Assembly (NCBI GenBank): GCA_039588275.1
Contig: JBDHAC010000034.1
Span: 29,997-65,807 of the forward strand
Direction: 5' to 3'
Length of the DNA: 35,811 nt
Source of the DNA: Gemmatimonadota bacterium
GTDB lineage: Bacteria > Gemmatimonadota > Gemmatimonadetes > Palauibacterales > Palauibacteraceae
Every line of letters starts with the position of its first letter. Positions within the stretch are counted from its first letter, which is position 1. The notes beneath the pieces were generated by a model that was given only the letters and a program-made list of their open reading frames with translations, was not told the DNA's origin and searched no databases. Below are positions 1 to 35,811 of the stretch, piece by piece. The position numbers and the translations under genes are program-made.

Positions 1-1579
<1,579 letters not shown>

Positions 1580-1606
1580 GGTGCCTCGGCGAGTGCGACA
1601 CGCAGA

Positions 1607-1635
1607 GGGTGGCGAATTGCCGGGTGGCGAAATGC
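1607..1635. repeat. Tandem 14-bp direct repeat GGGTGGCGAA(T/A)TGC x2
   Basis: Copies at 1607-1620 and 1622-1635 with one mismatch, in the ahcY-DUF151 intergenic region. Confidence 0.7.
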
Positions 1636-1664
1636 TAGTGAAGCCTGCGGAGCACTAGAGCTAC

Positions 1665-2207
1665 ATGGATCATGGCATGATGGAGGTCACGGTCGCGAGC
1701 CTCGGGCTGGACAAGACATCCAGCACCCCGGTCGTGATTCTCAAGGAAAAGGACGGTGAGCGCCTGTTGCCGATCTGGATCGGTCCGGGTGAGGCCTCCG
1801 CCATCGCCATGGAACTGGCCGGAATTCACTTCGCGCGTCCCCTCACACATGATCTGTTCACGGCCGTGGTCCGAGGACTCGGGAGCTCACTGGTCCGCGT
1901 CCTCATCACGAAGGTCATCGACAACACCTACTACGCATCGCTGGTGTTCAGCCGGAACGGTGAGTTCATCTCGATCGACTCGCGACCCAGCGACAGCATC
2001 GCGCTCGCCCTCAGGGCCGAGGCCCCGATCTTCGCCGACGAGAATCTCCTCGAGCTCTCTGCGCTCGAGATCGAGGACGCCGACGTCGACGAAGCGGACG
2101 GGGAGCCGGTCCTGGAGATGGGTGAGCCGGACGACGGCCGAGAGGAGTCGCTGCAAGAGTACTTGAAGCGGCTTAACCCGGAGGACTTCGGACGTTTCAC
2201 GCCGTAG
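1665..2207 (+). CDS. Bifunctional nuclease family protein (DUF151/DNase-RNase)
   Basis: PVVILKE..GERLLPIWIGPGEASAI, RPLTHDL, IDSRPSDSIALALRA.API and an acidic C-terminus ending L..LNPEDFG. Start could be ATG 1677 or 1680. Confidence 0.92.
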   Translation: MDHGMMEVTVASLGLDKTSSTPVVILKEKDGERLLPIWIGPGEASAIAMELAGIHFARPLTHDLFTAVVRGLGSSLVRVLITKVIDNTYYASLVFSRNGEFISIDSRPSDSIALALRAEAPIFADENLLELSALEIEDADVDEADGEPVLEMGEPDDGREESLQEYLKRLNPEDFGRFTP

Positions 2208-2367
2208 CGGGCGACCCCTCCCTCACGACCCTGAATAGAGCCGACGGCCCTCAAGGCGGAGCAGCATTTGCGGTCGCCCGTTGGGGGGATTTCTCCGACG
2301 CGAAAAAAAGAGGTCGGGTTGCCACGCCTGGCTGCCCGAGACACTTTGCTTCGTCGTAGACATAGCA

Positions 2368-2559
2368 TGGACGGGTCGAACGGAAGTTCGGTGAGAAACC
2401 GACGCGGCCCCGCCACTGTGAGAGGTCCGGCGTAACCGCCGACTCCCCCGGGCACCAAGCCACTGGCGTGAGTATCCCGCCGGGAAGGCGCACCGGGAGA
2501 ACACCTCGAGCCAGGAGACGTACCCGTCCACAGCCCCATCGAGCTCTTCGCGGGAAGGG
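2368..2559 (+). promoter_or_regulatory. Cobalamin (B12) riboswitch with kissing-loop expression platform
   Basis: P1 TGGACGGGT(2368-2376)/ACCCGTCCA(2522-2530); core GGAAGTTCGGTGAGAAACCGACGCGGCCCCGCCACTGTGA; peripheral GCCACTGG...GGGAAGGC; B12 box GAGCCAGGAGAC. L5 CCCGC(2409-2413) is complementary to GCGGG(2550-2554) in a downstream hairpin. Lies upstream of Btu-type transport genes. Confidence 0.95.
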
Positions 2560-2624
2560 TGTGGGCGGGTCCAGCCTTTTCTGAGTCGGCCGACTCGACC
2601 CGATCCCTTCCGGGGAACGGTGCA

Positions 2625-3620
2625 GTGCATCAGCGAGACTCCAGCGCTCCCGCTTCACGCGCGAGGTGGATCGTCGCCGGCGGCGGTCTGTCGACGTTGG
2701 CGCTTGTCTTGGCCCTCGTCGGCGGCCTGGTCGAGTCGCCCGCGCAGCCGTCGCCCGCAGGTGGCGCGGGCGACGCGAGGCGCGCGGATGAGGCGCGTCG
2801 CGATGAGGCGCGTCGCATCGTGTCTCTCATCCCCGCCGCGACCGAGATCCTGTTCGCGATCGGGGCCGGCGACCGTCTGGTCGGACGGACCCGCTGGGGC
2901 GTCTACCCGGCTCCCGCCCGAGCTGTCCCCGACGTCGGTGACGGGGTTCGCCCGGCGCTCGAGTTGGTGGTGGCCCAACAGCCGGACCTCGTCATCCTGT
3001 ACGCGGGAGCCGAGAACGCGGGTGTCGCCGAGCGGCTGGGCGACCTCGGAATCTCCACGCTATCTCTCCACCACGACACGCTGGCGGACCTGGACCGCAA
3101 CATCCTCGCGCTCGGTGAGGCCACGGGGTGCTCCACCTCCGCCCGGCGCCTGCAGAGCCACATACGTGAGGCCTTGTCCCGCGTGACGGCATCGGTGAGG
3201 TCGCGCGATCGCGCGAGGGTCTACTACGACGTGTGGGCAGACCCACCGATCACGATCGGTCGTGGCAGCTATCTGGACGTGCTGATCCAGACAGCCGGGG
3301 GGTTGAACGTCTTCGGCGACCTGGTGGACCCCTCGCCGCAGGTCAGCCTCGAGGCCATCGTAGCGCGCGGGCCGGATGTGATCCTGCACCCGGTGTCCCG
3401 GCACGAACAGCGCTCGGCCCCCGAAGAGCGGCCCGGATGGACGATCGTCCCCGCCGTGGGCTCGGGGCGCGTGCACCGCATAGACGGGGATCTGGCGCAC
3501 CGGCTCGGGCCCCGCGTCGCCGAAGCCGCCCTGCAGATCGCCCGTGTCCTGCACCCGGACGCCTCGGACTTACGCGACCTGCCGGTCGACACCCCGGAGC
3601 AGGGACCCTGTCTCCGGTGA
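2625..3620 (+). CDS. btuF: Cobalamin ABC transporter substrate-binding protein (helical-backbone family)
   Basis: RIVSLIPAATEILFAIGAGDRLVG, P.LE.VVAQQPDLVI and HRLGPR, with a hydrophobic N-terminal anchor. Start uncertain: GTG 2625 (GGGGA 8 nt upstream) is preferred over GTG 2559. Confidence 0.85.
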   Translation: MHQRDSSAPASRARWIVAGGGLSTLALVLALVGGLVESPAQPSPAGGAGDARRADEARRDEARRIVSLIPAATEILFAIGAGDRLVGRTRWGVYPAPARAVPDVGDGVRPALELVVAQQPDLVILYAGAENAGVAERLGDLGISTLSLHHDTLADLDRNILALGEATGCSTSARRLQSHIREALSRVTASVRSRDRARVYYDVWADPPITIGRGSYLDVLIQTAGGLNVFGDLVDPSPQVSLEAIVARGPDVILHPVSRHEQRSAPEERPGWTIVPAVGSGRVHRIDGDLAHRLGPRVAEAALQIARVLHPDASDLRDLPVDTPEQGPCLR

Positions 3621-4606
3621 GCAGCAAGTCGATGGGGATCGCGACGCTCGCCGGGTTCTTGCTGCTGGCCGGAGTCTGTGGTCTGCTGCTCGGGGCTGCA
3701 CCGTTAACGCCCACGGCGGTGTGGAGCGCATTGACGGACCCCGGCGCCGATCCCGCCGCGCGCTCGATTCTCATCTCTCTCCGCTTGCCCCGAGTCGTCG
3801 CGGCCGCCCTGACCGGGGCGGCCCTGGCCGTTTCCGGTGCGTTGTTCCAGGCGTTGCTCCGCAACCCGCTCGCGGAACCCTACCTGCTCGGCGTGTCTTC
3901 GGGGGCCGCATTCGGCGCCGTCGGCGCACTTACCCTCGGCCTCCCCTGGCTGGGCCCCGCGGGACTGGCCGTGGCCGGTTTCGCCGGGGCGCTGCTCGCG
4001 ATCGCCATCGTGTTTCGGGTCGCCTACGCCGTCGGTCGACTCGACACTCACATCATGATCCTCGCCGGTGTCGTGGTCGCAGCGTTCTTCGGTGCGGGCG
4101 TCATGCTGCTGCTGACCATGGCGCGCGGTGAGGCCATGCGGGCCGCCGTCCTGTGGACGATGGGAAGCCTGAGCGGCGTGTCCTGGGACATGACCCTGGC
4201 GCTCGCCGGGTATACCGGGGTCTCTACGCTCGCCGCCCTCGCGCTCGCGCGGCATCTCAACGCGCTCGCGCTGGGCGAGGAAACTGCGGCTCACCTGGGA
4301 ACGCGCGTCGAGACCGTCAAGCGAGCCTCCTACCTGCTGGCGTCTTTGCTCGCCGCGGCCGCGGTCAGCGTAGCGGGTGTCATCGGGTTCATCGGCCTGG
4401 TGGTGCCACACGCCGTTCGCCTCGTCTGGGGGGCGGATCATCGGTACCTGATCCCGTTCTGCTTCCTGGCGGGTGGGGGCGTGCTGGTACTCGCGGACAC
4501 GCTCGCCCGAACCACCTTTCGTCCACTCGAGCTGCCTGTTGGGGTGGTAACGGCACTCCTGGGAGTGCCCCTGTTTCTCGTCCTGCTCCGGAGGCGACAT
4601 GCATGA
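3617..4606 (+). CDS. btuC: Cobalamin/FecCD-family ABC transporter permease
   Basis: LRLPRV, QALLRNPLAEPYLLGVSSGA, LGEETAAHLG, GVIGFIGLVVPH, ELPVGVVTALLG.P. GTG start overlaps the btuF stop (GTGA). Confidence 0.9.
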   Translation: MSSKSMGIATLAGFLLLAGVCGLLLGAAPLTPTAVWSALTDPGADPAARSILISLRLPRVVAAALTGAALAVSGALFQALLRNPLAEPYLLGVSSGAAFGAVGALTLGLPWLGPAGLAVAGFAGALLAIAIVFRVAYAVGRLDTHIMILAGVVVAAFFGAGVMLLLTMARGEAMRAAVLWTMGSLSGVSWDMTLALAGYTGVSTLAALALARHLNALALGEETAAHLGTRVETVKRASYLLASLLAAAAVSVAGVIGFIGLVVPHAVRLVWGADHRYLIPFCFLAGGGVLVLADTLARTTFRPLELPVGVVTALLGVPLFLVLLRRRHA

Positions 4607-5429
4607 GCCAACGCCCCTCTTAGAGCTGCGAGACGTGCGGTTCGCGTACCCACGGACCGGTGACGAAGCCGTGAGCGGCGTCACGTGCCACATTCAGGAG
4701 GGTCGCTGGACGGGTGTAGTGGGCCCGAACGGAGCAGGGAAGAGCACGCTCCTCCGTCTGCTTTCCGGCGTGCTGCGGCCGTCGGCGGGCGGGATCAGCC
4801 TTCGAGGTCGCGCGCTCGATGAATGGGGACGTCGAGAGCTCTCGAGAGACATGGCTGTCGTCGCTCAGGAGCCGCCGCTACACGTACCGCTGTCCGTGCG
4901 CGAGTTCGTAGAGCTCGGCCGCAACCCGTACGTACGTCCGTGGGCGTCGTTGGCGGCGGCGGACCACGAGGCCGTCGACGCAGCCCTGCGGCGCACAGAC
5001 ATGTGGGCCCTCGCCGGTCGCCAGTTGGCGCAGCTCTCCGGCGGAGAGGTACAGCGTGCGAAGCTCGCGCGGGCACTGGCCCAAGCCCCCAGCGTACTTC
5101 TGCTGGATGAGCCCACCGCGCATCTGGACTTCGGGCACGCGGTCCGCTTCTTCCAGCTCCTGCGGCGACTGGTGGGGGAGCGGGGGTGGACCGTCGTCTG
5201 CGTCACTCATGACCTGAATCTCGCCAGCCGCTACGCGGACTCGCTTCTACTCCTGGCGCGAGGGAAGCTGATCGCGCGCGGGGCACCTAGCTCGGTTCTG
5301 GAGCCCGACGCGCTGCGCCGGACGTACGGATGTCAGGTCCAGGTGGAGGACCTGGGCCAGCTCGGCCTGTTGGTCGTACCCGTGGCCGAGCCCGTCGCGT
5401 CAGGCCCGGGGAGGCGTCCGGAATGGTGA
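4599..5429 (+). CDS. btuD: Cobalamin/iron-chelate ABC transporter ATP-binding protein
   Basis: Walker A GPNGAGKST, signature LSGGE, Walker B LLLDEPTAHLD, H-loop HDLNLA. Confidence 0.88.
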   Translation: MHEPTPLLELRDVRFAYPRTGDEAVSGVTCHIQEGRWTGVVGPNGAGKSTLLRLLSGVLRPSAGGISLRGRALDEWGRRELSRDMAVVAQEPPLHVPLSVREFVELGRNPYVRPWASLAAADHEAVDAALRRTDMWALAGRQLAQLSGGEVQRAKLARALAQAPSVLLLDEPTAHLDFGHAVRFFQLLRRLVGERGWTVVCVTHDLNLASRYADSLLLLARGKLIARGAPSSVLEPDALRRTYGCQVQVEDLGQLGLLVVPVAEPVASGPGRRPEW

Positions 5430-7762
5430 GAGGCGAGCGGACCGCTCGCGCACCCGGACCGCGACGCGGGCGGGCAGCAGCGACTGTGGCCGGTCTATGC
5501 GCCCTGGTGCTCAACGTGGGGACCGCGGCGCAGGACGTGAGACGTGCCGTCCCTCTGCAGGGCAGAGCGGCTCAAACGCCTGCGGCCGTCGAGCTTCGAA
5601 TCCGACTGTGGGCTGGGGAGGGAGATACCCGTCAGCCGATTTCGGGCGCACGGGTCTGGCTACACCGAGCGGAGGGAACCCCCGGTTCGTCTCCCGCGAT
5701 CCGGGTCGTCGAGATGCGAGAGCCGGGCACGTACCACGCGGCCGTTGTGGAGGGCGGCACGTTCGAGTTGCGCCTCGGCGCGATCGGGTTCGCTCCCGAG
5801 ACGCGTCTGGTGCGCGCCGGCGATGCCGATGACGAACTCGACATTCACTTGCTCCCGGCGCCCGTTCCCGTACAAGAGCTGGTGGCCCGGGTCGAGGCTG
5901 AACGCCGCCCCGAGCGACAGGGCCACACGATCCACTACATCGAGCTCGGTGAGCGTGCCTCGCCGTCGACGACGCTCGCGGATTGGCTGGCCGGGCTCCC
6001 GGGGCTCGAGCTGCGTCGACGCGGTCAAGGTGGACCGCAAAGCGTCGCGATGCGGGGGAGCCGGCCCGAAGCGGTGCTGGTGATCCTGGATGGGATGCCG
6101 ATCAACGACCCCCTGACGGGCACGGCCGATCTGTCCGGCATCCCGACCCGCAGCCTCCAGTCGGCGACTGTGCTGCTCGGCGCCAACGCGGGCGGTGGTC
6201 CGGGAGCGACCGCGGGGCTGGTATCGTTGCGCACTCGATCCGCACCACGCGGCATGACGGCCGCCCTCACGGCCGGGTCATTCGGACGCGTTGGATTGGA
6301 CTTGGCCACCGGTTCGAGCGGGCGGTTGGGGACTCTGGGCGTCGGGGCGCGACTGCAACGATCCACGAACGACTACACGTTCGAGAACCGGGTCTCCCCG
6401 ACTCATCCACTGGAAAAGCGCAGGAACGCGGATCGGAAAGACGCGCACGTGACGGTCTCAGGCCGACTGCATGGCCTGCCGTTACGGGCCGTCGGGCGCA
6501 TCGACGCGGTGGATCGAGGCAGTCCGGGGCGTATGGGAACTCGGCTATTCGACGAAGCTCGTTGGCGCGAGGTGACGGGTCAGCTCACGTTGAGCGCCAA
6601 GAGCCGGGGCGGGTCCGAGCTGAGCGCCGGATACACCCATCGGCGACAGCGCTACACGGACCGTCGCATCGACCGTGAGGAGTCGTTGAGCGCCCGGCAG
6701 ATCCGGATGCAGGGTCGTTGGCGCCCCGGTCCATCATCCCCGTGGCTTCTCGCCGGCCTCGTCGGGAACGAGCGCGTCACTGGAGATCCCCTGGAGGGGC
6801 CGAGCGGGCGCTGGATGGCGGGCCTCACGGCCTCGAGAACGTTGGGCTCCCCGACGCTGGAGGTCACTCCGTCGCTCTCCGTCGATGTCGCCGGCGGCGA
6901 CCCGGCGGTGTCGCCGGCGCTGGCTGTCGGCAGTCGGTTCGCGGAGCGATGGCGGGCCTGGGCCCGCGCTGGCCAAGCATACCGAATCCCCACCTTCGCC
7001 GATCTGTATCTGGGCTCGAGCTATCAGGTGCGGCCGAATCCCGATCTACGTCCGGAACGCGTGGAGCTCGATGCCGAGATCGGTCTCGAGTGGAGCCAGG
7101 GGAGCCTTCGCGCCAGAGGCAGCGGGTTCCTCAGGCGGACCACCGATCCAATCGTCTGGCTGCCCAGTAGCACTGCGGTGTGGAGCGCACGAAATGCGGG
7201 GCGTCTGAGAGCGGCCGGAGCGGAGGCGGAGTTGAAGCTGTCACCGGCACCGGGATGGGACATCAGACTCACGGGTACCTGGATGCAGAGCCGGGTGCGT
7301 TTCGATGCGGATCGCGCGGCCCTTCCATATCAGCCCGAGTGGTCGGGCGGGGTGGCCATCGAGAGGACCTCCGGTGCGCGGCGTGCGCTCCTGCGGCTTC
7401 GATATACCGGTCCACGCCCGACCTCGCTCGCGGCGACGCACGAACTGCCCGCAACCGCACTCGTGGACATCGCCGCACGCCAGAACATGCACGTGGGCAA
7501 TGCCGACCTCGAGATCGAGCTGGGAATCCGGAATCTGCTCGATACGCGGTATGAGCTCGTCGAGCTTTTTCCTGAGCCGGGGAGACAGCTGACGGTTCGG
7601 GTCGGCATTCACGCACGACCGAGGCCCGGGTTGCCCTCTGATCGGCAGGCCGGGAACATGCACGAGGACGGCCCATCCTTCGATGCCGGGGAACCCACGC
7701 CGGACCCCGAGGTCCCGGCGGCCCGGCCTGATGGCGATCCGTCCGACATACCACTCTCATGA
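5423..7762 (+). CDS. TonB-dependent outer-membrane receptor (BtuB-like) with N-terminal carboxypeptidase-regulatory-like domain
   Basis: Signal peptide; plug motif LPGL...SVAMRGS....VLVILDGMPIND; barrel motifs YRIPTFADLY, NPDLRPE, IRNLLDTRY, PEPGR. Located in a B12-riboswitch operon. Start ATG 5423 overlaps the btuD end. Confidence 0.88.
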   Translation: MVRGERTARAPGPRRGRAAATVAGLCALVLNVGTAAQDVRRAVPLQGRAAQTPAAVELRIRLWAGEGDTRQPISGARVWLHRAEGTPGSSPAIRVVEMREPGTYHAAVVEGGTFELRLGAIGFAPETRLVRAGDADDELDIHLLPAPVPVQELVARVEAERRPERQGHTIHYIELGERASPSTTLADWLAGLPGLELRRRGQGGPQSVAMRGSRPEAVLVILDGMPINDPLTGTADLSGIPTRSLQSATVLLGANAGGGPGATAGLVSLRTRSAPRGMTAALTAGSFGRVGLDLATGSSGRLGTLGVGARLQRSTNDYTFENRVSPTHPLEKRRNADRKDAHVTVSGRLHGLPLRAVGRIDAVDRGSPGRMGTRLFDEARWREVTGQLTLSAKSRGGSELSAGYTHRRQRYTDRRIDREESLSARQIRMQGRWRPGPSSPWLLAGLVGNERVTGDPLEGPSGRWMAGLTASRTLGSPTLEVTPSLSVDVAGGDPAVSPALAVGSRFAERWRAWARAGQAYRIPTFADLYLGSSYQVRPNPDLRPERVELDAEIGLEWSQGSLRARGSGFLRRTTDPIVWLPSSTAVWSARNAGRLRAAGAEAELKLSPAPGWDIRLTGTWMQSRVRFDADRAALPYQPEWSGGVAIERTSGARRALLRLRYTGPRPTSLAATHELPATALVDIAARQNMHVGNADLEIELGIRNLLDTRYELVELFPEPGRQLTVRVGIHARPRPGLPSDRQAGNMHEDGPSFDAGEPTPDPEVPAARPDGDPSDIPLS

Positions 7763-8922
7763 GGAGGCGGAGGATGCACCGAACGTTGATTGGAGCGATG
7801 GCCCTGATCTTGGGACTGGGGGTGGTTACGGGGGCATGCAACGTGTCCACCGGCACGAACGGAAACGGGAACGGAAACGGACCTCCCATAACGGCCGAGA
7901 TCGTGGTGCTCAACTCGTTGAGCAAGACGATCTCGCGCCTCGTGGTACGCGGCGACGGGCTGGAGACGGCCGCCAGTCCCATCGTTCTGCCGGCGAATTT
8001 CGACGGCAACGCGATCGACGTGCTCGACGACGTCTGGGTCACGACGATCAGCGCAGCCGGTGGCAGCCAGGTTCTCTTCGGGAGCTTCGCCACGGGGGAG
8101 CAGCGCATCACGACGTTCCCCGGCGCGGAGGGAGCGCTGGCCGATCCCTCGAAGCCGAGCCTGGTGATCGACCTCGGAGGCACCGTCGGCGTGTTGGTGG
8201 GCACGCGCGGGAACAACTCCATCTATATCGCGTTTCCGGGATCGCCTGCCGCTCAGCTGCTGGCGGCAGACGTGGGCGAGTTCACGGAGCGCGTCATCCC
8301 CGTCGCCACGACGTTGCTCTCCATCGACGCGAACCTGGATGATGTCGGCGGTACGTTCCAGCCGTTGGGCGATCCTCGCATCGGACTCTACCTGTTCACC
8401 GACGGTTCGTTCTTCGACGAGATCCCGCTGACGGGAGCCGTCAACGCGAACGAGGCGCTCGTCCTTGGAGATGACGTCCTCGTGCTCGCCGGCGGCGGGT
8501 TCGGCCCGGCGCCCGACTTCGCACCTCTCGGCAATGGGCAATTGGTGCTCGCCAACGCCAGCGCGCGAGCGGTGATCACCTCCCTCTCTATCGGGGGCAA
8601 CGGCATTTCGTTGGAGCCAGGCCTGGACGGGTTCGTGTACGTGACGCGGACCACGGCGGGCGACTTCGAAGGCACGGACGTCCTGTCGTTCAACTTCCCG
8701 TTGCGGACCTTCGAACGGGGGCCGAGCAATCCCATTCGTCCGCGGGATGCCTCCGGCGCGGATCTGAATTGCTGGACCGCGACCGCCCTTGTCGACGGGC
8801 GGCTGTTGTGCGTCACGTTTTCCGCCGGGGCCAACGGCCGCCTCGCGTTGCTGAGCGAAGACGGCTCGTTCCTTGATGATATTCCGGTCGGGCAGGGGGC
8901 GACCGACATCGTCGTGCGCTGA
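7759..8922 (+). CDS. Lipoprotein, probable beta-propeller (YncE/BtuG-like)
   Basis: Lipobox VVTGA-C27 and an NG-repeat linker. N-terminal VLNSLSKTIS and C-terminal IPVGQGATDI resemble YVTN/YncE-type propeller blades. ATGA overlap with the TonB receptor. Confidence 0.65.
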   Translation: MRRRRMHRTLIGAMALILGLGVVTGACNVSTGTNGNGNGNGPPITAEIVVLNSLSKTISRLVVRGDGLETAASPIVLPANFDGNAIDVLDDVWVTTISAAGGSQVLFGSFATGEQRITTFPGAEGALADPSKPSLVIDLGGTVGVLVGTRGNNSIYIAFPGSPAAQLLAADVGEFTERVIPVATTLLSIDANLDDVGGTFQPLGDPRIGLYLFTDGSFFDEIPLTGAVNANEALVLGDDVLVLAGGGFGPAPDFAPLGNGQLVLANASARAVITSLSIGGNGISLEPGLDGFVYVTRTTAGDFEGTDVLSFNFPLRTFERGPSNPIRPRDASGADLNCWTATALVDGRLLCVTFSAGANGRLALLSEDGSFLDDIPVGQGATDIVVR

Positions 8923-8946
8923 GGCAGTCCCTTGATTCGAGGCTAG

Positions 8947-9675
8947 ATGGGAATAGTCACCACGCGGGCGGTCGTCCTTCAGACCTACCGGTACAGCGAC
9001 ACCAGCAAGATCCTACGGCTCATGACGCTGGAGCACGGTCCCTGTTCCGCCCTGGCTCGTGGGGCCCTTCGGCCGAAGAGCCGCTTCGGTGGCCTGCTCG
9101 AGCCGTTCTCGGAAGGTGACGTGACGCTGTACATGAAGGAGGGCCGTGACCTGCACGCGCTGTCCTCCTTCGAGCTCGTGCGCGAACGTCGAGCATTGGG
9201 GGTGAACCTCGGATCGTATACGGCGGCCAGCGTCATGTGTGAGCTGGTGATGCGGCTGGCGCCCGAGCACCGAGACGACCGATTGTACCGAACGCTGACC
9301 GATGGGTTGGACGCGCTGATGGCGGCGGACGCGGCGCGGAGCCGTACGGCGGGACTGCGCCAGATCTGGGCGCTCGTCGCGACCCTCGGCTTCCAGCCCG
9401 AGTTGGGCGTCTGCGTCGCGTGTGGACGCCCCATCGGCCGCGGACGCGCGCGCTTCGACTTCGAGGCCGGCGGACTGGGCTGCCTGGAATGTGCCCCCAC
9501 CGGCCCCACGATCGAGCCGAACGAGCTCGCCAGCCTTCGCGGGCTCGTGGAAGGCGGCCCGCTCGAGGTCGCTGTCGCGGGACCCCAGGGCCGGTGGCTG
9601 TCCGACTTCATTCGTTACCACATGGCGGAGGGCTCGCAGCTCCGATCTCTGCCGTTTCTCAGGCAACTCGCGTGA
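8947..9675 (+). CDS. recO: DNA repair protein RecO
   Basis: T.AVVL....YSDTSKI....T.EHG....ARGA.RPKSRFGG.LEPF, and Zn-finger LGFQPEL..CVACG...GG..C..C. Confidence 0.95.
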   Translation: MGIVTTRAVVLQTYRYSDTSKILRLMTLEHGPCSALARGALRPKSRFGGLLEPFSEGDVTLYMKEGRDLHALSSFELVRERRALGVNLGSYTAASVMCELVMRLAPEHRDDRLYRTLTDGLDALMAADAARSRTAGLRQIWALVATLGFQPELGVCVACGRPIGRGRARFDFEAGGLGCLECAPTGPTIEPNELASLRGLVEGGPLEVAVAGPQGRWLSDFIRYHMAEGSQLRSLPFLRQLA

Positions 9676-11585
9676 GCTCGACAGAGCCTGACGCGATCCC
9701 CTCGCGGGGTTTCGTGATCGGAACCGGCGGCCACGTGGATCACGGGAAGACGGCGCTCGTGCGGGCGCTGACGGGAGTCGAGACGGACCGCTGGAAGGAA
9801 GAGCGCGAACGGGGCCTCACGATCGATATCGGATTCGCGGAGTTCCAGCTCGAGCGTGATCTCGAGACCGGGATCGTGGATGTTCCCGGTCATGAGGACT
9901 TCCTCAAGAACATGCTCGCGGGCGCGACGGGCATCGACCTGCTGTTGTTGGTGGTCGCAGCCGATGAAGGACCGATGCCGCAGACCTACGAGCATCTTGC
10001 CATCGCCGGATTGCTCGGAGTCGAGCACGGCGTCGTTGCACTCACCAAGACGGATCGAGTCGATGCGGCGTGGCTGGAGCTCGCCACGGAGGCTACAGGG
10101 GAGTTGCTGGGCGACGTGCTCGGTCACAGAGGATGGCCGATCGTGCCCGTCTCGGCCGTGACGGGCGACGGCCTCGATGCGCTACGAGAGGCACTTCGTG
10201 GCGAGATCCGCGCGACCGAGGGGCGCGAGGCCAGCGACATGTTCCGCCTTCCGGTCGATCGCTCCTTCAGCATTCGTGGAACGGGGACGGTGGTGACCGG
10301 AACCGTGTGGACCGGCGGCGTGACCGTCGGCGACCAGCTCACCGTCATGCCCGGTGGGCATGTGGCACGCGTACGGGCCCTTCAGGTGCACGGTCACACT
10401 CGGTCGCACGTGTCCGCGGGACGTCGATGTGCGCTGGCTCTGGTGGGACTGGAGCCTCCGCAGGCGCCCCGGGGCAGCGTCCTCGTCGCGGACGACAGCT
10501 GGCGTGAGTCGGATCGGCTCGGGGTCAGAGTCCGCACCCTCGAACGCCCCGGCCGCTCCCTCGAGCATGGACAGCGCATCCGCGTGTACCTGGGCACTCG
10601 GGAGACCATGGCCCGCGCCTTGTTGCAGGATAGGCGCGGACTCGCACCCGGTGCGGCGGGTTGGGCGGCGCTGGTGCTCGAGGACCCTCTCGTCGCGCGA
10701 GTCCGCGACCGTCTCGTCCTTCGCTTCTACTCTCCAGTAACGACCATCGGCGGGGGTGAGATCGCGGAGCTGCAGCCGCCCCACCGGTGGGAAGCCAGAT
10801 CGGAAGCCTGGGCATCGATCCTGGACGATGAACCGTCCGCCGCCATCCGCGCGGCAATTCGGCTGCGGGATACGGCGGGCCTTCCAATAGAGGAGGCCCC
10901 ACACGCGACCGGACATACGGCGGCGGCCGTCGCCGACGCCGGCGAAACCGACTCCGAGCTGCTTCGCATCGGAGACGCATGGTTCACCGAAGCCGCGCTC
11001 GACGAGGCTACGGCCCGAACGCTCGAGGCGGTCGAGCGACTTCAAGAGGCACACCGGCGCGCGACGGCCGTGTCCCTCAGCGCGGTACGGGCCCGGGCTC
11101 GACGCTCCAGCGCCTCGGAGCTCGTGGATGCCGCGCTCGAGGACCTGTCGCGGCGCGGAGCCATCCAAATCGATGGACCGCGCGTCTGCTTGCCCGGACA
11201 TGAGCCCCGCTTGACGCCGCCGGAACGCGATGCTCGAGAGGAGATCCTTCGAAGAATCAGGGTAGGTCGGCTTCAGCCCCCGACCGTGAACGACCTGGGA
11301 CGGGAGCTTCGGATCGACCGCGATCTGCTCGACGATCTGCTCCCGCTCCTGCAGGATGAGGGACGCCTGGTCGCGATCACGCCTGAGATCCATATCGCGA
11401 GCGAGGAGCGCGAATCGCTCATCGCCCTTGTCCGGGCCCTGCTGGCCGATGGAGAGGTCGCGCCCCCGACCCGCTTCAAGGAAGCGCTGGGCCTTTCGCG
11501 GAAGTACTTGATTCCGATCCTCGAATACCTGGACCGCGAGGGCGTTACGCGGCGAACGGGAGATGGCCGAGTGCTCGCCCGCTGA
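9672..11585 (+). CDS. selB: Selenocysteine-specific translation elongation factor
   Basis: [50 protein letters not shown], and C-terminal winged helix [25 protein letters not shown] start overlaps the recO stop (GTGA). Confidence 0.96.
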
Positions 11586-11603
11586 CGTCGGGCATGGATG
11601 CCC

Positions 11604-11960
11604 TCAATCGACGTGGTACAGGAACCGGCCGCAGTTCTCGCACACGTCGATGCGCCGATTCCGATCCGCCTCCGAAGCCCATGCCGTCGGAACGGCCATG
11701 AAGCAGCCATAGCAGATCCCGGTCAGCACCGGCACGACGGCTCGGTCCCCCTTGTCCGTGATCATGCGATAGCGCTGCCGCACCTCAGGACTTAGTCGCT
11801 CCTCGAGCTCGACGACTTTCTCGTCCAGCCGTCGAATCGCATCCTCCACCTCGACATCGAAGAGCTTGCTCTCGACGTCCCGTAGCGGCTCCTCGTGCAA
11901 GCCGACGCTTTGCGCGCGCAGGTCCTGGATCTCCAACAGGAGCTCGAGCTGCGGGTGCAC
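11604..11960 (-). CDS. Short coiled-coil plus C4 zinc-ribbon protein (zf-RING_7/DUF164-like)
   Basis: MHPQLELLLEIQDL...RY.......AVVPV..GICYGCFM.VP.....CENCGRFLY. GTG start 2 nt after the PTS IIA stop; 118 aa. Confidence 0.85.
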   Translation of the reverse strand: MHPQLELLLEIQDLRAQSVGLHEEPLRDVESKLFDVEVEDAIRRLDEKVVELEERLSPEVRQRYRMITDKGDRAVVPVLTGICYGCFMAVPTAWASEADRNRRIDVCENCGRFLYHVD

Positions 11961-11962
11961 GG

Positions 11963-12415
11963 CTATACGCCCTTCGACTCGAGCAGCTCGATGAACCCTT
12001 TGCCCTGCTCGAGGGCGGCGAGCTTCTCCGGCACATCGGGTTCCTTGCTGAACTGAGCGATCTTGCCCAGCACGGGGAGGTACTGGTTGGAGACCTCCAA
12101 CGGGGGCGCTACGATCAGGAAGATGTAGCGAACGGGCTTTCCATCGATCGCCTTGAAGTCGAGGCCGGACGCCTGCCGGCCGAACGCGACGCGAAGCCGG
12201 TTCACGACCAGTGAACGGCAATGTGGGATGGCGATTCCGCGTCCGATCCCGGTCGATCCGAGGTTCTCGCGGCGCTTCAGCATCTTGAACAGGATCCCCT
12301 CTGACTTTTCATCCAAGCCGAAGAGAGTCACTAGCTCCTTCAGCGCATCGTCCTTCGTCTCGGCGTTCAGATCGAGCTTGATCGTGTCGGTCGAGAAGAA
12401 ATCTCTGAGCAACAT
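11963..12415 (-). CDS. PTS IIA component, nitrogen-regulatory (PtsN-like)
   Basis: RENLGSTGIGRGIAIPHCR with the phospho-His, and DFKAIDGKPV..IFLIVAP. Strong SD GGAGGA upstream; no EIIB/EIIC nearby. Confidence 0.9.
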   Translation of the reverse strand: MLLRDFFSTDTIKLDLNAETKDDALKELVTLFGLDEKSEGILFKMLKRRENLGSTGIGRGIAIPHCRSLVVNRLRVAFGRQASGLDFKAIDGKPVRYIFLIVAPPLEVSNQYLPVLGKIAQFSKEPDVPEKLAALEQGKGFIELLESKGV

Positions 12416-12521
12416 CTATTATCTCCTCCGCCGTGGCGGGGTGGTTGACGGATCTCGGGGCCACTGTCCCGGTCACAGAGGGGCGTTTGGATGGCGCCAC
12501 CTGGGACGGGGACGCGATTCG

Positions 12522-12551
12522 AGTATACCTGGGCGGCTTCCGGACTGTCAA
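12522..12551 (-). promoter_or_regulatory. Near-consensus sigma70 promoter for the PTS IIA/zinc-ribbon operon
   Basis: Minus strand TTGACA(12551-12546)-N18-TATACT(12527-12522), about 100 nt upstream of the PTS IIA start. Confidence 0.75.
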
Positions 12552-12557
12552 AACGCG

Positions 12558-12579
12558 CCACCTGCCTCAGCGCAGGTGG
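12558..12579. repeat. Inverted repeat CCACCTGC-N6-GCAGGTGG
   Basis: Perfect 8-bp arms just upstream of the -35 box, in the divergent ptsN/ssrA intergenic region. Confidence 0.6.
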
Positions 12580-12710
12580 ATGCGAGCGGGTCAAGTGATG
12601 CCGCGGGGTGTGCTTCTTGCGCGGAACCACCTACACCAGAATCGTGTATCCTGTGACGACTCTCCGAAGGCACTCACCCTTCGGGGTGTACCATGGCTTC
12701 TTGAAAACTT

Positions 12711-13076
12711 GGGGGCGACACGGCTTCGACGCGTGAACCGGAAGCCGCGGGAGCGTGCCGAGGTGCTCGGAACCTCGAAAAACACCGGGAAAAACTTTAG
12801 CTGCCAACGACAACTTGGCGCTGGCTGCGTAAACTAGCGTAGCCCGTCCCGAGGCTTGGCCCGGCCCGAGGCCGGCCACGGGGCGACGACAAATCGGGCT
12901 GGTCACCAAAACACGCCGTGGGTGGAGGTGACGAGATCGCGGCTTCGGCCGCTCACGGCTGGTCCCGACCCGGTGGTCCGTGAACCGGCGATGGACGAGA
13001 CTCGAATCGCGGACTACGCACGTAGACACTGTGGTGGATGGGCTCGCGGACGCGGGTTCGATTCCCGCCGCCTCCA
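12711..13076 (+). ncRNA. ssrA: tmRNA (tag peptide ANDNLALAA*)
   Basis: 5' GGGGGCGACACGGCTTCGAC and 3' GCGGGTTCGATTCCCGCCGCCTCCA, with an acceptor stem carrying G3-U70. Tag ORF GCC AAC GAC AAC TTG GCG CTG GCT GCG TAA at 12803-12832. CCA is not encoded. Confidence 0.97.
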
Positions 13077-13083
13077 CTAGCAT

Positions 13084-13119
13084 CCGAGGCGCCGCTTGCA
13101 GGGCGCCTCGGCTTTTTTT
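13084..13119 (+). terminator. Intrinsic terminator of ssrA
   Basis: 10-bp stem CCGAGGCGCC/GGCGCCTCGG followed by C and T7. Confidence 0.9.
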
Positions 13120-13160
13120 GTATCCGCGCGGACAGCGCGGGCAAGTGACGAAGGGCGGCG

Positions 13161-13655
13161 ATGCTGGACGATATCAAGCGGAAACTGTCGGATGAAGCGG
13201 ATGCGTTGCTTCACGAATTGAACGTCGTGCTCCCTCGAGAGATCGAGAAGGCGGCGGCGCAGGGGGACCTGCGTGAGAACTCCGAATATTCCGCGGCGCT
13301 CGAGCGTCAAGGCTTCGTCCGCGCGAAGCTCGAGTACATTGCGCGGCGATTGTCCGCGATGGGCGAGATCGATGCGGAGAAGGTGCCCGTCGACCGCGTC
13401 GGGTTCGGTTCGCGCGTGACGGTTCGAGACGCGGCGGATGGCACCGTCGAGGAGTTCACTCTCACTCTCGGGGATCACCTGGACTTCGATAACTCGGAGA
13501 TCTCGATGGAGTCGCCGATCGCCAGGGCCCTTTTGGGGAAGCGTCCTGGTGACCGCGTCAACGCGAGCCTGCCTGTCGGCTCACGCGAGTACGAGATCCT
13601 GGAGCTCCAGACGTTGCACGAGATCCTGAAGGATGGCCGTCCGGGAGAGGCCTAG
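13161..13655 (+). CDS. greA: Transcription elongation factor, GreA/GreB family
   Basis: A.AQGDLRENSEY.AA with the acidic tip residues, V.FGS.V.V and IS.ESPIARALLGK..GD.V. Confidence 0.9.
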   Translation: MLDDIKRKLSDEADALLHELNVVLPREIEKAAAQGDLRENSEYSAALERQGFVRAKLEYIARRLSAMGEIDAEKVPVDRVGFGSRVTVRDAADGTVEEFTLTLGDHLDFDNSEISMESPIARALLGKRPGDRVNASLPVGSREYEILELQTLHEILKDGRPGEA

Positions 13656-13679
13656 CGCTCCGTCGGGGCTTTCGACCGG

Positions 13680-14660
13680 CTAAAAGACGCGGATCGGTGG
13701 GATGAAGCGCTTCGGGTCTTCCCGCAGATCCTGCAGCAGCGCGTTAAGATCGACCATCGTCCTCAACAACTCTTCGTACAGTCGCTCGTCCGTGATCAGT
13801 CTCCCGAGAGAGCCGTCCCCACGCTCGAACCTCGCCAACAGCGAGTCGGTACGGGTCGCTGAGGAGCTGAGAGCGCGGTATAGCGAGTCCGATTGCACGA
13901 GCTGCCCGAGCGTTCCGCTCCCCGATACGAGCGCGGCCGTTAGCGAGTCGAGTCCCTCCGTCGCGCTGACCAGCCGGTGGTACAGCGTGTCCTCCTGGAT
14001 GAGTCGACCCAGAAAGCCCTGACCCTCCGAAACCGGGCCAATCACCTCGTTCAGTCCCTCGCTCAGGTCCACGAGACTCCTGTACAGACGGTCGTCCACC
14101 AACATCTGCCCCAGCGCCCCCTCGCCGGTGAGCAGGCTGTCCGTCACCGCCGACAGATTTTCCGCCAATGCCGTCAGGTTCTGCACGGCGTCGGCGGCCT
14201 GACCCAGGATCTCCTGATAGCTGAGGGCCGGCGCCGCCGCGAGGGTGTCGCCTTCCGCGAGCACGGGGCGATCGGCCGATCCCGGCTCGATGTCGATCAA
14301 CCGGTCGCCGAGAAGTCCCTGCGTCCTGACCCGCGCACGGGAGTCCGATCGTACCTGCTCCCGGATCTCCACGTTGACCGCGAGCCATACGGCCACCGCC
14401 TCACCGGTGGGCGGGCGGTCTTCGGGGCTGATGAACTCGATGTGGTCGACCTGACCCGCGTTTTGACCGGCCACGTGCACGGGGGCTCCCGGAACGAGCC
14501 CCGCGGCCGATTCCATCAACGTCACCAGCCGATAACGCGTACCGAATACGTCCCCGATGTCGCCGATGAAGAAGACGCCGAGCGACAGGACGACCAGCGC
14601 CGTGAGGAGCACCAGACCCACGCGAATCTGGTCCCAGGTGACGGGCTTGGATCGTCTCAT
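13680..14660 (-). CDS. mlaD: MlaD/MCE-family protein
   Basis: N-terminal TM helix; MCE motifs AAGL.PGAPV..AG...G.V and IRSDS-like VRSDS.ARV.TQGLLGDR.IDI.PG; repeated G.G.LG.L..D..LY helical units. Confidence 0.88.
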   Translation of the reverse strand: MRRSKPVTWDQIRVGLVLLTALVVLSLGVFFIGDIGDVFGTRYRLVTLMESAAGLVPGAPVHVAGQNAGQVDHIEFISPEDRPPTGEAVAVWLAVNVEIREQVRSDSRARVRTQGLLGDRLIDIEPGSADRPVLAEGDTLAAAPALSYQEILGQAADAVQNLTALAENLSAVTDSLLTGEGALGQMLVDDRLYRSLVDLSEGLNEVIGPVSEGQGFLGRLIQEDTLYHRLVSATEGLDSLTAALVSGSGTLGQLVQSDSLYRALSSSATRTDSLLARFERGDGSLGRLITDERLYEELLRTMVDLNALLQDLREDPKRFIPPIRVF

Positions 14661-14684
14661 CGTCGACCTACGCGCGACTCGGGC

Positions 14685-15530
14685 TCAACCCAGAAAGGCG
14701 CGCACATATGGATCATCGGACGCAAACATGTCCTCGGGTGCTCCCTTGAAGATGATCTCTCCGTCGAGCAAAAGGGCGGCCTCGGTCGCAATCCGCACCG
14801 CAGAACGAATGTCGTGCGTCACGACGACCGCGCAAACCCCGAGCTCGTGTCGGAGCTTGAGGATCAGCTCATCCACGGTCCGGGTGGTGACAGGATCCAA
14901 TCCGCTCGTGGGCTCATCGAACAGGATGATCGGGGGCTCGTGAACGATGGCGCGAGCGACTCCGACCCGCTTCTTCATCCCACCGCTCAGCTCGGCCGGG
15001 AGTAGCTCGAGCACCTCACGCGGATCGAGATCCACGAATCCCAGCACCTCCATCACGCGCTCGTGGATCTCCTCATCGCTCATGTTCGTGTGCTCGTACA
15101 AGGGAAACGCCACGTTGTCGAACACGGTCAGCGAATCGAACAACGCCGATGCCTGAAAGACCATACCCATGTTCTCGCGCAGCTCCAGCACGTCGTCGTA
15201 CGAGACCGAGCAGATGTCCCGCCCCCCGACGAGGACTTCGCCCTGGTCAGGCAGGAGCAGCCGGAGAATCAACCTCAGGATGGTCGACTTGCCAGCGCCG
15301 GAGCCACCCAGAATGCATAGCGTCTCTCCGCGTGAGACGCCGAAGCTGATCCCCCGCAGCACGTGATTGTTTCCGTAAGCGAGCCATACATCGCGAAGCT
15401 CGACGGTGTGGATCCCGCCGGTGTCGTCTCGCCGCTCGGTCGCCAGCTCCTTCCGCACCTCGGAGCGCACCTCTTCGACGAAGGGATTCGGTGACCCGGT
15501 CGGTTCCCCCCTCGGTCGTTCCGGCATCAT
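14685..15530 (-). CDS. mlaF: MlaF-family ABC ATPase
   Basis: GGSGAGKST, GMVFQASALFDSLTVFDNVAFPL, PAELSGGMKKRV, DEPTSGLDP, HD. ATG overlaps the mlaE stop. Confidence 0.92.
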   Translation of the reverse strand: MMPERPRGEPTGSPNPFVEEVRSEVRKELATERRDDTGGIHTVELRDVWLAYGNNHVLRGISFGVSRGETLCILGGSGAGKSTILRLILRLLLPDQGEVLVGGRDICSVSYDDVLELRENMGMVFQASALFDSLTVFDNVAFPLYEHTNMSDEEIHERVMEVLGFVDLDPREVLELLPAELSGGMKKRVGVARAIVHEPPIILFDEPTSGLDPVTTRTVDELILKLRHELGVCAVVVTHDIRSAVRIATEAALLLDGEIIFKGAPEDMFASDDPYVRAFLG

Positions 15531-16375
15531 TCCACGAGGAGCGCGATGAGGATCTGCGTCAAAAAGTAATCCGATGCGAGAATCAGGATGGAAGACGACA
15601 CCACAGCTTGCGTCGTGGCGCGTCCCACTCCTTCTGTGCCCCCCTCCGTCCGCAGCACGTAGTAGCAACTCGTCAACGCCATGATCCCACCGAAGGCGAT
15701 GGGTTTGACGAGGCCCTGGATCAAGTCGATCGGTATGTACCTGAGGACGAACCCCGTGTCGGCCAGACTCACGTAGACGGATCGCATGTATAGATCGGCA
15801 GTGAGGTCCAGCTTCACGATCGCGATCAGCAACCCGCCAAGGATCGCGATCAGATCCGTGATGATCGTCAACAACGGCAGCATGAGGAGGGCGGCGAGCA
15901 CGCGCGGCGTCACCAGCTTGCGGACGGGGGCGACGCCCATCGTGCGAAGCGCATCGACCTGTTCCGTGACCTTCATGGCCCCGATCGCGGCCGCCATCCC
16001 GGCTCCCGCGCGCCCGGTGACCATGAGCGCCGTCAGCACGGGCCCTAGCTCGCGCACCGCGCTCGCCCCAACGAGGCGTCCGATGTAGATGGTGGCGCCG
16101 AACTGCTTCATCTCCACCGCGGATTGAAGGGCCAGCACCATTCCCGTGAACAAGCCTGTGAGGACTACGATGAACAACGATTTGACCCCGATGGTGTCCA
16201 TCTGCTGGAGAAAGTCCCGAACGTAGGCGGGCTTCGTGAACACCGTCCGGATCACCCTGCCGAGGAGAGCGAAGTACTCCTGCACCGCGAACGCGACACG
16301 GAAGATGGAGTCGCGGGTCAGGCGCGCGGCGGAACGGCTGGCGGAGGGCTGGCCCATGGCCTCGTCTTTTGACAC
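15527..16375 (-). CDS. mlaE: MlaE-family ABC permease
   Basis: RELGPVLTALMVTGRAG, MKVTEQVDALRTMG..P...LV.PR, GGTEGVGRATT.AVV. Start could be ATG 16357. Confidence 0.92.
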   Translation of the reverse strand: MSKDEAMGQPSASRSAARLTRDSIFRVAFAVQEYFALLGRVIRTVFTKPAYVRDFLQQMDTIGVKSLFIVVLTGLFTGMVLALQSAVEMKQFGATIYIGRLVGASAVRELGPVLTALMVTGRAGAGMAAAIGAMKVTEQVDALRTMGVAPVRKLVTPRVLAALLMLPLLTIITDLIAILGGLLIAIVKLDLTADLYMRSVYVSLADTGFVLRYIPIDLIQGLVKPIAFGGIMALTSCYYVLRTEGGTEGVGRATTQAVVSSSILILASDYFLTQILIALLVE

Positions 16376-16512
16376 CCTTCGGAAGTTGGTCGTATTCTTC
16401 GCGCCCGATTTCGGCGCCCGGACGGCTGGCCTCGCTTACGGCCCGGCGAGTCCCGCATGCCCGGGCGTGGCGGAGGTTACCGGCGCCGACCGACACAACG
16501 CAAGATAGCTTG

Positions 16513-17526
16513 ATGATCCCTCCGACACTCACCCCTGCCATGCTCGAGCGCCTCCTCGCCGACGCCGTCGAAGCGCGGGTGCTGGTCATCGGAGACATCA
16601 TGCTCGACCGGTACCTGTCAGGCGAGGTGGGCCGCCTCTCGCCCGAGGCGCCGGTCCCGGTGCTCCAGGCCGTTGCGCACCGCCGAGCGCTGGGTGGCGC
16701 CGCCAACGTAGCGGCGGGCGTGCGAGCCCTGGGAGCCTCGTGTCATCTGGTGGGTGTCGTGGGTGATGATGCGGCCGGAGCGCACGTGCGTCGGCTCCTG
16801 AGCCGACGGGCCATTCCCACCGATGGGCTGGTCGTGGATCCTTCCAGACCGACCACGGCCAAGCTCCGCGTCCTCGCCAGACACCAGCAGATTGTCCGGA
16901 TAGACCGCGAGTCCACGGATCCGGTGAGCGACGGTGTGGCCGAGGCGCTCCTCGAGCGGGCCACCGCGCGTCTCGCGGAGGTGGACGTTCTGGTGTTCCA
17001 AGATTACGACAAAGGGTCGTTGCGTCCCGAGGTTGCCGGTCCCCTCCTGGCCGAGGCGCGGGCGAGGGACATCGTCTCGATCGTCGATCCGAAGCTCCGG
17101 AACTTCTTCGGGTACTCCGGTTGTCACGTGTTCAAGCCGAATGGTCGGGAAGTCGCTGCCGCGATGGGGCTCGAGAGCGCGCCCGAGGCGTTCGATGAGC
17201 TCCGTGCGGTCGCGACGCAAGTGGGGTGTCGGCACCTCTTCGTGACGCTTGGCGAGCGCGGGATTCGCCTGTTGGAGGAGGGCTCCGAGGCAGTCGAGCG
17301 GATTCCCTCGCATGCCCGCGAGGTGTACGATGTCTCGGGGGCAGGAGACACGGTCACCGCGGTGCTTGCGGTCGCGTTCGCTGCCAGGGCCACGCCCTCT
17401 GAGGCGGCCGTGCTGGCGAATTTCGCCGCAGGCCTGTCAGTTGCGCGATCGGGGGCGCGCCCGGTCGGGCGCAGGGAGATCCGAACAGGCCTGGAGGGGC
17501 AGGGCAGCCCACACGGCGGGGTATGA
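16513..17526 (+). CDS. hldA: D-glycero-beta-D-manno-heptose-7-phosphate kinase (RfaE domain I)
   Basis: VLVIGDIMLDRYL.G.V.RLSPEAPVPV, LGGAANVA, DY.KG, VDPK, VYDVSGAGDTV. Start 16513 or 16540. Confidence 0.92.
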   Translation: MIPPTLTPAMLERLLADAVEARVLVIGDIMLDRYLSGEVGRLSPEAPVPVLQAVAHRRALGGAANVAAGVRALGASCHLVGVVGDDAAGAHVRRLLSRRAIPTDGLVVDPSRPTTAKLRVLARHQQIVRIDRESTDPVSDGVAEALLERATARLAEVDVLVFQDYDKGSLRPEVAGPLLAEARARDIVSIVDPKLRNFFGYSGCHVFKPNGREVAAAMGLESAPEAFDELRAVATQVGCRHLFVTLGERGIRLLEEGSEAVERIPSHAREVYDVSGAGDTVTAVLAVAFAARATPSEAAVLANFAAGLSVARSGARPVGRREIRTGLEGQGSPHGGV

Positions 17527-17570
17527 CACTCGAGCGTCCGTCGGCCAATACCGAGACAGGAGTAGAGCGA

Positions 17571-17960
17571 GTGATACAGGATCAAACCGTTGCGACGGCA
17601 GCAGCCCCGGCAGCGATCGGACCCTACTCGCAGGGCACCTGGGCCGGCGATCTGTTCTTTTCCGCCGGGCAGATCGGCCTCGACCCCGAGAGCGGCGAGT
17701 TTGTGAGCGACGACGTGGCGGGGCAGGCTCATCGCGTGTTCCAGAACTTGCAGGCGGTCCTGAGCGCCGCCGGGCTCACGAGTTCTGACGTCGTCAAGAC
17801 GACGGTCTTCCTGGCCGACATGGGCGAGTTCGGGGTCGTGAACGAGATCTATGCCGAGTATTTCGACGCGCCCTATCCCTCGCGCTCCACCGTCGAGGCC
17901 GCGCGTCTGCCGCGCGACGCGCGAGTCGAGATTGAGGTCGTGGCCCACCGCTCCGACTGA
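17571..17960 (+). CDS. ridA: RidA/YjgF-family reactive intermediate deaminase
   Basis: APAAIGPYSQ, S.GQI.LDP..G, DVVKTTVFLADM.EF..VNEIY..YF..PYPSRSTV....LP....VEIE. GTG 17571 has AGGAG 8 nt upstream (alternative ATG 17523). Confidence 0.92.
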   Translation: MIQDQTVATAAAPAAIGPYSQGTWAGDLFFSAGQIGLDPESGEFVSDDVAGQAHRVFQNLQAVLSAAGLTSSDVVKTTVFLADMGEFGVVNEIYAEYFDAPYPSRSTVEAARLPRDARVEIEVVAHRSD

Positions 17961-18015
17961 TCGGACACCGTGCGATCGTGAGGCGAACCGGGTGAACCCG
18001 CGAGCGGGAGGATAG

Positions 18016-18111
18016 GGGAGCGGATGGCGACTGGTGTCGTCTGCGGTCTTCAAAACCGTCACGGGGCGTGCAAGCGTCCTGGGTGGGTTCGATTCCCACA
18101 CGTTCCCGCCA
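18016..18111 (+). tRNA. selC: tRNA-Sec (anticodon UCA)
   Basis: 6-bp D-stem GGCGAC/GTCGTC with TGGT loop; anticodon arm GCGGT-CTTCAAA-ACCGT; long variable arm CGGGGCGT-GCAA-GCGTCCTG; T-arm GTGGG-TTCGATT-CCCAC; discriminator G plus encoded CCA; 96 nt. selB is in the same window. Confidence 0.96.
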
Positions 18112-18638
18112 TCTTCCCGCCGCTGGCTCTGGCCGCGGCGCTTATCGCCGCGGCCCTCTCGCCATCGAGGGCGAGAGCCCAGGAACCCGAGCAGCCCCCT
18201 GTAGCCCGCGATACGGGCGCCGTCGTGGTGGCGGACACGAGTGCCGTCATGGTCGCGGACACGGTCCCTCCGGTCAGTCCGGTCGGCGCCCTTTTTAGAT
18301 CGCTCGTGCTCCCCGGGTGGGGACAGACCGCGGTTCAACGGCCGGCCCGCGGCGCCGTCTATTTCGCAGCCGAGACGGCCAGCCTGTTCATGGTGTTCAA
18401 GACTCAAGCGAAGCTGAGTGCCGCGCAGCGGGCGAACCCACCCAACGAGAGCCTCGTCGACAGTCGCACGGCGCAACGTGAGAACTGGATCGTTCTTTCA
18501 GCCTTCATTGCGTTTCTGAGCGGCCTCGATGCGTGGGTGTCCGCCCACTTCTGGGATTTCGAGCCCGAGGTCACGGTCCCCGACGACGGCTCTCAAGGGA
18601 TTCAGGTCACCTATCGCATCCCGTTGAGGATCCCCTGA
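18024..18638 (+). CDS. DUF5683-like exported/membrane protein (start uncertain, overlaps tRNA-Sec)
   Basis: SP.GALFRSLVLPGWGQ and ..LDAWVSAHF.DF motifs; signal peptide LALAAALIAAALSPSRARA|Q; C-terminal beta-strand. Confidence 0.75.
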   Translation: MATGVVCGLQNRHGACKRPGWVRFPHVPAIFPPLALAAALIAAALSPSRARAQEPEQPPVARDTGAVVVADTSAVMVADTVPPVSPVGALFRSLVLPGWGQTAVQRPARGAVYFAAETASLFMVFKTQAKLSAAQRANPPNESLVDSRTAQRENWIVLSAFIAFLSGLDAWVSAHFWDFEPEVTVPDDGSQGIQVTYRIPLRIP

Positions 18639-19516
18639 CAAGGCACCCGCACCCGCGCGGTGAAGCCGCCCCGCTCCATTTCGCTGCCGCCGGGTCCACG
18701 GATTCCGGCGCCCCGATCGGGGTGTTCGACTCGGGAATCGGCGGGCTCACGGTCCTACGCGCGATTCACCAACGCCTCCCGGCCGAGTCCACCATCTACC
18801 TGGGCGACACGGCCCGCCTTCCGTATGGTCCCAAGTCCCCGGAGACGGTACGCCGTTACGCCGCCGAAGCGACGGCATTCCTGCTCGAGCGCGGGGTGAA
18901 GGCGCTGGTTATCGCGTGTAACACCGCGACAGCGCACGCGTGCGAAGGGATCGCCGAAGCGCTCGAGATCCCCGTCATCGGCGTCGTCGAGCCCGGGGCG
19001 CGCGCCGCTGTGCTGCGCTCCGAGGTGAGCACGATCGGGGTGATCGGCACGCAGGGCACAATCGAAAGCGGTACCTACGAGCGGGCGATCCACACCCAGA
19101 GCCCGAACGCGACGGTCCACTCTGCCGCATGCCCGCTGTTCGTGGCGCTGGCCGAGGAGGGCTGGGTAGAGGGCGAGGTCGCTCGCCTGACGGCGGAACG
19201 TTACCTACGGCCACTTCTGCGGCAGGGGATCGACACGCTCGTGCTCGGGTGTACGCATTACCCCCTGCTCAAACCGCTCATCGCCCGGGTGGCCGGGGCC
19301 GGCATCACACTGGTCGATTCGGCCGAGGCCACCGCGGCCGCGCTCGAGGAGGACCTCGAGCACAGCGGACTTCTCACGGGGAGCTCGGCGCCCGACGTGC
19401 GCGAGTATTTCGTGACGGATGACGCGGAGCGCTTCCGCGCGATCGCGAAGCTCTTTCTCGGCAGACCGCTGGATCACCTCGAGCCGGTCGATCTCGGAGA
19501 GCCGTTCGGCCGCTAG
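18635..19516 (+). CDS. murI: Glutamate racemase
   Basis: PIGVFDSGIGGLTV, YLGDTARLPYGPKS, IACNTA, LVLGCTHYP. Start inferred at CTG 18635 (see findings). Confidence 0.95.
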   Translation: MTRHPHPRGEAAPLHFAAAGSTDSGAPIGVFDSGIGGLTVLRAIHQRLPAESTIYLGDTARLPYGPKSPETVRRYAAEATAFLLERGVKALVIACNTATAHACEGIAEALEIPVIGVVEPGARAAVLRSEVSTIGVIGTQGTIESGTYERAIHTQSPNATVHSAACPLFVALAEEGWVEGEVARLTAERYLRPLLRQGIDTLVLGCTHYPLLKPLIARVAGAGITLVDSAEATAAALEEDLEHSGLLTGSSAPDVREYFVTDDAERFRAIAKLFLGRPLDHLEPVDLGEPFGR

Positions 19517-20259
19517 GAGGGCGGGTCATCCTCCCACCTGAGGAGACGTATGGAGCCCGGGTCGACGAGGGCATACGTGAAGTGGTGGATCCAGTCCCCC
19601 GCATTCAGGTAAAAGCGGCCCGGCTCGACTTCCCGGAGCTCCGGCCGGTGCGCGTGTCCGAACACCACCAGCTGCAGCGACGGATCCGCCCGCAGGAGCC
19701 TTGCGGCGTGCTGTGACAGATGGTCGGCCCGAGCGTCCTCTCCGCCCGGCCCCGCGGATTGCTTCTGCAACGTGGCGCTAGCGTGCGAGGCGACCCGAGT
19801 TCCAAGATCGGGGTGCACGAGGCGGAAGAGGGCCCTGCCCGGACCGCTCCGCGTCACGCGCTTCAGGAAGCGATAGCCCAGATCACCTCCACCCAGCCCG
19901 TCTCCGTGCGCCACGTATGCCCTCCGCCCCCCGACCTCGGTAACCACGGGCCCGTCCAGGAGCTCCAGTCCGATCTCGTCGCGCAGAAAGTCGCCCCCCC
20001 ATGCGTCGTGGTTTCCCCCCACCAGCCGCACGCGCACGCCAGCGCGGACGACATCGGTGAGGCGTCGGAGAGTATGGAAGTGGTTTCGCAGAATGACGCT
20101 ACGGTACTCGAACCAGAAGTCGAACAGATCGCCGTTGATCAGCAGTTCGGTCGCCAGCGACGGAATGCGCTCCAGAAGTTCCCCGAACGCCCGCTCGTTG
20201 TGGGCGGGAACGGCCCCCAGGTGTGCATCAGACACGATGAGCGTTGCGCGTGTGGCCAT
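19513..20259 (-). CDS. lpxH: UDP-2,3-diacylglucosamine hydrolase (LpxH-like metallophosphoesterase)
   Basis: SDAHLG, GDLFDFWFEY, GNHD, HGDG, FGHAH, YLNAGDW. Start ATG 20259 or 20271. Confidence 0.85.
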   Translation of the reverse strand: MATRATLIVSDAHLGAVPAHNERAFGELLERIPSLATELLINGDLFDFWFEYRSVILRNHFHTLRRLTDVVRAGVRVRLVGGNHDAWGGDFLRDEIGLELLDGPVVTEVGGRRAYVAHGDGLGGGDLGYRFLKRVTRSGPGRALFRLVHPDLGTRVASHASATLQKQSAGPGGEDARADHLSQHAARLLRADPSLQLVVFGHAHRPELREVEPGRFYLNAGDWIHHFTYALVDPGSIRLLRWEDDPPS

Positions 20260-20288
20260 GGCGGCCAACATACCCTGACCCGGAGTGT

Positions 20289-20317
20289 TTGACACCGGGA
20301 GGGACTGTGGATACGCT
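20289..20317 (+). promoter_or_regulatory. Sigma70 promoter for the thioesterase gene
   Basis: TTGACA(20289-20294)-N17-TACGCT(20312-20317), 30 nt upstream of GTG 20348. Confidence 0.7.
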
Positions 20318-20347
20318 CGCGACTGCTTGGCCATCCTGGGAGGTCGC

Positions 20348-20773
20348 GTGAGCCACGCGCTCGAGCTTCACGTCAGATATGCGGAAACGGACCAGATGGG
20401 CCGCGCACACCACGCGCACTTCCTCGTGTGGTGTGAGTCAGGCCGGTCCGCACTCATGCGTGAAGCCGGTGCGTCGTACGCCCGGCTGGAGGAGCGCGGT
20501 GTGCGGCTTCCTGTCTCGCGAGTGAAGGTCGCGTACCGGCGTCCCGTGGGATACGACGCGCTGGTGCGCGTGGAGACCCGTCTTGAGGAGGTCCGCAGCC
20601 GCAAGGTCGCCTTCTCGTATCGGATCCTGAACGGCGACGGCGAGGTGATCGCGACCGCATGGACCGAACTGGTCTCGACGGACACCGCGGGCCGTCCGAC
20701 GCGGCTCCCCGCCGACGTGCGCGAGCTACTGGAGTCACTCCGCGAAGTTCACGCGGGACAGGAGTTTGCTTGA
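20348..20773 (+). CDS. Acyl-CoA thioesterase, YbgC/FadM (hotdog) family
   Basis: VRYAETDQMG.AHHA.FL.W.E.GR and Y..P..YD. SD GGGAGG precedes GTG 20348. Confidence 0.88.
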   Translation: MSHALELHVRYAETDQMGRAHHAHFLVWCESGRSALMREAGASYARLEERGVRLPVSRVKVAYRRPVGYDALVRVETRLEEVRSRKVAFSYRILNGDGEVIATAWTELVSTDTAGRPTRLPADVRELLESLREVHAGQEFA

Positions 20774-20797
20774 CCCGCTTTCTCGACGGCGTATAGT
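20770..20797 (+). promoter_or_regulatory. Putative sigma70 promoter for lipoprotein-lptE
   Basis: TTGACC(20770-20775)-N16-TATAGT(20792-20797). Confidence 0.55.
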
Positions 20798-20807
20798 TTC
20801 GGTCCGT

Positions 20808-21491
20808 GTGAGCACGCGATCCAAGATCGGGGCGGTGCTGGTGATCAGCTCGATAGTCGGCGCTTGCGCCGCGTCGCTCCAGCGTGGTCCCCCGCTCGCA
20901 GATCCGGCTGAGGTCGCGGCAGGAGCCCGCGCGAGCAGTGGAGCGCAGCGTCCCTCTTGGGTGCGGTTCGAGTGGGAGTACGCGGATGAGCGCGGAAACC
21001 TCATGGGGGACGGCGTGAGCCGTGTGAACCCGCCCGACAGCTTCCGGCTCGACCTGTTCACGACCGGAGAGGGCGGGATGAGCGCCGTGCTCGTGGACGA
21101 TCTCCTCGAGACTCTCGGTGAGATCGAGGATGTGGAGTTCCCGTCTCCGGTCTTTCTGTATGCCATGGCGGGGGTCTTTCGTCCCGGGAACATGCCGCCC
21201 GCGGCGGGTTTCGAGAGTGACGGGACGGAGGTGCTCGAGTACGCCGGGGCGGACGGGGAGAGGCGTTACTACTTCCTGCGCGACGCGCGGCTCGTTAGGC
21301 TTGAGGAGCGTCGCGGCGACCGGTTGACGCGACGCATCGAGCTGGAGTGGGGTCCGGACCCCACGTGGCCCAGTGAGGCGAGGTATAGAGACGATCTCAC
21401 ACGAAACCGGGTTCGATGGGCGTTGGTGGAGGTGCGCGTGCAGGATGCGCGCTGGCCCGCGGGGATCTATGACCTGGGTCCGCCGCCCTAA
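20808..21491 (+). CDS. Hypothetical lipoprotein (beta-rich, possibly LolA/LolB-like fold)
   Basis: Basic N-terminus, hydrophobic core and lipobox IVGA-C; G.G.SRV.PPDSFRLDLF; alternating beta-strand pattern. Confidence 0.65.
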   Translation: MSTRSKIGAVLVISSIVGACAASLQRGPPLADPAEVAAGARASSGAQRPSWVRFEWEYADERGNLMGDGVSRVNPPDSFRLDLFTTGEGGMSAVLVDDLLETLGEIEDVEFPSPVFLYAMAGVFRPGNMPPAAGFESDGTEVLEYAGADGERRYYFLRDARLVRLEERRGDRLTRRIELEWGPDPTWPSEARYRDDLTRNRVRWALVEVRVQDARWPAGIYDLGPPP

Positions 21492-21978
21492 ATCTGTTGC
21501 GCCGTTCGCGCTCGCGCTCGCGACCGCTTGCTACAGCTTCTCCGGTGGCGGCGGCCTGCCCGGCCACATCGGAACCGCGTACGTCGAGCCGATCACGAAC
21601 GAGACGACTCGGTTCGGCCTGTCCGAGATCCTCACACAGGAGTTGTTGGACGCGGCCCGGGACCGCCTCGGGCTCCGACTTGCCGCGGAAGGCGAGGCGG
21701 ACGCGATCATTCGGGCTTCGATCCAGCGGTATGCCGACGACGCCGTCAACTTCGATTCCCGCGAGGGCGAGGGCGCCGATGTGTTCCAGCGACGGGTGAC
21801 GATTTCCGCGCGTGTGGAGATCTACGACGTGACGCGCGACGAGATCATCTGGACCAACCCGGGCCTTACCGGCGTCGGCGAATACGATCCGAACAACGAG
21901 ACGGAAGACCGGGGCACCGAAGTCGCGCTCGAGAACCTGATCCAGAAGATCGTGGATGGCGCCCAATCCCAGTGGTAG
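21469..21978 (+). CDS. lptE: LptE-family LPS assembly lipoprotein
   Basis: Lipobox LATA-C followed by YSFSGGG.LP.HI.T..V....NET, EADA...A.I..Y, V.I...V..YD, ending in W. Confidence 0.8.
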   Translation: MTWVRRPKSVAPFALALATACYSFSGGGGLPGHIGTAYVEPITNETTRFGLSEILTQELLDAARDRLGLRLAAEGEADAIIRASIQRYADDAVNFDSREGEGADVFQRRVTISARVEIYDVTRDEIIWTNPGLTGVGEYDPNNETEDRGTEVALENLIQKIVDGAQSQW

Positions 21979-21982
21979 ATCG

Positions 21983-22339
21983 ATGACCGACTCGCGAGGG
22001 AAGGTACGGCTCGGCTGCCTGCTCTTTTTGCTGCTCGTTGCGGTGGCGGGGTACGTGGGCGTGTTGTACATCGGGAGCGAGTTCGATTTTCGATCCCTGC
22101 GCGGGGAAGCGCAGCGGCAAGCCGGATTGGCGGCACAGACGACGGACCAGGAGATCCTCAACATCCTTCAGCGACGGGCCCGAGAGCTGGATCTTCCGCA
22201 ACAGGCGGAACGCATAGAGGTCCGCCGTCTCCCCGGGGACCAGATTCGGATCACGGGCCACTACTCCGACACGCTCAGATTCTTCAACCGCTGGGAGTGG
22301 ATTCGGCCGCGTCGGATCAACGTCCAACAGGCCTTCTAG
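21983..22339 (+). CDS. Hypothetical single-TM protein (DUF4845-like)
   Basis: RG.V.LGCL followed by a TM helix, helical body, I.I...Y...L beta-strands; 4 nt after the lptE stop. Confidence 0.6.
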   Translation: MTDSRGKVRLGCLLFLLLVAVAGYVGVLYIGSEFDFRSLRGEAQRQAGLAAQTTDQEILNILQRRARELDLPQQAERIEVRRLPGDQIRITGHYSDTLRFFNRWEWIRPRRINVQQAF

Positions 22340-22378
22340 AAGGCCGCGCGGCGACCAAGGGTTCGCGCGGAGCCGCCG

Positions 22379-22855
22379 TTGAGGTACTCCATCGGCCTCG
22401 GCCTCGTACTGGTAGCCGTGTGGCTTCTCCTCTCCGGTCACTACACCCTTCTGTTGCTCTCGCTCGGCGCGGTGTCGTGCGCCGGTGTTCTGGCCATCTC
22501 GATCAGAATGAACGTCGTTGACCGCGAAGGCGCACCTGTCGAGCTGCCCCTGCGGGCCCTCCGGTACCTCCCATGGCTTCTGTGGGAGATCATGAAAGCC
22601 AACGTTGACGTGGCGGGACGGATCCTTCGACCGGGCATGCCCATCAGCCCCCGGCTGATCAAGGTCCGTTGCACGCAGACGCATGACATCGGTCGCGTTA
22701 TCTTCGCGAACTCCATCACGCTGACCCCCGGCACGGTCTCTGTGGATACGCGCGGCGACGAGATCACGGTGCACGCGCTGACCGCCGAAGCGGCGGAGGG
22801 TCTGATCGAAGGGCATATGGACCGCCGCGTGACGCGTCTGGAAGGGGCCCGCTGA
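22379..22855 (+). CDS. mnhE: Na+/H+ antiporter subunit E
   Basis: WLLLSGHY, YLPWLLWEI.KAN.DVA..IL, FANSITLTPGTV, VHAL; TTG start. Confidence 0.92.
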   Translation: MRYSIGLGLVLVAVWLLLSGHYTLLLLSLGAVSCAGVLAISIRMNVVDREGAPVELPLRALRYLPWLLWEIMKANVDVAGRILRPGMPISPRLIKVRCTQTHDIGRVIFANSITLTPGTVSVDTRGDEITVHALTAEAAEGLIEGHMDRRVTRLEGAR

Positions 22856-23133
22856 TGTACGTGGCCGCCATGGCAGCGATCCTCGTCACGATGGGGCTCG
22901 CCCTGTCCCGCGCCGCGGCTGGGCCGACTGTATTCGACCGCATACTGGCGGTCAACATGTTCGGGACGAAGACCGTGCTGCTGATCGCCGTGATCGGGTT
23001 TCTGACTCGACGACCCGACTTCCTCGACCTGGCTCTCGTCTACGCGCTGATGAACTTCATCGGCGTGATCGCGGTCCTTCGGTTTTCGCGTTACGGGCAT
23101 TTCGCCGACCTCACCGAGGACGAGACCGGCTGA
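22855..23133 (+). CDS. mnhF: Na+/H+ antiporter subunit F
   Basis: R...GPTVFDRILA.N and DLALVYAL.NFIG..A. Confidence 0.92.
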   Translation: MYVAAMAAILVTMGLALSRAAAGPTVFDRILAVNMFGTKTVLLIAVIGFLTRRPDFLDLALVYALMNFIGVIAVLRFSRYGHFADLTEDETG

Positions 23134-23135
23134 CC

Positions 23136-23465
23136 ATGGATCTGGTGCTCGACGTTCTCAGTATAGCGTGCCTGCTCATCGGCTCGGCGTTCGCGGTCAT
23201 TGGGGGCGTCGGTATCGTGCGGCTACCCGACTTCTTCGCTCGGATCCATGGAGCCGGGATCACCGACACGCTGGGCGCCGGATTCATCCTCCTCGGCTTG
23301 ATGTTCCAGGCGGGGCTCACGCTGATCCTGGTGAAGCTGCTTCTGATCTGGTTCTTTCTGTTCATCACCAGCCCGACATCGACCCATGCACTTGCCAAGT
23401 CGGCACTGACGCACGGGGTGGAACCGGAGCTGGCGGAAACGGGGGACGTGCCATTCCTGGGGTAG
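23136..23465 (+). CDS. mnhG: Na+/H+ antiporter subunit G
   Basis: G..G..RLPDFFARIH....DTLG and F.F.TSP...HALA.SA. Confidence 0.92.
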   Translation: MDLVLDVLSIACLLIGSAFAVIGGVGIVRLPDFFARIHGAGITDTLGAGFILLGLMFQAGLTLILVKLLLIWFFLFITSPTSTHALAKSALTHGVEPELAETGDVPFLG

Positions 23466-24046
23466 GGGCAGCTGCGACCCAGCTGATTACGGTCCTGATC
23501 CTGACGTTGCTCGCGCTCACGGCGATCACGATCGTGCGCATGCGCCAGCTGTGGGCCGCCGTGATGCTCATGGGCATCTACAGCTTCCTCGGCGCTTCGT
23601 GGATGTTGATGCTCGACGCGCCCGATGTGGCGTTTACCGAAGCCGCCGTGGGGGCAGGCATCTCGACGTTCCTCGCGCTCGCCACGCTCGCGCTCACGAC
23701 CCGGAGGGCCAAAGGGCCGGTCCACCGGCCGCTGCTGCCCCTCGTCGTGGTCGTGATTACCGGCGCCGCGCTCGTCTACGGCACGCTGGACATGCCCCAT
23801 TTCGGGGACCCGGAAGCTCCCGCCCAGCGATATCCGGAGCCATCGTACATCGAGCGGGCCGAGTCGGAGATCGAAGTGCCGAACGTGGTCACCGCCGTGC
23901 TGGCCAGCTACCGGGGCTACGACACGCTGGGTGAGACCGTCGTGATCTTCACGGCCGGACTCGGAGTGCTCCTGCTCTTGCGGCGAGGCCGCTTCCGGAG
24001 ACTGGAGGTGGAGCGCGAACGGGCCCAGGAGGAGGAGCGCGCATGA
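23453..24046 (+). CDS. DUF4040 / MnhB N-terminal subunit of Mrp-type antiporter (start uncertain)
   Basis: L.APDVAFTEAAVGAG and PNVVTAVLASYRGYDTLGE..V. No ATG/GTG before TM1; ATT 23453 is proposed. Confidence 0.85.
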   Translation: MPGVGAAATQLITVLILTLLALTAITIVRMRQLWAAVMLMGIYSFLGASWMLMLDAPDVAFTEAAVGAGISTFLALATLALTTRRAKGPVHRPLLPLVVVVITGAALVYGTLDMPHFGDPEAPAQRYPEPSYIERAESEIEVPNVVTAVLASYRGYDTLGETVVIFTAGLGVLLLLRRGRFRRLEVERERAQEEERA

Positions 24047-24465
24047 CTGCGCAGACGATCCTGCGGGTCGTGGCGAAGTTGCTCGTCCCGCTGATTCTCC
24101 TGTTCGCGCTGTACGTCCAGTTCCATGGGGATTACGGTCCGGGTGGGGGATTTCAGGCGGGTGTGATCTTCGGGGCGGGATTCATACTCTACGGCTTGAT
24201 CTTCGGTGTGACCGCCGTTCGACGCGTCGCCCGCAGAAGGCTGATCGAGTCCCTCGTCGCGATCGGCGTTCTGATCTTCGCTGGGACCGGCGTGGCCACG
24301 ATGCTCTGGGGCGGCAACTTTCTGGAGTACGCTGCCTTCAACGAGCACCACCCGGCGCACGGCCAGCATATCGGAATCCTCCTCATCGAGCTTGGCGTGG
24401 GGATCACGGTGGCAGCGGTAATCATCTCGATCTTCTTCACCTTCGCCGGTCGCGGACGGGCCTGA
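24043..24465 (+). CDS. mnhB: Na+/H+ antiporter subunit B
   Basis: LFALYVQFHGDYGPGGGFQAG and IELGVG..V. Confidence 0.92.
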   Translation: MTAQTILRVVAKLLVPLILLFALYVQFHGDYGPGGGFQAGVIFGAGFILYGLIFGVTAVRRVARRRLIESLVAIGVLIFAGTGVATMLWGGNFLEYAAFNEHHPAHGQHIGILLIELGVGITVAAVIISIFFTFAGRGRA

Positions 24466-24821
24466 TGGACAGCATCCTCGGGCTGTACAATTACTGGGTC
24501 GTCATCTTCCTGATGATGACCGGGTTCTACATCGTCATCTCGCGCGAGAACCTCATCAGGAAGGTCATCGGTCTCAACATCTTTCAGACCTCTGTCTTTC
24601 TCATGTACATCACGATCGGGAAGGTGAGGGGAGGCACCGCCCCCATCGTGTCGGAGGAGTTCACGGTCTACACGAATCCGCTTCCGAGCGTCCTCATCCT
24701 GACCGCGATCGTGGTCGGGGTGGCCACCACGGCGGTCGCACTCGCGCTGGTCGTCCGCATCTACGAGGCGTACGAGACGATCCAGGAGCACGAGATCCAG
24801 GAGCAGGATCCGCTCCCGTGA
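24465..24821 (+). CDS. mnhC: Na+/H+ antiporter subunit C
   Basis: NLIRKVIGL and NPLP.VLILTAIVVGVA..A. Confidence 0.93.
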   Translation: MDSILGLYNYWVVIFLMMTGFYIVISRENLIRKVIGLNIFQTSVFLMYITIGKVRGGTAPIVSEEFTVYTNPLPSVLILTAIVVGVATTAVALALVVRIYEAYETIQEHEIQEQDPLP

Positions 24822-26299
24822 TCGAACCGCACCTCCCGATCCTTCAGATCATCGTACCGCTGATCGCGGCGCCGCTTTGCGTGCTGCTGCGACACGCGAA
24901 GCTGGTGACCGCATTCGCGATCCTCGCGTGCTGGGTCACGTTCGCGCTCGCGATCTTGTTGCTGGATCAAGTCATCGCGACCGGCGTGGTGACGTACGAG
25001 CTCGGCGGGTGGGCGGCCCCCTGGGGGATCGAGTACCGAGTCGACGCCCTGAGTGCCTTCGTGTTGCTGTTCGTGTCCGGAATCGGCGCGATCGTCATGT
25101 CATTCGCGCCCCGGAGCCTGGTGAACGAGATCGCGGAGCACCGCCGGTACCTGTTCTGCGCGACCTATCTACTTTGCTTGACCGGCCTGCTCGGAATCGC
25201 GATCACCGGTGATCTTTTCAACTTGTTCGTGTTCCTCGAGATCTCGGCGCTGTCTTCCTACACGCTGATCGCGCTGGGCGGGAAGAGGCAGGCGCTTCCC
25301 GCCGCATTCCAGTACCTCGTGATGGGCACGATCGGGGCGACCTTCATCCTGATCGGGATCGGTCTCATGTACATGATGACCGGTACCCTGAACATGGCGG
25401 ACATGGCGTCGCGTCTGGAGCTCGCCGACGGCGTGCGAACCGCGCTGGTGGCGTTCGGCTTCCTCTCGGTGGGAATCAGCCTCAAGATGGCGCTGTTTCC
25501 GCTGCACCTGTGGCTGCCCAACGCGTACGCGTTCGCGCCTTCCGTCGTAACCGCCTTCCTGGCCGCGACTGCCACCAAGGTCTCGGTCTATATCCTTCTC
25601 CGCTTCGTGTTCAGCGTCTTCGGGATCGGCTTCGCGTTCGAGGCCATGCCGCTCGATGCGATCCTGATGCCGCTCGCCCTCATCGGGATCTTCGTCGCCT
25701 CGACTGTCGCGATCTTCCAGAGCGACATCAAGCGGATGCTCGCGTATTCCAGCGTCGCGCAGATCGGATACATGGTGCTGGGCATTTCGTTCGCTTCAGT
25801 CACCGGGCTCACGGGCGGCATCGTCCACATGTTCAACCACGCGCTCATGAAGGGGGGCCTGTTCCTGGCGATGGGCTGCGTGGCCCTGCGGCTCGGTTCC
25901 GTCGATATCGACGACATGCGGGGGGTCGGGCGGCGCATGCCGTTCACGATGGCGGCATGGGTCGTCGGCGGCCTCGGGCTCATCGGGGTGCCCGTGACCG
26001 TCGGCTTCATCAGCAAGTGGTACCTGATTCAGGCCGCCCTCGAGAGGAGCTGGTGGCCGGTGGCCGTTCTCGTGTTGATGAGCTCGCTCCTGGCTCTGGT
26101 CTATGTCTGGCGGGTGGTCGAGGTCGCCTACTTCAAGGAACCGTCCGACAGGGCGAGGGACGCGAACGAGGCACCACTCTCGATGCTCGTTCCGACCTGG
26201 GTGTTGATCGGGGCCACGCTGTTCTTCGGGCTCTCCACCTCGGCCTCCGCGGGGGTCGCAGGACAGGCGGCCCGGATCTTACTGGGCGGATCACCTTGA
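24818..26299 (+). CDS. mnhD: Na+/H+ antiporter subunit D (antiporter-like subunit 1)
   Basis: GGW.APWGI, TGDLFNLFVFLEI, LK.ALFPLH.WLP.AY, KRMLAYSSVAQIG, NHA.MK. Confidence 0.92.
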   Translation: MIEPHLPILQIIVPLIAAPLCVLLRHAKLVTAFAILACWVTFALAILLLDQVIATGVVTYELGGWAAPWGIEYRVDALSAFVLLFVSGIGAIVMSFAPRSLVNEIAEHRRYLFCATYLLCLTGLLGIAITGDLFNLFVFLEISALSSYTLIALGGKRQALPAAFQYLVMGTIGATFILIGIGLMYMMTGTLNMADMASRLELADGVRTALVAFGFLSVGISLKMALFPLHLWLPNAYAFAPSVVTAFLAATATKVSVYILLRFVFSVFGIGFAFEAMPLDAILMPLALIGIFVASTVAIFQSDIKRMLAYSSVAQIGYMVLGISFASVTGLTGGIVHMFNHALMKGGLFLAMGCVALRLGSVDIDDMRGVGRRMPFTMAAWVVGGLGLIGVPVTVGFISKWYLIQAALERSWWPVAVLVLMSSLLALVYVWRVVEVAYFKEPSDRARDANEAPLSMLVPTWVLIGATLFFGLSTSASAGVAGQAARILLGGSP

Positions 26300-27783
26300 G
26301 CGGCGCCGCTTCAGTTCAGCTCGCGCTGGCGCTACCCGTCGTCGGTGCGGTCATGACGGCGGCCCTCGGGAGGCGGCCCAATCTGCGGGAGGCGGGTACG
26401 CTCACCGTCGCGGTGAGTCTGTTCCTCGTCGTGGTCACGCTTCTTCCGTCCGTGCTCGACGGCGGCCGGCCCTCCGTCCGCTGGTTCGAGGTCTTGCCCG
26501 GACTCGCCATCGCGTTCCGGGTCGAGCCGCTCGGGATGCTGTTCGCGCTCGTGGCGTCGGGGCTGTGGATCGTCACCTCGCTGTACTCGATCGGCTATAT
26601 GCGGGCGAACGACGAAGCGCACCAGACGCGCTACTACGTCGCGTTCGCGGTCTCGATCTTCGGGGCGATCGGGGTGGCGCTGGCCCAGAACATGTTCACG
26701 CTGTTCATCTTCTACGAGATCCTGACGCTCTCCACGTACCCGCTCGTCGCGCACCACGGCACCGAGAAGGCGATGCAGGGTGCGCGCACGTACCTGTCCA
26801 TCCTACTCACGACCTCGATCGCCTTCCTGCTGCTGGCCATCGTGTGGACCTGGAGCATCGCGGGAACGCTCGATTTCACGGAGGGCGGGATCCTGGCGGG
26901 GAAGGCGGAGGGCCCCGTCATCTTGGTGCTGTTGGGCCTGTACGCGTTCGGCACCGGCAAGGCCGCGCTGATGCCGTTTCACCGGTGGTTGCCGGCCGCG
27001 ATGGTGGCGCCGACCCCGGTCAGCGCGCTGCTCCACGCGGTCGCGGTCGTCAAGGCCGGCGTATTCACGGTCATGAAGGTGGTGGTCTACATCTTCGGTC
27101 TCGATCTGCTGCGCGACACGGGGATCGGTGTGGCGCTGATGTACGTCGCCGGGGCGACGATCATCATCGCGTCGATCGTTGCGTTGACCAAGGACAATCT
27201 CAAGGCCCGGCTCGCATATTCCACGGTGAGCCAGCTGTCCTACATCGTGCTCGGCGCCGCGCTGGCGAACACGTGGGGGGTCATCGGCGGCAGCATGCAC
27301 ATCGCGATGCACGCGTTCGGCAAGATCACCCTGTTCTTCTGCGCGGGCGCGATCTACGTCGCGACGCACAAGACCGAGATCAGCGACATGCGGGGCATCG
27401 GGCGCACGATGCCGTTCACGACCTTTGCGTTTCTGCTCGGCTCGTTGAGCGTGATCGGTCTGCCGCCGATGGGTGGGACATGGAGCAAGTGGTATCTGGC
27501 GCTCGGAGCTGCGGAGGCTCATCAGATCGTGTTCGTGGGCATCCTGATGGTCAGCTCGCTCCTCAACATCGCGTACCTGATCCCGATACCGATCCGCGGC
27601 TTCTTCTTCGCTCCCACGGGGAACGAGCCGGCCTCGGGAGTCAGGGAGGCGCCGCTGTTCTGCGTGATCCCGCTATGCCTCACGGCGCTCGGTTGCATCG
27701 TGCTGTTCTTCTTCGCCGGGGAGATCGCCCGTCTTCTGGAGCCTCTGGCAGGAGCGACCGCGGTGACGGGCGCCGGTCCATGA
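26296..27783 (+). CDS. Antiporter-like subunit 2 (MrpA/NuoL-like core, about 495 aa)
   Basis: FIFYE, KAA.MPFH.WLP.AMVAPTPVSALLHA...VKAG (MrpA/NuoL-type motif), LKARLAYST.SQL. TTG start overlaps the mnhD stop (TTGA). Confidence 0.9.
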   Translation: MSGAASVQLALALPVVGAVMTAALGRRPNLREAGTLTVAVSLFLVVVTLLPSVLDGGRPSVRWFEVLPGLAIAFRVEPLGMLFALVASGLWIVTSLYSIGYMRANDEAHQTRYYVAFAVSIFGAIGVALAQNMFTLFIFYEILTLSTYPLVAHHGTEKAMQGARTYLSILLTTSIAFLLLAIVWTWSIAGTLDFTEGGILAGKAEGPVILVLLGLYAFGTGKAALMPFHRWLPAAMVAPTPVSALLHAVAVVKAGVFTVMKVVVYIFGLDLLRDTGIGVALMYVAGATIIIASIVALTKDNLKARLAYSTVSQLSYIVLGAALANTWGVIGGSMHIAMHAFGKITLFFCAGAIYVATHKTEISDMRGIGRTMPFTTFAFLLGSLSVIGLPPMGGTWSKWYLALGAAEAHQIVFVGILMVSSLLNIAYLIPIPIRGFFFAPTGNEPASGVREAPLFCVIPLCLTALGCIVLFFFAGEIARLLEPLAGATAVTGAGP

Positions 27784-27793
27784 GGGCGGCACG

Positions 27794-28054
27794 ATGAGCT
27801 CTGAGATGGGCGCCGAGCGCAAGCGCTGGCTCGACGAGCCGCGCAATGTAACGCGCCTCGTGTGGACGCTCGCGACGGTTTGCGCGGCCCTCGTCATCGG
27901 CGACCTGGTCTACCACAAGCACGTCCATTTCGGCTTCGAGGGGTGGTTCGGCGTCTACGGCTTCTTCGGCTTCGCGGCCTTCTTCTTCATCGTCATGGCC
28001 GGGAAGTACCTGCGGAAGATTCTGATGCGGCCGGAGGACTACTACGATGAGTAG
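27794..28054 (+). CDS. Small two-TM protein within the Mrp operon
   Basis: WLD.P.NV, two hydrophobic segments, GFEGWFG.YGFFGF, LMRPEDYYD; tightly packed between antiporter subunits. Confidence 0.8.
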   Translation: MSSEMGAERKRWLDEPRNVTRLVWTLATVCAALVIGDLVYHKHVHFGFEGWFGVYGFFGFAAFFFIVMAGKYLRKILMRPEDYYDE

Positions 28055-29756
28055 TCTAGTGGCCCTCCCGCCCGCCTGGATCCTCATCCTGGGCGCCCTG
28101 TTGGTGCCACTCCTGCGAGGGCGGGCCCAGATCGCGTACGTGCTCGTCCTTCCCGTCCTGAGCGCCGTCCAGCTGCTCGGGTTGTTCGGGCTGGCCGAGG
28201 GCGCGTACACGCAGGTCGACCTGCTCGGCTACACGCTCACGTTGGCTCGGGTCGACAAGCTCAGCCTCGTCTTCGGGCTGATCTTCCACATCGTCGCGTT
28301 CCTCTCGGTCATCTACGCGGCGCACCTGAAGGACACGGTGCAGCATGTCGCCGGGCTGGTCTACGCGGGAGCCGGTATCGCGGCGGTGTTCGCGGGCGAT
28401 CTCATCACTCTCTTCCTGTACTGGGAGCTGACCGCGATCGCCTCCGTCTTCCTCATCTGGGCCAGACGCACCGAGCGGTCGTACAGAGCGGGGATGCGCT
28501 ACCTGATCATTCAGGTGGGCTCGGGTGTCCTGCTTCTCGCCGGTACGATCATCCACTATCGGGCGACGGGATCCCTCGCCTTCGACCACCTCGGGCTCGG
28601 GTCGCTCGGGACGGACCTGATCTTCGTCGCGTTCGGGATCAAGTGCGCCTTTCCGTTCCTGCACAACTGGCTGCAGGACGCCTACCCCGAGGCAACCGTA
28701 ACGGGCACCGTCTTCTTGAGCGCCTTCACCACCAAGCTCGCGGTCTACGCGCTCGCGCGCGGGTACGCCGGCACCGAGATCCTGATCCCGATCGGGGTCA
28801 TCATGACGATCTTCCCGATCTTCTACGCGGTGATCGAGAACGACCTCCGGCGGGTATTGGCGTACAGCCTCAACAACCAGGTCGGCTTCATGGTCGTCGG
28901 GATCGGGGTGGGAACCGAGATGGCCCTGAACGGGACGGTGTCGCACGCCTTCGCCCACCTCCTGTACAAGGCACTCCTGTTCATGTCGATGGGTGCCGTC
29001 CTCTACCGGGCCGGGACGATCAAGGCTTCGGAGTTGGGAGGGCTGTACAAGTCGATGCCCCTCACCGCGACGTTCTGTATCATCGGGGCGATGTCGATCT
29101 CCGCGTTCCCGTTGTTCAGCGGGTTCGTGAGCAAGTCGATGATCCTTTCGGCTGTAGGCGAGCAGCACTACACCCTCGCGTTCATCGGGCTGATTTTCGC
29201 GTCGGCCGGCGTGATGGAGCACTCGGGGATCAAGATCCCGTACTTCGGGTTCTTCGGTCACGACTCGGGGATCCGGTGCAAGGAGGCTCCGGGCAACATG
29301 CTCATCGCGATGGGCGTGACGGCGGCGCTGTGCATCGGGATCGGCGTGTTCCCCGGCCCCTTGTACAGCCTTCTGCCGTACGACGTGGAGTACCGGCCGT
29401 ACACGACCACGCACGTGATGACCTCCTTCCAGCTGCTTCTGTGGGCAGCGCTGGCCTTCGCGGTCCTGATCCGGACGGGGCTTTATCCCGCGGAGAGACC
29501 GTCGGTCAACCTGGACTTCGATTGGACGTACCGCCGGTTCCTGCCGCGCCTGGTAGGAACCGTGGGTCGGGGTATCGGGTGGGTGCAGGGCCACGTGTTC
29601 GACCGGGCGCAGAGGAATGTCGGCAGGTTCCTGGAAGGCGTGTACCGGCACCATGGCCCTCCGGGCGTGTTCGCGCGGACGTGGCCTACTGGGAGTACCG
29701 TGCTGTGGATCGCGGTAATGCTGGCCGCATACCTGTTGCTCTACTATCTGCAGTGA
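28047..29756 (+). CDS. Antiporter-like subunit 3 (MnhD family, long C-terminus)
   Basis: GDLITLFLYWE, IK.AFP.LH.WL.DAYPEA, FTTK, NDLRRVLAYS..NQ.G, HA.AH..YK.LLF. Confidence 0.9.
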   Translation: MSSLVALPPAWILILGALLVPLLRGRAQIAYVLVLPVLSAVQLLGLFGLAEGAYTQVDLLGYTLTLARVDKLSLVFGLIFHIVAFLSVIYAAHLKDTVQHVAGLVYAGAGIAAVFAGDLITLFLYWELTAIASVFLIWARRTERSYRAGMRYLIIQVGSGVLLLAGTIIHYRATGSLAFDHLGLGSLGTDLIFVAFGIKCAFPFLHNWLQDAYPEATVTGTVFLSAFTTKLAVYALARGYAGTEILIPIGVIMTIFPIFYAVIENDLRRVLAYSLNNQVGFMVVGIGVGTEMALNGTVSHAFAHLLYKALLFMSMGAVLYRAGTIKASELGGLYKSMPLTATFCIIGAMSISAFPLFSGFVSKSMILSAVGEQHYTLAFIGLIFASAGVMEHSGIKIPYFGFFGHDSGIRCKEAPGNMLIAMGVTAALCIGIGVFPGPLYSLLPYDVEYRPYTTTHVMTSFQLLLWAALAFAVLIRTGLYPAERPSVNLDFDWTYRRFLPRLVGTVGRGIGWVQGHVFDRAQRNVGRFLEGVYRHHGPPGVFARTWPTGSTVLWIAVMLAAYLLLYYLQ

Positions 29757-30250
29757 ACATCGCCGGCCCGCAGCGACTCGACGCCGCAGGAAGAATCCTC
29801 GAGCGCGCCGAAGCGGTTCGCCGCTATGGTCCGGGCCGCGCAGAGAGACTCGTGTTCACCAACGGCTGCTTCGACATCGTCCACAAGGGGCACCTGTCTT
29901 TGCTGGCGCGCGCCCGCGGGCTCGGAGACGCGCTGCTGGTGGGGCTCAACTCGGATGCTTCCGTCCGACGATTGAAGGGGGCCGGTCGGCCGATCCTGCC
30001 GGAGGCAGACCGGGGCCTGCTACTCGCGTCGCTCCGGTTCGTCGATGCGGTCGCCGTCTTCGCGGAGGACACGCCGCTACGGCTCATCGAAGCGCTGCAG
30101 CCTGACGTCCTGGTGAAAGGAGCGGACTACCGGCTGGAGGACGTCGTGGGTGCAGACGAAGTGCGGGCGCGCGGTGGAAGCGTCATCCTCCTGCCACTCG
30201 AGCCCCATCGCTCCACCAGCGAGTTGCTCCGCAGCCTGACGGAACGGTGA
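29753..30250 (+). CDS. hldC: D-glycero-beta-D-manno-heptose-1-phosphate adenylyltransferase (RfaE domain II)
   Basis: VFTNGCFDIVH.GH, GLNSDASVRRLKG.GRP, EDTP..LI..LQPDVLVKGADY. GTG start overlaps the upstream stop (GTGA). Confidence 0.94.
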   Translation: MNIAGPQRLDAAGRILERAEAVRRYGPGRAERLVFTNGCFDIVHKGHLSLLARARGLGDALLVGLNSDASVRRLKGAGRPILPEADRGLLLASLRFVDAVAVFAEDTPLRLIEALQPDVLVKGADYRLEDVVGADEVRARGGSVILLPLEPHRSTSELLRSLTER

Positions 30251-30440
30251 TCGTTCGGGCGGCCCTGCGGCCACCATGCGTCGTCGATGTGGCCGTGGAC
30301 TGCGGCGGACGCCGCTTGACGCCCATGAGTCGCGCCGTCCAGGTTGGTCGCCGAGCCCACATGCCGCCGCGGTCGGTAACGATAGCCGTGGCACAGTCAC
30401 GACGTTGAGTCCCGTGCGCCAGAGAAGGAAAGGCCGGTCC

Positions 30441-31394
30441 ATGTCCGATGCGGCGCCCGCTGCCGTGAGCAGACGATCCAAGGTGAGCGGCTCGGGGGAC
30501 CGAGCCGCCCGAGCGCCCGCCCGTCAGCCGGCGGTGCCGCGTCGGCGCGCGGCCGACTATGTAGAGCTGACGAAACCCCGCATTACGGCGCTCGTGCTCG
30601 TGACGACGGCAGCCGGCTTCTATCTGGGAAGCCCGGCCGGGTTGGATATCGTACTTCTCCTCCACGCCCTGTTCGGAACCGCACTGGTGGCGGGCGGAAC
30701 CAGCGCGATGAACCAGGTTCTCGAACGCGACGTCGATGCGCGGATGGAACGTACCCGCGACCGGCCGCTGCCCGCCGGCAGGCTGAGCCCGGGACCCGCA
30801 GCGTTGTTCGCGGGCGGCCTCTCCGCATTCGGAATTGCGTATCTCGCCATCGCCGTGAATCTGTTGACCGGTGTGCTCGCGGCGCTCGCCCTGGTCGTTT
30901 ACGACCTCGTGTACACCCCGTTGAAGCGCGTACACTCGCTCTCGACCCTCGTCGGCGCGATCCCCGGTGCACTGCCCATCGTGGGTGGTTGGGCGGCGGC
31001 CACAGGTGAGCTCGGGGCCGGCGCGTGGACGCTGTTCACCATCCTCTTCCTGTGGCAGTTGCCGCATTTCCTGGCGCTCGCGTGGCTCCTGAAGGACCAG
31101 TACCGCGATGCGGGGCTTCGAATGTTGAGCGTCGGGGACCTGAACGGGATCAGCACGCGCCAACAGACTCTGCTCTACACGCTGGCCCTGGTCCCTGCCA
31201 GTCTCGTTCCCGCGCTGCTCGGGCTCGCGGGGGCGGTCTATTTCTGGGTCGCGCTCGGTCTCGGAGCCGTGTTCGTGTGGCAGACCTGCGTGTTCTGGGG
31301 CTCGACCTCGCGTCGAACGGCCGGGCGGCTGTTCCGCTACTCGGTCATCTATCTTCCACTTCTCCTGGCCGTGCTGGCCGTCGACAAGCTGTGA
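30441..31394 (+). CDS. cyoE: Protoheme IX farnesyltransferase (heme O synthase)
   Basis: Y.ELTKPRI, NQ..ERD.DARM.RT..RPLP.GR, YTPLKR, GA.PGALP..GW, FLWQ.PHF.AL. ATG 30441 follows AGGAAAGG. Confidence 0.95.
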   Translation: MSDAAPAAVSRRSKVSGSGDRAARAPARQPAVPRRRAADYVELTKPRITALVLVTTAAGFYLGSPAGLDIVLLLHALFGTALVAGGTSAMNQVLERDVDARMERTRDRPLPAGRLSPGPAALFAGGLSAFGIAYLAIAVNLLTGVLAALALVVYDLVYTPLKRVHSLSTLVGAIPGALPIVGGWAAATGELGAGAWTLFTILFLWQLPHFLALAWLLKDQYRDAGLRMLSVGDLNGISTRQQTLLYTLALVPASLVPALLGLAGAVYFWVALGLGAVFVWQTCVFWGSTSRRTAGRLFRYSVIYLPLLLAVLAVDKL

Positions 31395-31452
31395 GCGCGA
31401 CGCTTCGGTCAGCCGATCGGACGGTCCCTCGAGCTCGCCGCTCGAGGCCGGT

Positions 31453-32415
31453 ATGAGCTTGTCTGCGCGCGCCGTGCGGGACGGCCTCGCGGCGGGACTG
31501 CTGGCCGGGTTCGTCCTGGCGGTGCTCTTCTATTTCTACGACCTGGGACAAGGGGCGCCGCTCCGGACCCCCACGTTCCTGTGGGGCGCGATCTTGCAGA
31601 GGGGTGAGGTGGAGCCTACGGCGGGAGTGCTCATCGGGTTCACTCTCGTGCATTTCGCCGTGTGGGCGGGTCTCGGGCTGCTGGCTCGTGCCTTGATCGG
31701 CTGGGCCGGGCTTCCGCGCAATCTCTTCATCGGCGCCGCATACGGCCTGTTCGCCTGCTCGCTGGTCTTCTATTTGGGGCTCATCCGCGCCCCTGTCGAC
31801 CAGGTGCTGTCAGCACCCGGGTGGCCCGCTGTCTTCTTCGGTAACGCGCTCGCCGGCGTCGTGATGTTCACGCACCTGCACTGGCTGGGGAGTGAGCCCG
31901 GAGTCACCGGGATGCTCGACTTTCTTCAGGCACACCGGACGACGCGCCTCGGCATCACCGCCGGATTGATCGGCGCGGTCGCCGTCGCACTCTGGTTCCT
32001 CATCGTGGATGCGATCGCGCGCGAGCCGTTCTTCACGCCCGCTGCGCTCGGGGCGTTGCTCTTCCGGGGCGGGGGCGGAGTCGAGGACGTCGTGATCGGA
32101 GTCGGACCGGTGCTCGGCTACAGCTTCGTGCACTTCACGTTCTTCATACTCTTCGGCGTCACCCTCTCGGGACTCACCGAACAGGTCCGGAGGTTCCCGC
32201 CCCTGGTTTTCGGTCTTCTGATCCTGTTCGTAGTGTTCGAGGTCTTCTTCATCGCGTTGGTGGCGATTCTAGGACGGTGGTTCCTGCAGGAGATGGCGTG
32301 GTGGTCGCTGTTGATCGGAAACCTGCTCGCAGCCGTCAGCATGGGAGTGTACATGTGGCGCGTACACCCCGAGCTGGCCGGGCGACTGAGGGACGACGTC
32401 CTCTGGAGCGTGTAG
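31453..32415 (+). CDS. Uncharacterised ~8-TM membrane protein with internal duplication
   Basis: Two ~150-aa halves share G..AG, D....P..TP..L, G(F/Y)..VHF and W....GN.LA...M. Confidence 0.8.
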   Translation: MSLSARAVRDGLAAGLLAGFVLAVLFYFYDLGQGAPLRTPTFLWGAILQRGEVEPTAGVLIGFTLVHFAVWAGLGLLARALIGWAGLPRNLFIGAAYGLFACSLVFYLGLIRAPVDQVLSAPGWPAVFFGNALAGVVMFTHLHWLGSEPGVTGMLDFLQAHRTTRLGITAGLIGAVAVALWFLIVDAIAREPFFTPAALGALLFRGGGGVEDVVIGVGPVLGYSFVHFTFFILFGVTLSGLTEQVRRFPPLVFGLLILFVVFEVFFIALVAILGRWFLQEMAWWSLLIGNLLAAVSMGVYMWRVHPELAGRLRDDVLWSV

Positions 32416-32511
32416 GCCGCGCCCCTCACGAGCCTTCACCGCCCGGGCGGCAGCACCCATGACTCCGGCCATCGAGCAGCCCACCGTCATCGCATCCCGC
32501 GGAGCGGAGCG

Positions 32512-33174
32512 GTGAGCGCGGATCCTCGCTTCCTGCTGGCAACGCGCAGCGAGCACAAGCTGCGCGAGGCGCGCGAGATTCTGTCGGAGGCGCGTGCCCG
32601 CATCGTGAGCCTCGTCGAGGTTGGGCTTCCCGAGACGCCCGAAGAAGCACACCTCGAGCCGTTCGATACGTTCGCGCAGAACGCCCTCTCCAAGGCCCGA
32701 CACTTCCACACGCTGTCGGGGCTGCCCACGATCGCGGACGACTCCGGGTTGTGCGTGGACGCGCTGGGCGGGCGCCCCGGAGTCCGGACGAAGCGATTCG
32801 CACCGGACCGGATGGCGGCTGAATGGGGCAGGGATGAGGCAAACAACCGCTACCTGCTCGAGCGGATGACCGGCGTGCTCGAGCGTGAGCGCGGTGCCCA
32901 TTATCACTGCGCGATCGCGCTCGTCGAGGACGACGGCCACGCGATCTTCGAGGGCCGGGTGAGCGGTAGGATAGCCCACGAGCCGAGGGGGAGCGGCGGC
33001 TTTGGGTACGACCCGCTGTTCATCTTGCCGGAGCGGGGATTGACCTACGCGGAGCTCCCACCCGAGGTCAAACGTGCCACGAGCCACCGGGCCCGGGCAT
33101 TGATCGAGCTACAGCGCTGGCTGCGGACCCGGTCGCCCGGAGGGGCTGACACCGATTCGGAACGCCTTCGCTAG
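32512..33174 (+). CDS. rdgB: Non-canonical purine NTP pyrophosphatase (Ham1/RdgB)
   Basis: LAT....K..E, TF..NA..KA, IADDSGL.VDALGG.PGV, GFGYDPLF, K...SHR..A. Confidence 0.94.
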   Translation: MSADPRFLLATRSEHKLREAREILSEARARIVSLVEVGLPETPEEAHLEPFDTFAQNALSKARHFHTLSGLPTIADDSGLCVDALGGRPGVRTKRFAPDRMAAEWGRDEANNRYLLERMTGVLERERGAHYHCAIALVEDDGHAIFEGRVSGRIAHEPRGSGGFGYDPLFILPERGLTYAELPPEVKRATSHRARALIELQRWLRTRSPGGADTDSERLR

Positions 33175-33193
33175 GGCGTGGTTAAACGCCGCG

Positions 33194-33215
33194 CTTGCTG
33201 CGCGTACGCAGCAAG
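33194..33215. repeat. Inverted repeat CTTGCTGCG-CGTA-CGCAGCAAG (candidate enhancer/UAS or hairpin)
   Basis: Perfect 9-bp arms about 105-125 bp upstream of the sigma54 motif; no U-tract follows. Confidence 0.6.
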
Positions 33216-33320
33216 AGACCATCCCACCACACGGCCACACGTAATGTCGCGTCTTAGGTAAGAGGCGAATGCGGCTGCCGTTACAGCAGTTACAGCGATA
33301 CGCTCGCGGACGTGGCCGGC

Positions 33321-33336
33321 TGGCATACGCGTTGCT
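33321..33336 (+). promoter_or_regulatory. Sigma54 (-24/-12) promoter
   Basis: TGGCAT-ACGCG-TTGCT matches TGGCAC-N5-TTGCW with exact GG-N10-GC spacing, 60 nt upstream of the tadE start. Confidence 0.75.
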
Positions 33337-33395
33337 TCTTCGCAGGGGTGCGGGTTTCCCAGGTGCAGGTGGGGTGCTTCGGGGACAGGGAGAGG

Positions 33396-33869
33396 TTGAA
33401 GTTGAGGATACGTCTGCGGAGGCTCGGGAAGACCCGCGGGTTCCGCCGGGGCGAACGCGGCCAGACCCTGGTCGAGTTCGTCCTCGTCGTGCCGGTACTT
33501 CTCCTTCTGTTGGCCGGAATCTTCGACTTCGGCCGACACTTCTTCACGCGCCTGACCTTGCGACACGCGGTGGCCGAGGCGGCGCGATTCGCGGTCACCG
33601 GGAACCAGCTCATCGACCCGGGCAGCGGCGAGCCCATGACCCGGGCGCAGTCCATCATCGAGGTCATCGTGGACAAGGCAGGTGATCTCAACGTCGACCT
33701 GAACGGGCTTCAGATCACCCCGCCCGACGGAGGGGGGCCGGGCGACGTGGTCCAGATCAGCGCGACATACCGGGATCACTTCGTGATGGCGCCCGTCATG
33801 CGCTTCTTCAGCACGGGGTACGTGGATTTCACCGTTGCCACCGTCGTGCGCAACGAACCGGTCTTCTGA
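33396..33869 (+). CDS. TadE-like minor pilin
   Basis: Prepilin motif ERG|QTLVEF, TM helix, GIFDFGR, A.EAAR.A. TTG 33396 (or 33402) follows GGGAGAGG. Confidence 0.88.
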   Translation: MKLRIRLRRLGKTRGFRRGERGQTLVEFVLVVPVLLLLLAGIFDFGRHFFTRLTLRHAVAEAARFAVTGNQLIDPGSGEPMTRAQSIIEVIVDKAGDLNVDLNGLQITPPDGGGPGDVVQISATYRDHFVMAPVMRFFSTGYVDFTVATVVRNEPVF

Positions 33870-33876
33870 GTGGTGC

Positions 33877-34413
33877 ATGCGACTCTTGGTGAGTAAACGC
33901 GTGGCCCGCCGGCTGGCGCGAAGGTTGACCCGATGCGAGCGGGGGCAGGAGCTCATCGAGTTCACGATGACGCTCCCGATCCTGATGATCGTCGTGTTCG
34001 GCCTTCTCGAAGTGGGGATGCTGTTGGACGTGGGACATGCGATGGCGGGGCTTTCGCGCGAGGGCGCCAACATCGCGGCACGTGGGGCCGCACTCGACTC
34101 CGTCGTTCAGATCACCGTCACGAACGGTGGGACGATCGGACTCGCGGGGCGCGGCGGAGCGATCGCGACGAGACTCCGCATGCAAGGTGGCTTCCCCGTG
34201 GTGGAGTCTCAGTTCGCGAGCAGTGGCTTCATGGGTCTCAGTCGCATGGGTCTCCCAGGTGACTCGGTCGGCACGCTGGTGACGAGCGGGCTCCTGGATG
34301 GCCAGTCCTACTACGTGGTCGAGCTGTTCCTCACGTACGAGCCCTTTACGCCCTTGAGCCGAATGGTCAACTCGCTAGTCCCGGATACGCTCTATGATCG
34401 CTCGATCTTCTGA
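33877..34413 (+). CDS. TadE-like minor pilin
   Basis: ERG|QELIEF, TM helix, G..EVG, SREGAN.A.R, VVE...Y.P.TP. Confidence 0.88.
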   Translation: MRLLVSKRVARRLARRLTRCERGQELIEFTMTLPILMIVVFGLLEVGMLLDVGHAMAGLSREGANIAARGAALDSVVQITVTNGGTIGLAGRGGAIATRLRMQGGFPVVESQFASSGFMGLSRMGLPGDSVGTLVTSGLLDGQSYYVVELFLTYEPFTPLSRMVNSLVPDTLYDRSIF

Positions 34414-35674
34414 ATCCGATCCACTTCGCGCAGGAAGGCAAGGCTCGTGCGCCCGACGGGCCGTGGCGCGGACAACCGCGCGGGCGCGCGGATCGTTGGC
34501 CGACGAGTCTGGCGCAGTGCTGGTCCTCCTGGCCGTATCGCTGTTCATGATTCTGGGAGCAACCGGTTTGGCGCTGGACCTGGGTCGTGGCTATCTGGAG
34601 AAGATGCGGGTCGGGCGAGCCGTGGACGCCGCTGCGCTGGCAGGCGCCCGGGCCCTGCGATTGGGACAGCCCGCGGCGTTGACCCAGGCAAACGCGGTGG
34701 CTCGCGCCAACGGCGTGGCGGCCGGACCGGGCACCGGCACCTCGGTCACCTTCGGCAGCAACGCCCGCGGAGAGAACACGGTCACGGTTTCAGCAGCCCG
34801 TACGGTCCCGACGACTTTCATCCGTATTCTCGGTCAGACGAGGATGGACGTGCGCGCGAGCGCAACGGCCGCGGTGCCACCGGTGGACCTGGTGCTCGTC
34901 GTCGATCAGTCTGGCTCGCTGGACCGAGAGGGCGCGTGGGACGACCTGCAGGCCGCAGCGACGGAATTCGTCGGTCAGTTCAACGACGGCATCGACCAGA
35001 TGGGGCTGGTTTCATTCCAGATTCGGGGCACCGAACGCTTCGAGTTGGGGCACGATTTCACGACGCCGATCTCTCAGGCCATCAGCGCCATGAATTCGGC
35101 GGGGGACACCAACACGGGCGAGGGACTACGGTTGGCCCACGAGCAGATGCTGCTTCCGGCGGTACGGCAGAGCGCCGCCAAGGTCATCGTGTTCTTCACA
35201 GACGGGCGACCCACGGCCGTGCGGGACTTCATCGGACCGCCCTTCAATACACAGGACCGTGTGATCGCCGTATCCACGGTTATCACGGGCAGGGTCCGAG
35301 GTCTGTTCAACGACCCCGACAACCTGCCCACCGACGTCATCGCGAACCCTCCCGACGACTGTCGGCGCTTCAGAAACTGCTACGGGTGGAACGAGAACCG
35401 GGTCCGTAATCAGGGGCGGGTGCGCGGTGACCAAACGGCGCGAGCGATACGCCGTGACGGGATTCTCGTTTACACGATCGGGCTTGGGAACCCCAACAAC
35501 CCGGACCCGATCCTGCAACCCGATCTCGATTACCTGCGTCGACTCGCCAACGAGAACGGCGTGGTGGACCCCGATGAGCCGCAGGGCAGGATGTACTTCG
35601 CCCCTACGGCCGACGATCTGCAGGCCGTCTTCGACCAGGTCGCCCGAGACCTGTTCGTTCGGCTCTCGCGCTAA
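34394..35674 (+). CDS. TadG-like protein with vWA domain
   Basis: DESG|AVLVL Tad N-terminus, LALDLGR, AVDAAALAGA; vWA MIDAS DLVLVVDQSGS...T...VFFTDG...VYTIGLG. Start uncertain. Confidence 0.88.
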   Translation: MIARSSESDPLRAGRQGSCARRAVARTTARARGSLADESGAVLVLLAVSLFMILGATGLALDLGRGYLEKMRVGRAVDAAALAGARALRLGQPAALTQANAVARANGVAAGPGTGTSVTFGSNARGENTVTVSAARTVPTTFIRILGQTRMDVRASATAAVPPVDLVLVVDQSGSLDREGAWDDLQAAATEFVGQFNDGIDQMGLVSFQIRGTERFELGHDFTTPISQAISAMNSAGDTNTGEGLRLAHEQMLLPAVRQSAAKVIVFFTDGRPTAVRDFIGPPFNTQDRVIAVSTVITGRVRGLFNDPDNLPTDVIANPPDDCRRFRNCYGWNENRVRNQGRVRGDQTARAIRRDGILVYTIGLGNPNNPDPILQPDLDYLRRLANENGVVDPDEPQGRMYFAPTADDLQAVFDQVARDLFVRLSR

Positions 35675-35739
35675 CCGGGACGCAGGGCGCGCGGCGCGGA
35701 CTGGCGACCCAAAGCGCGCCCACCCATAATCCCCCCCCA

Positions 35740-35811
35740 CGGGGCGTGGCGCAGTCCGGTAGCGCACCTGCTTTGGGAGCAGGGGGTCGCCGGTTCGAAT
35801 CCGGCCGCCCC
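35740..35811 (+). tRNA. tRNA-Pro (anticodon UGG), 3' end truncated by window edge
   Basis: CGGGGCG-TG-GCGC-AGTCCGGTA-GCGC-A-CCTGC-TTTGGGA-GCAGG-GGGTC-GCCGG-TTCGAAT-CCGGC-CGCCCC; CATAAT -10-like box at 35725-35730. Confidence 0.95.

Follow-up and report, generated by a model that had tools for sequence, protein, structure and literature searches.

The DUF5683-family envelope protein gene in the window (the whole 35,811-nucleotide stretch of Gemmatimonadota DNA analysed here) appears, on balance, to begin inside a tRNA-Sec gene. Judging from sequence, its translation would be initiated at an AUG formed by nucleotides 9-11 of the tRNA (18024), on a transcript that is still unprocessed, and this reading is favoured over its rivals. 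To our knowledge, initiation within the acceptor/D-arm junction of a tRNA has never been demonstrated, and we know of no documented bacterial case in which a functional tRNA gene is read as the first codons of a protein. The initial annotation had proposed a start at this position. Comparative data now support it, as the fusion is conserved and most fused loci lack a start of their own, whereas the presence of an in-frame ATG has turned out to be partly automatic.

The tRNA-Sec gene itself is well defined (Table 1). ARAGORN identifies a tRNA-SeC with anticodon tca, and the Rfam score of 75.7 bits stands against a gathering score of 47 (E = 2.3e-15). The alignment spans the full model, positions 1-91 of 91, and its structure line shows the variable arm to be long. 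A scan of the whole genome found it to be the sole tRNA-Sec above the Rfam cut-off. The genome also encodes SelA (PF03841, 440.7 bits), a component of the selenocysteine machinery, and the tRNA was therefore taken to be in use. A weak Rfam match to CcsR1 (17.8 bits against 65.3) was taken as chance. Upstream lies a ridA-like gene, found in this position in 25 of the 25 family loci examined and by tblastn synteny in 26 of 30; its stop codon, TGA 17958-17960, shares a frame with the DUF5683 ORF.

Table 1. Features of the selC-DUF5683 locus, with coordinates in the window
Feature	Position	Strand	Basis or remark
ridA-like gene (Endoribonuclease L-PSP)	17523..17960	+	Pfam PF01042, 139.5 bits
In-frame TGA, upstream bound of the open frame	17979..17981	+	sequence, ORF list
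tRNA 5' leader with SD-like GGGAGG (18006-18011)	18000..18013	+	predicted to pair with 18111-18123
tRNA-Sec gene (selC)	18016..18111	+	ARAGORN, Rfam RF01852; 96 nt, CCA encoded
ATG, tRNA nt 9-11, proposed initiation codon	18024..18026	+	sole in-frame canonical start before the signal peptide
DUF5683-family envelope protein precursor, 204-aa ORF	18024..18638	+	ORF list
tRNA 3' trailer, from the last A of CCA; encodes I-F-P-P	18111..18123	+	predicted pairing with leader
ATC 18111, near-cognate rival start, spans the tRNA 3' end	in 3' trailer 18111..18123	+	
Signal-peptide hydrophobic core and c-region (FPPLALAAALIAAALSPSRARA)	18114..18179	+	translation
CTG 18123 and CTG 18129, rival non-canonical starts	18123..18131	+	sequence
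GTG 18225, GTG 18228 and ATG 18249, rival starts past the cleavage site	18225..18251	+	sequence
DUF5683 domain	18276..18560	+	PF18935, aa 85-179 of the 204-aa ORF
murI (glutamate racemase)	18635..19516	+	PF01177, 100 bits

The anatomy of the ORF agrees with what had been claimed for it initially: the frame is closed upstream by the TGA at 17979, ATG 18024 is the only ATG, GTG or TTG ahead of the signal peptide, and the hydrophobic region follows directly on the CCA. Relative to the tRNA 3' end, the in-frame canonical codons are ATG at -87 (18024), GTG at +114 and +117, and ATG at +138, with none other, and nucleotides 9-96 of the tRNA lie within the ORF on the same strand. Across the junction the translation reads ...CKRPGWVRFPHVPAI, then FPPLALAAALIAAALSPSRARA, then QE; the hydrophobic core starts one codon past the CCA, and no ATG, GTG or TTG separates it from the tRNA. 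As judged by eye and with a Kyte-Doolittle window, the segment has the features of a Sec-type signal peptide (at least about 8 hydrophobic residues and a small-x-small motif), namely the core LALAAALIAAAL followed by ARA-QE, with cleavage predicted in this AxA-Q motif between 18179 and 18180. By eye, AxA-Q(E/D) is conserved in the same layout in the homologues displayed. The basic n-region (K, R, R, R and two H, with no acidic residue) exists only if the tRNA-encoded residues are translated; a start at ATC 18111 or CTG 18123/18129 would leave it out. The domain assignment is borderline, at 26.7 bits for a cut-off of exactly 26.7 (profile positions 4-118 of 151); homologues are present in 109 of the 114 genomes of the window's family.

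It is highly improbable that the protein starts past the cleavage site, at GTG 18225, GTG 18228 or ATG 18249, and has no signal peptide, with 18114-18179 untranslated and open by chance. These are the first canonical codons beyond the tRNA, with GTG 18225 downstream of the cleavage site as first reported, and the Pfam match opens 9 residues after Met 18249. Exact look-up in public collections finds both forms of the protein, 204 aa from 18024 and 129 aa from ATG 18249, so one public gene call does take the latter. Against this, the hydrophobic core and AxA-Q(E/D) occur at the same place in the displayed homologues, sister-family genes included, and 18114-18179 keeps its frame and its hydrophobic character despite sequence divergence. 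In addition, all three downstream codons lack an SD-like motif.

ATG 18024 is the only candidate start in the window that has such a motif, and both of the purine-rich elements first described, GGGAGG and the run at 18014-18020, are present ahead of it. GGAGG stands 12 nt and GGAG 3 nt before the ATG, and SD 4-mers in this genome peak at -12 to -9; the spacing was regarded as suboptimal and counted against an in-tRNA start. Genome-wide, 146 of 369 starts carry an SD-like 4-mer. The fold of 17990-18140 has an MFE of -78.6 kcal/mol (z = -2.9). Predicted pairing between leader and trailer is strong both in the B-96 lineage and in the window, where it reaches -26.4 kcal/mol. As a conserved element of the family it was rejected, since own pairs average -14.9 against -14.2 for mismatched ones. 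A terminator-like hairpin at 18270-18286 lies inside the conserved coding region and was taken as chance, and none was found near the tRNA.

The fused order ridA-selC-DUF5683, with tRNA-Sec directly upstream on the same strand, is found at 102 of 105 loci in the window's family. In other families, 44 more loci have a DUF5683 gene at most 400 nt from selC, which gives 146 loci for comparison. The median distance from the tRNA to the hydrophobic core is 3 codons at loci without a start of their own. In the 102 family loci, the stretch between tRNA and core holds no canonical start in 63 cases, a good one in 14 and nothing better than a weak one in 25; at L032, L049 and L094 nothing usable is present up to and including the early core. 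Of the 146 loci, 140 have an in-frame start inside the tRNA or at most 60 nt upstream, from which the path to the gene is open; their own start is good in 28, weak in 30 and absent in 82. At the other 6 (L014, L196, L200, L202, L206 and L233), which lack such a path, the gene invariably has its own good start, with a basic n-region (Fisher p = 1.1e-4 for in-tRNA path against own start, which is overstated because the loci are kin). Of 81 stop triplets within family tRNAs, 3 are in the gene's frame (L014, L073 and L077), and all three loci have their own start. The initial annotation had held that canonical starts after the CCA, or in-frame stops within the tRNA, would speak against its proposal. 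Both exist in some relatives, but they occur together in the same ones, and so they support the idea.

Several features of the tRNA are less informative than they first seemed. The frame is indeed open through the whole tRNA, but the window's tRNA has no TAA, TAG or TGA in any of its three frames, so the open frame is no evidence on its own. At 66.7% GC, the genome has several other tRNA genes in open frames; there a canonical start follows at +16 to +51 nt, against +114 for the first at selC, a contrast that favours the in-tRNA start. Conservation of the ATG and of the open path was borne out in relatives, with ATG at nucleotides 9-11 in 100 of 102 family loci in addition to the 140 open paths, but this ATG is fixed by the tRNA and its conservation is uninformative. 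Each frame of the 96-nt family tRNA contains a conserved NTG start triplet, which makes an available in-tRNA start nearly automatic; the null frames have a start and an open path at 71 and 28 of the 102 loci. An apparent excess of in-frame ATG9, at 18 of 24 genus representatives, looked significant but was discarded, as counting by lineage reduces it to about 2 of about 6 frame states, the chance level. Frames are frozen after the fusion, and the loci are therefore far from independent.

Substitution patterns are uninformative. Minimum changes at the three codon positions over the first 8 codons after the tRNA number 10, 7 and 11 in one group of relatives and 15, 11 and 19 in another, without third-position excess in either, and hydrophobicity alone is kept. 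Sliding third-position GC across 17940-18330 did not distinguish the frames.

It is rather unlikely, yet deserves weight, that the tRNA is never translated and that the start is a non-canonical codon at or after its 3' end, AUC 18111, CUG 18123 or CUG 18129. The signal peptide would then be short, 17-23 aa, and would lack a basic n-region. Each of the genus's three genomes has an NTG as codon 18129 (CTG in the window's genome, G000; TTG in G002; GTG in G001), and a start there would give a signal peptide of 17 aa in each. G001 is a deletion variant: it has lost 95 nt, including most of the tRNA, and retains GTG at the CTG 18129 position with a 17-aa signal peptide devoid of a basic n-region, which suggests that a short one may be enough. 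A suitable one-mismatch codon is found at 44 of the 102 family loci, in 19 of them as an ATC or ATT that spans the junction. The class Gemmatimonadetes is also listed with a value of 22 in an anti-SD/SD table (PMC10783764), a figure taken here, tentatively, to mean low SD use, which would fit a start without SD. Finally, the stop of DUF5683 and the start of murI overlap as ATGA or GTGA in most relatives (junction table). In the window the overlap reads CTGA, and the conserved IGVFDSG motif is preceded by no alternative canonical start, so murI seems to use CTG and non-canonical starts may be tolerated.

Other observations argue against a start at the junction. Over the stretch that opens with the junction codon and closes 2 residues inside the core, 19 of the 102 family loci have neither a canonical nor a one-mismatch codon, and the junction codon is not conserved, being ATH, ACC, AAT or AAG. 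The region has no SD and is predicted to be paired with the leader. CTGA is not enriched genome-wide: NTGA junctions number 110/1058 for C and 35/282 for T against 200/423 for A and 160/729 for G, in counts from a crude gene finder with a relaxed third-position GC criterion (a cut-off of at least 0.85, which left 624 ORFs, was too strict). Widespread use of junction starts would predict fused loci that lack both a start of their own and an in-tRNA start in frame, but none of the 6 loci in frames without an in-tRNA start is of this kind.

An in-tRNA start could also be used on a separate transcript that begins in or just before the tRNA, from an internal promoter and possibly leaderless. Such an RNA could not fold into the tRNA, and the tRNA and the protein would come from different RNAs. 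This arrangement fits all of the comparative data for an in-tRNA start and involves no competition with RNase P. Furthermore, G000, G001 and G002 hardly differ over the 36 nt around the tRNA 5' end, despite the loss of the rest of the tRNA from G001. It is nevertheless improbable, as no sigma-70-like promoter was found near 17960-18030 in a crude scan with a consensus that may not be the phylum's; the sole match in 16300-19700 is at 16369-16398.

For a start within the tRNA on the unprocessed ridA-selC-DUF5683-murI transcript, a mechanism can be proposed in which the DUF5683 gene lacks a separate initiation region. While the RNA is still being made and its acceptor stem has yet to form, ribosomes would bind it and translate from AUG 18024. 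The tRNA would be read as 29 codons (MATGVVCGLQNRHGACKRPGWVRFPHVPAI), which would supply a long, basic, acid-free n-region ahead of the hydrophobic core. Once the tRNA has folded, RNase P and 3' trimming would free tRNA-Sec and sever the start codon from the downstream message, and in the window's genome the leader-trailer pairing would also bury the SD. One transcript could thus give either tRNA or protein, two mutually exclusive fates, or else protein first and tRNA after. Translation of murI is likely coupled to that of the DUF5683 ORF through the stop/start overlap.

The sister family suggests how the fusion arose. There, the DUF5683 gene has its own ATG, with an ATGA overlap with the upstream gene at 5 of 5 loci, and the signal peptide follows an ordinary ATG and basic n-region; nucleotides 9-11 are ATC in 6 of 8 tRNA-Sec genes, a pattern that favours the in-tRNA start in the window's family. 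Loss of the gene that still lies between selC and DUF5683 in that family is a likely origin of the fusion, and would have joined the signal peptide to the 3' end of the tRNA.

Whether selC doubles as a 5' coding region across Gemmatimonadota, supplying start and n-region through repeated in-tRNA starts, with rescued frame slips and, for every transcript, a choice between tRNA-Sec and expression of DUF5683 with the coupled murI, is an evenly balanced proposition on the sequence comparisons. Start codons under this phylum-wide reading would be ATG9, ATG10, TTG10 and ATG -2, in the tRNA or at its edge, and its frame slips would be rescued by stop/start overlaps in the variable loop. In favour of an in-tRNA start, the gene occupies the -1 frame wherever an in-frame ATG at position 9 is lacking (26 loci), and in 19 of these cases an NTGA overlap joins the stop of the ORF from position 9 to a canonical start in the gene's frame, located at or upstream of the signal peptide. 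Against it, the variable-loop GTGA could be no more than a structural element of the loop, and an NTG in the -1 frame arises from every TGA. Further support comes from the B-96 lineage, which has a gene-frame ATG at -2 to +1 in 6 of 10 loci and, at the two loci whose tRNAs lack ATG9 (L059 and L067), an ATG at -2 or -11. It also comes from outside the family, where class-A fused loci have an in-frame TTG10 or ATG10 and class-A loci with GGATCG have their own start. ATG occupies nucleotides 9-11 in 16 of 112 tRNA-Sec genes outside the family, mostly out of frame, and the genes beside an out-of-frame ATG9 mostly have their own start, which counts against an in-tRNA start, as does an insertion of about 10.7 kb between the tRNA and an intact DUF5683 gene in G121. 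The occurrence of all three codon phases, counted from the tRNA 3' end, led to rejection of a frame set by tRNA structure, in which decoding would begin IRES- or tmRNA-like at a fixed point after the CCA.

The arrangement had initially been put forward as possibly undescribed, which needs qualification. Mukai 2021 (Int J Mol Sci, PMC8124441) predicted a tRNA-Sec nested in the selB ORF of Alphaproteobacteria and describes partial selC/selB overlaps in some Gammaproteobacteria and Nitrospirae. As presented in that source, whole or nearly whole tRNA-Sec lies in a same-strand protein ORF, the frame is easier to hold with a tRNA of 96 or 93 nt, and tRNA processing and ORF translation are proposed as alternatives; the same holds here, and the evidence is purely comparative in both cases. 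In selB, however, the tRNA forms the 3' end of a Sec-pathway gene that has an ordinary start, and encodes a C-terminal extension (PMC8124441). In Gemmatimonadota the tRNA is likewise within an uninterrupted same-strand ORF that is conserved, but the host is not selB: the tRNA is at the 5' end and would give start and n-region to an unrelated envelope protein. The frame relation also varies by lineage (direct in-frame, -1 with NTGA overlap, or own start).

In animal mitochondria, tRNA genes overlap or are embedded in protein genes, for example tRNA-Lys in cox1 of Armadillidium vulgare (PMC8124441). There, too, one strand of DNA serves as tRNA and as part of a protein gene, and excision of the tRNA would destroy the mRNA. 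Those tRNAs are reduced and belong to compact organelle genomes with tRNA-punctuated processing, whereas the present case is in a 4-Mb bacterial genome with ample intergenic space. The thrU-tyrU-glyT-thrT-tufB operon of E. coli produces a tRNA-mRNA co-transcript in which nucleases part the tRNAs from the message. It has the single transcript for tRNA and downstream protein gene that is proposed for the selC locus; translation of the protein gene in operons of this type, however, relies on a ribosome-binding site and start codon that follow the tRNA, which is itself untranslated.

For annotation, gene callers disagree on the DUF5683 gene (204 against 129 aa), and pipelines that bar overlap between protein and tRNA genes would clip the signal peptide from a whole protein family. 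The natural variants (in-frame fusions, -1 overlaps, own-start loci, the deletion and the island insertion) amount to a ready reporter design. If the proposed start is correct, the opening 29 codons of a secreted protein are also a functional tRNA gene, read as such by ribosomes. No other bacterial gene is known whose translation begins within a functional tRNA; the only precedent, the tRNA-Sec predicted in selB, lies at the 3' end of that gene. Initiation would then be possible on a pre-tRNA that has not yet folded, and tRNA maturation would be in built-in competition with downstream expression, which here includes the cell-wall gene murI.

The DUF5683-family open reading frame (ORF) of the window is open downstream from a TGA at 17979 and holds only four ATG, GTG or TTG codons, which are ATG 18024, GTG 18225, GTG 18228 and ATG 18249. 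The first is nt 9–11 of the tRNA-Sec gene (selC) and is called ATG9 below; the other three lie beyond the signal-peptide cleavage site. This confirms the initial annotation, in which the frame was bounded by TGA 17979 and ATG 18024 was the lone canonical start before the signal peptide. The translation reads MATGVVCGLQNRHGACKRPGWVRFPHVPAI to the tRNA end and then FPPLALAAALIAAALSPSRARA, followed by an AxA/Q cleavage motif, which is seen again in the homologues displayed, and QEPEQ.... Public collections are split between a protein of 204 aa, starting inside the tRNA, and one of 129 aa from ATG 18249. The Gemmatimonadota genome (4.1 Mb, 66.7% GC) encodes SelA, and a whole-genome scan found this to be its sole above-cut-off tRNA-Sec.

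Features of the window and the evidence for each
Feature	Position	Strand	Evidence or remark
tmRNA gene	12711-13077		tag ANDNLALAA
ridA	17523-17960	+	PF01042, 139.5 bits
tRNA-Sec	18016-18111	+	ARAGORN anticodon tca; RF01852 75.7 bits vs cut-off 47
DUF5683-family ORF	18024-18638	+	Pfam match aa 85-179 only; 26.7 bits = cut-off
Terminator-like hairpin, then T-run	18270-18296	+	within conserved PVSPVGALFRS coding stretch; probably a chance match
murI	to 19516	+	PF01177, 100 bits
tRNA-Pro	35740-35811		runs off the window's end

The frame does stay open through the tRNA, as first described, but this means little by itself: none of the tRNA's three frames contains a stop triplet, and open frames likewise run across several further tRNA genes in the genome. 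After those tRNAs the first canonical start comes at +16 to +51 nt, and after selC at +114. The 16S tail is CCTCCTT, and SD-like 4-mers, present at 146 of 369 fairly unambiguous starts, peak at -12 to -9. Upstream of ATG 18024, GGAGG ends 12 nt and GGAG 3 nt before the codon. In the window sequence, no SD-like motif precedes the rival non-canonical codons at the tRNA junction (ATC 18111, CTG 18123 and CTG 18129), nor GTG 18225, GTG 18228 or ATG 18249.

When selC loci were aligned across relatives, as had been proposed, the fused ridA-selC-DUF5683 arrangement proved to be conserved. The DUF5683 gene was found in 109 of 114 genomes of the family and tRNA-Sec lies directly upstream on the same strand in 102 of 105 oriented loci, the exceptions being a deletion (L002), an insertion (L040) and a contig-end stretch of 433 nt (L090); ridA precedes the tRNA in 25/25 genus-level loci examined. 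In most family loci the hydrophobic core of the signal peptide begins a few codons past the tRNA 3' end, and all three codon phases occur. The loci were classed as A-96 (...PHVPAI at the tRNA end, including the window), A-98, B-97 and B-96 (...PTRSRH), and C-94 and C-97. In a tree of ridA, DUF5683 and murI, A-96 forms a single clade (SH-aLRT 95) whose sister is A-98; the B states branch at the base, and C-94 and C-97 are nested in separate places. In the sister family, where nt 9–11 are ATC in 6/8 tRNA-Sec genes, another gene intervenes between selC and DUF5683. The fused state looks like the outcome of its loss. This intervening gene is conserved in L026-L030, carries a ...HLDGEYR... motif and is absent from the family of the window. 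The sister-family DUF5683 gene has its own ATG, overlapping the upstream stop as ATGA in 5/5 loci; therefore, DUF5683 seems to be habitually expressed through coupling.

The interpretation that translation starts inside the tRNA is favoured by missing starts elsewhere and by the complementarity between the two kinds of start. No canonical start lies between tRNA and core (an own start) in 63/102 family loci, and in another 25/102 the only one is a GTG or TTG located at the core or within it and not followed by a basic residue. Nineteen family loci lack even a one-mismatch start codon from the junction codon to 2 residues into the core, and no usable start codon is present at L032, at L094 or at L049, the last from a genome assembled as a single contig. 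The junction codon itself is unconserved (ATH, ACC, AAT or AAG). In a phylum survey, tRNA-Sec was detected in 114 of 151 genomes; outside the family 118 loci were read, with the tRNA detected by ARAGORN in 117 and a DUF5683 gene within 400 nt in 44. At 140/146 loci an open path leads to the gene from an in-frame start that lies inside the tRNA or no more than 60 nt before it, and the own start of these loci is absent in 82, weak in 30 and good in 28. The other 6 loci, which lack such a start and path, each have a good own start followed by a basic n-region (Fisher p = 1.1e-4, but the loci are kin and represent roughly six lineages). The median tRNA-to-core distance is 3 codons without an own start versus 19 with a good one. 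Within one genus of another family, 7 loci use the sole frame holding the tRNA's two GTGs and 6/7 have no own start; 3 loci are shifted to other frames and 3/3 have one. Of the stop triplets found within family tRNAs, only 3/81 fall in the gene's frame, and the three loci concerned have an own start.

The in-frame ATG itself does not add to this. ATG9 is indeed conserved, in 100/102 family tRNAs, and is in the gene's frame at 76/102 loci, yet this amounts to about 2 of about 6 lineage states, which is chance level; locus counts greatly overstate independence because the frame is frozen once the gene has fused. The 96-nt tRNA has a conserved NTG in every frame (ATG9, D-loop GTG19 and a T-stem GTG at -28), and the null frames give a start with an open path in 71/102 and 28/102 loci. 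By our own count, ATG also occupies nt 9–11 in 16/112 tRNA-Sec genes outside the family; in most of these it is in another frame than the gene, which has a start of its own.

The gene lies in the -1 frame at every one of the 26 loci in which position 9 either is not ATG or falls outside the gene's frame. At 19/26, a canonical gene-frame start overlaps, as GTGA, TTGA or ATGA, the stop codon that closes the ORF from position 9; in L014, L105, L106 and L109 this start is the gene's own candidate start. A point against an in-tRNA start is that the variable-loop GTGA may be a motif of the loop structure. A gene-frame ATG stands at -2 to +1 in 6/10 B-96 loci, and the two tRNAs that have lost ATG9 carry ATG at -2 or -11 instead. 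Outside the family, 7 class-A loci carry TTG10 or ATG10 in frame; one of them has a good own start, three have a weak one and three none. Among class-A loci without these codons, a good own start occurs at 5/7. In addition, two loci of another family (L131, L153) have an unusual D-stem, CCATTC/GAATGG; in the gene's frame their D-arm reads TGA-ATG, and the variable arm holds a second in-frame ATG. Past the tRNA, L131 has no own start.

Other observations stand against an in-tRNA start. In one congeneric genome, G001 (locus L002), a clean deletion of 95 nt runs from the tRNA D-loop to the sixth codon past the tRNA (aligned to window 18036-18130) and has left the leader and first ~19 nt of the tRNA almost unchanged. 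GTG replaces CTG 18129 here, giving a signal peptide of 17 aa that lacks a basic n-region; no above-cut-off tRNA-Sec was found in this 84%-complete assembly, and SelA is intact. Another congener, G002, has TTG at the codon matching CTG 18129. In a third family genome, G121, a ~10.7-kb AT-rich insertion (L040, L111) that resembles an island inserted at selC sits at the tRNA 3' end, with a 16-nt direct copy of that end at its far side, just before the signal peptide of the intact DUF5683 gene, and with in-frame ATG and GTG codons within the end of the insert. Finally, murI overlaps the DUF5683 stop as CTGA in the window and G001, and as GTGA or ATGA in G002 and most relatives. Its frame (window 18632-18720) has no ATG, GTG or TTG between that stop and the conserved IGVFDSG motif, which suggests that murI, an essential gene, starts at CTG via translational coupling; CTG starts may therefore be tolerated, although a crude genome-wide count found no CTGA enrichment.

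On balance, and with modest confidence, a translation start inside the tRNA-Sec gene best explains these sequences, which gives the initial interpretation partial support. Ribosomes would likely bind the SD/ATG 18024 region while the RNA is being made, ahead of synthesis of the 3' acceptor strand, and would then translate straight through the tRNA. Between them, the 29 residues encoded by the tRNA include one K, three R and two H, none is acidic, and together they would make up a long n-region. In the window, pairing of the leader (18000-18013) with the trailer (18111-18123) is predicted to extend the acceptor stem and bury the SD-like motif (-78.6 kcal/mol, z = -2.9), and is not general across the family. 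Use of the in-tRNA start on a separate internal transcript appears improbable. With a start on the tRNA precursor, tRNA maturation would sever the start codon from the message.

A literature search turned up no bacterial ORF described as starting in a tRNA gene. The arrangement, initially raised as possibly undescribed, is not wholly so: a nested tRNA-Sec had already been predicted. Mukai 2021 (PMC8124441) predicts that tRNA-Sec is nested at the selB 3' end, proposes alternative expression and presents itself as the first to report a bacterial ORF with a tRNA nested in it. In this closest case the tRNA lies at the ORF 3' end, whereas here the ORF start would lie inside the tRNA. The window arrangement is a new form of a kind so far only predicted.
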